DNA from: Carcharhinus amblyrhynchos
Lineage: Eukaryota
Direction: 5' to 3'
Assembly: GCA_965287045.1 (NCBI GenBank)
Contig: OZ336878.1
Location: forward strand, 34,906,001-34,970,000
DNA length: 64,000 nt
Within the stretch, counting starts at the first letter, position 1. Every line of letters begins with the position of its first letter. The notes under the pieces were generated by a model. The model had not been told where the DNA came from and ran no database searches. It worked only from the letters and a program-made list of their open reading frames with translations. Positions 1 through 64,000 of this stretch are shown here, piece after piece. A program made the position numbers and the translations under genes.

Positions 1-251
1 CTGTGAAAATCCCCTCGTTGCCACATTCTGGCGCCTGTCTGGGTAGACTTAGGGAGAATTTAACATGGCCAATGCACCTAACCATCACGTCTTTCGGACA
101 GAGGGAGGAAACTGGAAAGTTTGGAGGAAACCCATGCAAATACAGGTAGAACAAGCAGACTCTGCACAGACAGTGACCCAAACTGGGAATTGAACCTGGG
201 TCACTGGTGCTGTGAGGCCGCAGTGCTAACCACTGTGCCACCGTGCCACCC
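1..251 (-). mobile_element. HE1-like V-SINE, alternative-tail variant (cut by window edge)
   Basis: Reverse complement of tRNA-derived head GTGGCACAGTGGTTAGCACTG, V-domain, then non-CR1 tail ...GTGGCAACGAGGGGATTTTCACAG. Confidence 0.85.
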
Positions 252-264
252 CTAGCAGAGAAAC

Positions 265-390
265 ACAGAAGGTCATGTGTTCAAGCCCTACTGAACTTGA
301 GCAGATAATCTAGGCTGACATACTCAATGCAGTGCTGAACCAGTGCTGAATTGTCAGCGCTGTTGTCTTTCAATGGATATGTTCAAGTTG
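265..390 (+). mobile_element. DeuSINE (SacSINE1/AmnSINE1-like) fragment
   Basis: ATAATCTAGGCTGACA...TGCAGTGCTGA...GTGCTG...GTCTTTC resembles the Deu-domain consensus as I recall it. Confidence 0.6.
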
Positions 391-1023
391 ATGGGAAGTC
401 AGCAGCTGATTGACTGACTTGGCTGCTTGTGGGATGTCCTGTGGCACCATGCTGCAGCCCAGAGGTTGTTGGGAATAGGGTTTGCAGGAGGTGGGTAGAG
501 AATGGTTGGGGGGGTGGGATTGGGGATGATTGCAAGGTGGTTGAAGGTCATGAGAGATTGACGGGAAGGACAGGAGGAGTCAGGTATTGGGGGATCTCAG
601 TGATCATGGGGGGGAGAGGGAGGAATTCATGCACAAAGGGGAGTAATATTATAAGGAAATAAATTCTGCTCCTCCTGATCCACAAGCAAAGCTATAAATT
701 CACTGCCCAGTCCTTTTCATCTCTGTTGTCCTGCTGCATTTCTGCATCCCAGGGAAACCTAGCCAATAAAGGTTAAAAATAAATGTTGAAATGAAGCATG
801 CAGTCTCTTTAGCAAATTTCAGCGACCAACCTACTCCCTTAGTTGTCCCCTCCCCGCCATTCTACCTTTGGTAAAATCTGGGTCCCAGGTGGTTGGGTCG
901 CTGTGTCAGATGTTTAATATTTTAAACTCCTGCCCGACTTAAACCCATCAATTAACGGAGGTTAAAATCACCCTTTCTGCTTTTATGCTGGTGTACGCCA
1001 TGCATCCATGTAAAGTCTAGACA

Positions 1024-1163
1024 GGGTCGGATTTTGGCCAGGATCTCCTGGCCCTGCTATGGTGGGACCTGCCATGCGGGGTGCAGTGGGCCAGCTAAAA
1101 GTACTTTGGAAGTACACTGGAGGATCTCAATGGCAGGCAGGCAAGGGGCAGAAAATCCCACCC
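1024..1163. mobile_element. Short non-autonomous DNA transposon (MITE, PIF/Harbinger-like)
   Basis: Terminal inverted repeats GGGTCGGATTTT...AAAATCCCACCC; family recurs about 10 times in the window. Confidence 0.6.
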
Positions 1164-1239
1164 AATATGTCTCACTGGTACAACCTTTCCTGCGTCATTT
1201 GGCGCTGTGAGAAACAAGGCGATAGGCATGTCTGCAGCC

Positions 1240-1420
1240 AGTATCCTCTGGCACCAGAGCACAAGCTGGTGATCTCACATTGTGGGGAACATCATCACCA
1301 CAAAGACTGCAGTAGTATCAAGCAGGCCCACAACCACTTTCTCAGAGCAACCAGGCATGGGGAATAAATACAGCCTTGCCAGCTTTGCCCACATCCTAAG
1401 AATAAATATTTAAAGAAAAA
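1240..1420 (+). mobile_element. 3' end of Jockey/CR1-group LINE (same family as 16408-17175)
   Basis: GACTGCAG...TCAAG...ACCACTTTCTC...AATAAAT...GCCCACATCC tail followed by A-rich end. Confidence 0.6.
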
Positions 1421-2170
1421 CCACTGAATGCAGGAGTGTTAGCAGGTCTGACCTTAACTCTTCATCTCCGAACAAATGCTTCAACAAGTCATTTCCATTT
1501 CCCAAACCTACCAGAATTTTGTCCTCTCTGGATGAATTTAGTGGAAATTAGTACATTTGTTTTCTAAGTTTGATTTATGACCGTCATCTAACTCAGTGAC
1601 CCACCAAGTCTGCTTTTCCCTCTTGTTTTCATATCACATTTTCCCTGCACCCATGGCCTTGTATGTGCTTACCATCAGCATTATGCATGTTGATGACAGC
1701 CTTGCCAAGTCAACAGATGTTCTTTTCCACTGAAAATCTGATGGCCGTAATTTCCTTACTACCATTGCTCAGATCACCTACAGTTTTCCCAAAGAGATGG
1801 CTTTCACAGAGCTTATCTTTTTCTTGTTGTAAGAGAAAGATCAGTGATTTTTAAAAATAAATTAATAGGGCCATTGCCCAGGGCAGGAAAACAAACCAGA
1901 ACTCCTCTTTAAACAATCGTAAACCTCTCTGTGTAAATACTAACTTCACGTGGGACTGTGTGTTCTGAAAACATGAGGGGCTGACATGGGCTCCAGTTCC
2001 AAGTGCTTTATTGAAACTTGACTGTCTGCCAAAGTTTAATGTCTAACTTTTCTATGGAGCCCACATACTGGTTTTTATTCTGTTTAATTCTTTTTACAAG
2101 GGACAAGCCAATGTAAAAATATAGGTTTTCCATTTAGTTGCAGCGTAGTATGTTAAGTGATAAAAACAAT

Positions 2171-2339
2171 GGCTGAAATTTTCTGGCTGCTCACGCCAGC
2201 GAGATCCTCACGTCCCGCAAACATCACACCCCCGCTGTGGTTTTCCCTCTGGCAAGAGGTTCATTTGATGGGAACCCCTTTGACAAGAACACCTCCAGTA
2301 CCGCAAAGCATGCGGCGACTCGCGTGTAAAATCTCACTC
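2171..2339. mobile_element. MITE, PIF/Harbinger-like
   Basis: TIRs GGCTGAAATTTT...AAAATCTCACTC with 3-bp AAT direct repeats on both sides. Confidence 0.65.
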
Positions 2340-4819
2340 AATATGTTCCACAATGAACATGTTGAGTATTTTCTAAAAAAGGAAAATTTAATAGCGTGCA
2401 CTTTCAAAAGAAATTATATTAAAATCTGTGATTTATAGTCCCTCTGTTATTATATACATAAGATAATAAAGTGCCTGTGCTACGCTACATACTTCAAGTG
2501 CTTTAATAAAATCCTCCACAATAGTTGGTTCAGAGTGATTCCACCACAGTGAATGCAAAAAGGCAGAAAATGATATGTAGCATTGATAAACTACTTGACA
2601 TTTCTGAAGCGAAACGCAGATGATATTCTTTCGAAAGGCTTTTTAAAGTGGCATTGTCATGTCATCAAGGAAATGTGGAGGTGAGTAATAATGATAATAG
2701 CTTGGAATGCTGCAGAAAATTGTTAATGACCTTGGTATCCAACTCCACGTCAATCCAGGCACACAATGCATTCTTTTTCTGGAACGCAGTTTCTGTCTCA
2801 GCCCATTAGATGCTTATTTTAAAAATACTTGCATTACACTCTTCCAAACAACCTCAATTAAAGAAAAATGCTTGCAGATTGGTGATCTATCTCCTTGTTG
2901 GACACTGCCTAGAAATGTTTTATTACACTCAGGAATTTTTAACTCATGAGATATTAATTTTGCTGAACACGTTCCTTTTCATCAAAAAGAGAAGCAATTT
3001 AAATCCTCTATGATTTAATTATTGAGATGTTCTGGTAAGCAGTGAAAAGATTGCACAAAGTACAATATGCAAGCGTGGTCATTTTGCACTGCAAATATAA
3101 GCATTAGAAAGGCTTCACTGAGGAACTGCAAAGGATAAGTTTAGATTGAGCTGTGAACAGGGATATGTAAACTAAATGTATTCTCATTAGAAGTTTAAAG
3201 TGAAATCAATATTTGTCCTCATTTTCCTCACTTCTTTTCCTCAAACTGTTAACTTATAGGCCAAAAATACTGAAGTGTGCAATCAACGTTATGGTAACTT
3301 ACTCGTGTGGCCATTCTTCATATCAAACTTACATGTGAATGCTGGCAAGGTATTTCATTGTTCCATTTGCAATACATACATTACTTCCAAGGCTGGGATT
3401 AGCCAACTCAGAACAATGTGAAAATCAGACCGAGTGCATCCTGAAATGGACAGGACTTTGTGAAAATACATGGGGCAATACCTTCACTGCCTTAACCACG
3501 CAAACTCAAATTGTTAAAATACAGAACAAATCACAACATTGGATGTGTAACAGCAATTTTATACAACATCAGACTAAGCTAAACAGGGCATTCAAAGTAC
3601 GCGGACTTGACTGTATATAACCAGTTAGTAAAATATCCAATGGTATCCTTAAATAAGGATAGTGGACAATTTCTGATTAAATATGGAATACAGCAATAGG
3701 TTTTTAAAAAATAGTGTAAGTAAGTAGTTCCAATTCAAAATCTTGATGGGGTATTTCGGTACAGATGAATGACATTTCCCAATTCTTGTCTTTTTATGTT
3801 CATTAATATCTGGAAACTACCGTCTTCATACAATGGTATAAATTTTATGAAGTGCCATTGTTTTACAAATACAATATGCTCGAGCACCAAAGAAGCAGCA
3901 AGTCAACTGGATTGATAAAACTCCCATTTCATGCTGCAAAGTACAGATGCCCAGCTAATCAATTATATGGAACATCATAATACTGGCTATAACACTCATA
4001 GGCTCTAAGATTGATCTGCATTGATCTTGGCATCAATCATATTGGGAGAGAAATGTAGTCATCTCAGCCAAAAGAGAATAAAGTGAGTGTTAGATCAATG
4101 ATTACGTTGAAGGCTGTGAAAGTTGATGAAAGGTCAGCACTGCTGAAACAGATCCATCCAACCAACCAATCAATCCCCCAAAATTCTTTATTCTCCGAAG
4201 GAAACCATAGCAACCATTTCCTGAGGCAGAACTCAAACAATCTTTGGAGCTACTTTACTCATGCTGATGGCTAATTTCCCAATGTAAACTCAGTAGCTTG
4301 TTTAAAAAAACAATTCTGGTATCTTTATTTGTATAAATCATTTTAAGTCTCAGCTTATTCCACTGTCCTTCACAATGTTTCGAATAAGGATGGTTTCCCC
4401 AGGGCATTGCATGTGCTAAGTGAAGCTCAAGTTCAGTCTTCAGATAAAGTGGCGTTAGAGGATGGGATTTAATTACATGTGGTTGAACAAATTTTAACTT
4501 CGCGCTTTTTGTCCTTGTATAATGCTTGTAGATTAATTGAATAGCAAAACCTGGCTGCAGTACAGGCATTTTTCTGTAGTACAGGCATTAGATAAGATGT
4601 GCAAATACAGAACCATGACTGGTAGGATGATATAATTAACGCGCAATAGATTTGTATAGGAGGTTTCTATTACAATACGGGCAGAGGAATTTATGTAAAA
4701 AGCTGACAATAGGATACAAGATTTCATAGGTCAGAATTGGATGCGGACATAAGGGCCCAGAATTTCCTGGAATTTGGATTTGAATATACTATAGTAAGCA
4801 CAATTAGCCAGTGATTTGT

Positions 4820-4998
4820 TGACTGTTGGAAAAACTCAAAGTCCTTTAACGAAGGAAATCTGTCATCCTTACCTGGTCTGGCCTACATGTGACTCCAGAT
4901 TCACAGCAATGTGGTTGACATTCAACTGCTCTCCAAGGGCAACTAGGGGAGGCCAATAAATGCTGCCAGCCACGTCCCATGAATGAATAAAACAAAAT
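4820..4998 (+). mobile_element. 3' half of tRNA-derived SINE (family of 9830-10144)
   Basis: CTGGTCTGGCCTACATGTGACTCCAG...AAGGGCAACTAGGG...AATAAATGCTG...CCCATGAATGAATAAAA. Confidence 0.7.
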
Positions 4999-5087
4999 AG
5001 TGCTGAATTCAAATGAGGCTCAAGGAATTCTACACAAAACTCTCACTGCCTACTAAGAGCACATTTAATGCACTTACTTTGCACTAA

Positions 5088-5235
5088 GGGGTGGCACAGT
5101 GGTTAGCACTGCTGCCTCACAGTGCCAGGGTGACTGTCTGTGTGCGGTGTTCTGCACGTTTTCCCCATGTCTGCATGGGTTTTCTCCCAGTGTTTTGGTT
5201 TCCTCTGAAAGAAGTGCATTGGCTATGCTAAATTT
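5088..5235 (+). mobile_element. HE1 V-SINE, internally deleted fragment
   Basis: GTGGCACAGTGGTTAGCACTGCTGCCTCACAG head and V-domain. Confidence 0.8.
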
Positions 5236-5639
5236 TAAATTTAATCCAAGATTTAAGAAGCTATGCAGCTTTATTTGTATCAAATAAGCAACTCAATATT
5301 GGCAAGACATGCACCATAAAATTCTGAATCCTGTCACAATAATTCAGATAATTCTTCACATTCTGGACACAGTTAGCCATTGCGTGTAAAAACAATTCAC
5401 ATTATTTATATTTTTTAAATCATTCTGATCGTCTTTTTAGCCAAAAGGGTTGAGATGAGAAAACAAGCACACACTTCAGGAAATTTGCAACCAGTATTGC
5501 CTTGGTGGCAAAGCAGTGAGGCTGTTATAATTAACTTTTCATTGTTTTCCTGGAGCAACATTAAAAAGTCCCAGGTAATCATGGTGTGGCAGGATTAATG
5601 ACAGAATGCAATCAAGCTATAGGGCTCATAGGGTGATAT

Positions 5640-5958
5640 AGAGGTATGGTGGTTAGTACAGCTGCATCACAATGCAGGGACTTGGTTTCAACTCTGGACT
5701 GGGTCACTGTCTGTGGGATTTTGCACTGTTTTCCCTGTATCTGTGTGGGTTTCCTCTGGGTGCTCAGGTTCCCTCCCACACTCCAAAGATGTGTGGGTTT
5801 AATTGATTGGCCATGCTAAAATTGCCCCTTCGTGTAAGAGGGCTAATGGGGTAAATATGTAGGGTCACTGGGATAGGGTCAGGGTGAAATTGCTGTCGGT
5901 ACAGGCCAGATGGGCTGAATGGCCTCCTTCTGCACTGTAGGGATTCTATGATTCCATG
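5640..5958 (+). mobile_element. HE1 V-SINE, near full length
   Basis: tRNA head, V-domain, CR1/HER1-type tail GGGCTGAATGGCCTCCTTCTGCACTGTAGGGATTCTATGATT. Confidence 0.85.
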
Positions 5959-6483
5959 AAGCCAGAATTGCTGGGGATGAGTTGGAAAACTAAGCTAATG
6001 TTACAGATGCACTACTGCAATGGTACATTTGAGATAGAATTCTAGATATATTGTAATAATGAAGGTAAAAAGCCCACCTCTTTGTTCAGATTGAATTTAG
6101 ACTGGACCCAAACTATTCTGTGCCAGAATAAACACAATTAAATTGTTCCCAATTTCAAACATTCCAATCACTGGAACTGATTTCATGTCAGAATCAATTC
6201 AGAGGCAGTGAAGAGTTGCTGATTTTATTTCCAAAACTCAACCCTACTGTTTCCAGAATCCCTTGATTCCCCTTTCTTATTCCACAAGCTAGCAGGAAAT
6301 TAAACTGAACATTCAATTGACCCGTTTTAGGAGAATTATTCTTTTCAAGTTGCCATTTTGAGAGTTAGTAGTTAAAAAAGGTCAACTCCACTTAAACACC
6401 CAACATGCATTTGACTTCCAAAATTGAATGGTTACAGCATAAATGCAGTTTAAGGGAGGACGAAGTTGTAGTTATACAACTGA

Positions 6484-6674
6484 GAGTGGGATTTTCCAGT
6501 CCTTACCACTGGCAGGATTTTCCAGTCCCACTGAAGCTGACCCCTACCACGGGTTCCCCAGAGGGGTGAGTATGCAAATTATCATTGACTTCAACGGGAC
6601 TAGAAAATCCCACTGGCTAATGGTGAACCACCTCTGGCGCCAGGGGAAGGTGGGGGGGCTGGAAAATTTCGGCT
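6484..6674. mobile_element. MITE, PIF/Harbinger-like
   Basis: TIRs GAGTGGGATTTT...AAAATTTCGGCT. Confidence 0.55.
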
Positions 6675-7131
6675 GGAGTGTGACCTCCGATGATCATTAG
6701 CTAAAATCTTTGAAAGAGACTTGCAAAACAAACATGGTCTGAATTCTAATTCACAATGAATGACAACGGCTAACTACAAAGATGGCTGGTTGAAGTGTCA
6801 TTCTTCTGGTCTTGAGCAGTTTATTAGTATTTTTTTCTTCTTGATAAAATGGTTCTCCCAGTACAATTCTGTGTACTCAGCAGATTAACTCTGAAAGTTA
6901 AATATTCAGTTTACATTGCAGCAAACATAAGATCACATTCAGTAGTACAAAGTCAGGCTGACCTAAATTGAAAATGATCCCTCAGGGGAGGCTGCCAAGT
7001 GGCAGTGGATAGTTTTCAGTCACATGCCTCTCCAGTATATCAACCATATATGATTTGCAGCAGGTTGCTTGTATGATTGACATTAATCCAACTTCTGCAC
7101 CTACCTATTTTGCAACCAGTTTGAGACTTGG

Positions 7132-7318
7132 GAGAACACAAGAATTAGGAGCAGGAATAGACCATTGAGCCCCTTGTTCCTGCTCTATCATTCGGTAAGA
7201 TTATGGCTGATCAGAATGTGGCCTCAACTTCACTTTCCTATCTGCCTTCCACAATACTTGATTTCCTTGTTAAGCAAGAGCTCAGCTTCGAATATATTCA
7301 ATGATCCAGTCTCCACTG
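7132..7318 (-). mobile_element. CR1 LINE 3' end, degraded
   Basis: AGGAGCAGGAATAGACCATT...GATTATGGCTGATC resembles the 3' UTR of the CR1 at 19250. Confidence 0.7.
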
Positions 7319-8067
7319 TGCGGCCAAATTCCCCTCCAAGTTGATTTTCAAGTTTGCTGATAACACTACCATAGTGGGTCAGATCTCAAACAATGATGAG
7401 ACAGAGTACAGGAATGAGATAGAGAACCTGGTGAACTGGTGCGGCAACAAAAATCTCTCCCTCAATGTCAACAAAACGAAGGAGATTGTCATCGACTTCA
7501 GGAAGCGTAAATGAGAACATGCCCCTGTCTACATCAATGGGGATGAAGTAGAAAGGGTTGAGAGCTTCAAGGTTTTAGGTGTCCAGATCACCAACAACCT
7601 GTACTGGTCCCCCAATGCCGACACTATAGTTAAGAAAACTCACCAACACCTCTACTTTCTCAGAGGACTAAGGAAATCTGACATGTCAGCTATGACTCTC
7701 ACCAACTTTTACAGATGCACCATAAAAAACAATCTGTCTGGTTGTATCACACTTGGTATGGCTCCTGCTCCGCACAAGACCACAAGGAACTATAAAAGGT
7801 CGTGAATGTAGCCCAATCCATCACACAAACCAGCCTCCCATTCATTGATTCTGTCTACACTTCCCACTGCCTCGGCAAAGCAGCCAGCATAATTAAGGAC
7901 CCCATGCACCCCGGACATTCTTTCTTCCACCTTCTTCCGTTGGGAAAAAGATACAGGAGTCTGAGGTCACGTACCAATCGACTCAAGAACAGCTTCTTCC
8001 TTGCTGCTGTCAGACTTTTGAATGGATTTACCTTGCAGTAAGTTGATCTTTCTCTACATCCTGACTC
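7319..8067 (+). mobile_element. Rex1/Babar LINE, RT C-terminal part, disabled
   Basis: Translates [31 protein letters not shown]...LNVNKTKEIVIDFRK and ...TNRLKNSFF; contains stops and frameshifts. Confidence 0.9.
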
Positions 8068-8070
8068 TTT

Positions 8071-8196
8071 GGGTGGGATTCTCTGGCCGCACTCACATCA
8101 AGGCCAAAAACTCCTGCCTGAGGTCAATGGGTCTTTTCATGGTCTGCGCCCGCCCACTATAATTCGTGTGGCAAGCGGGACGGAAATATTCCGCTC
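8071..8196. mobile_element. MITE, PIF/Harbinger-like
   Basis: TIRs GGGTGGGATTCT...AATATTCCGCTC, TTT on both flanks. Confidence 0.6.
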
Positions 8197-8374
8197 TTTA
8201 TGCCTTCCTGACAGTTACTTTCCCACCCACCTTTATGTCATCAGCAAATTTAGCTACCACATATTTGATCTGGTTTATTTCCAAGCTCAATTTAATAGTA
8301 AAGTGTTAATGGCTGGAATGGTCTCCCCTCTGATTAGTTTGGCAATTCTAACGACAATAATCTCTATTAAGGGA

Positions 8375-9130
8375 AAGAATAATCTCTCCCTCAATGTCAA
8401 CAAAATGAAAGAGATAGTCATCAACTTCAGGAAGCGTAGTGGAGGACTTGCTCTTGTCTACGTCAACGGGGGCAAAGTGGAAATGATCAAGAGCTTCAAG
8501 ATTTAAGGTGTCCAGATCACCAACAGCCTGTCCTGATCCCTCCATGCCAACACTACAGTTAAGAAAGCCAAACAACGCCTCAACTTTCTTAGGAGGTGAA
8601 GGAAATTTGCCATGTCTGCTACAACTCTCACCAACTTTTACATATGCATCACAGAAAGCATTATTTCTGGTTGTTTCATAGCTTGATATGGCTCCCGCTC
8701 TATGCAAGACTACAAAAAATTACAAAGGGTCGTGAACAAAGCCCGGTCCAACATGCAAACCAGTCTCCCATCCATTGATGCTGCCTACACTTCCTGCTGC
8801 CTCAAAAAAACAGCTAGCATGATCAAGGATCCCATGCACCCCAGAAACACTGTCTTCCATCTTCTTTTGTTGGGAAAAAGATACAAAAATCTGAGAATAT
8901 GTACCAAGTGACCCAAGAAGAGCTTCTTGCCTGCTGCCATCAGACTTTTGAATGGAGCTATCTCGTAGTAAGTCGATCTTTCTCTATACCCTAGCTCTGA
9001 CTGTACACTACATTCTGCGCTCTCTCCTTTTCTTCTTGATGAACAGTATGCTTTGTCTGTACAGTGCACAAGAAACAATACTTTTCATCGTATACTAACA
9101 TATGTGACAATAATAAATCAAATCAAATCT
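8375..9130 (+). mobile_element. Rex1/Babar LINE 3' fragment with intact tail
   Basis: NNLSLNVNKMKEIVINFRK RT segment; ends TGTGACAATAATAAATCAAATCAAATC. Confidence 0.9.
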
Positions 9131-9429
9131 CTTAGACACATCTCACTAACCATCAAAAAAGCATAGAGCATAAAAAATTGCACTCTTTTGCATTTTATTT
9201 CACCACTTTTACTCATTAATGATAGAAATACTGCTGAAAGGACAAAAGTTTGTTTAAATGTGCAGAGTAGTAGGAGGCAAATGAAGAAGTGTCTAGGAAT
9301 ATTTCAAACAGGGGATCATTAAACAGGGCTGAGACATGCCACTCAAGGATTACAGGCTGAAATTTTGATTTATTTGATTACAATCACACAACAGAGACAG
9401 ATGTGAGCAGAATTGATCCCTCTGTTTAA

Positions 9430-10260
9430 AACTTGGGGATCTTGATGCAGAGGGTGTATCAAAGGAGAATAGTTTTGAGGTCTGTCGGCCATTCATCAGC
9501 AATGTCACCAAAGATGGCACAGTCTTCCTGACTAAGCCCAACGCATTCTGTATACTTGGCCACACATGAGGGTCCAGTGCTATCAGGATCAAGGTGAAGA
9601 TGTGTGTCCAGTTCCTCACTGACGCACAAGTGTTTTCCTGGGGCCCAATAAGCTTGGGATGAAACTACATTTGGTGGTACAACCCCCTTAAGGGATGTGG
9701 CATATGAAGCACTGTTGAACCATCATTATTTGTATTTGCTCTTCTGGTGTGCCTCAACTGGGAAGCAGACTTTTCCTGAAGGTGCAAGTATCAGCAAAGT
9801 CAGGTCAAGGTGTTTCTCTGCCTATATTTCTTTTTTATTCATTCTTGGGCATCACTGGCTGGCCAGCATTTATTGCCCGCCCCTCATTCCCTGAGGACAA
9901 TTGAGAATTAACCACATTTATGTGGTTCTGGAGTCACATACAGACCAGACCAGGACATTAGTGAAAAAGATGGGTTTTTCCAACAATTGGCAATGGTCTT
10001 CAGTCTTAATTCAGATATTTTTTATTAAATTTAAATTCCATCATCTGCCCTGGTGAATTCAAACCCGGGTCCTCAAAACATTAGTTGAGTTTCTGGATTA
10101 ATGGTCTAGTGATAATGATAATACCACTAGGCCATTTCTCTCCCAATAGAATGGTCTTCATTTGAGTCAGCAACTTTGGTTAAACTCCCACCCTGTGAAA
10201 ACTGTGCACACTCTCTAGCCAATGCCCCTCTTCCACAGGAAAAGTGATTTGGATGGTGGC
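9430..10260 (-). mobile_element. Possible highly decayed ERV/LTR gag-pro remnant (interrupted by a SINE)
   Basis: Degenerate zinc knuckle HFSCGR(GHW)AREC at ~10203-10247 upstream of protease-like VTLLMNGRQT..FDT..ASRS at ~9440-9515. Confidence 0.35.
9830..10144 (-). mobile_element. tRNA-derived SINE sharing its 3' tail with the LINE at 16408-17175
   Basis: Head GGGAGAGAAATGGCCTAGTGGT...GACCCGGGTTTGAATTC (A/B boxes); tail GGGCAATAAATGCTGGCCAGCCAG...GAATGAATAAAAAA. Confidence 0.75.
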
Positions 10261-10829
10261 CCTTGCAAATGCCCAATTGTTAAGTAAAATGCACGTACCT
10301 ACTGTGAGAACAGGTTTCCTTTAGTTTGTCCATGTATAGGTCCTGGTGGAAGTACAGTTATTGTTAAAATGCATTAAGGGGCTGTTGGCCCTTCAGTAAT
10401 GTTCTTCACCCTAATTTTGCAAACTGTTTCGAATTTTTAAAATAATACTCAAGTTCACCTCTTTACGTGGTCTGATCTGACCACCAGCAGCTATCAAGAG
10501 AAGCGAAGATAAAAGTACTGATAGGACCCGCCACCAAAATAAACCAATAACTAGAGTTAAATTTGATACAAAAGAAATAAAGATAAAATATTGATCCAAC
10601 AACCATCCTTCTAGCTTCAAATCATCAGGTACCAAAGGCCTCCTATATCTACATTTGTGGGTAAGGATTATTCTGTAAACCAGCTCCCAACACAGCTCAT
10701 GAATTTGGCCCTAATTTTCTTAGTTGACGCATGATTCCTTATAGCTTGTGCAGCCTCGAGGAATTGCTCAAATATCCCACGTAGAAAATCAGGACTTGCA
10801 AAGTTGGGGCCATAGCCTCTGTTACAACT

Positions 10830-11118
10830 TAAAGTTTATTTATTAGTCACAAGTAGGCTTACACTAACACTGCAATGAAGTTACTGTGAAATTCCCCTAG
10901 TCGCCACACTCCAGTGCCTGTTTGGGTACACTCGGAGAGAATTTAGCATGGCCAGGGCACCTGACCTGCACATATTTGGACTGTGGGAGGAAACCTGAGC
11001 ACCTGGAGGAAACCTACGCAGACAGGAGGGAGAACATGCAGACTCCACACAGACGCAAGCTGGGAATCGAACCAGGTCTCTGGCACCGTGAGGCAGCAGT
11101 GCTGACCAGTGTGCCACG
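10830..11118 (-). mobile_element. HE1-like V-SINE, alternative-tail variant, near full length
   Basis: V-SINE head and body plus tail TTTCACAGTAACTTCATTGCAGTGTTAGTGTAAGCCTACTTGTGACTAATAAATAAACTTT. Confidence 0.9.
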
Positions 11119-12222
11119 GTTAACATTTACTGCAACTGCCACTGTAACTACAATAAAAACTTGATTTAATGAGCACACTGTTCCCATTTGTTTCAGTCTG
11201 ATAACTTCTGAATATGGCAATATGTCCCCTTTAAGAGCCCTGTAAACATTGTAGCGCACCAGGTTTTATTGCAGGCCTCAGGCTAGTTTCTAATCAAGCT
11301 TTTTTTGGCCTGTCTTAAAGTGTTATATCCCATTGTAAACTGAGTGCAATTTGTTGATTTAAGGCCGCTGAACACTGATAAGAATCAGGTCCTTGGATTA
11401 CGAGAGTGACAGATGAGAGAATCGACACCTAACCATTATTAGAATGTAGGTTTTGGGAGCCAACACAGCACTTTGTAGTGTGCTGCAACAAATACCTCAT
11501 AACTGTAGACCTCTTAACCTGTGACAAATCTTTACGAGGGTAAAAACACTCAAGGGACAAAGACGAGACTATTTGCTGGTGCTGAGGGGCTACTAAATCC
11601 CCAAAAAGAGTTTAAAAAAACTTTTATTAAAACTCCATTGAACTAAAGACAGACAACAACGTATGTCAATTTAACACAAATAATGATACTGCCCACGTGT
11701 TAAATTTGGGCGAATTGAAAGGTAACGCATGCCAGCCATCACATGTTAGGATTTTTAAACTATTTTTTTCAAAGAAAGGATTTGGATTTCAAGCAGTGAG
11801 TCTCTGAATCAAAGTTTGTTCATACAAGATTTGAATTAATAAAAGCACTTGGCCAACAGGTGGCTAATATGTTAATAAATGTTGTTTGCTCACAAACTGT
11901 AAATAATAAGCAATTTGTTAGTCTGATTTGGCACTTGGTAAACTTCTCACACCCTTAGGGTTTGTAAATGCCAAGGCTCAGGCAATCAGCAGAAGGGGTC
12001 TGGCATCGGTCCTCCAAATGGATTGTGCAAAAACAAGGACACAGAGACAATCATGCTTTTTTTAGAAAAACAAAACTGGTCAGGTACTGAACACAAAGGT
12101 GTGTGGCCAAGCTTTACCCAGACTCAGAAGATCGTAGCAGATCAGTTCGATGTTGCCTACGTGAGTGAAGATAAGAGTTCTTTCAGAAACCAACATACTA
12201 GAACATATTGTGGGCAAAGTGC

Positions 12223-12240
12223 GGGGGGGGGGGGGGGGGG
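12223..12240 (+). repeat. G18 homopolymer
   Basis: 18 consecutive G. Confidence 0.9.
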
Positions 12241-12297
12241 TGTTGGGGCGGCGCTACAGCAGCAGAGGGGGAAACTCATAAGGAAATGCACAGCGTC

Positions 12298-12415
12298 AAT
12301 CATTAGTAAGTATGTAGAAGACTGTGTGCCAAAGAAGCAAATCCATGTGTTTCCCTACCAGAAACCATGGATGAACATGGATATCCACTGCCTGCTGAAG
12401 TCCAGGGCTGAGCAA
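12298..12415 (+). mobile_element. Rex1/Babar LINE internal fragment
   Basis: ISKYVEDCVPKKQIHVFPYQKPWMN, typical of the Rex1 segment between EN and RT. Confidence 0.7.
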
Positions 12416-12669
12416 GAGGTCAGCGATGAGATTTAGAAAGGCTAACAACTCAGAAGATTAAGTTGTTGATACATAATGCAATGATGATTTCGCATCCTTT
12501 ATAATTACACTATTCATAGAAGTTTCCTTTTAGTTATGCCTCAATATCATTAAAATTAGCTAATACTTTCAATATCACCTTCATTTATTAAGCATTAAAA
12601 TACTCATTGGAACAACATTTGCTGTTATTTATTTACCTGCTGGGAGTATTTAAATGGTGATGGTTGAAG

Positions 12670-13100
12670 GTTGGTATTGGCTAGGACTCTGGGGGTAACT
12701 TCCTTGCTTGTTTCAAGGGACTTTTCATGTCCATCTGAGGAGGCAGATAGGGTATTGGTTTAATGTCTCAGCTGATGGCACACAGGGTGGCATGGTGGCA
12801 TAGCGGTTAGCACTACTGCCTCACGGTGCCAGAGACCTGAGTTCAATTCCTGGCTTGGGTCACTATCTGTGTGGATTTTGCGTGTTTTCCCCTGGGTGCT
12901 CTGATATGCAGGCTAGGTGAGTTGGTCTTGTTAAATTTCCTTAATGTTAGGGGCGATTAGCAAGGTAAATACATGGCGATACAGGGATAGGGCCTGGATT
13001 GTTGTCAGTGCAGGTTGGATAGGCTGAATGGCCTCCTTCTTCACCGTAGGGATTCTATGATTCTATGAAAAATGGCATCTCCAATTGCACAGCAATAATG
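12670..13100 (-). mobile_element. DeuSINE fragment interrupted by an HE1 insertion
   Basis: Antisense Deu-domain GGCAGATAGGG...GGTTTAATGTCTCA resumes as AAAATGGCATCTCC after the HE1. Confidence 0.55.
12785..13067 (+). mobile_element. HE1 V-SINE
   Basis: Head GGCATGGTGGCATAGCGGTTAGCAC; tail GGGATTCTATGATTCTATG. Confidence 0.85.
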
Positions 13101-13364
13101 CACAGCTAACCCTCAAAACTGGGGCTGCGGAGTGTGAACCTTGGAACAGCAATTTTTAAAAAGTGTGCCATGGAGCGCTTGATGAAGAAAACTGCTGGAA
13201 GCACATTTAAATTCCTTCCAGCACCTCCTAGAACTGATAATCTCTGCCTAACTTTCCAGCCTGTGGCTACAGCTACAGCTTAGTACAGCTGTACTACAGC
13301 TAAGAGACCATGCATCCCTGTAACCATGAAGTTCAACAGGGTCTGTGATTGGGGTCCTAAACAG

Positions 13365-14763
13365 AGGGGAACAGAGACTTTGCCGGGAATTATAGACCGG
13401 TGAGTCTTACTTCTGTTGTGGGCAAGGTTTTAGAAAAATTATTAGGGATAGGATTTATAGTTATTTGGAGTGTAATGAATTGATTAGAAATAGTCAGCAT
13501 GGTTTTGTAGCGGGTAGGTCGTGCCTTACTAACCTTATTGAGTTTTTTGAGAAGGTGACCAAAGAGGTGGATGGGGGCAAGGCAGTTGACGTGGTATATA
13601 TGGATTTTAGTAAGGCGTTTGATAAGGTTCACCATGGTAGGCTTCTGCAGAAAATGCAGATGTATGGGATTGTGGGTAATCTAAGAAGTTGGATCAGGAA
13701 TTGGCTATCAGATAGGAGACAGAGGGTGGTGGTTGATGGTAAATATTCATCATGGAGTTCGGTTACGAGTGGTGTGCCTCAGGGATCTGTTTTGGGGCCA
13801 CTGTTGTCTGTAATCTTTATTAATGATCTGGATGAGGGTATAGTTGGGTGGATTAGTAAATTTGCTGATGACACCAAAGTCGGAGGTGTGGTAGATTGTG
13901 AGGAAGGGTGTCATAGTCTGCAGGGAGACTTAGATAGGTTGCAGAGCTGGGCCGAGAGGTGGCGGATGGAATTTAATGTGGAGAAGTGTGAGGTAATTCA
14001 CTTTGGTAGGAGCAACAGATGTGTCGAGTATAGGGCTAACGGGAGGACTTTGAATAGTGTGGATGAACAGAGGGATCTAGGTGTATGTGTACATAGATCC
14101 CTGAAAGTTGGGAATCAAGTAGATAAGGTTGTTAAGAAGGCGTACGGTGTCTTGGCGTTTATTGGTAGGGGGATTGAATTTAGGAGTCGCAGCGTCATGT
14201 TGCAACTGTACACTACTCTGGTGCGGCCGCACTTGGAGTACTGTGTGCAGTTCTGGTCCCCACATTACAAGAAGGATGTGGAGGCTTTGGAGAGGGTGCA
14301 GAGGAGGTTTACTAGGATGTTGCCTGGTATGGTGGGGAGGTCCTATGAGGAGAGACTGAGGGATTTAGGGTTGTTTTCGTTGGAAAGAAGGCGGCTAAGA
14401 GGGGATCTTATTGAAACATATAAGATGATTAGAGGTTTAGATAGGGTGGATGGTGATAGCCTTTTTCCTCGGATGGAGAAAGCTAGCACGAGGGGGCATG
14501 GCTTTAAATTAAGGGGGGGTAGCTACAGGACGGATGTCAGGGGTAGGTTCTTTACCCAGCGGGTGGTGAGGGATTGGAATGCCCTGCCTGCTGCAGTTGT
14601 AAATGCGCCTAGTTTGGGGGCGTTTAAGAGATCTGTGGATAGGTTTATGGACGAAAAGGGATTGGTATAGGCTAGTGGGTCATTGTTTTTGTAACTGGTC
14701 GGCGCAACATCGTGGGCCGAAGGGCCTGTTCTGCGCTGTAATGTTCTATGTTCTATGTTCTAT
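13365..14763 (+). mobile_element. Young 5'-truncated CR1 LINE (subfamily A)
   Basis: NYRPVSLTS, QHGF, YMDFSKAFDKV, GVPQGSVLGP, KFADD; (TGTTCTA)n tail; TAAACAG direct repeats at 13358-13364 and 14764-14770. Confidence 0.97.
13465..14670 (+). CDS. CR1 ORF2 reverse transcriptase domain and C-terminus, uninterrupted 401 codons (truncated TE ORF, not a host gene)
   Basis: RT motifs intact; endonuclease missing; 1-nt frameshift just upstream in the A-run at ~13434-13438. Confidence 0.9.
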   Translation: MECNELIRNSQHGFVAGRSCLTNLIEFFEKVTKEVDGGKAVDVVYMDFSKAFDKVHHGRLLQKMQMYGIVGNLRSWIRNWLSDRRQRVVVDGKYSSWSSVTSGVPQGSVLGPLLSVIFINDLDEGIVGWISKFADDTKVGGVVDCEEGCHSLQGDLDRLQSWAERWRMEFNVEKCEVIHFGRSNRCVEYRANGRTLNSVDEQRDLGVCVHRSLKVGNQVDKVVKKAYGVLAFIGRGIEFRSRSVMLQLYTTLVRPHLEYCVQFWSPHYKKDVEALERVQRRFTRMLPGMVGRSYEERLRDLGLFSLERRRLRGDLIETYKMIRGLDRVDGDSLFPRMEKASTRGHGFKLRGGSYRTDVRGRFFTQRVVRDWNALPAAVVNAPSLGAFKRSVDRFMDEKGLV

Positions 14764-15264
14764 TAAACAGTCTCTTCCAGCACCTGAATTAGATATATTT
14801 TTACTACCTCCCCTGAGTAATGCCCTCCCCACAACCCCAGTGCCTGTAGATGAACTGTAATAGAGGAACAAAATCAGGAATTGTCATCTCCACTTTATGT
14901 TACCAGCCTGAGGGAAAAGATAAATATCAATCAGACTAACACGTGAAGTATCCCTTGACACCAGTTCATACAGTATCATTCATATTATTACAAAAGAACC
15001 CTTGACTGCCACCTTTTATACACATCGGTCATTCAAGCAATCCTGGAAAGAGTGATTTTTTTTGCACAAAGGTGTAAATAATTTTACATAACACTATTAT
15101 ACGGCAGTAAAAACAATATACATTTTCTTTGCTATTTCAATACATTTGACTCCAGTTTTGATTTCTTGAGAATAATCCTACTAGTCACACTAAACCATGT
15201 GCTGCAAAACCATGGGAAAGACTAGGTTCAACCGAAGCTGAAAAGTAATGTATCTAACTTCAGT

Positions 15265-16000
15265 GTATAAAGAAAGAACAAATTCACATTTATACAATGC
15301 CTTTTACATCCTTAGGCCATCTCAAAGTACTTCAAAGGAAATGAAGCATTTTTGAAGTCTAGTCACTGTTGAAATGTTAGCAGACGCAGTCAATTTGAGT
15401 AGAACAATGGGGATAAGTGACCAGATCACTTATTTTAGTGTCGATGGTTAAAGGATAAACGTTTAAGTTTATTTATTAGTCTCTCAAGCAGGTTTATATT
15501 GATACTGCAATAAAGTTACTGTGAAAATCCCTTAGTTGCCACATTCCGGCACCTGTTCAGATACACTGAGGGGGAACTTAGCATGGCCAATGTATCTAAC
15601 CAGCACGCCTTTCAGACTGTGGGAGAAAACCAGAGGAAACCCATGTAGACACGGGGAGAATGTGCAGGCTCTGCACAGTGACCCAAGGCAGAAATCGAAC
15701 CCGGGTTCCTGGCGCTGTGAGGCAACAATGCTAGGCTGCTGTGCTGCCAAATGTTGCTTTGGACATGGGGTGAACAGTTTATCTTCAAATCATGCTATTG
15801 TATCTTTCACATCCACCCTGTAGAAAGCCAGGACTTTGGTTCAATGTCTTATCCAAAGGGCAGAACCTCTGACAGTGTAGCACTCGCTTAGCGCCTCACT
15901 GGAGTGTCAGCATGGATTATACTCTTAATCCCCAGAGTGGGGCTTGTTCACACTTCCTCTGAAACAAAGGTGAGAACGCAACAACAGAATCAAGGCTGAA
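15265..16000 (-). mobile_element. DeuSINE, near full length, split by a V-SINE insertion
   Basis: Antisense L2-like tail ACAAATTCACATTTATACAATGCC and Deu-domain ACCTCTGACAGTGTAGCACTC...CACTGGAGTGTCAGC on either side of the insert. Confidence 0.7.
15462..15750 (-). mobile_element. HE1-like V-SINE, alternative-tail variant
   Basis: Same tail as 10830-11118. Confidence 0.85.
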
Positions 16001-16407
16001 ACCCAGATATCTCTTGTTGAAACAGAAGTGAAGGAATTTCAAAAGTCCCTGGAAAAGAATCGATGCTTGCACTATATTTACTGTCTTGGAGGTGGGTGCT
16101 CAAATTCTGCTAAACAGATCCCGTGAAAATAAATCTACCCCTTGTGAAAATGTGTTACGTTACAGCCCATTTCAAATTGATACGAATTATATTTGATTTT
16201 AGTTGCTATTGTCAGATTTAAAAGGCTAATGCAAAAAAACTTTCCCCAATCATCAAAAGTTCTCACGTTCGTTTCTCAAAATCCAGTAACCCATTTAAGA
16301 ATAAAATTGCAAGCAGGAATATTTACTACTATCTTGGTGCAGTCAATGCAATTTGCAGCTAGTGACAGAACACAATATTTGCCACCCTTCATGCAGAAAT
16401 TTCAAAT

Positions 16408-17175
16408 GCTTTTTATTTATTCATTTGTGGGACGTGGGTATCTCTGGTGAGGCCAGCATTTATTGCCCATTCCTAGTTGTCCTTCAGGAAGTGGTGGGGA
16501 GCTGTGTGGTTGAACCACAGCAGTCTCAGAAGTGTAGATACACTCTCAGCACTGTTAGGGAGGAAATTCCAGGAAATTGAACCAGCGATAGTGAAGAAAT
16601 GGTGACATATTTCCAGGTCAGGATGGTGAGTGCCTTGGAGGGGAATCTACAGGTTAGGTGGTGTTCCCAGGTCTTTGTTGCTTTTGCCCTTCTAGAGAGT
16701 CACAGTGTGTTTGAAAGGTGCTGCCTTGGTGAGTTTCTGCAGTGCACCTTGTAGATGGTACACACTGCTGCCACTGTTTGTCGGTGGTGGAGGGACTGAA
16801 TATTGGTGGAAGGGATAGCAATTAAACCGGTTGCGTGTTTTGTCCTGGATGGTGTCAAGCTTCTTGAGTGTTTTTGGAGCTGCATTCTTCCAGGAAAGTG
16901 GAGAGTATTCCATTACACTCCTGACTTGTGCCCTGTAGATTGTGGACAGGCTGAGTACTCAGGAAGTTCAGGATTTCTAGCCTCTGACCTGCTCTGGTAG
17001 CCACAGTATTTATATGGCTAGTAGAGATCAGTTTCTGGTCAATGGTAACCCCCAGGATGTTGATAGTAGGGGGGGTTCAGCAGAGGCAATGCCTTTGAAT
17101 GTCAAGCAGCAATGGTTAGATCCTCTCTTGGTGGAGATGGCTATTGCCTGGCATTTGTGTGGCATGAATTTTACT
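16408..17175 (-). mobile_element. Jockey/CR1-group LINE 3' fragment (distinct from the amniote-type CR1s here)
   Basis: MEYSPLSW..LKKLDTIQDK and SLHHRQTVAAVCTIYKVHCRNSP; tail GGGCAATAAATGCTGGCC...AATGAATAAATAAAA. Confidence 0.8.
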
Positions 17176-18879
17176 GAGATATCAACTGCCAATGCAGTGC
17201 AATGTGCACTCCAAACAACAAGCTAAACCTAGGATGTAGATGAAGGCAGCAAAAATACATTTAAAAATTGCATTGAAAATACAACAGCAATATTGAATGG
17301 CCTACTCCTGTTCCTGCATCACTTGTGTCAAATGGACACAAGCTGAGAGCAATGAATCAATTAGCACATATTATACTGTGCTAAGGATAAAAGAGACCAC
17401 ATGGACTTCTACTCAAACATGAGCAGATGTCCAGTGATATTGAGTGATCTATGAAAAGAACTGGCCTTCCTGATATTTTCAAAATTAAAACATTTCCAAT
17501 CCCAATGTCTCATCATAATGTAATAGATGAATATTTAAATTGCAAGTTTACAGACATTTTACACAATTGTGCATTCGTGGAGAGATCCAACAGTTATGGT
17601 TGTGGAAGTCTGGTCAATGGAGGGTTCTTTCTTTCTTTAAACATGACTTATAAAAATTATAATATTTAAGAAAGCCTCTTACCAGTGAGATTCGCCATTT
17701 CTAGAGATGAGAGGTGAGATGTCAGGGTGGTTCCACATCACTTCTGATTGCAATATTCATTTGTGCTTAAACTTGTTGGCTTAAGCTACAGCTACACTAG
17801 AGATTCTGCATTATTTTGATGCAAAACTTTGTTGAATTGACACAAGATCTCCAGTTTAGTTGACCTTTCAATTCATGTCCCATAAATACAATAGTCTCAA
17901 TGGTCCTACTACTAAGAATAGCTGCCTGTTTTGTGTTGCAAATAACGTACAAAGCAGCTTCAATAAGTCATTCAGTGCAATTGTTCCATTTACAGGAATT
18001 TTCAAATGCCCCATTATTGGAAATGACTTTCTCTTAAAGCTATACTCCCTGTTAGGGTATTTATTACACATGATTTATTTTTATTCAGGGCAGTTAAGGG
18101 TTAAAGCCAACCATAGAGCTGCCATTATTCCACTCACAGAAAGACAGAAATTGTTGCCAGTTATTATACAAATGATAAGCATTGAAAGATGTGGGCACAT
18201 GTCTGGAAGGGTTTTTTTCCCTGTAACAACTTTTCACAAAGATCTTGTACTTCCTCAAGATTCCCTATTACATGCTGCACCACTCAGGTGGATATAGAAC
18301 AAAATAGATGCTGCAATGTACTTCTAATATGTTCTAATGTATCTAATTATCTAATGTATATTCATGAGCAGAATTCTCCCATCCAGGGACTAAGTCCCAT
18401 GCCAGACAGGGCAGGAACATGGAGCATTTCCCACTGTGGAGCTCGGGGGGAAAACATGCCAAATCTTCATGCCCAATCTCATTAATCATGCAATCGGGTG
18501 TTTTGCACCGCACTGCATGGAAGGGCAGGCCTGGATGGTGTGCAGTCCATCATCCTACCCTGGGTTCCGTATTGAAAAGATCTCAGACCCACTATTGAAG
18601 AAAGAGGATGAACTTCTTGAAAATGAAGAAGGATCTCTGATAACGCTCTGAGGCCAGAAGATGGACCTCCTGAGAACAAAAATAGATCTCCAGGGACATT
18701 GAGAGGCTGGACCTCCTCCAGGATACACTGAAACTGGAAGGTCCACCTGAAGATGTTCCCTCCATCCTCTGATGTGGTGCTCAGAGTCCAGGGTTGCTGG
18801 TGGCCTCCATTCTAATCTTCCATGGCAACTCACTCAGTATCTTGTCTTGAGCAGATTGATGAAAATACCTGGCCTGATA

Positions 18880-21400
18880 CCTGATTTGATTTATTATTGT
18901 CACATGTATTAGTATACATTGAAAGTATCGTTTCTTGCACAATATACAAAGCATACCAATCATAGAGAAGCAAAGGAGAGAGTGGAGAATGTAGCATTAT
19001 CATCATTCCTAGGATTAGAGAAAGATCAACTTAATGCGAGATAGGTCTCTGATGGCAGGGAAGAAGCTGTTCTTCTGTTGGTTTGTACGTATCCTCAGAC
19101 TTTTGTATCTTTTTCCCGATGGAAGGTGGTGGAAGAGAGTTTGTCCGGGTGTGTGGGGTCCTTAATTATGCTGTCTGCTTTTCTGAGGCAATGGGAAATG
19201 TAGACAGAGTCACTGTGTGGTAGGTTGGTTTGAGTGATGGCCTGGGTTTAAGAACATAAGAACATAAGAAATAGGAGCAGGAGTAGGCCATCTAGCCCTT
19301 CGAGCCTGCCCCGCCATTCAATAAGATCATGGCTGATCTGTCGTGGCTCAGTTCCACATTCCCGCCCTCTCCCCATAACCCTTAATCCCCTCGCTTATCA
19401 AAAACCCATCAACCCGCGTCTTAAAAATATTTAGCGAGGCAGCCTCCACCACTTCAACGGGCAGAGAATTCCAGAGATTCACCACCCTTTGAGTGAAGAA
19501 GTTCCTCCTCAACTCCGTTCTAAACTGCCCCCCCTTTATCTTGAGGCTGTGCCCCCTAGTCCTACTGTCCTTTCTGAGCGGGAAGAGTCTCTCCACCTCT
19601 ATCCTATCCATCCCATTCATTATCTTATATGTCTCAATGAGATCTCCTCTCATTCTTCTAAACTCTAACGAGTACAAGCCTAGTTTATTCAGCCTCTCCT
19701 CATAGCTCAACCCCCTCAACTCCGGTATCAGCTTAGTAAACCTCCTCTGCACTCCCTCCAAGGCCAAAATATCCTTGCGTAAGTGCGGCGCCCAAAACTG
19801 CACACAGTACTCCAGCTGCGGCCTCACCAATGCCCTATACAGCTGCAGCAATACCTCCCTACTTTTATATTCAATCCCCCTCGCTATGAAGGCCAGCATC
19901 CCATTCGCCTTCCTGACCACCTGCTGCAGGCTGGGTTTTTGCGACTCATGCACAAGGACCCCGAGGTCCCTCTGCACCGTCGCCTGCTGCAGTTTCATTC
20001 ATGACCCTTTGTAGTTTCTTCCAGTCTGGGACAGAGCAGGAGCCATACCAAGCTGTGATACAACCAGAAAGAATGCTTTCTTTGGTGCTTCTGTAAACAT
20101 TGGAAAGAGTAGTAGCTGACATGCCAAATTTCCTTAGTCTTCTGAGAAAGTAGGGGCATTGGTGCGCTTTCTTAACTATGGTGTCGGTATGGGAGGACCA
20201 GGGCAGATTTTTGGTGATCGGGACACCTAAAAGCTCGAAGTCTCAACCATTTTTACTTCAACCCCGTTGAGGTAGACAGGGGATGTCGTCTACTAAGTTT
20301 CCTGAAGTTGATGACTATCTCCTTCATTTTGTTTACATTGAGGGAGAGATTATTGTTGTCACACCAATTCACCAGATTCTCTACTGCTTTCCTCTAGTCC
20401 ATCTCATCATTATTTGAGATCTGACCCACTACGGTGACGTCATCAGCAAACTTGAAAATCGACTTGGAGGGGAATTTGACCACACAGTCAAAGGTATATA
20501 AGGAGTTCAGAAAGGGGCTGACGACACAGCCTTGTGGGGCACCGGTGTTGAGGATGATTGTGGAGGAGATGTTGTTGCCTATCCTTACTGATTGTGGTCT
20601 GTGGGTTAAGAAGTTCAGGCTCTAGTCGCAGAGAGAGGAGCCAAGCCCCAGGCCATGGAGTGTGGAGATGAGTTTCATAGTAATAATGATGTTGAAGGCT
20701 GAACTGTAGTTAATAAAAAGAAGTCTGACATAGGTGTCTTTGTTATCTAGGGTTGAGTGTAGAGCCATAGAATTGGCAATTGCTGAGGACCTGTTGTGGC
20801 AATATGTGAACTGTAATGGATCCAGGTAATACGGTTGGCCAGAATTGATTTGTGCCACGACTAACCTTTCAAAGCACTTCATAACGATGGATGTCAGAGC
20901 CACTGGACGATAGTCATTAAGGCACGCTGCTTAGTTTTTCTTTGGTACCGGGTCGTCTTCTTGAAGCAGATACGGACCTCAGATTGTTGTGAAGAGAAGG
21001 TGAAGATATCTCTGAATACCCTTGCCAGCTTGACCGTGCAGGATCTGAGTGCTTGGCAGAGCACCCATCCAGACCTGTCGCTTTCCGTGAATTGACCTCG
21101 GATACAGGTTCATCCGAGGTTTCTGGGGTGGAAGGTATGATCTCGCTGACCTCTTGCTCAAAATGGGCATAGAAAACATTGGGCTCAACAGGGAGGGGTG
21201 CGTTGTTGCCAGCAATTTTACCTGCCTTCATCTTCTGGCCTGTTATGTCTCACAGACCTTCCCAGTTGGCAGGGGGTCCGTGTGACTAGCCTGGGACTCT
21301 AGCTTGGTCCAGTGCTGTCTTTTGGCATCTTTGATGGATCTCCTTAGATCATGTCTGGCTTTTTTGTACAGGCCAGGGTCTGGTGACTTGAATGCCTCAA
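18880..21400 (-). mobile_element. Rex1/Babar LINE, long disabled copy with a nested CR1
   Basis: [14 protein letters not shown]...DPLQF...YVRLLF..YSSAFN RT motifs; (AAATC)n tail at ~18880. Confidence 0.92.
19250..19995 (-). mobile_element. Young 5'-truncated CR1 LINE (subfamily B) nested in Rex1
   Basis: Uninterrupted ORF2 C-terminus (RDLGV...LVRPQLEYCVQFWAP...FFTQRVVNLWN); (TTATGTTC)n tail; Rex1 sequence continuous across the insert. Confidence 0.95.
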
Positions 21401-21608
21401 TTCTCTCTGGACCTGTTATACAAACTCAGTCTCTGTGCGTTGTGCCTGAAGAGCAGACTTCAAAGAACATCTCTCTTTCCCTCTCCTCCTATACTGTCTG
21501 CAGTTCTGAGTGAGTTAACCTTCAGTCAGAAAATTTTCATATCAGAATAGTTCATCTGTATTTTTAAAAATCTGTGAAGCTGTGACAGCAAGAGTTATCA
21601 AAGATAAT

Positions 21609-21725
21609 GGGGCAAATTTTCCCATTCTGGAAATTGGAATGGACAAGGGGTGGATCATGGAAAGGTCGTTGACCTTGAGCAGGATTTTCCAGTTTCGCGG
21701 CGAGTGCGGCCAGAAAATCTCACCT
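21609..21725. mobile_element. MITE, PIF/Harbinger-like
   Basis: TIRs GGGGCAAATTTT...AAAATCTCACCT. Confidence 0.55.
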
Positions 21726-22572
21726 AGTGATTGAACAGATCCATTTGAAAGGACTTGCAGATCTACTGTGACCAAGTTTCTGTCAGATTGCCAGTGTAAA
21801 AACCCTTTCGAACTTTATCCTTTTTATCGTATTCCCTTACTCCAAGCTCTGCAAGGATCCAATTTGTTTTGTTTTTCATTTTGTGTTTGTGCGCGGGTGT
21901 TTGTGTATTCATATTTTTTAGAAAAGGAGGTAAATTCTTGCATTTCTAGATTGCAAACTGTATGTTAACCATTTTTTCAACTTGTTTTCAAAATAAGTTT
22001 GTTTTTTAATACATCAATTATTTTGTGCTTATTGAAAGAAGCCTGGTGAAAGTCTCTTTTATCCTGGGTCTAGTGGTTGCAAAGATAAACAATTGACTAT
22101 TTTGGTGAGGGAATTAAATATTTAAGCTATTGTTGTGACCTTTGGAGAAGTGGAGCTAGAACTGTTACTCCTCCTATCACGGTTGTAGTAACTGCTAATG
22201 CAAAAGTACAGTTCATTGGACAATGGCAACAGTTCTCCATTTTGTTCAGCTAGTTATTTGTCAAGTATGGAGATAGACAAGAAACAGTTGGCCAGCTACT
22301 TGATATTACCACAAAGATGATCACTATGCTGCAATTCTGACAGAAAATGCTCTCCAAAATTCTTGTCTCATTTGCAGATGGTTTGAACGACTTCATGTAC
22401 AAGGATTCTTGACTTCAATACAAGAAATGACATGTGAAGATAGACTGCAAATATATTATTAATGTTAATTCCTTTTTTTTACTCTAACAGGCTCAGTGAT
22501 TAATCCAAGCATAGGATGAGCAATAGAAAATGCATTTCAGCATCCATTACAACGGAACAAACATAAAGGCAA

Positions 22573-22833
22573 TGTAGCATAAGAATATCTAGTATAGCAA
22601 GGGTTAATGTAGCACTGGGTAACCAGACCACTCACACTGTGATGTAGAGAGACACATGACTTGCTAAGTCGGTTATGGATTAGACAGAGACTTGTGTAGA
22701 AGCAAGCATGGAGTTTGCTCATAGCTTGAGCTGTACCCTGCATACACGTACATAGTTGTGTTCTTAAAAAAATCTTAAAGTTCAGTCATACAAGACTCAA
22801 AACCTGTTCATGAGATGTACTCAACATAAAACA
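22573..22833 (+). mobile_element. Possible solo LTR
   Basis: TGT...ACA termini; imperfect 5-bp flanks GGCAA/AGCAG. Confidence 0.4.
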
Positions 22834-23324
22834 AGCAGCACCTTGTATTACTTGATTAATGCTTTATCATAAAACAAAAACAGCTGAAAGGGCAAAAAAG
22901 ATTTAAAGATATGGTTATATTTTTAATATTCTGCATCTTTGTGATGCCCATCTTTTTCTTATTACATCACAAAGACAAGAATCCTCTTTTAAGCTGTTAC
23001 TACGTCAGCCATAGTCAATTTACTTATTGTGAGTCGAAAATGACTTAGCTCAGTTGAGTATAGAGAAAATCTCATGGTAGTGTTTTGCATTGTATTAAAG
23101 TAGGAAGAAAGTACCCTCAATAAGAAGCTTAATTAGCCCAACTGCAATTATAATGAACAAGTCAATAAGCATGGGCATTAATGATGCGATAAAAATTAGA
23201 AAGGCTTCAAAAATCTTTGTTTAAAACATGCAAGAGCCAACTGTAGGTCCCTTTCAATTGTTTCAGCAACAGATTTTACTGATCTGAATTCAACCCTACC
23301 CTCCCACTGATACAATTGTCATTG

Positions 23325-23615
23325 TCGTCAGTCCCTTCAGCTGAGGAAGACGTCTTTCAGGCTTTCTATGCATTGATTTGTCTCCTTTACAATGACACCT
23401 TCTTTCAGGGTGATTTCTCTATTCTCTCTAAGATCGGTCATCATCCCTAAGTTGTGAAAAGTGGATCTATTTCACAAAGCAATTACTTGGCATGTGGATA
23501 TTGTGTCTAGACCATTTTGTATGATCAAGGATGTGTTGCTGGAGGAACTGCCTTCAGTGAGGATTCTGGAGTTTGTTCACCAGTCTTCCCACTTGACTTT
23601 GATCACACAATAAGG
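23325..23615 (-). mobile_element. Old RTE-clade LINE 3' fragment
   Basis: Antisense of an RTE-like end (..CTGAAGGGACTGACGAC); heavily diverged. Confidence 0.4.
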
Positions 23616-23904
23616 AGGTTTTAACTGAAGTATAAGTGGTAGAGGCTGCAAGAGAACACAGCCACTATGGAATATAGCTTCAGTACATTTTGTATAACAG
23701 ATCACAGTGTTAGGTATTTTGTCCTGCAATCTGATCTTCAGAAGCTTTAGTTCCAGTGGCGGAATTCCCTGGGAGCCAGGGCAGGTGACCTCAAAACAAG
23801 TGTGGCTGAGGCTGAGTGTGGGGAGAGGCTGGGTGGAAGACCAACCCTGTGTCTAAGATTTAAAAATAAACAGAAATCCAGAAAACAGCCTTTCACAACC
23901 TCTA

Positions 23905-24452
23905 GTGCGGCCGCACTTGGAGTACTGTGTGCAGTTCTGGTCCCCGCATTACAAGAAGGATGTGGAGGCGTTGGAGAGGGTGCAGAGGAGGTTTACTAGG
24001 ATGTTGCCTGGTATGGTGGGGAGGTCCTGTGAGGAGAGACTGAGGGATTTAGGGTTGTTTTCGTTGGAAAGAAGGCGGCTAAGAGGGGATCTTATTGAAA
24101 CATATAAGATGATTAGAGGTTTAGATAGGGTGGATAGTGATAGCCTTTTTCCTCGGATGGAGAAAGCTAGCACGAGGGGGCATGGCTTTAAATTAAGGGG
24201 GGGTAGCTACAGGACGGATGTCAGGGGTAGGTTCTTTACCCAGCGGGTGGTGAGGGATTGGAATGCCCTGCCTGCTGAAGTTGTAAATGCGTCTAGTTTG
24301 GGGGCGTTTAAGAGATCTCTGGATAGGTTTATGGACGAAAAGGGATTGGTATAGGCTAGTGGGTCATAGTTTTTGTAACTGGTCGGCGCAACATCGTGGG
24401 CCGAAGGGCCTGTTCTGCGCTGTAATGTTCTATGTTCTATGTTCTATGTTCT
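23905..24452 (+). mobile_element. Young 5'-truncated CR1 LINE (subfamily A, second copy)
   Basis: About 8 substitutions (hand count) versus 14221-14762; open ORF2 C-terminus; (TGTTCTA)4 tail. Confidence 0.95.
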
Positions 24453-24575
24453 AAAACCCCACACGATATGGGGAGAATGTGCCAACTCCACACAGACAAT
24501 GACCCAAGCTGGGAATCGAACTTGCATCCCTGGCACTGTGAGGCAGCACTGCTAACCACTGTGCTACCAACCCAC
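24453..24575 (-). mobile_element. HE1 V-SINE 5' half
   Basis: CTGTGAGGCAGCACTGCTAACCACTGTGC antisense head. Confidence 0.8.
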
Positions 24576-24671
24576 CCCAACAATTGGTTTCAAACAACTC
24601 TCATACAAAAAAATCAGAGGAGTGGAGGCAATTGTTGATTTCTGTGGGCAGCTGCCTCCATGAAACGCACA

Positions 24672-25000
24672 TTTTAAAAATTCATCTATTGGGATGTGGG
24701 CATCACCAACTAGGCCAGCAATTATTGCCCATACCTAATTGCCCTAGAGAAAGTGGTGGTGAACTGCCTTCTTGAACTGCTGCAGTCCATGTGTGTAGGT
24801 ACAGCCACAGTGCTGTTAGGAAGATCATTCCAGGATTTTAACCCAGCGACAGTGAAGGAATGGCAAAATATTTCCAGATCAGGATGATCTGCGGCTTGGA
24901 GGGTAGCTTCCAGATAATGGTGTTCCTATGTGTCTGTTGCCCTTGTCCTTCTAGATGGTAGCAGTTGTGTGTTTGAAAGTTGCTGCCCAATGTGCCTTAG
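24672..25000 (-). mobile_element. Jockey/CR1-group LINE 3' fragment (family of 16408-17175)
   Basis: Aligns by eye with 16408-16730. Confidence 0.75.
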
Positions 25001-26036
25001 TAAATATATGAATCATGACATGGGTTCATTCCCAACCTCCATGAAAATTTAAGGTGGGACTTCCAGATTCAAGCCTCTTCTGCCATTTTTGTCACATAAT
25101 AGAGGCTTTCAGACATTGTGAAAATTTAAGCCAAGTGTGTGCAGAGGTTTGGAACATTACCTGCCTGAAGCTTCCACCATTCCCTTAAAAGATGCAACCC
25201 TGAGTTGTACTTCTGGCTGTATCAGCTAAATATTCATATCTTTTTGGCATAATAAATCTGAATGCACTTTTTTTTGTTAAACTGTTCCATTTAAATAACA
25301 TGATGCCTGAATATTTCTGTTAAGTGAATAGGAAAAAATGAACACAAGTGAAATCAAACCATTTTCTGTTTTAATCAATGGTCGTCATTCCTAATAATAA
25401 AATGCTTTCCAAATTCCTGCTAAATTAGCAAATATTTTCCTCAAGTTAGACAGTTCACCACATTCATGGTTTGAACTACACATGGTCAGGCTTTCGACTG
25501 AGTGTCATTTCCACTGGCCTTCAGCTCCCAATAACTTAAAATGAACGGTATTGAAAGGTTTGGGTGAGAGGGGAGGTGGTGGGCACAATCACAGCGATTG
25601 CTGCTCACTCAGCTGACAGTAAACAATGGCAGAATAGGAGGACATCAGTTCTAAACAGGCTCCCATCCTAAATATGAACCTCTCTCTTTCAGATTCTGTT
25701 CTGCAGTAGGTCAGGCGGTGATGTTCCCATGTGTCTGCTGCCCTAACAGCACTATTGACCTACTGCCCATTTCTGGAATTATCACATTTGATTACAACTT
25801 TTTAAATGATACATAGTTCAGACAGTATCTGAAAGAGAAAAGTTAATATTTCAGATGGGACCCTTCATGATATACGCAGATTTGAATGTATGCACACACA
25901 CATAGAGTCATACGCTGAAACTCTACTGCCTCACCCGCCACGGTATCGGTGCGGGCAAGGAGCAGACAACATAAATGTCCACTGAGCTTGGGTGGGAATT
26001 TCTGATCTCACTCGAGCAAGGCTGTAAAATCCCACC

Positions 26037-26320
26037 ATAGAGTCATAGACCAAAGAGCATGGGAACATGCCGACCATGGTGCCCTCTCAGCTAGTCCCAA
26101 ATGCCAATGTTTGGTCAAATCCTTCTAATCCTTTCCCATCCCATGTACATATCCAAATCCATTTTGAATGTTGCTATTGAACCTGCCTCAACCACTTTCT
26201 CTGGCAGCGCAACCTCTGCGTGAAGAAGTTGCCCCTCAGGTCCCTTTCAAATTTTTCCCCTCTCAACTTAAACCAACGCTCCCTAGATTTCAATTCCCCT
26301 TTCCTGGGAAAGGGACTATG
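26037..26320 (-). mobile_element. CR1/HER1-like LINE 3' end
   Basis: FKLRGEKFERDLRGNFFTQR; (CTATGACT) tail. Confidence 0.8.
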
Positions 26321-26496
26321 AGCGTTTACATGTAGGCTGGAGTATAATACACTGAGCATACTGGATGACTGTCAGTGAAATGTGAGCTTGTGTTGCAACT
26401 GAGGGATCCAACTGATACTGATCCCCAGGACTGGATGCTCATTGATGATCTGCAGATAAACGTTATTTGTTTTTAAATGATTACTTTTATTCTTAC

Positions 26497-26610
26497 TGTG
26501 GAGAGCCTCCAAAGATACTTGAATATCTTGAATGGTGAAACATCGAAGAAATTTTCCACTAAAACATCGAAAGATCCAACATGTTATAAACTGAAGTGAA
26601 TTTTGAGGAG
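26497..26610 (-). other. Candidate 114-nt exon of an unidentified gene
   Basis: Pyrimidine-rich acceptor ttttttcttctttacaag, donor gtaaga, one open frame PQNSLQFITCWIFRCFSGKFLRCFTIQDIQVSLEALH (phase 1-1); no homolog recognised. Confidence 0.3.
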
Positions 26611-27074
26611 CTTGTAAAGAAGAAAAAATGTCTTGCGGCCCATTTTACTCTGCGTAACTATGCAGATTGACACAGAATGTCTAGTCTCCAAAGGTCATAT
26701 CACTGAAGCTATTCTTCAAAATGTACTGGGGCACACCTCACAAATCCCATGCAGTAATTACGCAGGAATTGCCCAGCTAGTTTGGTCTCCTGATAGGCAA
26801 TTCACCTGTGTCTGAAATCCCGTGAAACTCTGAGTTAAAGTTTGAGATGCCGTTGGATGGTTCTGACTCACTTCCCAGAATAGTTACCCAGGAAAAGCTA
26901 GAAGAATGAAAACGAGTTCTAACTATACTACTGACCCCTACACAATACACCCCACCACTCCAATTCCCCACTGAGCCCCCGCCCCAACCCGACTATCTCC
27001 CCCCTCCCCCAATCAACCATTGAACTCCCTACCAACTCCTGGCCTGACTAACTCTCCCCCTGACCCACCCTACT

Positions 27075-27345
27075 GTTTGAGTTCTGGTTTGGGTCACTGT
27101 CTGTCCAGAGTTTGCATATTGTCCCCGTGTCTGTGTGGGTTTCCCCCCAGGTATCCGATTTCCTCCCACTGTCCGAAAGACGTGCTGGTTATGTGCATTG
27201 GCCATGCTAAATTCTCCCTCAGTGTACTGGAATAGGCTCGGGAGTCCAGCAACTAGGGGGTTTTCACAGTAATTTTATTGCAATGTTAATATAAACCTAC
27301 TTGTGACAATAAATTAAAACTTTAAACCTTTAAACTTTGAACTTT
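27075..27345 (+). mobile_element. HE1-like V-SINE, alternative-tail variant, 5'-truncated
   Basis: Tail ...CCTACTTGTGACAATAAA followed by ~4 (AAACTTT)-like units. Confidence 0.85.
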
Positions 27346-27974
27346 ACCCCCTTGCCCATCCGGTTGCCACCCTCACCTACCCACTCATCACCCTACACTC
27401 TCCCCTATAAGCCACCCTACTCCCTCACCCAGCTTCCATAGCTTCTTAAAAGTAGAATTGTGACTTTAAACTTACCAGAATACAGCACTTAGTGTTGTGA
27501 AGGGGGTGTGGGGCTTGGCTTCCCCAACAATCCCGCCCAACAAAGGAAGGAGTCCGCTCTAAGGCAGCCGGGTTTGGAAAACCAGGAGAGAAATGTAAAA
27601 CTCCGGTGCAGGGTAAGTAAATAGGAGTGGAGTGTCAATCTGACAGTGATTGCCACTGTATTAAGCCGAGGGACACAGATGTATTTGTATTTTGTTCCTT
27701 TAGTAAACATTTTTTTGTTCTGAATTTTATTATTATTTTGTGCAAGGTGCAAAAGGCAATAAGCCACCCTGGGATCATGCGATATGATCATGCCAACATG
27801 GTTTGAATGGCAACAATAATGTTGCAATTTGAATTACTTCTGATATTTTCTCTTGTGACGGTGATTGACGTTAGCTCCCATGAGTCAGCTTGTGTTTCCA
27901 ATGAACTGATTCACGACCATGTGCACAAAGCAGGGTGAGTCTGCCCTGGCTAAACAATGGACAAGTTTCTTATA

Positions 27975-28565
27975 AAGAACAAAGAGAAGTACAGTACAGG
28001 AACAGGCCCTTCGACCCTCCGAGCCTGCGCTGATCATGATGCCCTAACTATAAAAAAAACTTCATGGAGTGGCAATCACTATCAGAAAAAATCTCCACCC
28101 TTACTTGGTCCGTATCCTTCTATTTCCTTCCTATTCATGTACCCATCCAGATGCCTCTTAAATGTTGCTAATGTGCCTGCTTCCACCATCTCCTCTGGCA
28201 GCGCATTCCAGGCACCCATCACTTCCTGCGGGAAAAACTTCCCCCGCACATCTTCCTTAAACTTTCTCCCTCTCCCTTGTGATAGACACTTCCACCTCAT
28301 GAAAAAGCCTCTGACGATCCACCTTGTCAATGCCTCTCATAATTTTGTAGACTTCTATCAGATCTCTCCTCAGCCTCCATCTTTCCAGTGAAAACAATCC
28401 TAGCTTATTCAACCTCTCCTCACAGCCAACACCCTCGAGACCAGGCAACATCCTGATGAACCTTCTTCACACTCTCTCCAAAGTTTCAACATCCTTCAGA
28501 TAATGTGTTGACCAGAACTGCATGCAATATTCGAAATGTGGCCCAACCAAGATTTCACGTAGCTA
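27975..28565 (-). mobile_element. CR1/HER1-like LINE 3' fragment
   Basis: MLPGLEG..EERLNKLGLFSLE..DLIEVYKIMRG and DVRGKFF..WNALP; frameshifted. Confidence 0.9.
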
Positions 28566-28659
28566 CAGGCATTATCTCTGGATTACATTTAAAATTTTCA
28601 TAACAGGCACATCACTTCAAAAGAGGATGACAGACTGTCAGGCCAGATAATTGCATAAT

Positions 28660-28938
28660 GTAGCACAGTGATTAGCACTGCTACCTCACAGTGCCACCTG
28701 GCTTGGGTCACTGTCTGTGTGGGGTTTGCACATTTTCCCTGTGTCTGCATGGGTTTCCTTCAGGTGCTCAGGTTTCCTACCACGGTCCAAAAATGTGCAA
28801 ATTAGGTGGATTGACTGTGCTAAATTCTCCCTCAGTGTATCTGAACAGGCGCTGGACTGTAGCCACTAGGGGATGTTCATTGTAATTTCATTATAGTGTG
28901 AATGTAAGCCTACTTGTGACTAATAAATAAATTTTAAA
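28660..28938 (+). mobile_element. HE1-like V-SINE, alternative-tail variant
   Basis: Head GCACAGTGATTAGCACTG; tail AAGCCTACTTGTGACTAATAAATAAA. Confidence 0.85.
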
Positions 28939-28974
28939 GCTGGCCCTTTTAAAGGGTGTACAGTCCTAAGATGT

Positions 28975-29112
28975 ACAAGCAGGTGAGTTGACTACGGGAA
29001 ATGTGTGAGGTTGCAGGGGAAGAGGGCCTGGGTAAGATACTCTGTCAGGAAGTCAGTGCAGACTCGATGGGCTGAATGGGCTCTTCTGCACTGTAGAGAT
29101 TCTATGATTCTA
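28975..29112 (+). mobile_element. HE1 SINE canonical 3' tail fragment
   Basis: GCAGACTCGATGGGCTGAATGG...CTGCACTGTAGAGATTCTATGATTCTA. Confidence 0.75.
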
Positions 29113-31324
29113 CAATGGGAGGGTCATGTGACCTGATTGCCTAATAGAGAATGAGGATTGGGGATCTTGGTGCCGAGTACAGGTTTTGCAGACTAGACCG
29201 CAGAGCTGGGACTGTTAACATTGTGAAAGTACTCTGTCTAGTTATCTACTTGTAAATAAACCATTGTAGTTCATTATACTAACTAGCGGTCCCCAGTCCT
29301 TCCAATTAATACAATCACTAAACATTGCAATTCACGGATTGAATTATTTACAACAGCAAGCAGAAACAGGAGTTATGGAAGGCGGTAATACAGCAGCTTT
29401 GAACCAACTGTGAAAGGGTTAATTATTCAGTCCCGCCAGCTCCACTCCCTTGAGTGGTTTTCTTTGCAGACATTTTCAATGAAAGATAAACAAAGGAAAA
29501 GCAGCACGATTCCGACTGGTAAAGCTTTCTTGAAATCATGTAAACTTTCTTGTGGAGTCACATTAAGTCCCTGTTTATTGCTGTCAATTCATTAAAGAGG
29601 TGGCCAATCCTTTCAACTGTGAAATCCGTTGAAATACTGTCTTACCTTGAGAAATCAATCTGAAGAACAGGGACTTAACTCGCACAATTAAGAGTAAACT
29701 CAATAATGCATACACAAGCTATGTAGGGATTCTATTTAGGTCAACGGTTTTGATGAGGCATTGCAATGTCCACTTGTGGTATCTAACAAGTACCTTCTAT
29801 GCTCAGGCTGTCTTGATTAGATTATGTTGTTGCTTACCAGACTGGTGCCTCATGTTAATTGTTTCTAGGACTTGGATGTACTCTGTGATGACTTTTCCAG
29901 ACATATAAATCCATTAGTAAACAGTACTGGCTTATCTAATTTCTTTCTGATATACTTAACAGAGTCAAAAGAACAGAAGCCTTGTCCCAACATATAGTGC
30001 ACGAAGCATGTTGAGGGCACTATCTGAAAATGCCCTTTAAGATAACAAATGCAGCAATTGGAAAAAATACATATGCTACCAGCAAACATAATACCTTATC
30101 ACAATCTAATGCTATTTCACGTTACTGTGAAATAGTGGATCCTGAATTTGTTATTTTGGGAGTGGTGGACACCTTTGGGGAGGTTACAGGTCAGACCTGG
30201 TATCATTGAATGGGGGAACAAACTTGATGGGCCGAATGACCTACTTCTGCTCCGATCTCTTATACTGTATTGGATTGGAGTCTTGTGTAGGGTTTCAAAA
30301 TGACTTACATATAGAATATTAATGACCCATGAGTCTTAACAATGCTCAGTCTCCCCTTGAGGAGTACAGATGGCATCATAAATCAGATCATAGAGGTTCC
30401 ATTGGTTTAGAATCCTGAACTAATTCTTTGAAGTATTTGTCTCATCTTTTAGTGGTTTCAATTAAATTATGCACTTATTGTTTTCTGCAGGACAGGACTG
30501 TCAGTGCAGCAATTAACAGAAAACATTTGAATTGAATAATTCATTAACTATTATTTCATCTCTACAAGGTTATTGCAAAATTATATCTGCAATTGATCAC
30601 TTGAAAATTCTGTAAGACTTTCTCTTCGACACCACCATGTCTATTGGACAACTGCATTAAGGTCTAGAGCTTTGTAGCCTATGTACACAGTTGACGGGCA
30701 GTGGGGATAAGTTAGATCCAAAGAAATATATTCATGAACATGGTGGTGTTTTAACCTGAATTGTGCACATTTAGCTTAACTCACACTGCTGAGTTTAAAA
30801 AGGCTCCAAGCCAATTTTGGCAACAATCTTCCACACTCATTCATTGTTGGGTTATTTATGCTTTACTGACTTAAACTTTCTTTTGGCCTATTCAGCTCCT
30901 TTATAGGGCAACCACAACTAAGATACACCTGGGAAAATTAAGGTGCAAAGCTGGTATTTTTCTTTAGAAAATAAAACTCTTAAGAAAGATGTTACGTTTC
31001 TTATGATCATTTCTTCTGATCTGGACATTCCATCGTGTTGACTTAACGCGGAATATATGGCAGTCAATATGGCAAGGTCCCACAAACAAAAATGAAATCA
31101 ATGACCAAATCATTTCTCTTAGATACATAAGTTAACAATTGGCCAGGGCATGCAGAGCTCTCCTGCTTTTCCAATAACGCATAACTACCAGAGAGAGGCT
31201 CAGTTTAACACTTCAGTTGGAATGTTCCCATCGTTCATGCCAGTGAGATTTCCCCATCCTGCTGCAGTGAACGGAGATTTGGCTGAGTGCTAAATTCTGC
31301 ATCTTTGCTGCAGTGGAAACATGA

Positions 31325-31540
31325 TTTTTTTTTAAACTTTATTCCAATCCAATCAAGTCAAATTAAACCCAATTCAGAGTCCCAACAAGTTGGGACATTC
31401 CCGATCCAAGCTGACAAGACAGGGCTCTCACCTCCTGTCTTGGGCTTGATCTACATGATCCAAGCTGACTGGAGTAGGTGTAGCTCCTCCTCCAGGGCTT
31501 GATCTTATTTGCATCTTAGCCAAATGGCCGAGATGCCGCT
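31325..31540 (-). ncRNA. U2 snRNA-headed structured element (putative SINEU-like retroposon or snRNA chimera)
   Basis: Minus strand GCATCTCGGCCATTTGGCTAAGAT is a 22/24 match to U2 nt 4-27, TAAGATCAAG repeats after it, then two ~48-nt hairpin units, a third hairpin, AATAAA and an A-run. Confidence 0.6.
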
Positions 31541-33444
31541 TTAAAAAATTGCTTCAAATGAAGCTGAAATGTAACCTAATGACTTCAACCAGATAGAGCA
31601 GGTCTCCATCAGCACTGCACTGCTGCATCATCCTAGGTTACTGGAATGAAGCCTAACTCTACGACCTACTACCTCAAATTTAAGAAGGCCAGCATTCAGC
31701 CAAGGCTTACATCCAGTTAGTATTGATGCTTACAAAATCTGTCTAGAATTGGTATCGCTTTTGTTTTGGCAGGTTATGCTAAATACCCATATCACTGGTC
31801 GACACCACTATTCTTAGTAGAATTAATTTAACACTGGAGCTGGACTATTGTCTCGATCAGATTCCTCAGATATGGTTGCAGAATTAAACTTTGACAAAGG
31901 TGTAACTGAGGCAGCATGAAAAGAACATCAAATCTGTATGATCGGAATCGACAGAATCAAGCGTACTCTATGTGAGTAACCACCGTGGTCGACATCATTC
32001 TGTTCAATCTGCCCCCAACACAGCTGAACGCTTGGAAATGGCATTATTCAAACAAATTGATTTTCTTAGAAAGGACTGATTAGTTGCGGCTTATCTAGGG
32101 ATAAATACTTACCCTGATACTAAAGCCTCCTTTTAACATTTAATCACATTCCCAAGTCACAGTAAACATGTTTATAATTTGCACATAATTAATCATGAGT
32201 ACCCTTTACAGTCCCCAGAATACACATTCATGAGGAGGCACCTAGTACTTGTGGCTCAGACAGATAATGTACCGTTCCCATGGTAGCTCTCCTTTGCGTT
32301 CTCTCCATTGATTTATCAACATGTTATAAGGTGCTCTGAAGAGTTTACCTTCTTCAGACTGCCTCCCATGTGTGAAAACTGCAAGGCTAATGCCTTGTCG
32401 TTACAGAGGGTGGGAGGGAGTCCACGGATGACACAATCACATGAAAGGTAAGTGCCGTTGAGTGCAATCATTAAACTATAACTGCACAATTTATTACCGC
32501 AGCCACTAAGATAATGGCGGAGACTGAAAGGTGAATTCTTAAATCATCCGAAACAGGGAACAAAGTAGTAAGCACATCAATTAGAGAAATATGACCTGGC
32601 TCAGCAGATTACTGATATGGAAGTTAGCAAGTTTTACTGCTCTTGTCTAAAGCAGTTAAGAATTTGTCTTGATGCTGATGAAACTCAGCGTGATTCAGCC
32701 ACAATTAACAAGAGCTTTCCTACAGCATCACTACATAGTGCATTTTAAACTGCTTCACAGGAAATAGCAACTCAAGAAATACTGATGACCTGCACATGTT
32801 TTCTGCTCCATTGCCTCTGATCCCAAATCTTGGCATCTTCAAACTGAGGAGTAATGAAGTACAACAGGGAGGCAGTTTATCACGGTAACAATCTGCATCT
32901 ACTTAATCCCCTTTAAAGATTATCCTTCAGAAGTATCTTGTGATGACATCATCACCCAGAGTTGGGTTTGGATAAATCTCTAGGTATTGTTCATTCCAGT
33001 TTTAGGCAGCTTCTGATTGGATTATTAGGTCTCTATTTATTTAACTTAATCCGAGCTTAATGAATCCCTGATATCTCTTAACACCTGGCAGTCTGCACAT
33101 TGCAGATGTTATGAACACAGTTTAGACAAACGAGGAGCTTTCTATACGAATACATTGTAAAAGATCAAATTGTTACCAATTAGTTGATAAAAGGCTTATA
33201 TTTTTAGCTGCTTGTGACTGTTTTCTCTCAATCTGGAATTAACTACTTCATTTCCTGCACACCACATCACGCGCCATTGACATTTTTCCTAACTCCACTC
33301 GGGCAGTGGAGTATAATAAATAATGAACATCCTGTCAAAACTGAAATGCTCATCAGTAAAATCAAATGAGAATTTTGAAATTCTGGCCTGCAGGTGTTCA
33401 ATATCTTACACTGTCCCTGTTTGCAGAAAGCCACCTTCTTAAAT

Positions 33445-34345
33445 CACTGGAGTCCATGTGGCATTGGTACACCCACATTGCTGTGAGGGGAACCTGTAGA
33501 TGCTGGTGTTCACAGAATCCCTACACTGCAGAAGAGGCCAACAAATCTGCATCAATTCTCTGACAGAGTGTCCTACCTAGGCCTTCTCCCCTGCCCTATC
33601 CGTGTAACCCCACACATTTACTATGACTAATCCCCTAACCTACATATATTTGGACAACTTTGCTTGTCCAATCCACCTAATCTGCACATCTTTGGACTGT
33701 GGGAGGAAAACAGAGCACCTGGAGGAAACCCATGCATTTGCTTCCCTTGCCCTTCTAGAGATTGAGGATTTGGAAGGTACTGTCAAAAAAGTCTTGGGGA
33801 GTTGCTTCTGTGTCTTGTAGATCATGCACACAGCTGCCATACTGTGTGCCCGTGGTAGAGGGATGAAATAGTTAAGGTAGTGGGTTGGATGCTGATCGTG
33901 GGCTACTTTGTCCTAGATGGTGTCAAGTTTCTTGATTGTTTCTGGATGTCACTAACCCAGACAAGCAGAAAGTATTGTATCACACTCCTAACTTGTGCCT
34001 TATAAGATGGTGGGCATGCTTTAGGAGTAAGGACACGAGTTACTTACTGCAGAATTCCCTGCCTCTGACCTGCTTTTGTAGCCACAGTATTTTTCCTGCT
34101 AGTCCAGTTAAGTTTCTGGTCAACAGAATATTGACAGGGGGAGATTCAGTGATATTAATGCTATTAAATATCATGGGAGATGGTTAGATTCTCTTTAATG
34201 GGAGCTGGTCATTGCCTGGCACGAGCACAATGCAAATATTATTTACTTCTTATTGGTCTAAGCCTGAATGCTATCCAGGTCTTGTTGCATGTGGGCACAG
34301 TCTACTTCAGTATTTTAGGAATTGCAAATGGCACTGAACACTGTG
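33445..34345 (-). mobile_element. Jockey/CR1-group LINE fragment (family of 16408-17175) with a nested HE1
   Basis: AAVCMIYK motif; similar to 16500-17170. Confidence 0.7.
33513..33734 (-). mobile_element. HE1 V-SINE 3' half
   Basis: AGAATCCCTACACTGCAGAAGAGGCCA...TTTGGACTGTGGGAGGAAA. Confidence 0.8.
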
Positions 34346-34851
34346 GAGTCATGCACAACATGGTGTCCGAGTTTCAGTGCTTATGTGATACCAAGTACTC
34401 ACTACATATGGCCCAGTGACTGGCAGAGCAAATCAAACAGCATCTTCTTTTGGTTGTTTGCAATAGGCAGATTATAGACTGTACTCAATCAGCCAGTATT
34501 TACAAAACCAAAATCTAAATGCCCACTGTTGAATGTGATTGGGCAGCACTTGCTGAACAATCCTGAATGTGTCAATAACTACACTATCAAACAATTTACG
34601 ATAATCAGGCAAGTGTATATTGTGGGTCATTTATGCTTGCTTGAAGTGATCCACAGTCATTCTCAGCTACTCATTCTCTGCAGAATATGTTCAAGCCTTG
34701 CACCTTTTTTGAATTACCCATGAGCCTGGGCAGTCCATAACCCTCTGCTGCTTTCTCCATGGTAACACCTGGGCCAATCAAAGTCAACTTACCAGCATTC
34801 TCTCCTTCCATAGCATAAATTGTGCTTTGTTTTGAAATTTAGCATTTTAGT

Positions 34852-34890
34852 GTTTGCCCTGATGAGTGCAAGACGAAAAGCTTCAGCAAC
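34852..34890 (+). ncRNA. Minimal type I hammerhead ribozyme motif in a short repeat
   Basis: TTGCC-CTGATGA-GT GCAAG AC-GAAA-AGCT-TC-AGCAA: complete core, short stem II, palindromic AAGCTT stem III. Confidence 0.6.
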
Positions 34891-35059
34891 ACATATCTTC
34901 TGAGCAACATAAAATAATTAATGATAAATATGTTTGCATCAACAACAGAAAATTATATATTGTTTCCATGCACCTTTGCCGCACCCCCACAATCCCCTCC
35001 CCTCACCCCAACGAACCTCCCTGTGGCCCAGCCCTCCTTTATCACTACCTGACATCATT

Positions 35060-35480
35060 AATCATCCAAGCTCAACAACATTTGGGATATAACAGACCGG
35101 GTGACCCACCAGCAGCGTACCATGTCTGCAGTGTGCACTACCAATAGGACGCATTCAAGCAACTCATCAAAGCTCCTTTAACAGCACCTCTCACACCCAG
35201 GACCTCAACCATTTAAAAGGACAAGGGTGGCTACTGCATAGAAGCACCATCACCTCTAGTTTTGGCTGCAATTCACCAATCATCTGAACCTAGACATATA
35301 TCTTTGATCCTTCATGTCGCTGGATCAACTTCCTGGACTCCCAATTTAACAACACTGCAGGAGCGAATCCACTACAAGAGCTCAAGACTGCAATTCACCT
35401 TCCCAATGGCAATTCGAGATAGGCAATATGATACTGTTTTTCCAGTGATACCTACATCTTTATAATGATTTTTTTAAAAT
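35060..35480 (+). mobile_element. Jockey/CR1-group LINE 3' end, old
   Basis: CTGCAGTGTGCACTA...GCAACTCATCAAAGCTCCTT...GGCAATTCGAGATAGGCAATA. Confidence 0.55.
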
Positions 35481-35683
35481 ATAAAGATACTTTCAAACAA
35501 AGCTTTCAAATGTGCTCCATCTGCATTCATTACAAAAGTGCAAGAAATACTGTGCAACCAACACGGTACAAATTCTAATGTATTTACTTCAGACATTTTT
35601 TATCTTGAAATGTACATCGTTCATCACTTTTGATTAGAAGGTTAACAACCAGTATACAGACTGGGATTTGCCCTTTTCTCTGC

Positions 35684-35985
35684 CATGGTTAGCACTGCAG
35701 CCTCACAGCGCCAGGGATCGGGGTTCGATTCCCGATTGGGTCGCTGTCTGTATGGAGTTTACACATTCTCTGTGTGTCTGCGTGGGCTTCCTCCAGATGC
35801 TCCGGTTTCCTCCCACAGTCCAAAGATGTGTGAGTTAGGTGGATTGGCCATGCTAAATTGCGCCTTAGTGTCGGGGGACTGGCTAGGGTCAATGCCTGAG
35901 GAATAGGGCCTGGGTGGGATTGTGGTTGGTGCAGGCTGATGGGCCGAATGGCCTCTTCTGCACTGTACGATTCAATGATTCCTAT
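35684..35985 (+). mobile_element. HE1 V-SINE
   Basis: Well-preserved B box GGTTCGATTCCC, V-domain and CR1-type tail. Confidence 0.9.
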
Positions 35986-36552
35986 TAAGTATTTATTGAA
36001 AACAAGATGATATCCCTTTGCCAACTAGGGGCCAAAATAGTACTTTTGTTGAACACAAAAGCCTTGTTTGTTGACATTATTGCTAACGTCACCATCACTC
36101 TTGTTGCACAGCCCACCCCACTGTTACTCAAAGCATGGGTCCCTATATCTGTGAACTGTACCAGTGAGGTGAAAATATATCACATTATGTTTACAAGTAA
36201 CTCCATTATTTTGCTTTTTAAGGGCACTGATTAGATCTCGCTGGAAATAACAGGATTCAACTCTTACTACTTTTGAGCTGTAACAGTGCGATAAACAGCA
36301 AAACAACTTACTGGTGAAGTACACTGGTAGGATTCTCATTCCCTTTGTAAGGGTGAAACTGCTTCATATTTCTTGGCAATGGTTGCAGGGACGGAGGCAT
36401 TTAATATACCAGTTTCATTAATTGCATCTTCATTGTGAAGCCACTCACATCCATCACATCAGAGTTGAGGAGACTCATGTAGAATCTGAATAAATAATTT
36501 CAGCCTTCAGTCCAAACCATTCAAAATAAACCCCTGCACTGAATAGTTTTTT

Positions 36553-36876
36553 AGAACCGTAGAATCCCTACTTAGCAGAGGCCATTCAGCCCATTGAGTC
36601 TGCACCGACTCTTCAACAGAGCATCCTATCCGAGCCCTATCCCCATAACCCCACTAACCCACATATCTTGGAACGCTAAGGGGCAATTTAGAATGGCCAA
36701 TCCACTGAACCTGTGCATCTCTGGACTGTGGGAGAAAACCTCAGCACCCAAGGGAAACACACGCAAAGACAAGGGGAACGTGCAAAACTCCACACAAACA
36801 GTGACTCAAGGCTGGGATTGAACCCAGCTCCCTGGCGTTGTGAGGCAGCAGTGCTAACCACTGTGCTATTGTGCCA
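36553..36876 (-). mobile_element. HE1 V-SINE
   Basis: Antisense head, V-domain and tail. Confidence 0.85.
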
Positions 36877-37929
36877 TTCAGGTTTTTTTTTCTGGTCCAG
36901 TCCAAGTCATGTATTGAATTATCAGTTAGAGAGGCACAGCTTTGCTCCAGAATTTATCACATAATGAGCTCCAAATGTCAACTAAATATTGGAGTTATTG
37001 GACAGAACCTACACATTTTATGAGAAGGCGGCCTGTTTGGTGGAACTTTTGATATCTAAAGACTGTGAGAAATAATACATGAAGAAAAATCACTTTAAAA
37101 GATGAAGTAAAATTGGAATTACAAAGAGTTAGACTTTGGGCAACAAAAGATTGTCTGCACATTGAAAAAACAGGAAATTGCAGTTAACAGCTCTGCATTA
37201 CTTTATTTACAGTATATCACAAGCACTATTTTAGATCCTTGCATTTTCTCTGCTAAATGGGAATTGAAATATGCCAATTAGGTTGAGAGAGGGTGCAATC
37301 TGGGGCCCAAGAACTGTTGAGCTATGGGATCCCCAGCATCCTGGACAAGCTTTCTGCACAAGACTGAGGTGAGGCTGGACCAGAGATACCTGAAATGTCC
37401 ATATCACTTCCAGGAATGAATCCACTAAATTCAGGCCCAGGTCATAGCTTCTGCTGCACCTAACTTGCTGGCTTTACATTTAGGCCCATTAATCAAAACG
37501 TGAAGATTGCATTCTCTGGTCTTCTCAATGTAGGGCGGGGCAATGTAAATGAACAGAAGAGGGATCCAGCTGCAGCTGCACTAACGTGACATGAAACACT
37601 GAGGAAATGTGGGTCATTGTGAAAATGTGAATAAGCCGGAGTTCCTTCAATCAGTTACAACTAAAACTGGTCCAATTTTTATATTTCTGCATTTAATTTT
37701 GAAGGGGAATTCTAGGCTCACGTTTACTTGCCTTTTTTTTGCTTTAATTAAATATATTTAATTCAGAAAAAGATGTGGATGTGTGGTGTCAATGGACAGT
37801 TTACTCTGGGATAGATAATAAACCTGTCTTATTTGCACTGTACCTGAGGTCAGGAACACCTTGGTTATTGTTCTACTACTGCTGATATCCTAAAATAGCA
37901 GTATTCACTACACAGCCCTTGTTCCACTG

Positions 37930-38535
37930 GCCCTCATCTTTTCTGTGGCCTGCTCGTTGACCCTCCTGTTTGCCATCTCCTTCTCACTCAGTACCTCTCC
38001 CACTTGCCAGTTCCCTCCCCGAACCTCCAATACACTCCATCCCTTCCACTTGTCACTTTTGTCCCCAATCTTCTCACCCAGCACGTCCCTCTTGCTTGCT
38101 GCCTCTCCTGCTCACTGCTCCCTTTCCTAAACTGCGCATTTACAGCTCCTCACACTTCCTTGCCTGCTTTCTCCGTCTCATCACCCCTCGCTCAAACTCT
38201 CTCACAGCAACGGTTCAGGAGAGGGAAGCGACGAGATGAGAGGAAGGATCAATATCTGGGAAGGAAGTGGTGAGTGGGGGCATCTGAAAGTCAGGAGGGA
38301 AGTTGGGAGTGGTAGGTCAGGGAGGTGGGGAGAGATGTGGAGGGGAGGAACAAAATGGTGAGTGGAGGGGGCGGTGCGTGAGGAGGGTGGGGACGGATGA
38401 GGCGAGCTGGAGGGTCAAGGAGGGATATGGCGAGGGAGAAGGAAGGAATGTGTCAAGGGGGAGGGAAGCAATGGGTAGAAAGGGGTGAGTCAGGAGGGAT
38501 GTGGTGAGGGGGAGAGTTAGGGAGGAAAGAGAGAA
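37930..38535. repeat. Pyrimidine-rich to purine-rich low-complexity block with degenerate fold-back symmetry
   Basis: C/T-rich to ~38210 then G/A-rich; mirrored words CACTTCCTT/AAGGAAGTG, TCTCATC/GATGAGA, TCGCT/AGCGA. Confidence 0.6.
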
Positions 38536-38629
38536 TTAGCAAGCTGGAGGCTGGAAGCGGCAAGCACAAGGTAGGTTGAAAGAGTTAATAGTTAGTAAAT
38601 TATTAAGACTTCTTAAGTTATTAAGAGTT

Positions 38630-39035
38630 TGTAAGAGGATTTCTGGGCCAGTCAGCTTCAAGAAGGTCGTATGCCAGACTCCTGAAATAACTACCATATT
38701 CGGATCTTGATTGAAACAGGAGACTCCCAGGAAAAGAGCAGAAATGTTTTCAGGTTGTCCTCAAAGCATCCCAAAAGAGGGAAGCCCTGACTTTTGACTG
38801 ATCAAAACCGAGATGACACATTCAAGAAGGCACCAAAACTTCATTGGGAATGTGCAGAGGTGAGGGCAAGGTGATGGAAGAGATGAAATCTCCAAGCAAC
38901 CTATCTACCCAACCCTTCAGGTTCTCATATGGTAAAGTCTGCAGATGGCCCACTGACAGATCAGCAATTTCAGAACCCAGCGGGTCAGAGAGGAAGCAAG
39001 TCATCCTCCATCCTGACAGACTGCCCAAGAAGAAA
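38630..39035 (+). mobile_element. RTE/BovB-clade LINE 3' end, degraded
   Basis: Terminal GGAAGCAAGTCATCCTCCATCCTGACAGACTGCCCAAGAAGAA. Confidence 0.6.
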
Positions 39036-39078
39036 AATGTAAAAATTACAGGTCAGGAATGTAAGAAACAGTTATTAC

Positions 39079-39178
39079 AGTCTCTGATGAAGGGTCATCC
39101 AAGATTCGAAACGTTGACTCTATTTTCTCTCCAAGTTGCTGTCAGACTTGCTGAGATTTTGCAGCATTTTCTCTTTCA
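39079..39178 (+). mobile_element. Penelope-type short repeat with hammerhead ribozyme motif
   Basis: AGTC(T)-CTGATGA-A-GGGTC ATCCAA GATTC-GAAA-CG-TT-GACT followed by the family body TTTTCTCTCC...TGCTGAG...CAGCATTTT. Confidence 0.65.
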
Positions 39179-39619
39179 CACTTATTACTTCTTTCTTATG
39201 GGCAGCTGATATTTGTTTAGCATTTTATAGGAACAGAAAATGCTAAATTTGCTAAGTGAGAGGTAGCTGTCTGAAGTAGGGAAGTTATGTTCAATGTACA
39301 ATGTACGCTGAAGCTTGGTTAGATCACACTTGGCACACTATGTAGTGTTATTAATGTATTTATCTTTTTAATAATTTTTTTGTCAATTATGTACCCAAAT
39401 GCTTGCACAAAGAAATAAATCACATTGAATCGACAAGTACTTTTTAAAATCCTACTTGCACCAATTAAAATTTTCCATTATACCAATTGGCAGTCACTAC
39501 TTTCTGGTGAATACCACTTCACTAACTCAGCACAGACCACGGACTAGCCTAGACACTTTTCTTGACTACATGGCGTTTGTCCACAGTGTTATTGGGAAAG
39601 CTCTCATTTGCATGCCAGA

Positions 39620-40250
39620 AATTGCACTGTCTTGGAATCAGACACTGTGGGTTCAAACTCCATCTGAGGAGATAATCTCTTGTTTTTTGCAAAAATATAC
39701 TTTATTCATAAAATCTCTGAAAGACAAATTATAAAACATTTTAAGTTGTTATAACAGGAAAGTGTAAGAATATTCACATTTTCTCCGGACATCAAGATGC
39801 ACTCTGAAGAACTTCAGTTCAGTAGGGAGAACATTTCATACATGTCAATATTTTCATTACAGAGTAGTCTTTTTCAAACTATGTACATCAGTCATGTTGA
39901 GTACATAATCTCTTAATCCATGATGTCACCTCAGTGCAGTATCCAGGGAGACTGTATTTATGGAGGTTACTTCTTAATGAGCTGTTAAACCAAGGGTCGT
40001 GTTTGCCTGCACGTAAAAGACTCCATGGTGCTATTCACAAATGGGCAGGGAGCTATCATAATGCCCTGGCCAACATTCGCTCCTCAACCAGCATTAATGA
40101 AACAGATTAATTGGTCAGTTACCTCAGGTGCAGTTTAGAGGACCTTGCAGTATGTAAGTTCACCCACCATTGCCTATGACACAATGATTACAATTAAACA
40201 CTAAGTATTTTGCAATATTCTGAAGACGAGATAGATGCTATATCTTTCTT
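39620..40250 (+). mobile_element. DeuSINE, interrupted at ~39680-39900
   Basis: GTGGGTTCAAACTCC head; CAGTGCAGTATCCAGGGAG...GTTAAACCAAGGG Deu-domain; L2-like tail. Confidence 0.55.
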
Positions 40251-41250
40251 CAGTTGGAAAAATAAAGTTTGCATAAAATGCAAACTCCAAGAACTAAACA
40301 ATGTACAGAATAATCATAAAGATCGGGAATTGAGGAGATGAGTTGGCATGGTGAATTACAACATTATCGTTTAACTTTTGGAACTTAGCTTTGAAGATAA
40401 TGGGAAGAAAACCTTATCCAAATGATAACTAATTATGAATATTGAAGTTATCATTCTGGCAAAGTTATATAGTTAGGAGAATACAGTTAAGGTGAGGCTT
40501 TGGCAAGGGAAAAAATGAGTTTTGCTGAAGGTTTGACCTTTGCTGTTTTGTAATTGAAATAATTGATGCTAACTAGTAGAGGATGCTATAAATGGGAAAA
40601 TATTCTAACCGCTGAGGTGAGCCCACAATTGACAACTTACTAGAAAAAAGGAAAGAAGTCAGCTTTGAAGCTTCATTAGATGGGTCAACTTGGCGTGGAG
40701 ACTCCACAAAACCCTTCATTTGAGGCCAGTCAAGCATATGACTAATTACATCACATGAAAAAAACATGTACCGAAGCAAATGATTGCTGTTTCTCAGAAC
40801 TTTATTCACATGCCCAGTTGCATAAATGGTTAGTTGTTAGTGAAAGGATTTGGATACTGACCGTAAAATTTCAGTTCCTAGAACAGGAGCTGTTTTGCTA
40901 TTAAGCAATTGCCTTCATTAATAAAAATGTTTCTTACTTCGTTATCACAGATTTCGTGCACTATAAAAAATATTACATTAGCAATGATAAAAAAAAGGAT
41001 ATTCTCATGTTAATCAGACATTAGTTGTTTTATCAGTCATATGAATTTGGTGAAATATTTTTACAAACTATTCCAAGAACTCAGTTTTGCCATGGAACCA
41101 ATAGTGCCCCTTTGGCTCCCAGTTACACTAATTGTCATATTAACCATCTGTCCCCATTTATCAAATAGAGAAAGGATTTATTTGTGTGATGCACCACTTG
41201 CCAATTTGATTCCAAGTCAGAAGCAGTTCTGAAAACATGAGCAAACTTAT

Positions 41251-41555
41251 CATAGAATCACAGAATCCCTACTGTGCAGAAATAGGCCATTCAGCCCATT
41301 CAGTCTACACCGGCTCTCTGACAGAGCATCTTAATCAGGACCTATCGCCATAATCCCATGTATTATCCTACACATTTTTGGATACTAAGGGGCAATTTAG
41401 CTAACTTGCACATCTTTGGACCGAGAGAGGAAATCCACGCAGAGACAGGTAGAACGTGCAAACTCTGCACAGACAATCAGCCGAGGCTGGAATCGAACCC
41501 CGGTCCCTGGCACTGTGAGACAGCAGTGCTAATCACGATGCCACCCATGCCATCC
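41251..41555 (-). mobile_element. HE1 V-SINE
   Basis: Antisense near full-length copy. Confidence 0.85.
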
Positions 41556-41651
41556 CGTCTCTAATTGAATAGCTTGGTGCAGTGCTTTCACATCCGAATG
41601 CAAGTCATTTTGCTTCTGCGTTACAATCCTTCTCTCTCCATTGCTTTTGAT

Positions 41652-41965
41652 GGGCAGCACGGTGGTACAGCGGTTAGCAGTGCTAACTCACAGTGTCAAG
41701 GGCCTGGGTTCAATTCCCGGTTTGGGTCACTGACTATGTGGAGTTTGCACATTCTGAGTGGGTTTTCTCTGGGTGCTCCAGTTTCGTCCCACAGTTCAAA
41801 GGTGTGTGGGTTATATTGATTGGCCATGCTAAATTGACCCCAGTTTCAGGGGGAATAAGCAGGTTAAAAATATGGGGTTAGAGGGATAGGGTGGGATTGT
41901 TGTCAGTGCAGGCTCAACGAGCCAAATGGCCTTCTTCTGCACTGTCGGGATTCTATGATTTTATG
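41652..41965 (+). mobile_element. HE1 V-SINE
   Basis: GGGCAGCACGGTGGTACAGCGGTTAGC head to GATTCTATGATT tail. Confidence 0.88.
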
Positions 41966-42574
41966 AACATCATATCAGGCTGAAAACCCCCTTCCAGATG
42001 CTGAAATTTCAGATATTGGAAGGACAGCAATATCCTCTCCTTGTGATGAGAGGAGTTCTCTTACAAACTACCTCTACTCCACCTTTCGGCAGTAATCTGT
42101 TGACTATATTTCCTATCCGTGACACCCAACCAGTGTGATTGCACAATCTGATGGCTGGATATCCACAAATTCCGCACTAATTTCCTCAGTAACTTGGAAA
42201 TGCTGAGGTCTAAAACACTGGTTCAGTTTATTTTAAACCATTACATTATTCATTAAATTATGATTGTATTTCTGTTATCATTCCTGTATTTTAATTCCTC
42301 CTTCCCAAAAGCCTAAGGTGGACTAGTTACTTTCACCCGGAGCTAGAGCCTGAACTGGCTTGAGATTTTGCAGTTTCAGCAATAATAATGCACCTAATTT
42401 AGCGGGGTCCAAGGATATACTGGTACCAGTCAGCTTCGAGCACTTTCTGCACTGGAACTCCCCTTCAATTAAGTTTCAAAAGCAAGGCTAACTTCAAAAG
42501 TTTTGAAGCAGGATATATAAATAGTGTTTTTTCTTTATTAATAGATACAATATGTGCATGAAAGAAAACATGGA

Positions 42575-43132
42575 AACTAAATAGCACAGGTCATTCAGCC
42601 CATTGTGCCTGCACTGCCAGTAAAACAGCTATTCAATTTAATTCCAAGTTTCAGCTTTTGGTTGTGGCCCTGTCAGTTACTGTATTAACTCCACAGGGGC
42701 AAAAGTCCTGTCACCAAGTTACTTTACTTACACCAGACATCTGTACACAGCCAGCTCTCCAGTTGCTCCCTGCTGGATGCAGGCTGGGAGTCTGACACAC
42801 CTGCTTTAAATAGGGAGCATGAGGCTCCCTGATTTAACCAAGAATTAGGATTCATCAGGCAGTTCATACTCTAGCAAGCCAACTCTCATTGGCCTGGCTG
42901 AAATCATCACAGTTAGTGCACTTCAAGTGCCTTTCCATGTATTTGGTTTATGCAGTGAGGGTTTCTGCCTCTACCACTCTTTCAGGCAGTGTGTTCCAGA
43001 CACTCTCGACACTCCGGTGGAAATGTTTTTTCTCTATCCTTTAGATCTTATGCCTCGCCCCTGCATACTGTTCTCTCTGCTGGGAGATGGATCCATCCCA
43101 TCCACTCTAGCTAGGCCCCTCATAATTTTATG
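42575..43132 (-). mobile_element. Old CR1 3' fragment containing a solo LTR
   Basis: CATTCAGCCCATTGTGCCTG tail; AGGCCCCTCATAATTTTA (antisense of KIMRG). Confidence 0.7.
42681..42911 (-). mobile_element. Solo LTR
   Basis: TGT...ACA termini; 5-bp flanks GTTAC/GTTAG; host CR1 resumes after it. Confidence 0.65.
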
Positions 43133-43599
43133 AGCTTCATGTGCTCAACAAAGCAAATGTGAGAAGATTTGACTTCAAACTTCAGCTGGAGTATGTGCAT
43201 CTTTATAAATGAAGAACTATCTTTCCTTTTCCTTTCTTTTTCTCCCCTTCCTTTCTAAGGATTATAAGATACAAAAGCCGTGTCTTTAGAACAGACTTTT
43301 TGCAGCTTTTTAGGAATAGATGGCACAGTGGCCAGCACTGTTGCCTCACAATGCCGGGGACCCAGGTTCAATTCCAACCAAAGACTTCCAAATTCCGCCT
43401 GATGACAACTAAGTCACCAAATTCCACAGGCTCTTTTGATTTCTTTGTGTGTGGGTGAACCTCAGTGCGTGAAGCTTGAATGTGCTTATCTGTGTGTGAA
43501 AGGTGGAACAAATCTATTACTTTCACTTAGGCCAGGTTAAATCAAAAAAACCTGCTTGATCGTGGCTTTTATGATCACAACACATATATAATTTAACAA

Positions 43600-43988
43600 T
43601 CACTGAATTGGCCGCCACGCCCTTTCCACAAATACCCTGTTACAGTCCAACGAGGAATGGGAGAAAAGACGAACCATTTGACGCCTCTTCACTTGATTGC
43701 AACATTTTATTTTCTTCTCCAATCACCATTCCTTTTGGCCCTGGCAGATTGTTGCTTCTGTTTTCATTCTCTACTGACTTCTACCCTATTACAGGTCTTC
43801 CTTTTGTCCTTGTTCAGCCCACCCCTTGTCAAAATCTATTACATCTAACTTATCCCAGTTCTGGTGAAAGATCTCATGAATGTTAACTCTGTTTTCTCTC
43901 TCCACAGATACTGGCCGACTTGCTGGATACTTCCAGCACTTTCTGTTTTTATCTCTGATTTCCAGCACCTGCAATATTCGGCTTTTCC
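43600..43988 (+). mobile_element. Penelope-type repeat, degraded hammerhead
   Basis: CAGTTCTGGTGAAAGATC...TGTTAACTCTGTTTTCTCTCTCCACAGAT...CCAGCACTTTCTGTTTT, same family as 39079. Confidence 0.55.
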
Positions 43989-44106
43989 ATAGAATTAATG
44001 TTACCTGTTTCGTCTTAGTGGGAAATTACCTTGTTTTACTGCAGGCATCTTGAAACTCTTATTTAAAATGGTCAAACAAAATTATAAAGGGTAAGTAGTT
44101 GAAACA

Positions 44107-44377
44107 TTCCAAAGATGTAGAGGTTAAGCGGATAGATCATGGTAAGTTTCCCCTTAGCATCCCAAGATGTGTAAAGTTAGATGGATTGGCCATGCTAAAT
44201 TGCCCCTTAGTATCCAAAGATATGTAGGTTAGGTGTATTAGCCATGGTTAACGTATGGCTTTACGGGCATGGTGCAGGGGACAGGACCTGGTTAGGATGC
44301 TCTGTCAGAGAGAATCGGCGCAGACTCGATGGACCAAATAGCCTCCTTCTGCAATGTAGGAATTCCATGATTCTATG
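44107..44377 (+). mobile_element. HE1 SINE 3' part with ~2.7 tandem copies of its ~52-bp unit
   Basis: CCAAAGATGT...GTTAG..GGAT..CATGG/C..AAATT.CCCCTTAG.AT repeated, then CR1-type tail. Confidence 0.8.
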
Positions 44378-46219
44378 AATTGCACAACATTGGCTGTCAA
44401 TAGTCAGGGTTACTTATGCCACAATGGATCAACTTTTCTGAATGCTTATTAATATGTATTTTTTTTCAAAATTCTAGATTAGCTGCTGGGTATGTGAAGG
44501 GGATTGATTAATATTTTTATACTGTACACATCAGCTTACAAAACCTTACAAAAATTGTAAAACACATCTAACACGCCTGGATTGTGTGTTGTTTTTTATC
44601 CTGTGTGCTGAACAAAGTAACTCCCAATTAAGACCAATTCCTAACAAAATGCTCTTCATAAGTAATTCATTGACGTTGAAGCCACAGGTTGGTGAGCTGC
44701 TGTTTGTACCAGATAGATCTAGGTACGAACTCAATTGAATCATTCAGCAGAAACGACCAAAATAAATTTGAGGTGTGTAAATGTGCCTTCCTGTCTGTGG
44801 CATGTGGGGAATTAAGTTTTTTTTATCTTGGGATGGTGGGGAAGTTACCTTACGTCAAAGGTTGCTGTGGTTGATATTTAAGCCTTCTGATTAATGCCTC
44901 AATTATATCATAGTTCTGTTTTCCTGCTCTGAGGTCTTGTGAACAAGATTTAAACAGTGATGTACTGCTTGGGAATTGGCATAGCCCATATTGTTCAATG
45001 AAATGTTTTCATTATCCGTACAGTCATAGTAATCATTCACAGTGTAATCCTAAATCCTCAGTTGGAGATAAAAAAAAGGATTCAGTTTTGTTCTGAACAC
45101 TGAACTGCATTTTATGCTCCACTGCACCCTGTCCTCCAGTAAAAGTAACAAAAATGGAAAATGCTACAAAATCTCAGCAGGTCTGACAGCATCTGCGGGG
45201 AGAAAGTAATCTGTACAAAGAGAACCAGTATTACTGCAGGATGGGAAAATACTGACTTCTTAAAGAACATCAATAAGTTGAGGAAGAGCCAATGTATTTG
45301 GTGTTTTACTCCAGAAAGCCAGGTAGTAAAGGATAAGACTGGAGTCTATTCTTTATGCACTTCTATAAGATTTTACTTACAAAGATACACATTACAAACT
45401 TGTACCTTCTAACCCACTAACCAAGTTTTACTCTATCCCTATCTATAGGAGTACACGTGAATCCCCGGTTAGTACTCACCACTTGAGTACAATTAAATAC
45501 TCAATTACGATACAATTAACACTTGTTCAATTATAATTTCTTAGTTTACTGGAAATACTGCATGATTAACTCATTTTGCCCTGTTCCTACCACGAAGCAA
45601 TGTCGAGTTGTTAGCTTAGGGAATCAGTCTCTAACCCAATTTCAGTACAACTGTCAAATTTTGAGTATACTTCATCACTGGTGCCAGATATTCAGCTTCA
45701 GTGGAATGGAAATGCACTTTTGTTGCAGTCGGTCTTCTATCTGCAATACAGATGGACTTCAGATCTGAGCCAGCTTAAATAGATTTGGTGACCTTTGCCG
45801 TGAGGTCTACTTGAAGAGAAGCAATGTTAGGCTCTGACAGATCTGTTGCATTATTGCTGGTTGAATTTCCTCAAGACAGAATTATCTAAAATATGCATCT
45901 GTGTGATCAGTTGTCCATTTCAATTTTAAAAGCTGTCAGGCATTAACATGCATCACAGTTGTCCAGAATACACAAATGATGTGAAATGTATTAGATGACA
46001 TACCTCTGCCTCTGAATACTGTTGCAGTCGAAGTGAATGCAAGGGCAAAAAAAAGTCTCCATTTCCTCCATCACATTATCTGTGACACATGGCATGACTT
46101 TGTCACCATTGCTGGTAAAGTAGATGAAGGTTAAAAGTACAAGTGAAGATGTACTTATACTGGGCATGCAATCGCCTTAATTGTTGTTTTGCCCCTTAGA
46201 TTGGAATTCTTTTCTTGTG

Positions 46220-46300
46220 AAGTGCCCTGATGAGTGCAAGACAAAAAGCTTCAACATGTCTCTTTTTTCAGCAATACTCAAGTTTTGTACTACTAAATGA
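46220..46300 (+). mobile_element. Second copy of the 34852 hammerhead repeat, core mutated
   Basis: TGCCCTGATGAGTGCAAGACAAAAAGCTTCA (GAAA changed to AAAA). Confidence 0.6.
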
Positions 46301-46310
46301 CTATAGCATA

Positions 46311-46627
46311 CACAGAATACCTACAGAAAGAGGCAATTTGACCCATCAAGTCTGCACTGACTCTCTGAAAGAACATCCCACCTAAGCCCTCCCCTATACC
46401 TTATCCCCAAAACTCCACATATTTACCATGGCTAAACTAGCTAACCTACTAAAGGGCAATTTAGCATGGCCAATCCATCTAACCTGCGCATCTTTAGGCT
46501 GTGGAAGGAAACCAGAGCACCCAGATGGAGAGGATGTGTAAACTCCACACAGTCACTTCAGGCTGGAATTGAACCCGGGTCCCTGGGACTGAGAGGCAGC
46601 AATGCTAACCATTGTGCCACCATGCTG
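46311..46627 (-). mobile_element. HE1 V-SINE
   Basis: Antisense head, V-domain and tail. Confidence 0.85.
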
Positions 46628-47563
46628 CTGTGTTATGCAATGTTTTGCAAAAGCCTTTTCAGCCATTGAGAGATTTGGCAGTGAGAACGGCAGGAACCAC
46701 AACTTTAAGAAGCCTTTGCAAGTGCAAACTCACCCTGTGCAGTTCTTTAGCTGTTGTACTCTAGTGTGGAATCTACCCTGCACTATAAAGATGATGGATT
46801 CCACCGACAATTTTGCAGCACCTGAGCTGCCATACAGTCACATAGCATTTGTTCTGTATTTCCCCAAGAGGATAGTGGTCCACAAAAGGAACCAAATTAT
46901 CCTTTTCACAAGGCATGTCAATGCACTGCAGACTTTATACAACATTTCAAATGAAAATGACTAGGCATGCTAGCAGTGTAAGATAAGCAGTTTACTCTGT
47001 TGCTCCACAGCTTACATTAATTCACTGCTAAAGAAATAATGATTGATCAGTATCGATCAAAATCCCTGCACAAACAACAAATGCACTCCGATCCAGACTT
47101 CACTCCTCAAAGTCTACAAATCTTTTCCAAAAGTTCATCATTTTGAGACTTATCTTGGAACCTACATCGAAGTTCTTTCTTTTGTTTGGCTCTTGACCTG
47201 AACTTCTCGGCCTCATCACTCTGCCCTCTGAATCTAAAAGTAATTGACTGGGATAAACTTGGTATTAAAGAAAATCAATTGGATTAATTAGCCTTTGTTC
47301 CTTTTCTCGAGCAGAAGTGTGATTGTTGAATTGCATGTTGTTGTACACAGAATGTAACTTTGACGCTGCTATGGACAACAGGAGAAGTATTTTGAAAGGT
47401 TAAAAAGGTAAAATAAAAATGTAATTTTTTAAGTGCCTCTATTTGTGTCATATCAAATAAGCAGCTGAAACAATGCACATGCATCTGTACATTCTCTAAC
47501 ATTGCTTACATTCTCCAGAGACCAGTTTCAGCTCACACAGTTAGCCCCACTTCCCACATACAT

Positions 47564-47611
47564 ATGAATTGAAGGCACAAGTGTATCATGAATTGAAGGC
47601 ACAAGCGTATC
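47564..47611. repeat. 24-bp tandem duplication
   Basis: ATGAATTGAAGGCACAAG(T/C)GTATC x2. Confidence 0.9.
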
Positions 47612-47987
47612 TCAGCATTTGAGCAGTGAAGTTATATCTATGGAACATCACTCACTTTCAACTGATGATTACACCAGCAGCTCTCTGCTTAAAAATGACT
47701 AATAACGCAGTTGGTAAAGGTATATGGAGGGCAGAAATGTTCCAGTTTAATCCTTTATCTGTGCTGAGTTAGCTGGTCTATGCTGGAGCTACAGCACGGA
47801 TTTTATAATAAGCTTCGGGGCTCTTCAGTTCAGTTCAAAGTGTTCAAAAACAGCCAGAGTTCCTGCTTTCAATGGTCCTGGGAAAATGCACCTAGTTATC
47901 AGGTAAGGATATCTTCGTGGCTGAACAGTAGCTGACACTCACTGCTAGCATATACAAAGAATATACTTCACGAGTAAAGTACTGGAA

Positions 47988-48063
47988 ATTTGATTTGATT
48001 TGATTTATTATTGTCACATGTATTAACATACAGTGAAAAATATTGTTTCTTGCATGCTATACA
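47988..48063 (-). mobile_element. Rex1/Babar extreme 3' tail
   Basis: (ATTTG)3 ATTTATTATTGTCACATGTATT, same as 18880. Confidence 0.8.
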
Positions 48064-48177
48064 ACAAATTGCTGCTGGTGATCATGGTCCATGTCTTAGA
48101 ACAATTCAACAAACCTTCAGCTGATGAAAGAGAAAATTAAGGGTTGGAGTGGGTGGGTAGACTTAACTAGTATCCTT

Positions 48178-48425
48178 AAAATTTACTAATTAATCACAAG
48201 TAAGACTTACGTCAACACTGCAATGAAGTTACTGTGAAATTCCCCAAGTCGCCACACTCTGGTGCCTGTTTCGATCAATGCACCGAACTAGCACATCTTT
48301 CAGACTGTGGGAGGAAACCGGAGCACCCGGAGGAAATCCACACACGTAGTAACCCAAGCCGGAAATCGGACACTGATTCCTGGCACAGTGAGGCAGCAGT
48401 GCTAACCACTGTGCCACCGTGTCGC
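48178..48425 (-). mobile_element. HE1-like V-SINE, alternative-tail variant, internally deleted
   Basis: CACTGCAATGAAGTTACTGTGAAATTCCCC tail and GTGCTAACCACTGTGCCACCGTG head. Confidence 0.85.
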
Positions 48426-48744
48426 TCCTAACCTCACCTTCCAGTCCCCAGTTCAGAGTATGGAATCACTTGTGGATCGTGTGGTGAATGTTAACAGTGC
48501 CCTTTTCTGTTAATTATGTAGAATTGTTACAATCATTACGACATCTTACCTTTGTTCAGCAAAATATTGCTGAATCAGAGAAAAATGAAGGTTGGCACAT
48601 GAACAGAAATGTAGGAAAATGATGGAGTGTGCTAATAAGTACTAAATAAAAATAAATAGATGATTGCTCAAGTAAATTGATTGAGATACAAGAATACTGG
48701 ACACCTTCCAATTAATTACTAATATAATCATGAGTACAGGGTAC

Positions 48745-48895
48745 TTTCATAAGAAGTAGAAGCAGCAGTAGATCATTTAGTCCCTCAGGCCTACTCTGCC
48801 AGTCAACATGATCACAGGGTTGATATTCTAGCACAGTTCCACTTTCCTGCCCATTCCCCATATCCCCTGATTCCCCGAAAGATCAAAAATTTTGT
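48745..48895 (-). mobile_element. CR1 3' UTR fragment
   Basis: CATAAGAAGTAGAAGCAGCAGTAGATCATT...TTCCCCATATCCCCTGATTCCCC. Confidence 0.65.
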
Positions 48896-48973
48896 TCCTG
48901 GTGAGGCTTTTGCCATGTTACACGAGATTGCCACAATGCTGCTTGATTAATCCAATTGATTTTCCTTAATAAT

Positions 48974-49095
48974 GGGCAGAATTTTTCCATCCTGCCCGTC
49001 ACAGGAATTGTAGCGGGCGAGGGGCAAACCACGCAAAGGTCCATTGACTACAAGCGGGACTTTCTGCTTTTGGGGACAGCCAGAAAATCTCGTTC
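48974..49095. mobile_element. MITE, PIF/Harbinger-like
   Basis: TIRs GGGCAGAATTTT...AAAATCTCGTTC, AAT on both flanks. Confidence 0.65.
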
Positions 49096-49544
49096 AATGA
49101 GTTTATCTCAATGTATATCAACCAGCTTTTTTTGGATTTGTTGGCTAACTTCACAGCCAGATGCCCTTCCTGCTGCCAACCCTCCCCATTTATCTAGATT
49201 GTTGGCATTGAACCAGCTAACCCTGAACCATGTGACAATACTTGAATCATTGCTAAATTTCAGGTGGAGGTTGTGCCACAACAGATTTGCTGGACAATAA
49301 TTTACAATATTTAAATTGATTGAGTTCTGCCTGCAATGCCTGTTTTATTTACATAGCTTTTGACACCAATTCACAATTTAGTTAAGCATCACATGATGAA
49401 ATCTTGATGATTAAGTCACTGATTAAAGTTCTAGTTTTGAAATAGACTCCAGAAGTTTGCTGCGAATGTCTGTAAACTGGATTTAAGAGTTGGAACGTCA
49501 GGCCTGGCTTACATATTCCCAGAATCCAACTTAAACACATCATA

Positions 49545-49715
49545 TTAGCCTTCGGCTTAGGGAGTCAAAGGTCATAGGTTTTACCTTACTCTGCAGATTT
49601 CGGCATATAATCCTGGATAATACTTCATTGCATAACCGAGTGAATATTGCATTAATGGAGATGCCATCTTTCGGCTAAAACTTCTAACTTCAAGTAAAAA
49701 TAAAAAATACCATGA
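49545..49715 (+). mobile_element. DeuSINE fragment
   Basis: GCATATAATCCTGG...CATTGCATAACCGAG...GGAGATGCCATCTTTCGG, Deu-domain-like. Confidence 0.55.
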
Positions 49716-49724
49716 CAGTATATG

Positions 49725-50062
49725 AAGGAAAGCTGCCTCGGAAAACCAGCCAGCATAATCAAGGACCTCACGCACCTCAAAAATGCTCTCTTTCACCTTA
49801 TCCACTTGGAAAATGATTCAAAAGTCTGAGATCATGTATCAACCGACTCAAAAACTACTTCCCTGCTGCCATCTGTCTTTTGAATGGACCGACCATGTAT
49901 TAAGTTGATTTTTCTCTGATTGTTGCCAAAACTGTAACACTATATTCTGCACTCTCTCCTTTCCTTCTCTATGAACGGTATGTTTTGTCTGTAAAGTGTG
50001 CAAGAAACAATACTTTTCATTGTATCCCAATACATATGACAATAATAAATCAAATCAAGTCA
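49725..50062 (+). mobile_element. Rex1/Babar 3' fragment
   Basis: Matches 8790-9130; ends TGACAATAATAAATCAAATCAAG. Confidence 0.85.
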
Positions 50063-50329
50063 AGAAAGCAGAGGAGTTCTTCCAATACCCTGACCATATT
50101 TATCTCATTATGTCCTTGCCAGGTGCAAATTCCCTATGTGTCAACTGCCACACTTCGGAAGTGGTTTATTGTGAAATTCTTTGGGGTGCTCTGAGGTGTT
50201 GAGTTGGGCTACATAGAAGAAAGTGGCCCCTTTCTTTCTTAAGAGTTTCTGAATCCCTAGTCCAAATCCAAACAACAAATGCAACTTTTCTATATATAGT
50301 GCGTAAAAACAAAATACTACAGATGCTGG

Positions 50330-51450
50330 AAATGTGAAATATTGAGCACTTTTTATGTAGTAAAACATTATAGAGTGCTTCACAGGAGCAGTATAAAACA
50401 AAATTTGACAGAGGGACACCTAAAGCTGCATTAGTACAGGTGACCACAGGCTTAGTCAAAGAGGCATATTTTAAGGACAGTCTTAAAAGTGGAGAGAGAA
50501 TAAAGGATAAAGAGGTTTAGACATCGAATTCCAGGCCACCAAACCCAAAATCGGAACAGAAATAACTTGATCATAAATCTGGTGCAACAACTTGCATTTA
50601 CGTAGCACCTTTCATATAGGGAAATATTCCAAGGTGTTTCACATAACCATAATCAGCCAAAAATAGATAGTGAGCAAAAAAAAGGTGGCAGTAGGAAGAA
50701 TGAAAGGGAGAGAGTCCTAAGTAGGTGAAGGAGATGGTTTCTGAGGTAAAGATATTTAGGGAGGGAATTATAAGCTTAAGTCCTAGATAACTGAAGGCAT
50801 ATCCACCAATTGTGGGGCAAAGAAACAGGCAGGTGCAAAATTCTGGTTTAGCCAAGGATTGTGCCTAGGAATGGAATTATTATTATGACTATGGCATTTG
50901 TGATGGCTTTGATGAGATGAAATTGTGGCTTATCCATGATTGTATATTGGAAAAGCAATGGCGATACCAACAGGAGCACTGGAGGAATGGGAAGAGATGA
51001 TGGAAAGTTAGATCTGAGTGCAATCAGTGTACATATGGAAGCTAACCTCAAGGCTTTCCTTGATATTGCTAAGGGCAGCATATGGATGAGAAAGAGCTAA
51101 GGATAGATCCTTATGCAAGTACCGAGGTAACAGCATTGTGACAGGAAGAGTTTGGTGGTAATGTTGATTGTGATTAGATAGGCAAGGATGCAACCAAAGC
51201 AAGGCAGTCACACTGACCAGGACAACGAGGAAAGATGTTGGAGGAGCACAGTTTGGTCAATTACGTCAGCGGCTGAGGAAAGGTTAAGAATGGCGTGTGG
51301 AGGCTCGGAGAGCAAGTTAAGTAATTGTCAGTTTTGTAGGACTGGGGTTAAAGGAATAAAAGGTGGCTCTCATTTTAAAGATGAGGGTAAAGGGAAAAAG
51401 TGAAGAGAGGTTCAAGGAGATAGTTGGGAGTGCAGAAATTAATTCAGCAA
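50330..51450 (-). mobile_element. Old L2 LINE fragments
   Basis: Antisense L2-type tail ACAACTTGCATTTACGTAGCACC; IGGYAFSYLG..W-like C-terminus; heavily decayed. Confidence 0.5.
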
Positions 51451-52140
51451 CTAGCCTTTGGCAAAGGAATGAGGTAAAATAATCTATGTTATGTACTAGC
51501 CAGTCGCAGCACTTTAAAATGCCAAAAGCAGCTGGCAGGACTTAATGCTTAGATGGACACAAAAACCAAGGTCCACAACACAGGTAAGAGTTACATTATC
51601 TGGTTTCACAATGAAATCCATAGCAACCCAGAGACAGGAGTGATGGAGGTAAAACAATAAAGCACCTCTAAATGTGAATAAAATGAGGAGAGAGCTCAAA
51701 ACAAAGCAAGTTCTTCAAATTTATCTAAATTTGGCACGGTCACATACAGGACAGTTTGAAAACGCCATGTAAAGGAAAGGGTTAATCTGGGAGTGTGGGA
51801 GTAGTTAGAGAAGAGAGTCAGAGTCATCGAAAAAGGGGTTTGATTTTATACATGAGTGAGTATTGTTTCCAACTAATAATCAGCCACAGAACATATTTGG
51901 TTCAAAAGTCAGAAAATTTCTTCAAACTGAAAAATAAATAACTTACAATGAGAAACAGGACTGAATTTCTTAAGAATATATCAGGCACTGTGGATTTCTA
52001 TTCTGAGAGATGTCATGAGTGAGAGTCATGTGATAATCTCTAATGTTGAATTGCCGAATCTTAGCTCTTAAATCTATAACTGTGGAAAGATTTCCAGAAC
52101 ATATTGTAATATGGAATCATTCTCAGTTGTAGAGTCACGT

Positions 52141-52262
52141 GCTGGATTCTACAGTCTTGCTTGGGCGAGGCAGTAAAGTTCTGCCTGAGGCCAATAGAGA
52201 AATCCGTTCTGTGAACCTCGCCCGCCCTGATTCTGGGGCAGGCGAGGCTGTAAAATTCCAGC
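52141..52262. mobile_element. MITE, PIF/Harbinger-like
   Basis: TIRs GCTGGATTCTACAG...CTGTAAAATTCCAGC. Confidence 0.6.
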
Positions 52263-53725
52263 AATAGAGTTACAGTCATAGAGGTTTCCACGCTGTAAAC
52301 AGGTCCTTCAGACCGACTTGTCCATGCCGACCAGTTTTTACCACTAAGCTAGTTCCAAATGCCTGCATTTGGCCCATATCCCTCTATAGCCATCTTACCC
52401 ATGTAACTGTCTAAGTGCTTTTTAAAAGACAAAATTGTACCCACCTCTACTACTGGCAGCTTGTTCCAGATACTCACCATAATCTGAATGAAACAATTGT
52501 CCCTCTGGAGCCTTTTGTATCTCTCCCCTCTCACCTTAAACCTATGCCCTCTGGTCTCAGACTCCCCTACCTTTGGGAAAAGAAGTTGACTCTTCACTTT
52601 ATCTATGCCTCTCATTATTTTACAGATCTCTATAAGATCACCCCTAAGCTCCCTACACTCCAGGGAAAGAAGTTCCAATCTATCCAGGCTGTCCTCATTA
52701 CCCAAACCGTCAAGTCCCACTAGCATCCTAGTAAATCTTTTGTGCACTCTTTCTAGTTTATATCCTTTTTATAATATGGTGACCAGAACTGTACATAGTA
52801 TTCCAAGTGCGGCTTTACCAATGTCTTGTACAGCTTCAACAAGATGTCCCAACTGCTGTATTCAATGTTCTCGGCAATGAAACCAGGTATGCTGAATGCC
52901 TTCTTCACCGCTCTGTCCACCTGCGAGCTATGTGTCCACTTTCGAGGAGCTATGAACATTTAAGGAGCTTTCCCCCAACATCACCTGAGTAGGTTCTACC
53001 CCGATTCGATCTACCAAAATGCATCACTCAACATTTATCTAAATTAAACTCCATCTGCCATTCATCAGCCCACTGGCCCAGTCAATCAAGATCCCATTGC
53101 AATCCAGATGACCTTCTTCACTGTCCACTATGTCACTAATCTTGGTGTCACCTGCAAACTTACTAACCGTGCCTCCTAAATTCTCATCCAAATCATTAAT
53201 ATTAATAACAAAAAATAGTGGACCCAGCACCGATTCCTGAGGCATACAGCTGGTCACAGGCCTGCAGTTTGAAAAACAACCTTTTACAACCACCCTCTGG
53301 CTTCTGTCATCAAGCCAATTTTGTATCCAATTGGGTACCTCATACTGGACCCCGTGAGATTTAACCTTATGCAACAACGTACGATGAGGTACGTTGTCAA
53401 AGGCCTTGCTAAAGGCGTCCATGTAGACAATGTTGACTACACTGCCCTCATCTACCTTCTTGGTCCCCCCTTCAAAAACCCAATCAAATTTGTGAAACAC
53501 GATTTTCCATTTACAAAACCATGCTGACCATCCCCGATCAATCCTTGCCTCTCTAAATGCCTGTAGATCCTGTCTCTTAAATTACCTTCAAACAACATAC
53601 CCACAACAGATGTTAGGCTCACTGGCCTGTAGTTCCCAGGTCTTTCCGTGCAGCCTTTCTGAAACAAACACACAACAATTGCTACCCTCCAATCCTCAGG
53701 CACCTCATCTGTGGTTGTTGATGAG
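52263..53725 (-). mobile_element. CR1/HER1-like LINE, 5'-truncated, frameshifted
   Basis: VPEDWRVA..GNYRPVSLTSVVG, QHGF, FSKAFD, KFAGDTK, PHLEY motifs across ORFs 52349-53895. Confidence 0.93.
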
Positions 53726-53957
53726 GTACTGTGAAGAAAACTGATGAAGATGAAATCTCTCAGAAGAAAATATCCTACATGAGCAGAAATGTCATCAAGA
53801 AGCTTTAATGGCCTCCCACAACCATCTGTCCCAACTACATGCTGCCAGTTTTTCAGTGGTATATTGGAGAGCTTGGTGATGCTTAGCAAGGGCACCCTTG
53901 ATTAAATTAACTAAATGCTAGCTCTGGAAGGTCTTTCACTCTGGTTGATTTAATTAA

Positions 53958-54193
53958 AGTAAAAAGTCTGACAACACCAGGTTTTAGTCCAACCTATTTA
54001 TTTGATAATATACTCACTAGCTTTCGGGGTTACCCCCTTCGTCAGGTGAATGGAAACTTGCCATTCACCTGACGAAGGGGGTAACCCCGAAAGCTAGTGA
54101 GTATATTATCAAATAAATAGGTTGGACTAAAACCTGGTGTTGTCAGACTTTTTACTGTGTTTACGCCAGTCCAACGCCGGCATACCCACATCA
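53958..54193 (+). mobile_element. Young Penelope-like element terminus (inverted pLTR) with hammerhead ribozyme
   Basis: Perfect 96-bp inverted arms 53958-54053 / 54061-54156, 7-nt loop, 37-nt extra tail, 12-bp TSD TGATTTAATTAA (53946-53957, 54194-54205). Confidence 0.85.
54064..54101 (+). ncRNA. Minimal type I hammerhead ribozyme (mirror copy on minus strand at 54013-54050)
   Basis: TTCAC-CTGACGA-A-GGGG GTAA CCCC-GAAA-GC-TA/GTGAG; stems I and II pair; palindromic AGCT stem III. Confidence 0.75.
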
Positions 54194-55103
54194 TGATTTA
54201 ATTAAGCCAGGACATCAGGTTTATTAATAAACTTTGTCCAGTTGATGTTAGAATATTTCAAGCAAGCACACTTTCCATTTGCATACATGATGAACACCAT
54301 GACAAAAATGTCAACAGCAAGTGTGTAAAGCAATGGTGTATTTGGTTAATTTACCTGAGGGGCTGCGATTCCAGTTGTCAACATGATTAAGTGGGTTGAG
54401 CTAAAGCCTATATTTGCCTAAATGCTGGGTGGATTTTTGTAGGAACATCTAGAACATGTGAAGAAGGCTCTAGATCCACAGAGACTAAGCGTTCTTTTTC
54501 CACAAAGAAAAATATTGTCAATAATTTACTGGGCATGTTTTAGCTTGAAAAGGAGATTGAAATTGAAGAATTCCAAGGTGGAATCTCAAGGCTATACTGG
54601 CTCTTGGCTGCTTAAGGATAGATGAAAGGAACGTCTCATTCCAGTTTTGGTACAAGACAGAATCTGGACACGATAAAAGTACAAATTCTCTCTCTTCCTG
54701 ACAGTGGAAGATTTTTATGCTGGGCTAGTTTTCAGCTGGCAAGCAGAGCTGAAGTTCACCCAGTGCTTTAGAAATGAGATACAGGATATTTGAAATCTCA
54801 GACCTCATTCGAATCCCTGTGCCAGGATTACGACACATTTTATCTGGGCTTCTCTCATAGTCCAGGAGTTATCCACCGACAGCAGGGAAGTGGCAGGATT
54901 CGCTGCTGGACCATCACATTTCACAACAGTTCTTCCTGGCCACACAAGTCAAACAGGAGGAAGGGTGAAAAATGGACTTTTCCGGGCTGCCTCTGTCCCT
55001 GACGCTCTTCACCACTGGACGCTTGAGAAACACATCCACATTAACAACACAAGCCGCCCAGTAGAAACTTCAGGCCGGTTTCTATGATGTCATTAGAATC
55101 TGT

Positions 55104-55300
55104 GGGCAGCACAGTGGCACAGTGGTTAGCACTGCCACCTCACAGTGCCAGGGACCCGGGTTTAATTCCGGCCTTGGGTGACTGTGTGGAGTTTGCAAGA
55201 TCTTCACATGTATATGTGGGTTTCCTCCAGGTGATCTGGTTTCCTCCCACAGTCTAAAGGGTTAGATTGATTGGCCATGGTATATTATCCCTTAGTGTCA
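55104..55300 (+). mobile_element. HE1 V-SINE, 3'-truncated
   Basis: GGGCAGCACAGTGGCACAGTGGTTAGCAC head and V-domain. Confidence 0.85.
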
Positions 55301-55727
55301 AGGGAATTTACGACCATGACTTGGTACACCAGGCTTTAGTAACAGTTGGCAATGGTTTAGCTTATCCCAGCAAAAAGAAATTGCAATTTAGCAATGTAAA
55401 ATTTTCCTGTACTTCTGAATCTCCTGACATTACAAACTGCCTGGCCCAAATTTTTGTTGTGTCTTTTGTTTCCTTCAGTGGAAGTTGAGGTGTTACAATA
55501 CTGAGGAAAATAAAACTCCTGAGTTTCAACATCCACCCAGAAACAGGGAAGGGGTGAGAAGAGGAAACTTCTCCATCAGTTGATGAGTTAGTTGGCCCAG
55601 TGAAATTCCCCAGAGAAAGTGCCACTGCTTTTGCCCAGAACTCAATAGAACATCAGTGAGGGGGAATGGAAGAGTAAGCTCAGTGGTATAAGCAGATCTG
55701 TATTGACCATCATTCCTATAATATATA

Positions 55728-55935
55728 GGGTGAGGTTTTCAGGCCCTTCCCACCAGTGGGATATTATGATTTCACTGCAGGTGAACCTCCCATACTCAAT
55801 ACCCAGGCAGCAGGACGGGCGAGTTACACAAAACGCTACAGATATTGGTGGGACCGGAAGATTCTGCTGGCAGCCAATGGTGAGCCGCCTCTGCCACCGG
55901 AAAACAAACTTTGGGCAGGTTAGAAAATCCCACCC
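55728..55935. mobile_element. MITE, PIF/Harbinger-like
   Basis: TIRs GGGTGAGGTTTT...AAAATCCCACCC, ATA on both flanks. Confidence 0.65.
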
Positions 55936-56117
55936 ATAAAGAAAAAGCTTTATCAACTGTTCAACCAGAGACTGTACTTTGCCAAAGAATTCTCTGCCAT
56001 GACATACTTGATGTTGGATGAATTTGCTATTTCCAGCAGTTTTAGGAATACTTAAAGTCTCGTCAATATTCCCAGGAAAAAGCCTGATGGATATAGGTCA
56101 AACCACGAGCATGCCTC

Positions 56118-56380
56118 AGGGGAGAGATACAGAAGGGCCCAGAAGGGCAATCTTTTCACACAGGGGATGGTGAGTGTCTGGAACAAACTGACAGAGGTAG
56201 TAGTAGAGGAGGTACAATGTCTTAAAAAACATTTAGACAGTCACATGGGTAAGATGGGTATAGAGGGATATGGCCCAATGCGGGCAATTGGGACTAGCTT
56301 AGTGGTTTAAAAGAAAGGGCGGCATGGACAAATTGGGCCAAAGAGTCTGTTTCCATGCTGTAAACCTCTATGACTCTATG
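56118..56380 (+). mobile_element. CR1/HER1-like 3' end (same subfamily as 52263-53725)
   Basis: Reverse-complement match to 52263-52530; ends CTCTATGACTCTATG. Confidence 0.85.
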
Positions 56381-56559
56381 CTGAGTCATGAGAACATGGA
56401 ATTCCACATCTGAAGAGCCAGTTCTATCCAGTTCAGATCTACATTCCACCAGCTACTGTTGCTAATTCATTACAAGTGGGTAAGGAGTAAAAGCTGAATC
56501 AAGGGATCTCACACTAAGGTTTTGCCGTGAGAGACTGGAGAATATTTGTATTTGGAGGG

Positions 56560-57250
56560 AGCAGGGTGCACTTGGACACGAAGTATATAAAGTTAACATG
56601 CAGGTGCAGCAATGAATTAGGAAGGCTAATGGTACATTTTTGTTACAAATGGATTGGAGTTCAGGAATAAAGAGGTCTCATTGTAATTACTCAGGCATTG
56701 GTGAAGCTATACCTAGAGCACTGTGCACAGTTTTCATCTCCTTAACCAAGGCAGGACACACTTGCCACCGAGTGAGTGCAAGAAAGGTTCGCTGCTAAAC
56801 CAGTTCCTGGAATGAGAGGGTTGACCTATGGTGGAGATTGAGTAGACTAGACTTACATTACCTGGAATTCGGAAGAATGGAAGGTGATCCAGTTGAAACA
56901 TATAAAATTATTAAGGGGCTTACAGAGTAGATGCTGAGGAAATGCCTTCCTAAGCTAAGGAATCTGGAACATGGGGTCATAGTCCCAGAATAAGTGGTGG
57001 GTCATTTAGCACTGAAATGAGGAGAGATTTCGTCACTCTACAGGGTTGTGAATCTTTGGAATTCTGTATCCCTGGAATTGTGGATGCTCAGTCACAGACT
57101 GTATTGAAGACAGAGACAGACGGATTTCTGGGATTAAGAGATTTGGTGGCAGTGCAGAAAGATGGAGCTGAGACTGAAGATCAGCCATGATGTTGTGGAA
57201 TGCAGAACAGGAGCAAAGGGATAAATGATACCCTGTTCTTGTTTCTGTCT
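56560..57250 (+). mobile_element. Old CR1 3' fragment
   Basis: MQVQQ..RKANG, YLEHCAQF, GTTGTGAATCTTTGGAATT, GATCAGCCATGAT 3' UTR. Confidence 0.8.
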
Positions 57251-57292
57251 TAATCTTCTAACAAAGATGGTAATTCTGACAGCCAGATCTTT

Positions 57293-57603
57293 AAGGCACA
57301 GCGGTTTGCACTGCTGCCTCATGGTGCCAAGGATGCGGGATCGATTCCCAGCTTGGGTCACTGTGGAGTTTGCATTTTCTCCCCGTATCTGTATGGGATT
57401 CCTCCAGGTGCTCCGATTTCCTCCCACAGTCCAAAGACATGCAAGTCAGGTTGACTGGCCATGCTAAATTGCCAGTTAGTGTCCGGGGGATTAGTATGGT
57501 AAATATGTGGGGTTATGATTATAGGACCTGGGTGGGATTTGGTTGGTGCAGGCTTGATGGGCCAAATGGCCTTTTTCTGCACTGTAGGGATTCTATAATT
57601 CTA
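57293..57603 (+). mobile_element. HE1 V-SINE
   Basis: Head, V-domain and CTGCACTGTAGGGATTCTA tail. Confidence 0.88.
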
Positions 57604-57989
57604 ATCACTAAGGTTTCCTTCAATGTCAGCAGAAAGGGTGAGGTGCAGCCAAGTGTGCAAGGCCTCATTGAGGCCAAGTTATCAGAGTTGCTGCAGAACG
57701 CTGGTGAACAGTTTGTACTACTGATGTCTCCCGATTCTTCAAAGCAGACCAGTATTTCAGCTTGATAAACTTGGGAACCAGCCGAGGGCAAAGACACAAA
57801 TAGAAACAGCAGAGAGACCTTATACTGATATCATGCCTAAATCCTACATGGTTATTTGAGACAAAATTTACTTAGTTACTATTCCCCGAAGTTGCTAGGG
57901 GGGATATTCAAACAGGTGGAAGGATGGATAATGTCAACAAAGGAGTGTGTGCTCTGCGCTCTACTGATGTTTGATTTGGAGAAGTTTCA

Positions 57990-59100
57990 CATTAGAAATA
58001 CAAACATATGAGAAATGCCGGACCAAAAAAAGGACTGCTAGTCCATTCATCCCATACAGTTGTGATGTTTTGTGTAACACAATCCATCACTGACAATCAC
58101 ATCCAGAAGCCACACAATCACCTGGGTGAGACAAAATAAATAAAAGTACATGTCAATTAGCAGAAAAAGTATTTGGAAAAAGCCTCCCCAACCACTCAGG
58201 CATCAAACCTAACCCATTAGGCCATTCTGCCCTGGTTAGCTTTATTAGGCACCTGAAGTACAAGGTGATCTTTATTTCAGTCAGCAATAGGTTCACTTCT
58301 TGTTTGAATGAATTCAATGAATCAGTATTCACCATGTGAGCTGCAATCTGTTCCACACAACCACTATGATGTAGAAACACAAGACTTTGCACCCAATTTA
58401 GTTCCACCTTTATGCAATTTGTAAGAATACCACCCTCCCAACCCCTTGTCTTCTAAAATCTGCTTAGTTGAAACAATTTGCCAACAAATACATGATCTAA
58501 TCCCTTCCCTTCATTATCCTACAACCCTTTATCAAATACCCCTGGGCTATGCTTTTCTAAAATGTAAAGACCCAGCTCTGAGCTGCTTTAGGCTGAGCAT
58601 TAATGTTGTGGTCCTCCTTTGAACCTTTATATCACTGACCAAATGCGGATTCCAAAACTGGACAGTCTTCTAGATGATGTATTCTAACTAAAGTCTTGCA
58701 CAAAACCAAAATAAATATGTTATGTTTCTTGACCAATTTCCCTGGAACCACATCCGAGCACCCTATACATTCCAGGTATAGCTTCACCGCATTGGTCATG
58801 AAACTTTAGAGATCTATGCACTAGATTTAGTTATTTTTCTTGAAGAATATTATGCCTGCTCTGCGTTGAATCCACCAATATATTTTATTGAGGTGAAACA
58901 TCATTTGTAAGTCACAGGGTCAACCCCTCAATGCACCTAAATTTACTCAAAGTGGACAAGCATCCTAATTCTCACACATGTATCATCTTGCAGATCATCT
59001 CCCACTAAATCATTCATGAAAAATAGTAATGTCCTAATGCTTTTCCCTGTGGTAAACCACTGGTGCCTGGTCTCCTGGCGGATCCAATTCCATCTATGAC
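57990..59100 (-). mobile_element. Very old CR1/L2-type LINE
   Basis: Antisense remnants resembling SGxPQGxxLG (~59030-59065), VQFWNPH (~58640-58665) and SLNSFKQE. Confidence 0.5.
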
Positions 59101-59748
59101 CTACAGTGTTGAAGATTCAATCAGCATCATTTCCCCACAGGGAAGCGAATCTGCTGTTCGGACTCGCTCGCTGTTGTGTGTCTTCACACCCACACTGTTT
59201 TTACACTTTAGGGAATAGTGGGAGAAGTGGTGGAAGGATTTCTGAGCTGATTGTCAGTCCACTGAACCATGTTGAATGCTCTTGCGGCCGACAAGTCCTG
59301 GTGTTTGACTCAAATCCAGAGCTTCTGGTCCAGTGGTAGCAGCACTGCGCCACTAGCCTCCCCTGCTGTTCTGACCTACACTGACAATTGAGCACCATTT
59401 CCCCATTTATCTTGCTTCTTTGAACAGGTGTCAATGATACTTGGAGATTGGCAGGCAAATCAGAATTCAACAGGAGTACTATGAAAACTGCTGGAGAAAT
59501 TAAAAATTTGTGGTCAGGAGAACTTGTCCCATCAGTGTGAAGTTGACTATTTAACTTACAAACTCCTGGCTTCTGGGTGTACCCTACATAAGTTAATATC
59601 AACATCCCAATCTGCAATCAATTATATCCTCAGTTATTCTGCAGCCTGTTTGTCCAGTCCTGGAGTATGCAAGTTGTGTGTGGGATCCTTCAATAACAAG
59701 AGACATAAATAAAAACTGATGTGATCCAAAGGTATGCTGCACAATTCT

Positions 59749-60033
59749 GAAGTTTATTTATTAGTATCGCATGTAGGCTTACATTAACATCGCAGTAAAG
59801 TTACATGAAAATCCCTTAGTCACCACACTCCAGTGCCGGTTCGGGTACACTGCGAGAGAATTTAACATGGCCAATGCACCTAACCAGACTGTGGGAGGAA
59901 ACTGGAGCACTCGGAAGAAACCCATGCAGGCACAGGGAGAATGTGCCAACTCTGCACAGACAGTGACCCAAACCGGGAATCGAACCCCAGTCCCTGGCGC
60001 TATGAGGCAGCAGTGCTAACCACTGTGCCGCCC
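59749..60033 (-). mobile_element. HE1-like V-SINE, alternative-tail variant
   Basis: AAGTTTATTTATTAG...GTAGGCTTACATTAAC tail plus head. Confidence 0.88.
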
Positions 60034-60258
60034 CCTGCATGAAACTATGAAACTGCAAGAATCAATCTGGGAAATATAGCAGTGTCACATTATTGATCAT
60101 ATTTTTGAAATGGGAATCACTGCAACAAAGGAGGTAGGAAAGCAACTAATCATGTTCTATATGGAATGGGCTGATAGGAATTGATAGAAACAAATACCTC
60201 GTGACCTCCAACAATGACAAAACATGAGGTAGTGATCCACATAAACTAGAAAGACAAT

Positions 60259-60384
60259 GGCCAATATTTATAGCCCAGCACAGCATATATCCCCTCAGTG
60301 GATACTGTGGTCCATTTAAATTGCTGTTTCCTTCAACAGGATTGTAATAACCCGCTGGGCAGGAGGGGCCATAAAATCCTTGCC
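60259..60384. mobile_element. MITE, PIF/Harbinger-like
   Basis: TIRs GGCCAATATTTA...TAAAATCCTTGCC, AAT on both flanks. Confidence 0.55.
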
Positions 60385-60599
60385 AATTTGTTTCCAAGAC
60401 AGTCTGTCAACAATCTTTCTTCTCAAGGACAATCCCATTGTGGAACACGCTACCAAAGGAAATAGCCACAGCCTCATCATTTGAAATCCTTAAGATCCAT
60501 ATCTAGATTATTTCCATTTATAGGTTTTTTATCATCAGGATTACCACATCAGCTGACGTGTTTGGTTAACTTGCACTAGCCATATAAATATCAGCGGAA

Positions 60600-61370
60600 T
60601 ACAGATGTTAGTCTCTGATCGCTACGTAGCCAAAGCAGAAGCAGAAAACCAACTCCTTTGTTAATGTTCAACTGGCTAAGGGTTTTGTTCTGCATTGTGA
60701 AGTCTCAGCAGAGCTTTAAGCCATGGAGTAAAGGGATGGCCAAGGTGGGTCAGGCAAAGACATTGGTGGTAAAACTTGTATTTCTCCTCCTTACCCTACA
60801 AGAGTATCAAAGCGTCGACAGTGATTGCCTTCTCTGGCATCCATTGAGACATCCAATACTTGCATATCTGTACCTCACTGATACCTAAAGGGCAGATTGT
60901 TTCAATATTTGTTTTATATTTCTCCGGTTGTCCATTTGTTCTTGGTAAGGGACTAGGGATCATAACAACTGAAATTTCTCAAAGGAATGAAAAATATTCT
61001 CAACAAGTGCTGTGTGCAACGATTGATCTGATGACAACCGGGGCGAATAACAAGGAGGCCCTATGCATTTCAAATCACTCAGAAACAAATAGCATCAGAC
61101 TCTTTTTCATCAAAATCTTCACCAGAGTTCAATCTTTCTTTGATTCAGAGTCTGATAAAGTGCAGGTTGAAACTTTTAATGTATTGAGGAACTTAGTCAA
61201 GTGTGCAAGTGGAGATTCCAAATCCTACTTCTTCGACAGATCCATTTAAATCCTGGTCTGCTTGTTGCTGCAGCTGAGTAGAAACAGCAAATAGGTCACT
61301 AGCTTTTGTTTATCTAATTGTGATCATAACACGACCAAATTCAACACTGAGCTTGAAAAAATGAAACTCG
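60600..61370 (+). pseudogene. Intronless disabled MROH (Maestro HEAT-like repeat) family fragment
   Basis: KGLGIITTEISQRNEKYSQQVL...IFTRVQSFFDSESDKVQVETFNVLRNLVKCASGDSKSYFFDRSI*ILVCLLLQL aligns with MROH1 as I recall it (RGLANLASGCPDKVRTHGPQLL...IRIRPFFDSEKMEFRTASIRLFGHLNKVCHGDCEDVFLDQVVGGLAPLLLHL); stops and frameshifts present. Confidence 0.7.
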
Positions 61371-61439
61371 AAACAGCTACTAAGATCCCAGGTTTAGGAC
61401 AAGGCCAATGTTGATGCAATGTGACGGAGATTGTCTCCC

Positions 61440-64000
61440 CTGTAAACTGGATAAATCTACTAATGGGTGAAATTTCAGAAGATCAGTGGGAGGTGTTTAA
61501 GAAGAATCCAATATGACGCAGAACCAGTTTATATCCCGAAGGGACAGGAGCTCTACTTAATCACACACAATGAAAGGGAAATGACAACACAAAACTAAAA
61601 GGAAAATGCAAAAAAAGCACAAATTCTGGGAATGGGAGAGATACAAATGTTATCAAAGGATGACAAACAGATTCTAAGAGCTACAGAAAAGGGAGTATGA
61701 CAAAAGAATTTTAAGGAATATCAAATTCAACATAAAGAATTATAATTTACAATTACATTGGGAAAAAGTGAAGTGCAATGTGGGCCTCTTGAAAACTGCC
61801 AACACTGATATTGCCATAATGAAATGGTGGACATGGCAAATAATTACTTTGTATCAGTACTTACAGTGGTGAACAGCTTTCTAGACATCCCAATAATGAA
61901 CCAGTAATGTTTCATTAATGTTAAAATTAATGTAAGCAAACAGGAAAATAATGGGATTAAAGAGTGACAAATACCCAGAACCAGATGGTTTCCCTTCCAG
62001 GATTTTAGAGGAATTGGAATTGCCAATTCCATAACAATAAGCTTCAAATGTTTTTACAATTTGGGAACTGTTCCCGTAGATCGGAAAAATGCACACATCA
62101 CTTAGGCATTTGAAAAAGTTAACAGAGGAAAAAGAGAATTATACAGCAGTTAGCCTAACATCTTTTGTCAGGAAATTTCGGGTAGTGCCAGGGAACCAGA
62201 GAATGCATAGGATCCCTATAGTGCAGAAGGAGGCCATTTGGCCCATTGAGTCTATGCCGATTCTCTGAAAGAGCACCTTAGCCAGGCATAAAGCACACGG
62301 GATTGAGGGTAATGCACTGATATGGATAGAGAATTAATTAAAGGACGGAAAACAGAGAGTAGGAATAAAACGGGCATTTTCAGTTTGCAGGCTGTGACTA
62401 GAGGGGTACTGCAAGGATCAGTTATTCACCATCTATATCAGTGACTTGGATGTGGGGACCAAATGTAACATGTCCAAATTCGCGGATGATACAAAACTAG
62501 GTAGGAATGTGAGTTGTGATGAAGATGCAAAGAGGCGTTAGGGAATTTAGACAGGCTAAGTGAGAGGGCAAGAACATGGCTGATGGAATATAATATGGAA
62601 AATTGTGAAGTTATCCACTTTGATATGAGAAACAGAAATGCAGAATATGTCTTAAATGGTGAAAGATTGGGAAATGTTTATGTCCAAAGAGATTTGGGTG
62701 TTCTTGGTCATAAATCATTGAAAACTGGCATGCAGGTTCAGCAGGCAATTGGGAGGGCAACTGGTATGTTGGTTTTTATTGCAAGAGGATATATCCCAGG
62801 AGGAAAAAACTCTTGCTGCAATTCTACAGAGATTTGGTGAGATCACACCTGAGGCATTGCGTAAAGTTTTGGCCTCCTTATCTAAGGAAGGATATAAATG
62901 GCATAGACAGAATGCAGCAATGATTCACCAGACTGATCCCTGGGGTTGGGTGATTGTCATATAAGGAGAGATCAAAGTGATTGGGCCTACACTTTGGTAG
63001 GAAGAATGGTAGGAAGGACTATTACTTACGTGGCGAAAAACTGCAGCAGGCGACGGTGCAGAGGGAACTCGGGGTCCTTGTGCATGAGTCGCAAAAACCC
63101 AGCTTGCAGGTGCAGCAGGTGGTCAGGAAGGCGAATGGGATGCTGGCCTTCATAGCGAGGGGGATTGAATATAAAAGTAGGGAGGTCTTGCTGCAGCTGT
63201 ATAGGGCATTGGTGAGGCCGCAGCTGGAGTACTGTGTGCAGTTTTGGGCGCCGCACCTGCGCAAGGATATTTTAGCCCTGGAGGGAGTGCAGAGGAGGTT
63301 TACTAGGCTGATACCGGAGTTGAGGGGATTGAGCTATGAGGAGAGGCTGAATAAACTAGGCTTGTACTCGTTAGAGTTTAGAAGAATGAGGGGAGATCTC
63401 ATTGAGACGTATAAGATGATGAATGGGATGGATAGGATAGAGATGGAGAGACTCTTCCCGCTCAAAAAAGACAGTAGGACTAGGGGGCACAGCCTCAAGA
63501 TAAAGGGGAGGCGGTTTAGAACGGAGTTGAGGAGGAACTTCTTCACTCAAAGGGTGGTGAATCTCTGGAATTCTCTGCCCGTTGAAGTGGTGGAGGCTGC
63601 CTCGCTAAATATTTTTAAGAAGCGGGTTGATGGGTTCTTGATAAGAGAGGGGATTAAGGGTTATGGGGAGAGGGCGGGAAAGTGGAACTGAGCCACAACA
63701 GATCAGCCATGATCTTATTGAATGGCGGGGCAGGCTCGAAGGGCTAGATGGCCTACTCCTGCTCCTATTTCTTATGTTCTTACATGCTCTAGGGTTCAGA
63801 TGAATGAGAAGTGATCACATTGAAGCAAGGCTTGACAAGGTAGCTGCAGGAAGGATGATTCCCCTGGCTGCAGGGTCTGGAAACAGGGTCACAGTATCAG
63901 GATAAGGGGCAGGCCATTTAGGACTGAGACAAGGAGGAATCGCTTCATTCAGAAGGTGGTGAATCTTCGGAATTTTTGACCCCAAAGGACTGTTGAGGCT
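61440..64000 (+). mobile_element. Old CR1 LINE ORF2, decayed, with nested HE1 tail (62206-62285) and nested young CR1
   Basis: DKYPEPDG.P, NYTAVSLTS, GVLQGS, SKFADDTKLG, CEVIHF, RDLGV motifs with many stops. Confidence 0.85.
62992..63783 (+). mobile_element. Young 5'-truncated CR1 (subfamily B, second copy)
   Basis: Open ORF2 C-terminus ~230 aa, highly similar to 19250-19995; host CR1 LGLY..FR.MR resumes after the insert. Confidence 0.95.

Follow-up and report, generated by a model that had tools for sequence, protein, structure and literature searches.

A U2-headed element with duplicated hairpins in shark DNA: a possible SINEU-like retroposon beside a let-7-like sequence

Described snRNA-headed retroposons and the shark locus

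Crocodilians are the only animals from which SINEs headed by pieces of snRNA have been described (PMC4494074; the same is said in PMC5381603 and PMC5786205). The crocodilian precedent (Kojima 2015, PMC4494074) includes short U2 heads (SINEU-1J has one, and SINEU-3 starts with a 32-bp 5′ U2 piece), repeated 5′ additions of U1 or U2 by template switching, partial head duplications and tandem insertions. In the same account most SINEU families hold an internal oligo-T and none has a promoter for Pol I, II or III; the transcription of snRNA-headed SINEs is left open there, snRNA promoters being external. Among LINEs, U2 nt 38/39 is the insertion site of both Keno (Tx1 clade) and Utopia, relatives of Keno carry U2 heads (PMC4640811, PMC4494074) and some crocodilian Tx1 families carry U1 or U2 heads (PMC4494074).

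We analysed a stretch of 64,000 nt (the window), whose positions 31325..31540 hold, on the minus strand, an element of about 216 nt headed by a piece of U2. Like SINEU-1, -2 and -3 it is shorter than 500 bp and joins a U2-derived 5′ piece to a 3′ body unrelated to U2; further likenesses to the published families (PMC4494074) are a partial duplication inside the head, a tail of As (A9 at 31333-31325), target-site duplications that are variable or missing, and tandem insertion. The U2 piece is a 5′ head only if the sequence on its left is a separate insertion. Most SINEU families combine an internal oligo-T with the lack of a promoter, whereas the element has no T4 in 31540-31335 and holds one A-box and two B-box matches. 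The 83-bp middle U2 piece of SINEU-3 is absent, and no let-7-like neighbour such as the one reported below is described for SINEU in PMC4494074. Compared by description, rather than by consensus sequence, the element appears to work like a SINEU; we do not file it as a member because it departs in oligo-T and in its promoter-like boxes and because SINEU is reported only from crocodilians.

The U2 sequence of the element is confined to the part 5′ of nt 38/39, as in a truncated Keno or Utopia insertion transcribed from a U2 gene. An actual insertion of such a LINE, named for comparison in an earlier reading of the bare sequence (the sequence-only reading), did not hold up: no U2 from nt 39 on follows the A tail, the element has no ORF or RT, the locus is not a U2 gene, and Pfam found no RT or endonuclease family in the six read-through frames of 28500-35700. 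The 3′-truncated snRNA retropseudogenes and snRNA-L1 chimeras of PMC4476161 likewise start with a piece of the snRNA 5′ part, which stands at a T/A junction of L1 type and is fused to sequence of other kinds. They are described there as mostly flanked by target-site duplications and unselected, whereas the head and hairpin units of the element show structure-preserving change.

The U2-derived head and the hairpin units

The observation at 31325..31540 was confirmed as real; every motif named in the sequence-only reading lies where it had been placed, on the minus strand. The features of the element, all on that strand, are as follows.

31540..31548, minus: T6/A3 junction, fitting the L1-type endonuclease site 5′-TTTT/A (site consensus as given in PMC4476161)
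31511..31540, minus: U2-derived head, with nt 4-27 (stem-loop I) at 31536-31513 (Rfam match, by-eye comparison with U2, fold z −3.97)
31512..31522, minus: Pol III A-box-like 11-mer, its last G at the position of C28 in U2 (exact match to an A-box consensus)
31498..31507, minus: second U2 piece, nt 22-31, 10/10 (by-eye comparison with U2)
31457..31504, minus: hairpin unit 1, with a B-box-like 9-mer at 31504-31496 (unit match, fold)
31403..31451, minus: hairpin unit 2, with a B-box-like 9-mer at 31451-31443 (unit match, fold)
31379..31396, minus: third hairpin, a perfect inverted repeat of 8 bp, as had been noticed from the letters (z −3.8)
31325..31375, minus: G/T-rich tail with AATAAA at 31343-31338 and the A9 run at 31333-31325 (read from the sequence)

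The match of 22/24 to U2 nt 4-27 that had been claimed was reproduced by eye against the human U2 sequence printed in 10.1101/2021.08.01.454689; with equal base frequencies, the chance of such a match to one given 24-mer in the window is 1.2e-6. The Rfam U2 model (RF00004) aligned with 31533-31514 at 19/20 bases, although only over its positions 7-26 and at 14.2 bits, far under the gathering score of 46 (E 0.29; this value and the E of 0.11 given below for let-7 come from queries of 61-81 nt). With 30800-32200 (1401 bases) as the query the model gave no match at E up to 10, and at the gathering score it gave none in the window. A U2 origin of the head is supported at the level of sequence. The likeness to U2 lies in stem-loop I, and the absence of a branch-point sequence and of an Sm site, which had been remarked on before, was borne out: there is no branch-point motif, and no T4 that could make an Sm site. 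As no U2 follows beyond nt 31 either, the earlier idea of a neofunctionalised U2 variant is unlikely, and a U2 snRNA gene, for which a full-length model match is also absent, was rejected.

The 5′ end of the head may be 31540. The head departs from U2 at three places: stem-loop I gains 3 bp through a change at nt 6 together with the G at nt 28, a change at nt 15 removes the T4 loop of U2, and the same G (C28 in U2) completes an exact match to the A-box pattern at 31522. Each of these departures seems to serve either the stem or the A box, or else the removal of T4, and as a set the changes look adaptive rather than random. From the second U2 piece, at 31507-31498, unit 1 takes its 5′ arm; the piece looks like the head duplicated in part. 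The octamer noticed near the head is there, but it occurs six times in the window and is not special; being both common and internal, it was rejected as a promoter element.

The two units of ~48 nt gave two matches in the window, while any match was obtained in 0/100 shuffles. They align almost without gaps, and their differences fall entirely inside: the shared outer frame differs in 0/24 columns and the inner parts in 16/26, for which the chance is 1e-6, or 3e-5 if the placement of the block is allowed for. The earlier statement that the inner stems differ while staying complementary is upheld by 4 of 18 pairs changed on both sides and 34 of 36 pair cells paired. Slid controls of the alignment had no double changes, and a shuffle control reached the observed result in 31/500 cases, the floor for two sequences being ~1-in-16. 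With the frames fixed and the inner segments shuffled, an equal fold arose in 12 and 4 of 3000 trials. The comparison is one of two paralogous units within a single copy of the element. Given the distribution of differences, the four double changes and the folds of the shuffled inner segments, what is conserved in the inner stem is its structure, and in the frame its sequence. Selection on RNA structure, as had been proposed, is accordingly supported by the inner stems, but it is only part of the story since the frame is conserved in its sequence and not merely in its fold. Differences inside stems with the pairs kept are the mark of selection on a master sequence, and the perfect frames and stems suggest that this copy is young.

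As a whole, 31325-31545 folds into the head, unit 1, unit 2 and the third hairpin with a z of −4.15 (0/200 shuffles were as good), and, once GC is corrected for, the core of the element comes second among 770 tiles, each 166 nt long. For the units, the plus strand gives slightly better folds (−22.4 and −24.2) than the minus strand (−21.1 and −22.6). On the plus strand of a unit-2 arm, 12 of the 13 shown bases at 31440-31452 agree with the beginning of mature miR-218, the one mismatch falling in the seed (E 0.7-8.5); this match, which overlaps the U2-derived frame, is probably due to chance.

New in our analysis is that the departures of the head from U2 appear to complete a Pol III A box and that the shared frame reads as a B box, both judged by consensus patterns. 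The frame starts with U2 nt 25-31 and matches the B-box pattern exactly at 31504 and 31451. The B box of unit 2 starts 71 nt after the start of the A box, with a gap of 60 nt as against 30-40 nt in tRNA-type promoters (PMC7279448). The minus strand of the window holds 43 matches to the A-box pattern, and there are two A/B pairs outside the common SINE of the window (that of the element and one at 4070-4026) vs 0.75 expected from 20 simulations; the pair alone is not significant. A run of four or more Ts, the terminator signal of Pol III (PMC11240701), is absent from 31540 to the A tail (31540-31335), as it is from 416 of 1072 GC-matched tiles. That the U2-derived head may serve as an internal Pol III promoter is a reasoned hypothesis. 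A second, independent snRNA-headed SINE with A and B boxes and no T4 would make the transcription question directly testable, and if a family with such a Pol III promoter is real, it would supply, for its own case, the missing account of their transcription. The second pair lies in 4078-4008 (minus strand), together with a short U2-like motif and a repeated GATCAA; 4070-4026 was rejected as a relative of the element, its alignment score of 163 falling within the tile background (the best unrelated tile reached 177).

The 3′ end of the element runs AATAAA, GTTT, A9. The AATAAA pointed out earlier is present, but with 116 occurrences in the window it is not notable alone. TTTAAA, said to stand on both sides, does occur at both ends and is common in the window; its 3′ occurrence (31336-31331), however, overlaps the start of the A9 run, and we do not count it as a target-site duplication of the canonical kind. 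The sequences next to the two ends had no word of more than 6 letters in common, and any duplication would comprise at most three As, or 6 bp without a tail of its own if TTTAAA is counted. An unclear duplication does not exclude a retroposon, because SINEU-2 insertions are described with duplication, truncation or neither (PMC4494074). A DNA transposon was rejected for lack of terminal inverted repeats, and a tandem array because the element is not among the four tandem repeats found. Just before the T6, on the minus strand, 31551-31564 forms a perfect inverted repeat of 6 bp with a spacer of 2 nt, laid out like the third hairpin.

The let-7-like 22-mer and the left neighbour

The 5′ boundary was said in the sequence-only reading to lie perhaps at ~31590; the 5′ neighbourhood reaches well past that point, to about 31730. 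We found a match to let-7 about 120 nt upstream of the element, on the same strand and within a 200-nt segment, with the following features.

31541..31730, minus: left neighbour of the element (alignment, P 0.002-0.08 depending on scoring)
31655..31676, minus: mature let-7-like 22-mer, 20/22, without precursor flanks (Rfam let-7 match)
31623..31730, minus: long hairpin around the 22-mer, with stem 31717-31703 pairing with 31654-31640 (fold)

The let-7 consensus (RF00027) aligns with 31676-31655 as a truncated match of 17.6 bits (E 0.11), compared with a gathering score of 53.5, and the same stretch matches the let-7 printed for four vertebrates, including epaulette shark (PMC6048248); the plus strand at 31655-31676 is a near-complete let-7 complement. 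The likeness to the precursor coincides with the mature RNA, neither more nor less; the flanks depart from the precursor, whose 3′ arm is missing. As the full let-7 model did not match 31575-31690 and duplexes of the 22-mer with its downstream and upstream neighbours (−15.7 and −13.2) lie within the random range, we rejected a let-7 gene or precursor and any convincing let-7-producing hairpin. The chance of the match per query in the window is 1.6e-5; allowing for some hundreds of conserved microRNAs, we estimate about 0.01 for the whole window and far less so near to a U2 piece.

The hairpin around the 22-mer is better on the minus strand (z −2.96, vs −0.86 on the plus strand). When the plus strand is folded, the complement of let-7 lies in a stem-closed loop and is mostly unpaired (mean unpaired probability 0.79 vs 0.47 locally). 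Within this hairpin, 31645-31623 (minus strand) agrees with the 3′ arm of unit 1 at 18/23 positions and is the sole other site in the window within five mismatches. The 200 nt left of the head are colinear with the element, head to tail (~210 nt). Random tiles scored as well as this segment in 14/5932, 20/5939, 276/5938, 309/5937 and 462/5939 cases under five scoring schemes, so that P is 0.002-0.003 under only two of the five, and the covariance model of the two units did not detect it. On the alignment, homology with the element is likely but not secure; the left neighbour may be a tandem relative that is older and has diverged, or it may belong with the element to a single composite.

Adjoining the left neighbour on the plus strand, 31718-31783 matches the U7 snRNA model (12.3 bits, E 1.6), with a U7-type Sm-site-like motif followed by a hairpin; this is likely due to chance, a third small-RNA piece being possible. 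On the minus strand, 31788-31720 holds an exact A box at 31781 and, 53 nt away, a B box with one mismatch at 31728, with a T4 run between them; these boxes are possibly the degenerate promoter of the left neighbour.

Origin of the element and its setting

To the copy searches the window contributes the only informative result. BLAST found no second copy of the element within these 64 kb, and the two-unit covariance model, run over the window with filters off, scored well only at the units and on their opposite strand. Two exact-pattern scans of bacterial and archaeal genomes gave 0 and 0 matches, phages only one chance match of 28 nt (E 0.1) and plasmids none. Translated frames were used as a proxy for copies, each time without a positive control: two frames gave no candidates, an alignment of five unrelated frames gave 0/1185 candidates at E up to 1, and a representative library gave three low-scoring matches to repetitive, unrelated proteins, which we judged to be chance. 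The seven supplementary files of a small-RNA study that includes epaulette shark (PMC6048248) contain 0 matches to the element motif. Literature searches met one unrelated paper for motifs of the element, 0 for motifs of the let-7 variant and, by title or start of abstract, no SINEU-like element in sharks (Repbase entries would not show there). A family of the element, if there is one, is much rarer than the common SINE of the window.

In order, the element consists of the 5′ piece of U2, U2 22-31 once more, the hairpin unit in two copies, the third hairpin, AATAAA and the A tail, and it stands at a T6/A3 junction. We give a probability of about 0.5 to the reading of 31540-31325 (minus strand) as a young copy of a SINEU-like small non-autonomous retroposon, mobilised by L1/Tx1-type machinery and separate in origin from crocodilian SINEU. 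An RT of the L1/Tx1 clade (Keno-like) would have fused the 5′ piece of U2 with a structured tail, whether by a switch of template or by way of a truncated insertion in a U2 gene. The head may then have been tuned, within a master lineage, into an internal Pol III promoter, with T4 lost, the A box completed and a B box made of U2-derived GATCAA and GCC. The invariant frame would be read as sequence, by TFIIIC on the DNA and/or by a LINE protein on the RNA, while the inner stems would need only to pair. Target-primed reverse transcription would have placed the present copy at the A-rich end of a relative of greater age, and the body of that relative may have captured a mature let-7 RNA by the same template-jumping route; non-LTR RTs of the R2 type are described as copying whole small RNAs and microRNAs by template jumping in vitro (PMC8594491). 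Next to such an element, a genomic copy of a mature microRNA that lacks the precursor would document, within a genome, the capture of small RNAs by this route, and a captured let-7 could give a repeat family a regulatory role. The fuller version, a chondrichthyan SINE family with a U2 head turned internal Pol III promoter, in a lineage that also captured mature let-7 and whose dispersed copies spread near-perfect antisense let-7 sites or sense let-7 mimics, we consider unlikely.

The L1-type junction and the A tail count for the retroposon. Against it stand the lack of a second copy in 64 kb, as compared with ~17 copies of the common SINE, and of a clear target-site duplication, the weak A/B pair with its 60-nt gap, the commonness of T4 absence, the slightly better plus-strand folds of the units, the dependence of the tandem-relative P on scoring, and the lack of a partner LINE in the window frames scanned. 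Conserved hairpins are usual in LINE 3′ UTRs, and the single copy in the window would suit a one-off chimera or LINE end, in which the hairpins and tail are the 3′ UTR of a 5′-truncated Tx1/L1-clade LINE and U2 (and let-7) were added by template switching, with no separate SINE family. This is only somewhat unlikely, seeing that snRNA-LINE chimeras and 3′-truncated snRNA retrocopies are described as common products of L1-type machinery (PMC4476161) and that Tx1 families with U1 or U2 heads occur in crocodilians (PMC4494074), although the changes of the head from U2 look adaptive and not random and no RT or ORF2 remnant was found by Pfam in 28500-35700 (a short truncated copy would have none). 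If the element is a single chimera or a LINE end already in Repbase, its interest is modest.

It is distinctly unlikely that 31730-31325 forms a single composite, either dimeric or a 3′ UTR of greater length, with U2 internal rather than at the head and the let-7 module travelling along. The resemblance, in colinear order, between the left 200 nt and the right 210 nt, the third 3′ arm at 18/23 and the strand-specific left hairpin speak for such a unit, but the T6 between the halves would stop Pol III and matches an insertion site, the left half is far more degenerate and lacks AATAAA, and the unit model misses it. A single-copy host non-coding RNA under purifying selection, either a plus transcript that binds let-7 (as decoy or cleavage target) and U2 or a structured minus RNA, would explain the intact stems and frames, the single copy in the window and the mostly unpaired let-7 complement in its stem-closed loop. 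It is more doubtful still: the combination of A tail, AATAAA and L1-type junction is a mark of retrotransposition, a hairpin locks up the U2 complement whichever strand is read, and neither an Rfam family nor, in the supplementary files of PMC6048248, the element motif was found. Chance juxtaposition of unrelated short matches and hairpins might be argued from the weakness of both Rfam matches and from the commonness of the octamer, AATAAA and TTTAAA. The per-query odds for U2 and for let-7 in the whole window, the location of both within 120 nt on one strand, and the shuffle results for the duplicated frame and the fold make it extremely improbable, and for the U2 head and units it is largely refuted. 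The structure at this locus is real and looks selected, and it includes two pieces of host small RNA.

The window consists of animal DNA rich in repeats, among them CR1-type RT frames, and these repeats agree with a shark host. Its common SINE is ~300 nt long, has ~17 copies and starts its A and B boxes 45 nt apart; ARAGORN found 0 tRNA genes in the window, and no Rfam family reached its gathering score there, the element included. The segment 29100-33400, which contains the element, is almost without self-similarity to the remaining window. Among 150 of the 153 stop-free frames of at least 62 aa outside self-repeats, Pfam found only RT fragments at 20397-20930 and two weak matches (E 0.006-0.008). 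The 3′ flank of the element, 31200-31320, is loosely palindromic, shares a 13-mer with 31691-31703 (12/13, inverted) and has no further copies in the window; it resembles what we take to be a common shark non-autonomous repeat of DNA-transposon type, and as such would parallel the preference of SINEU for inserting into a Mariner derivative, Mariner-N4_AMi. Two pairs of CR1-type 3′ ends (19257-19995 with 63038-63782, and 14216-14763 with 23900-24447), at 96% and 98% identity, show recent LINE activity, and 13396-14670 is an open RT frame of 424 aa. The most stable fold in the window belongs to a long near-perfect inverted repeat at 53955-54155, where Rfam gave only generic hairpin matches below gathering scores, with no hammerhead among them; presumably its two arms are ends of a Penelope-like element of sharks, set tail to tail and with a core of hammerhead-like type.
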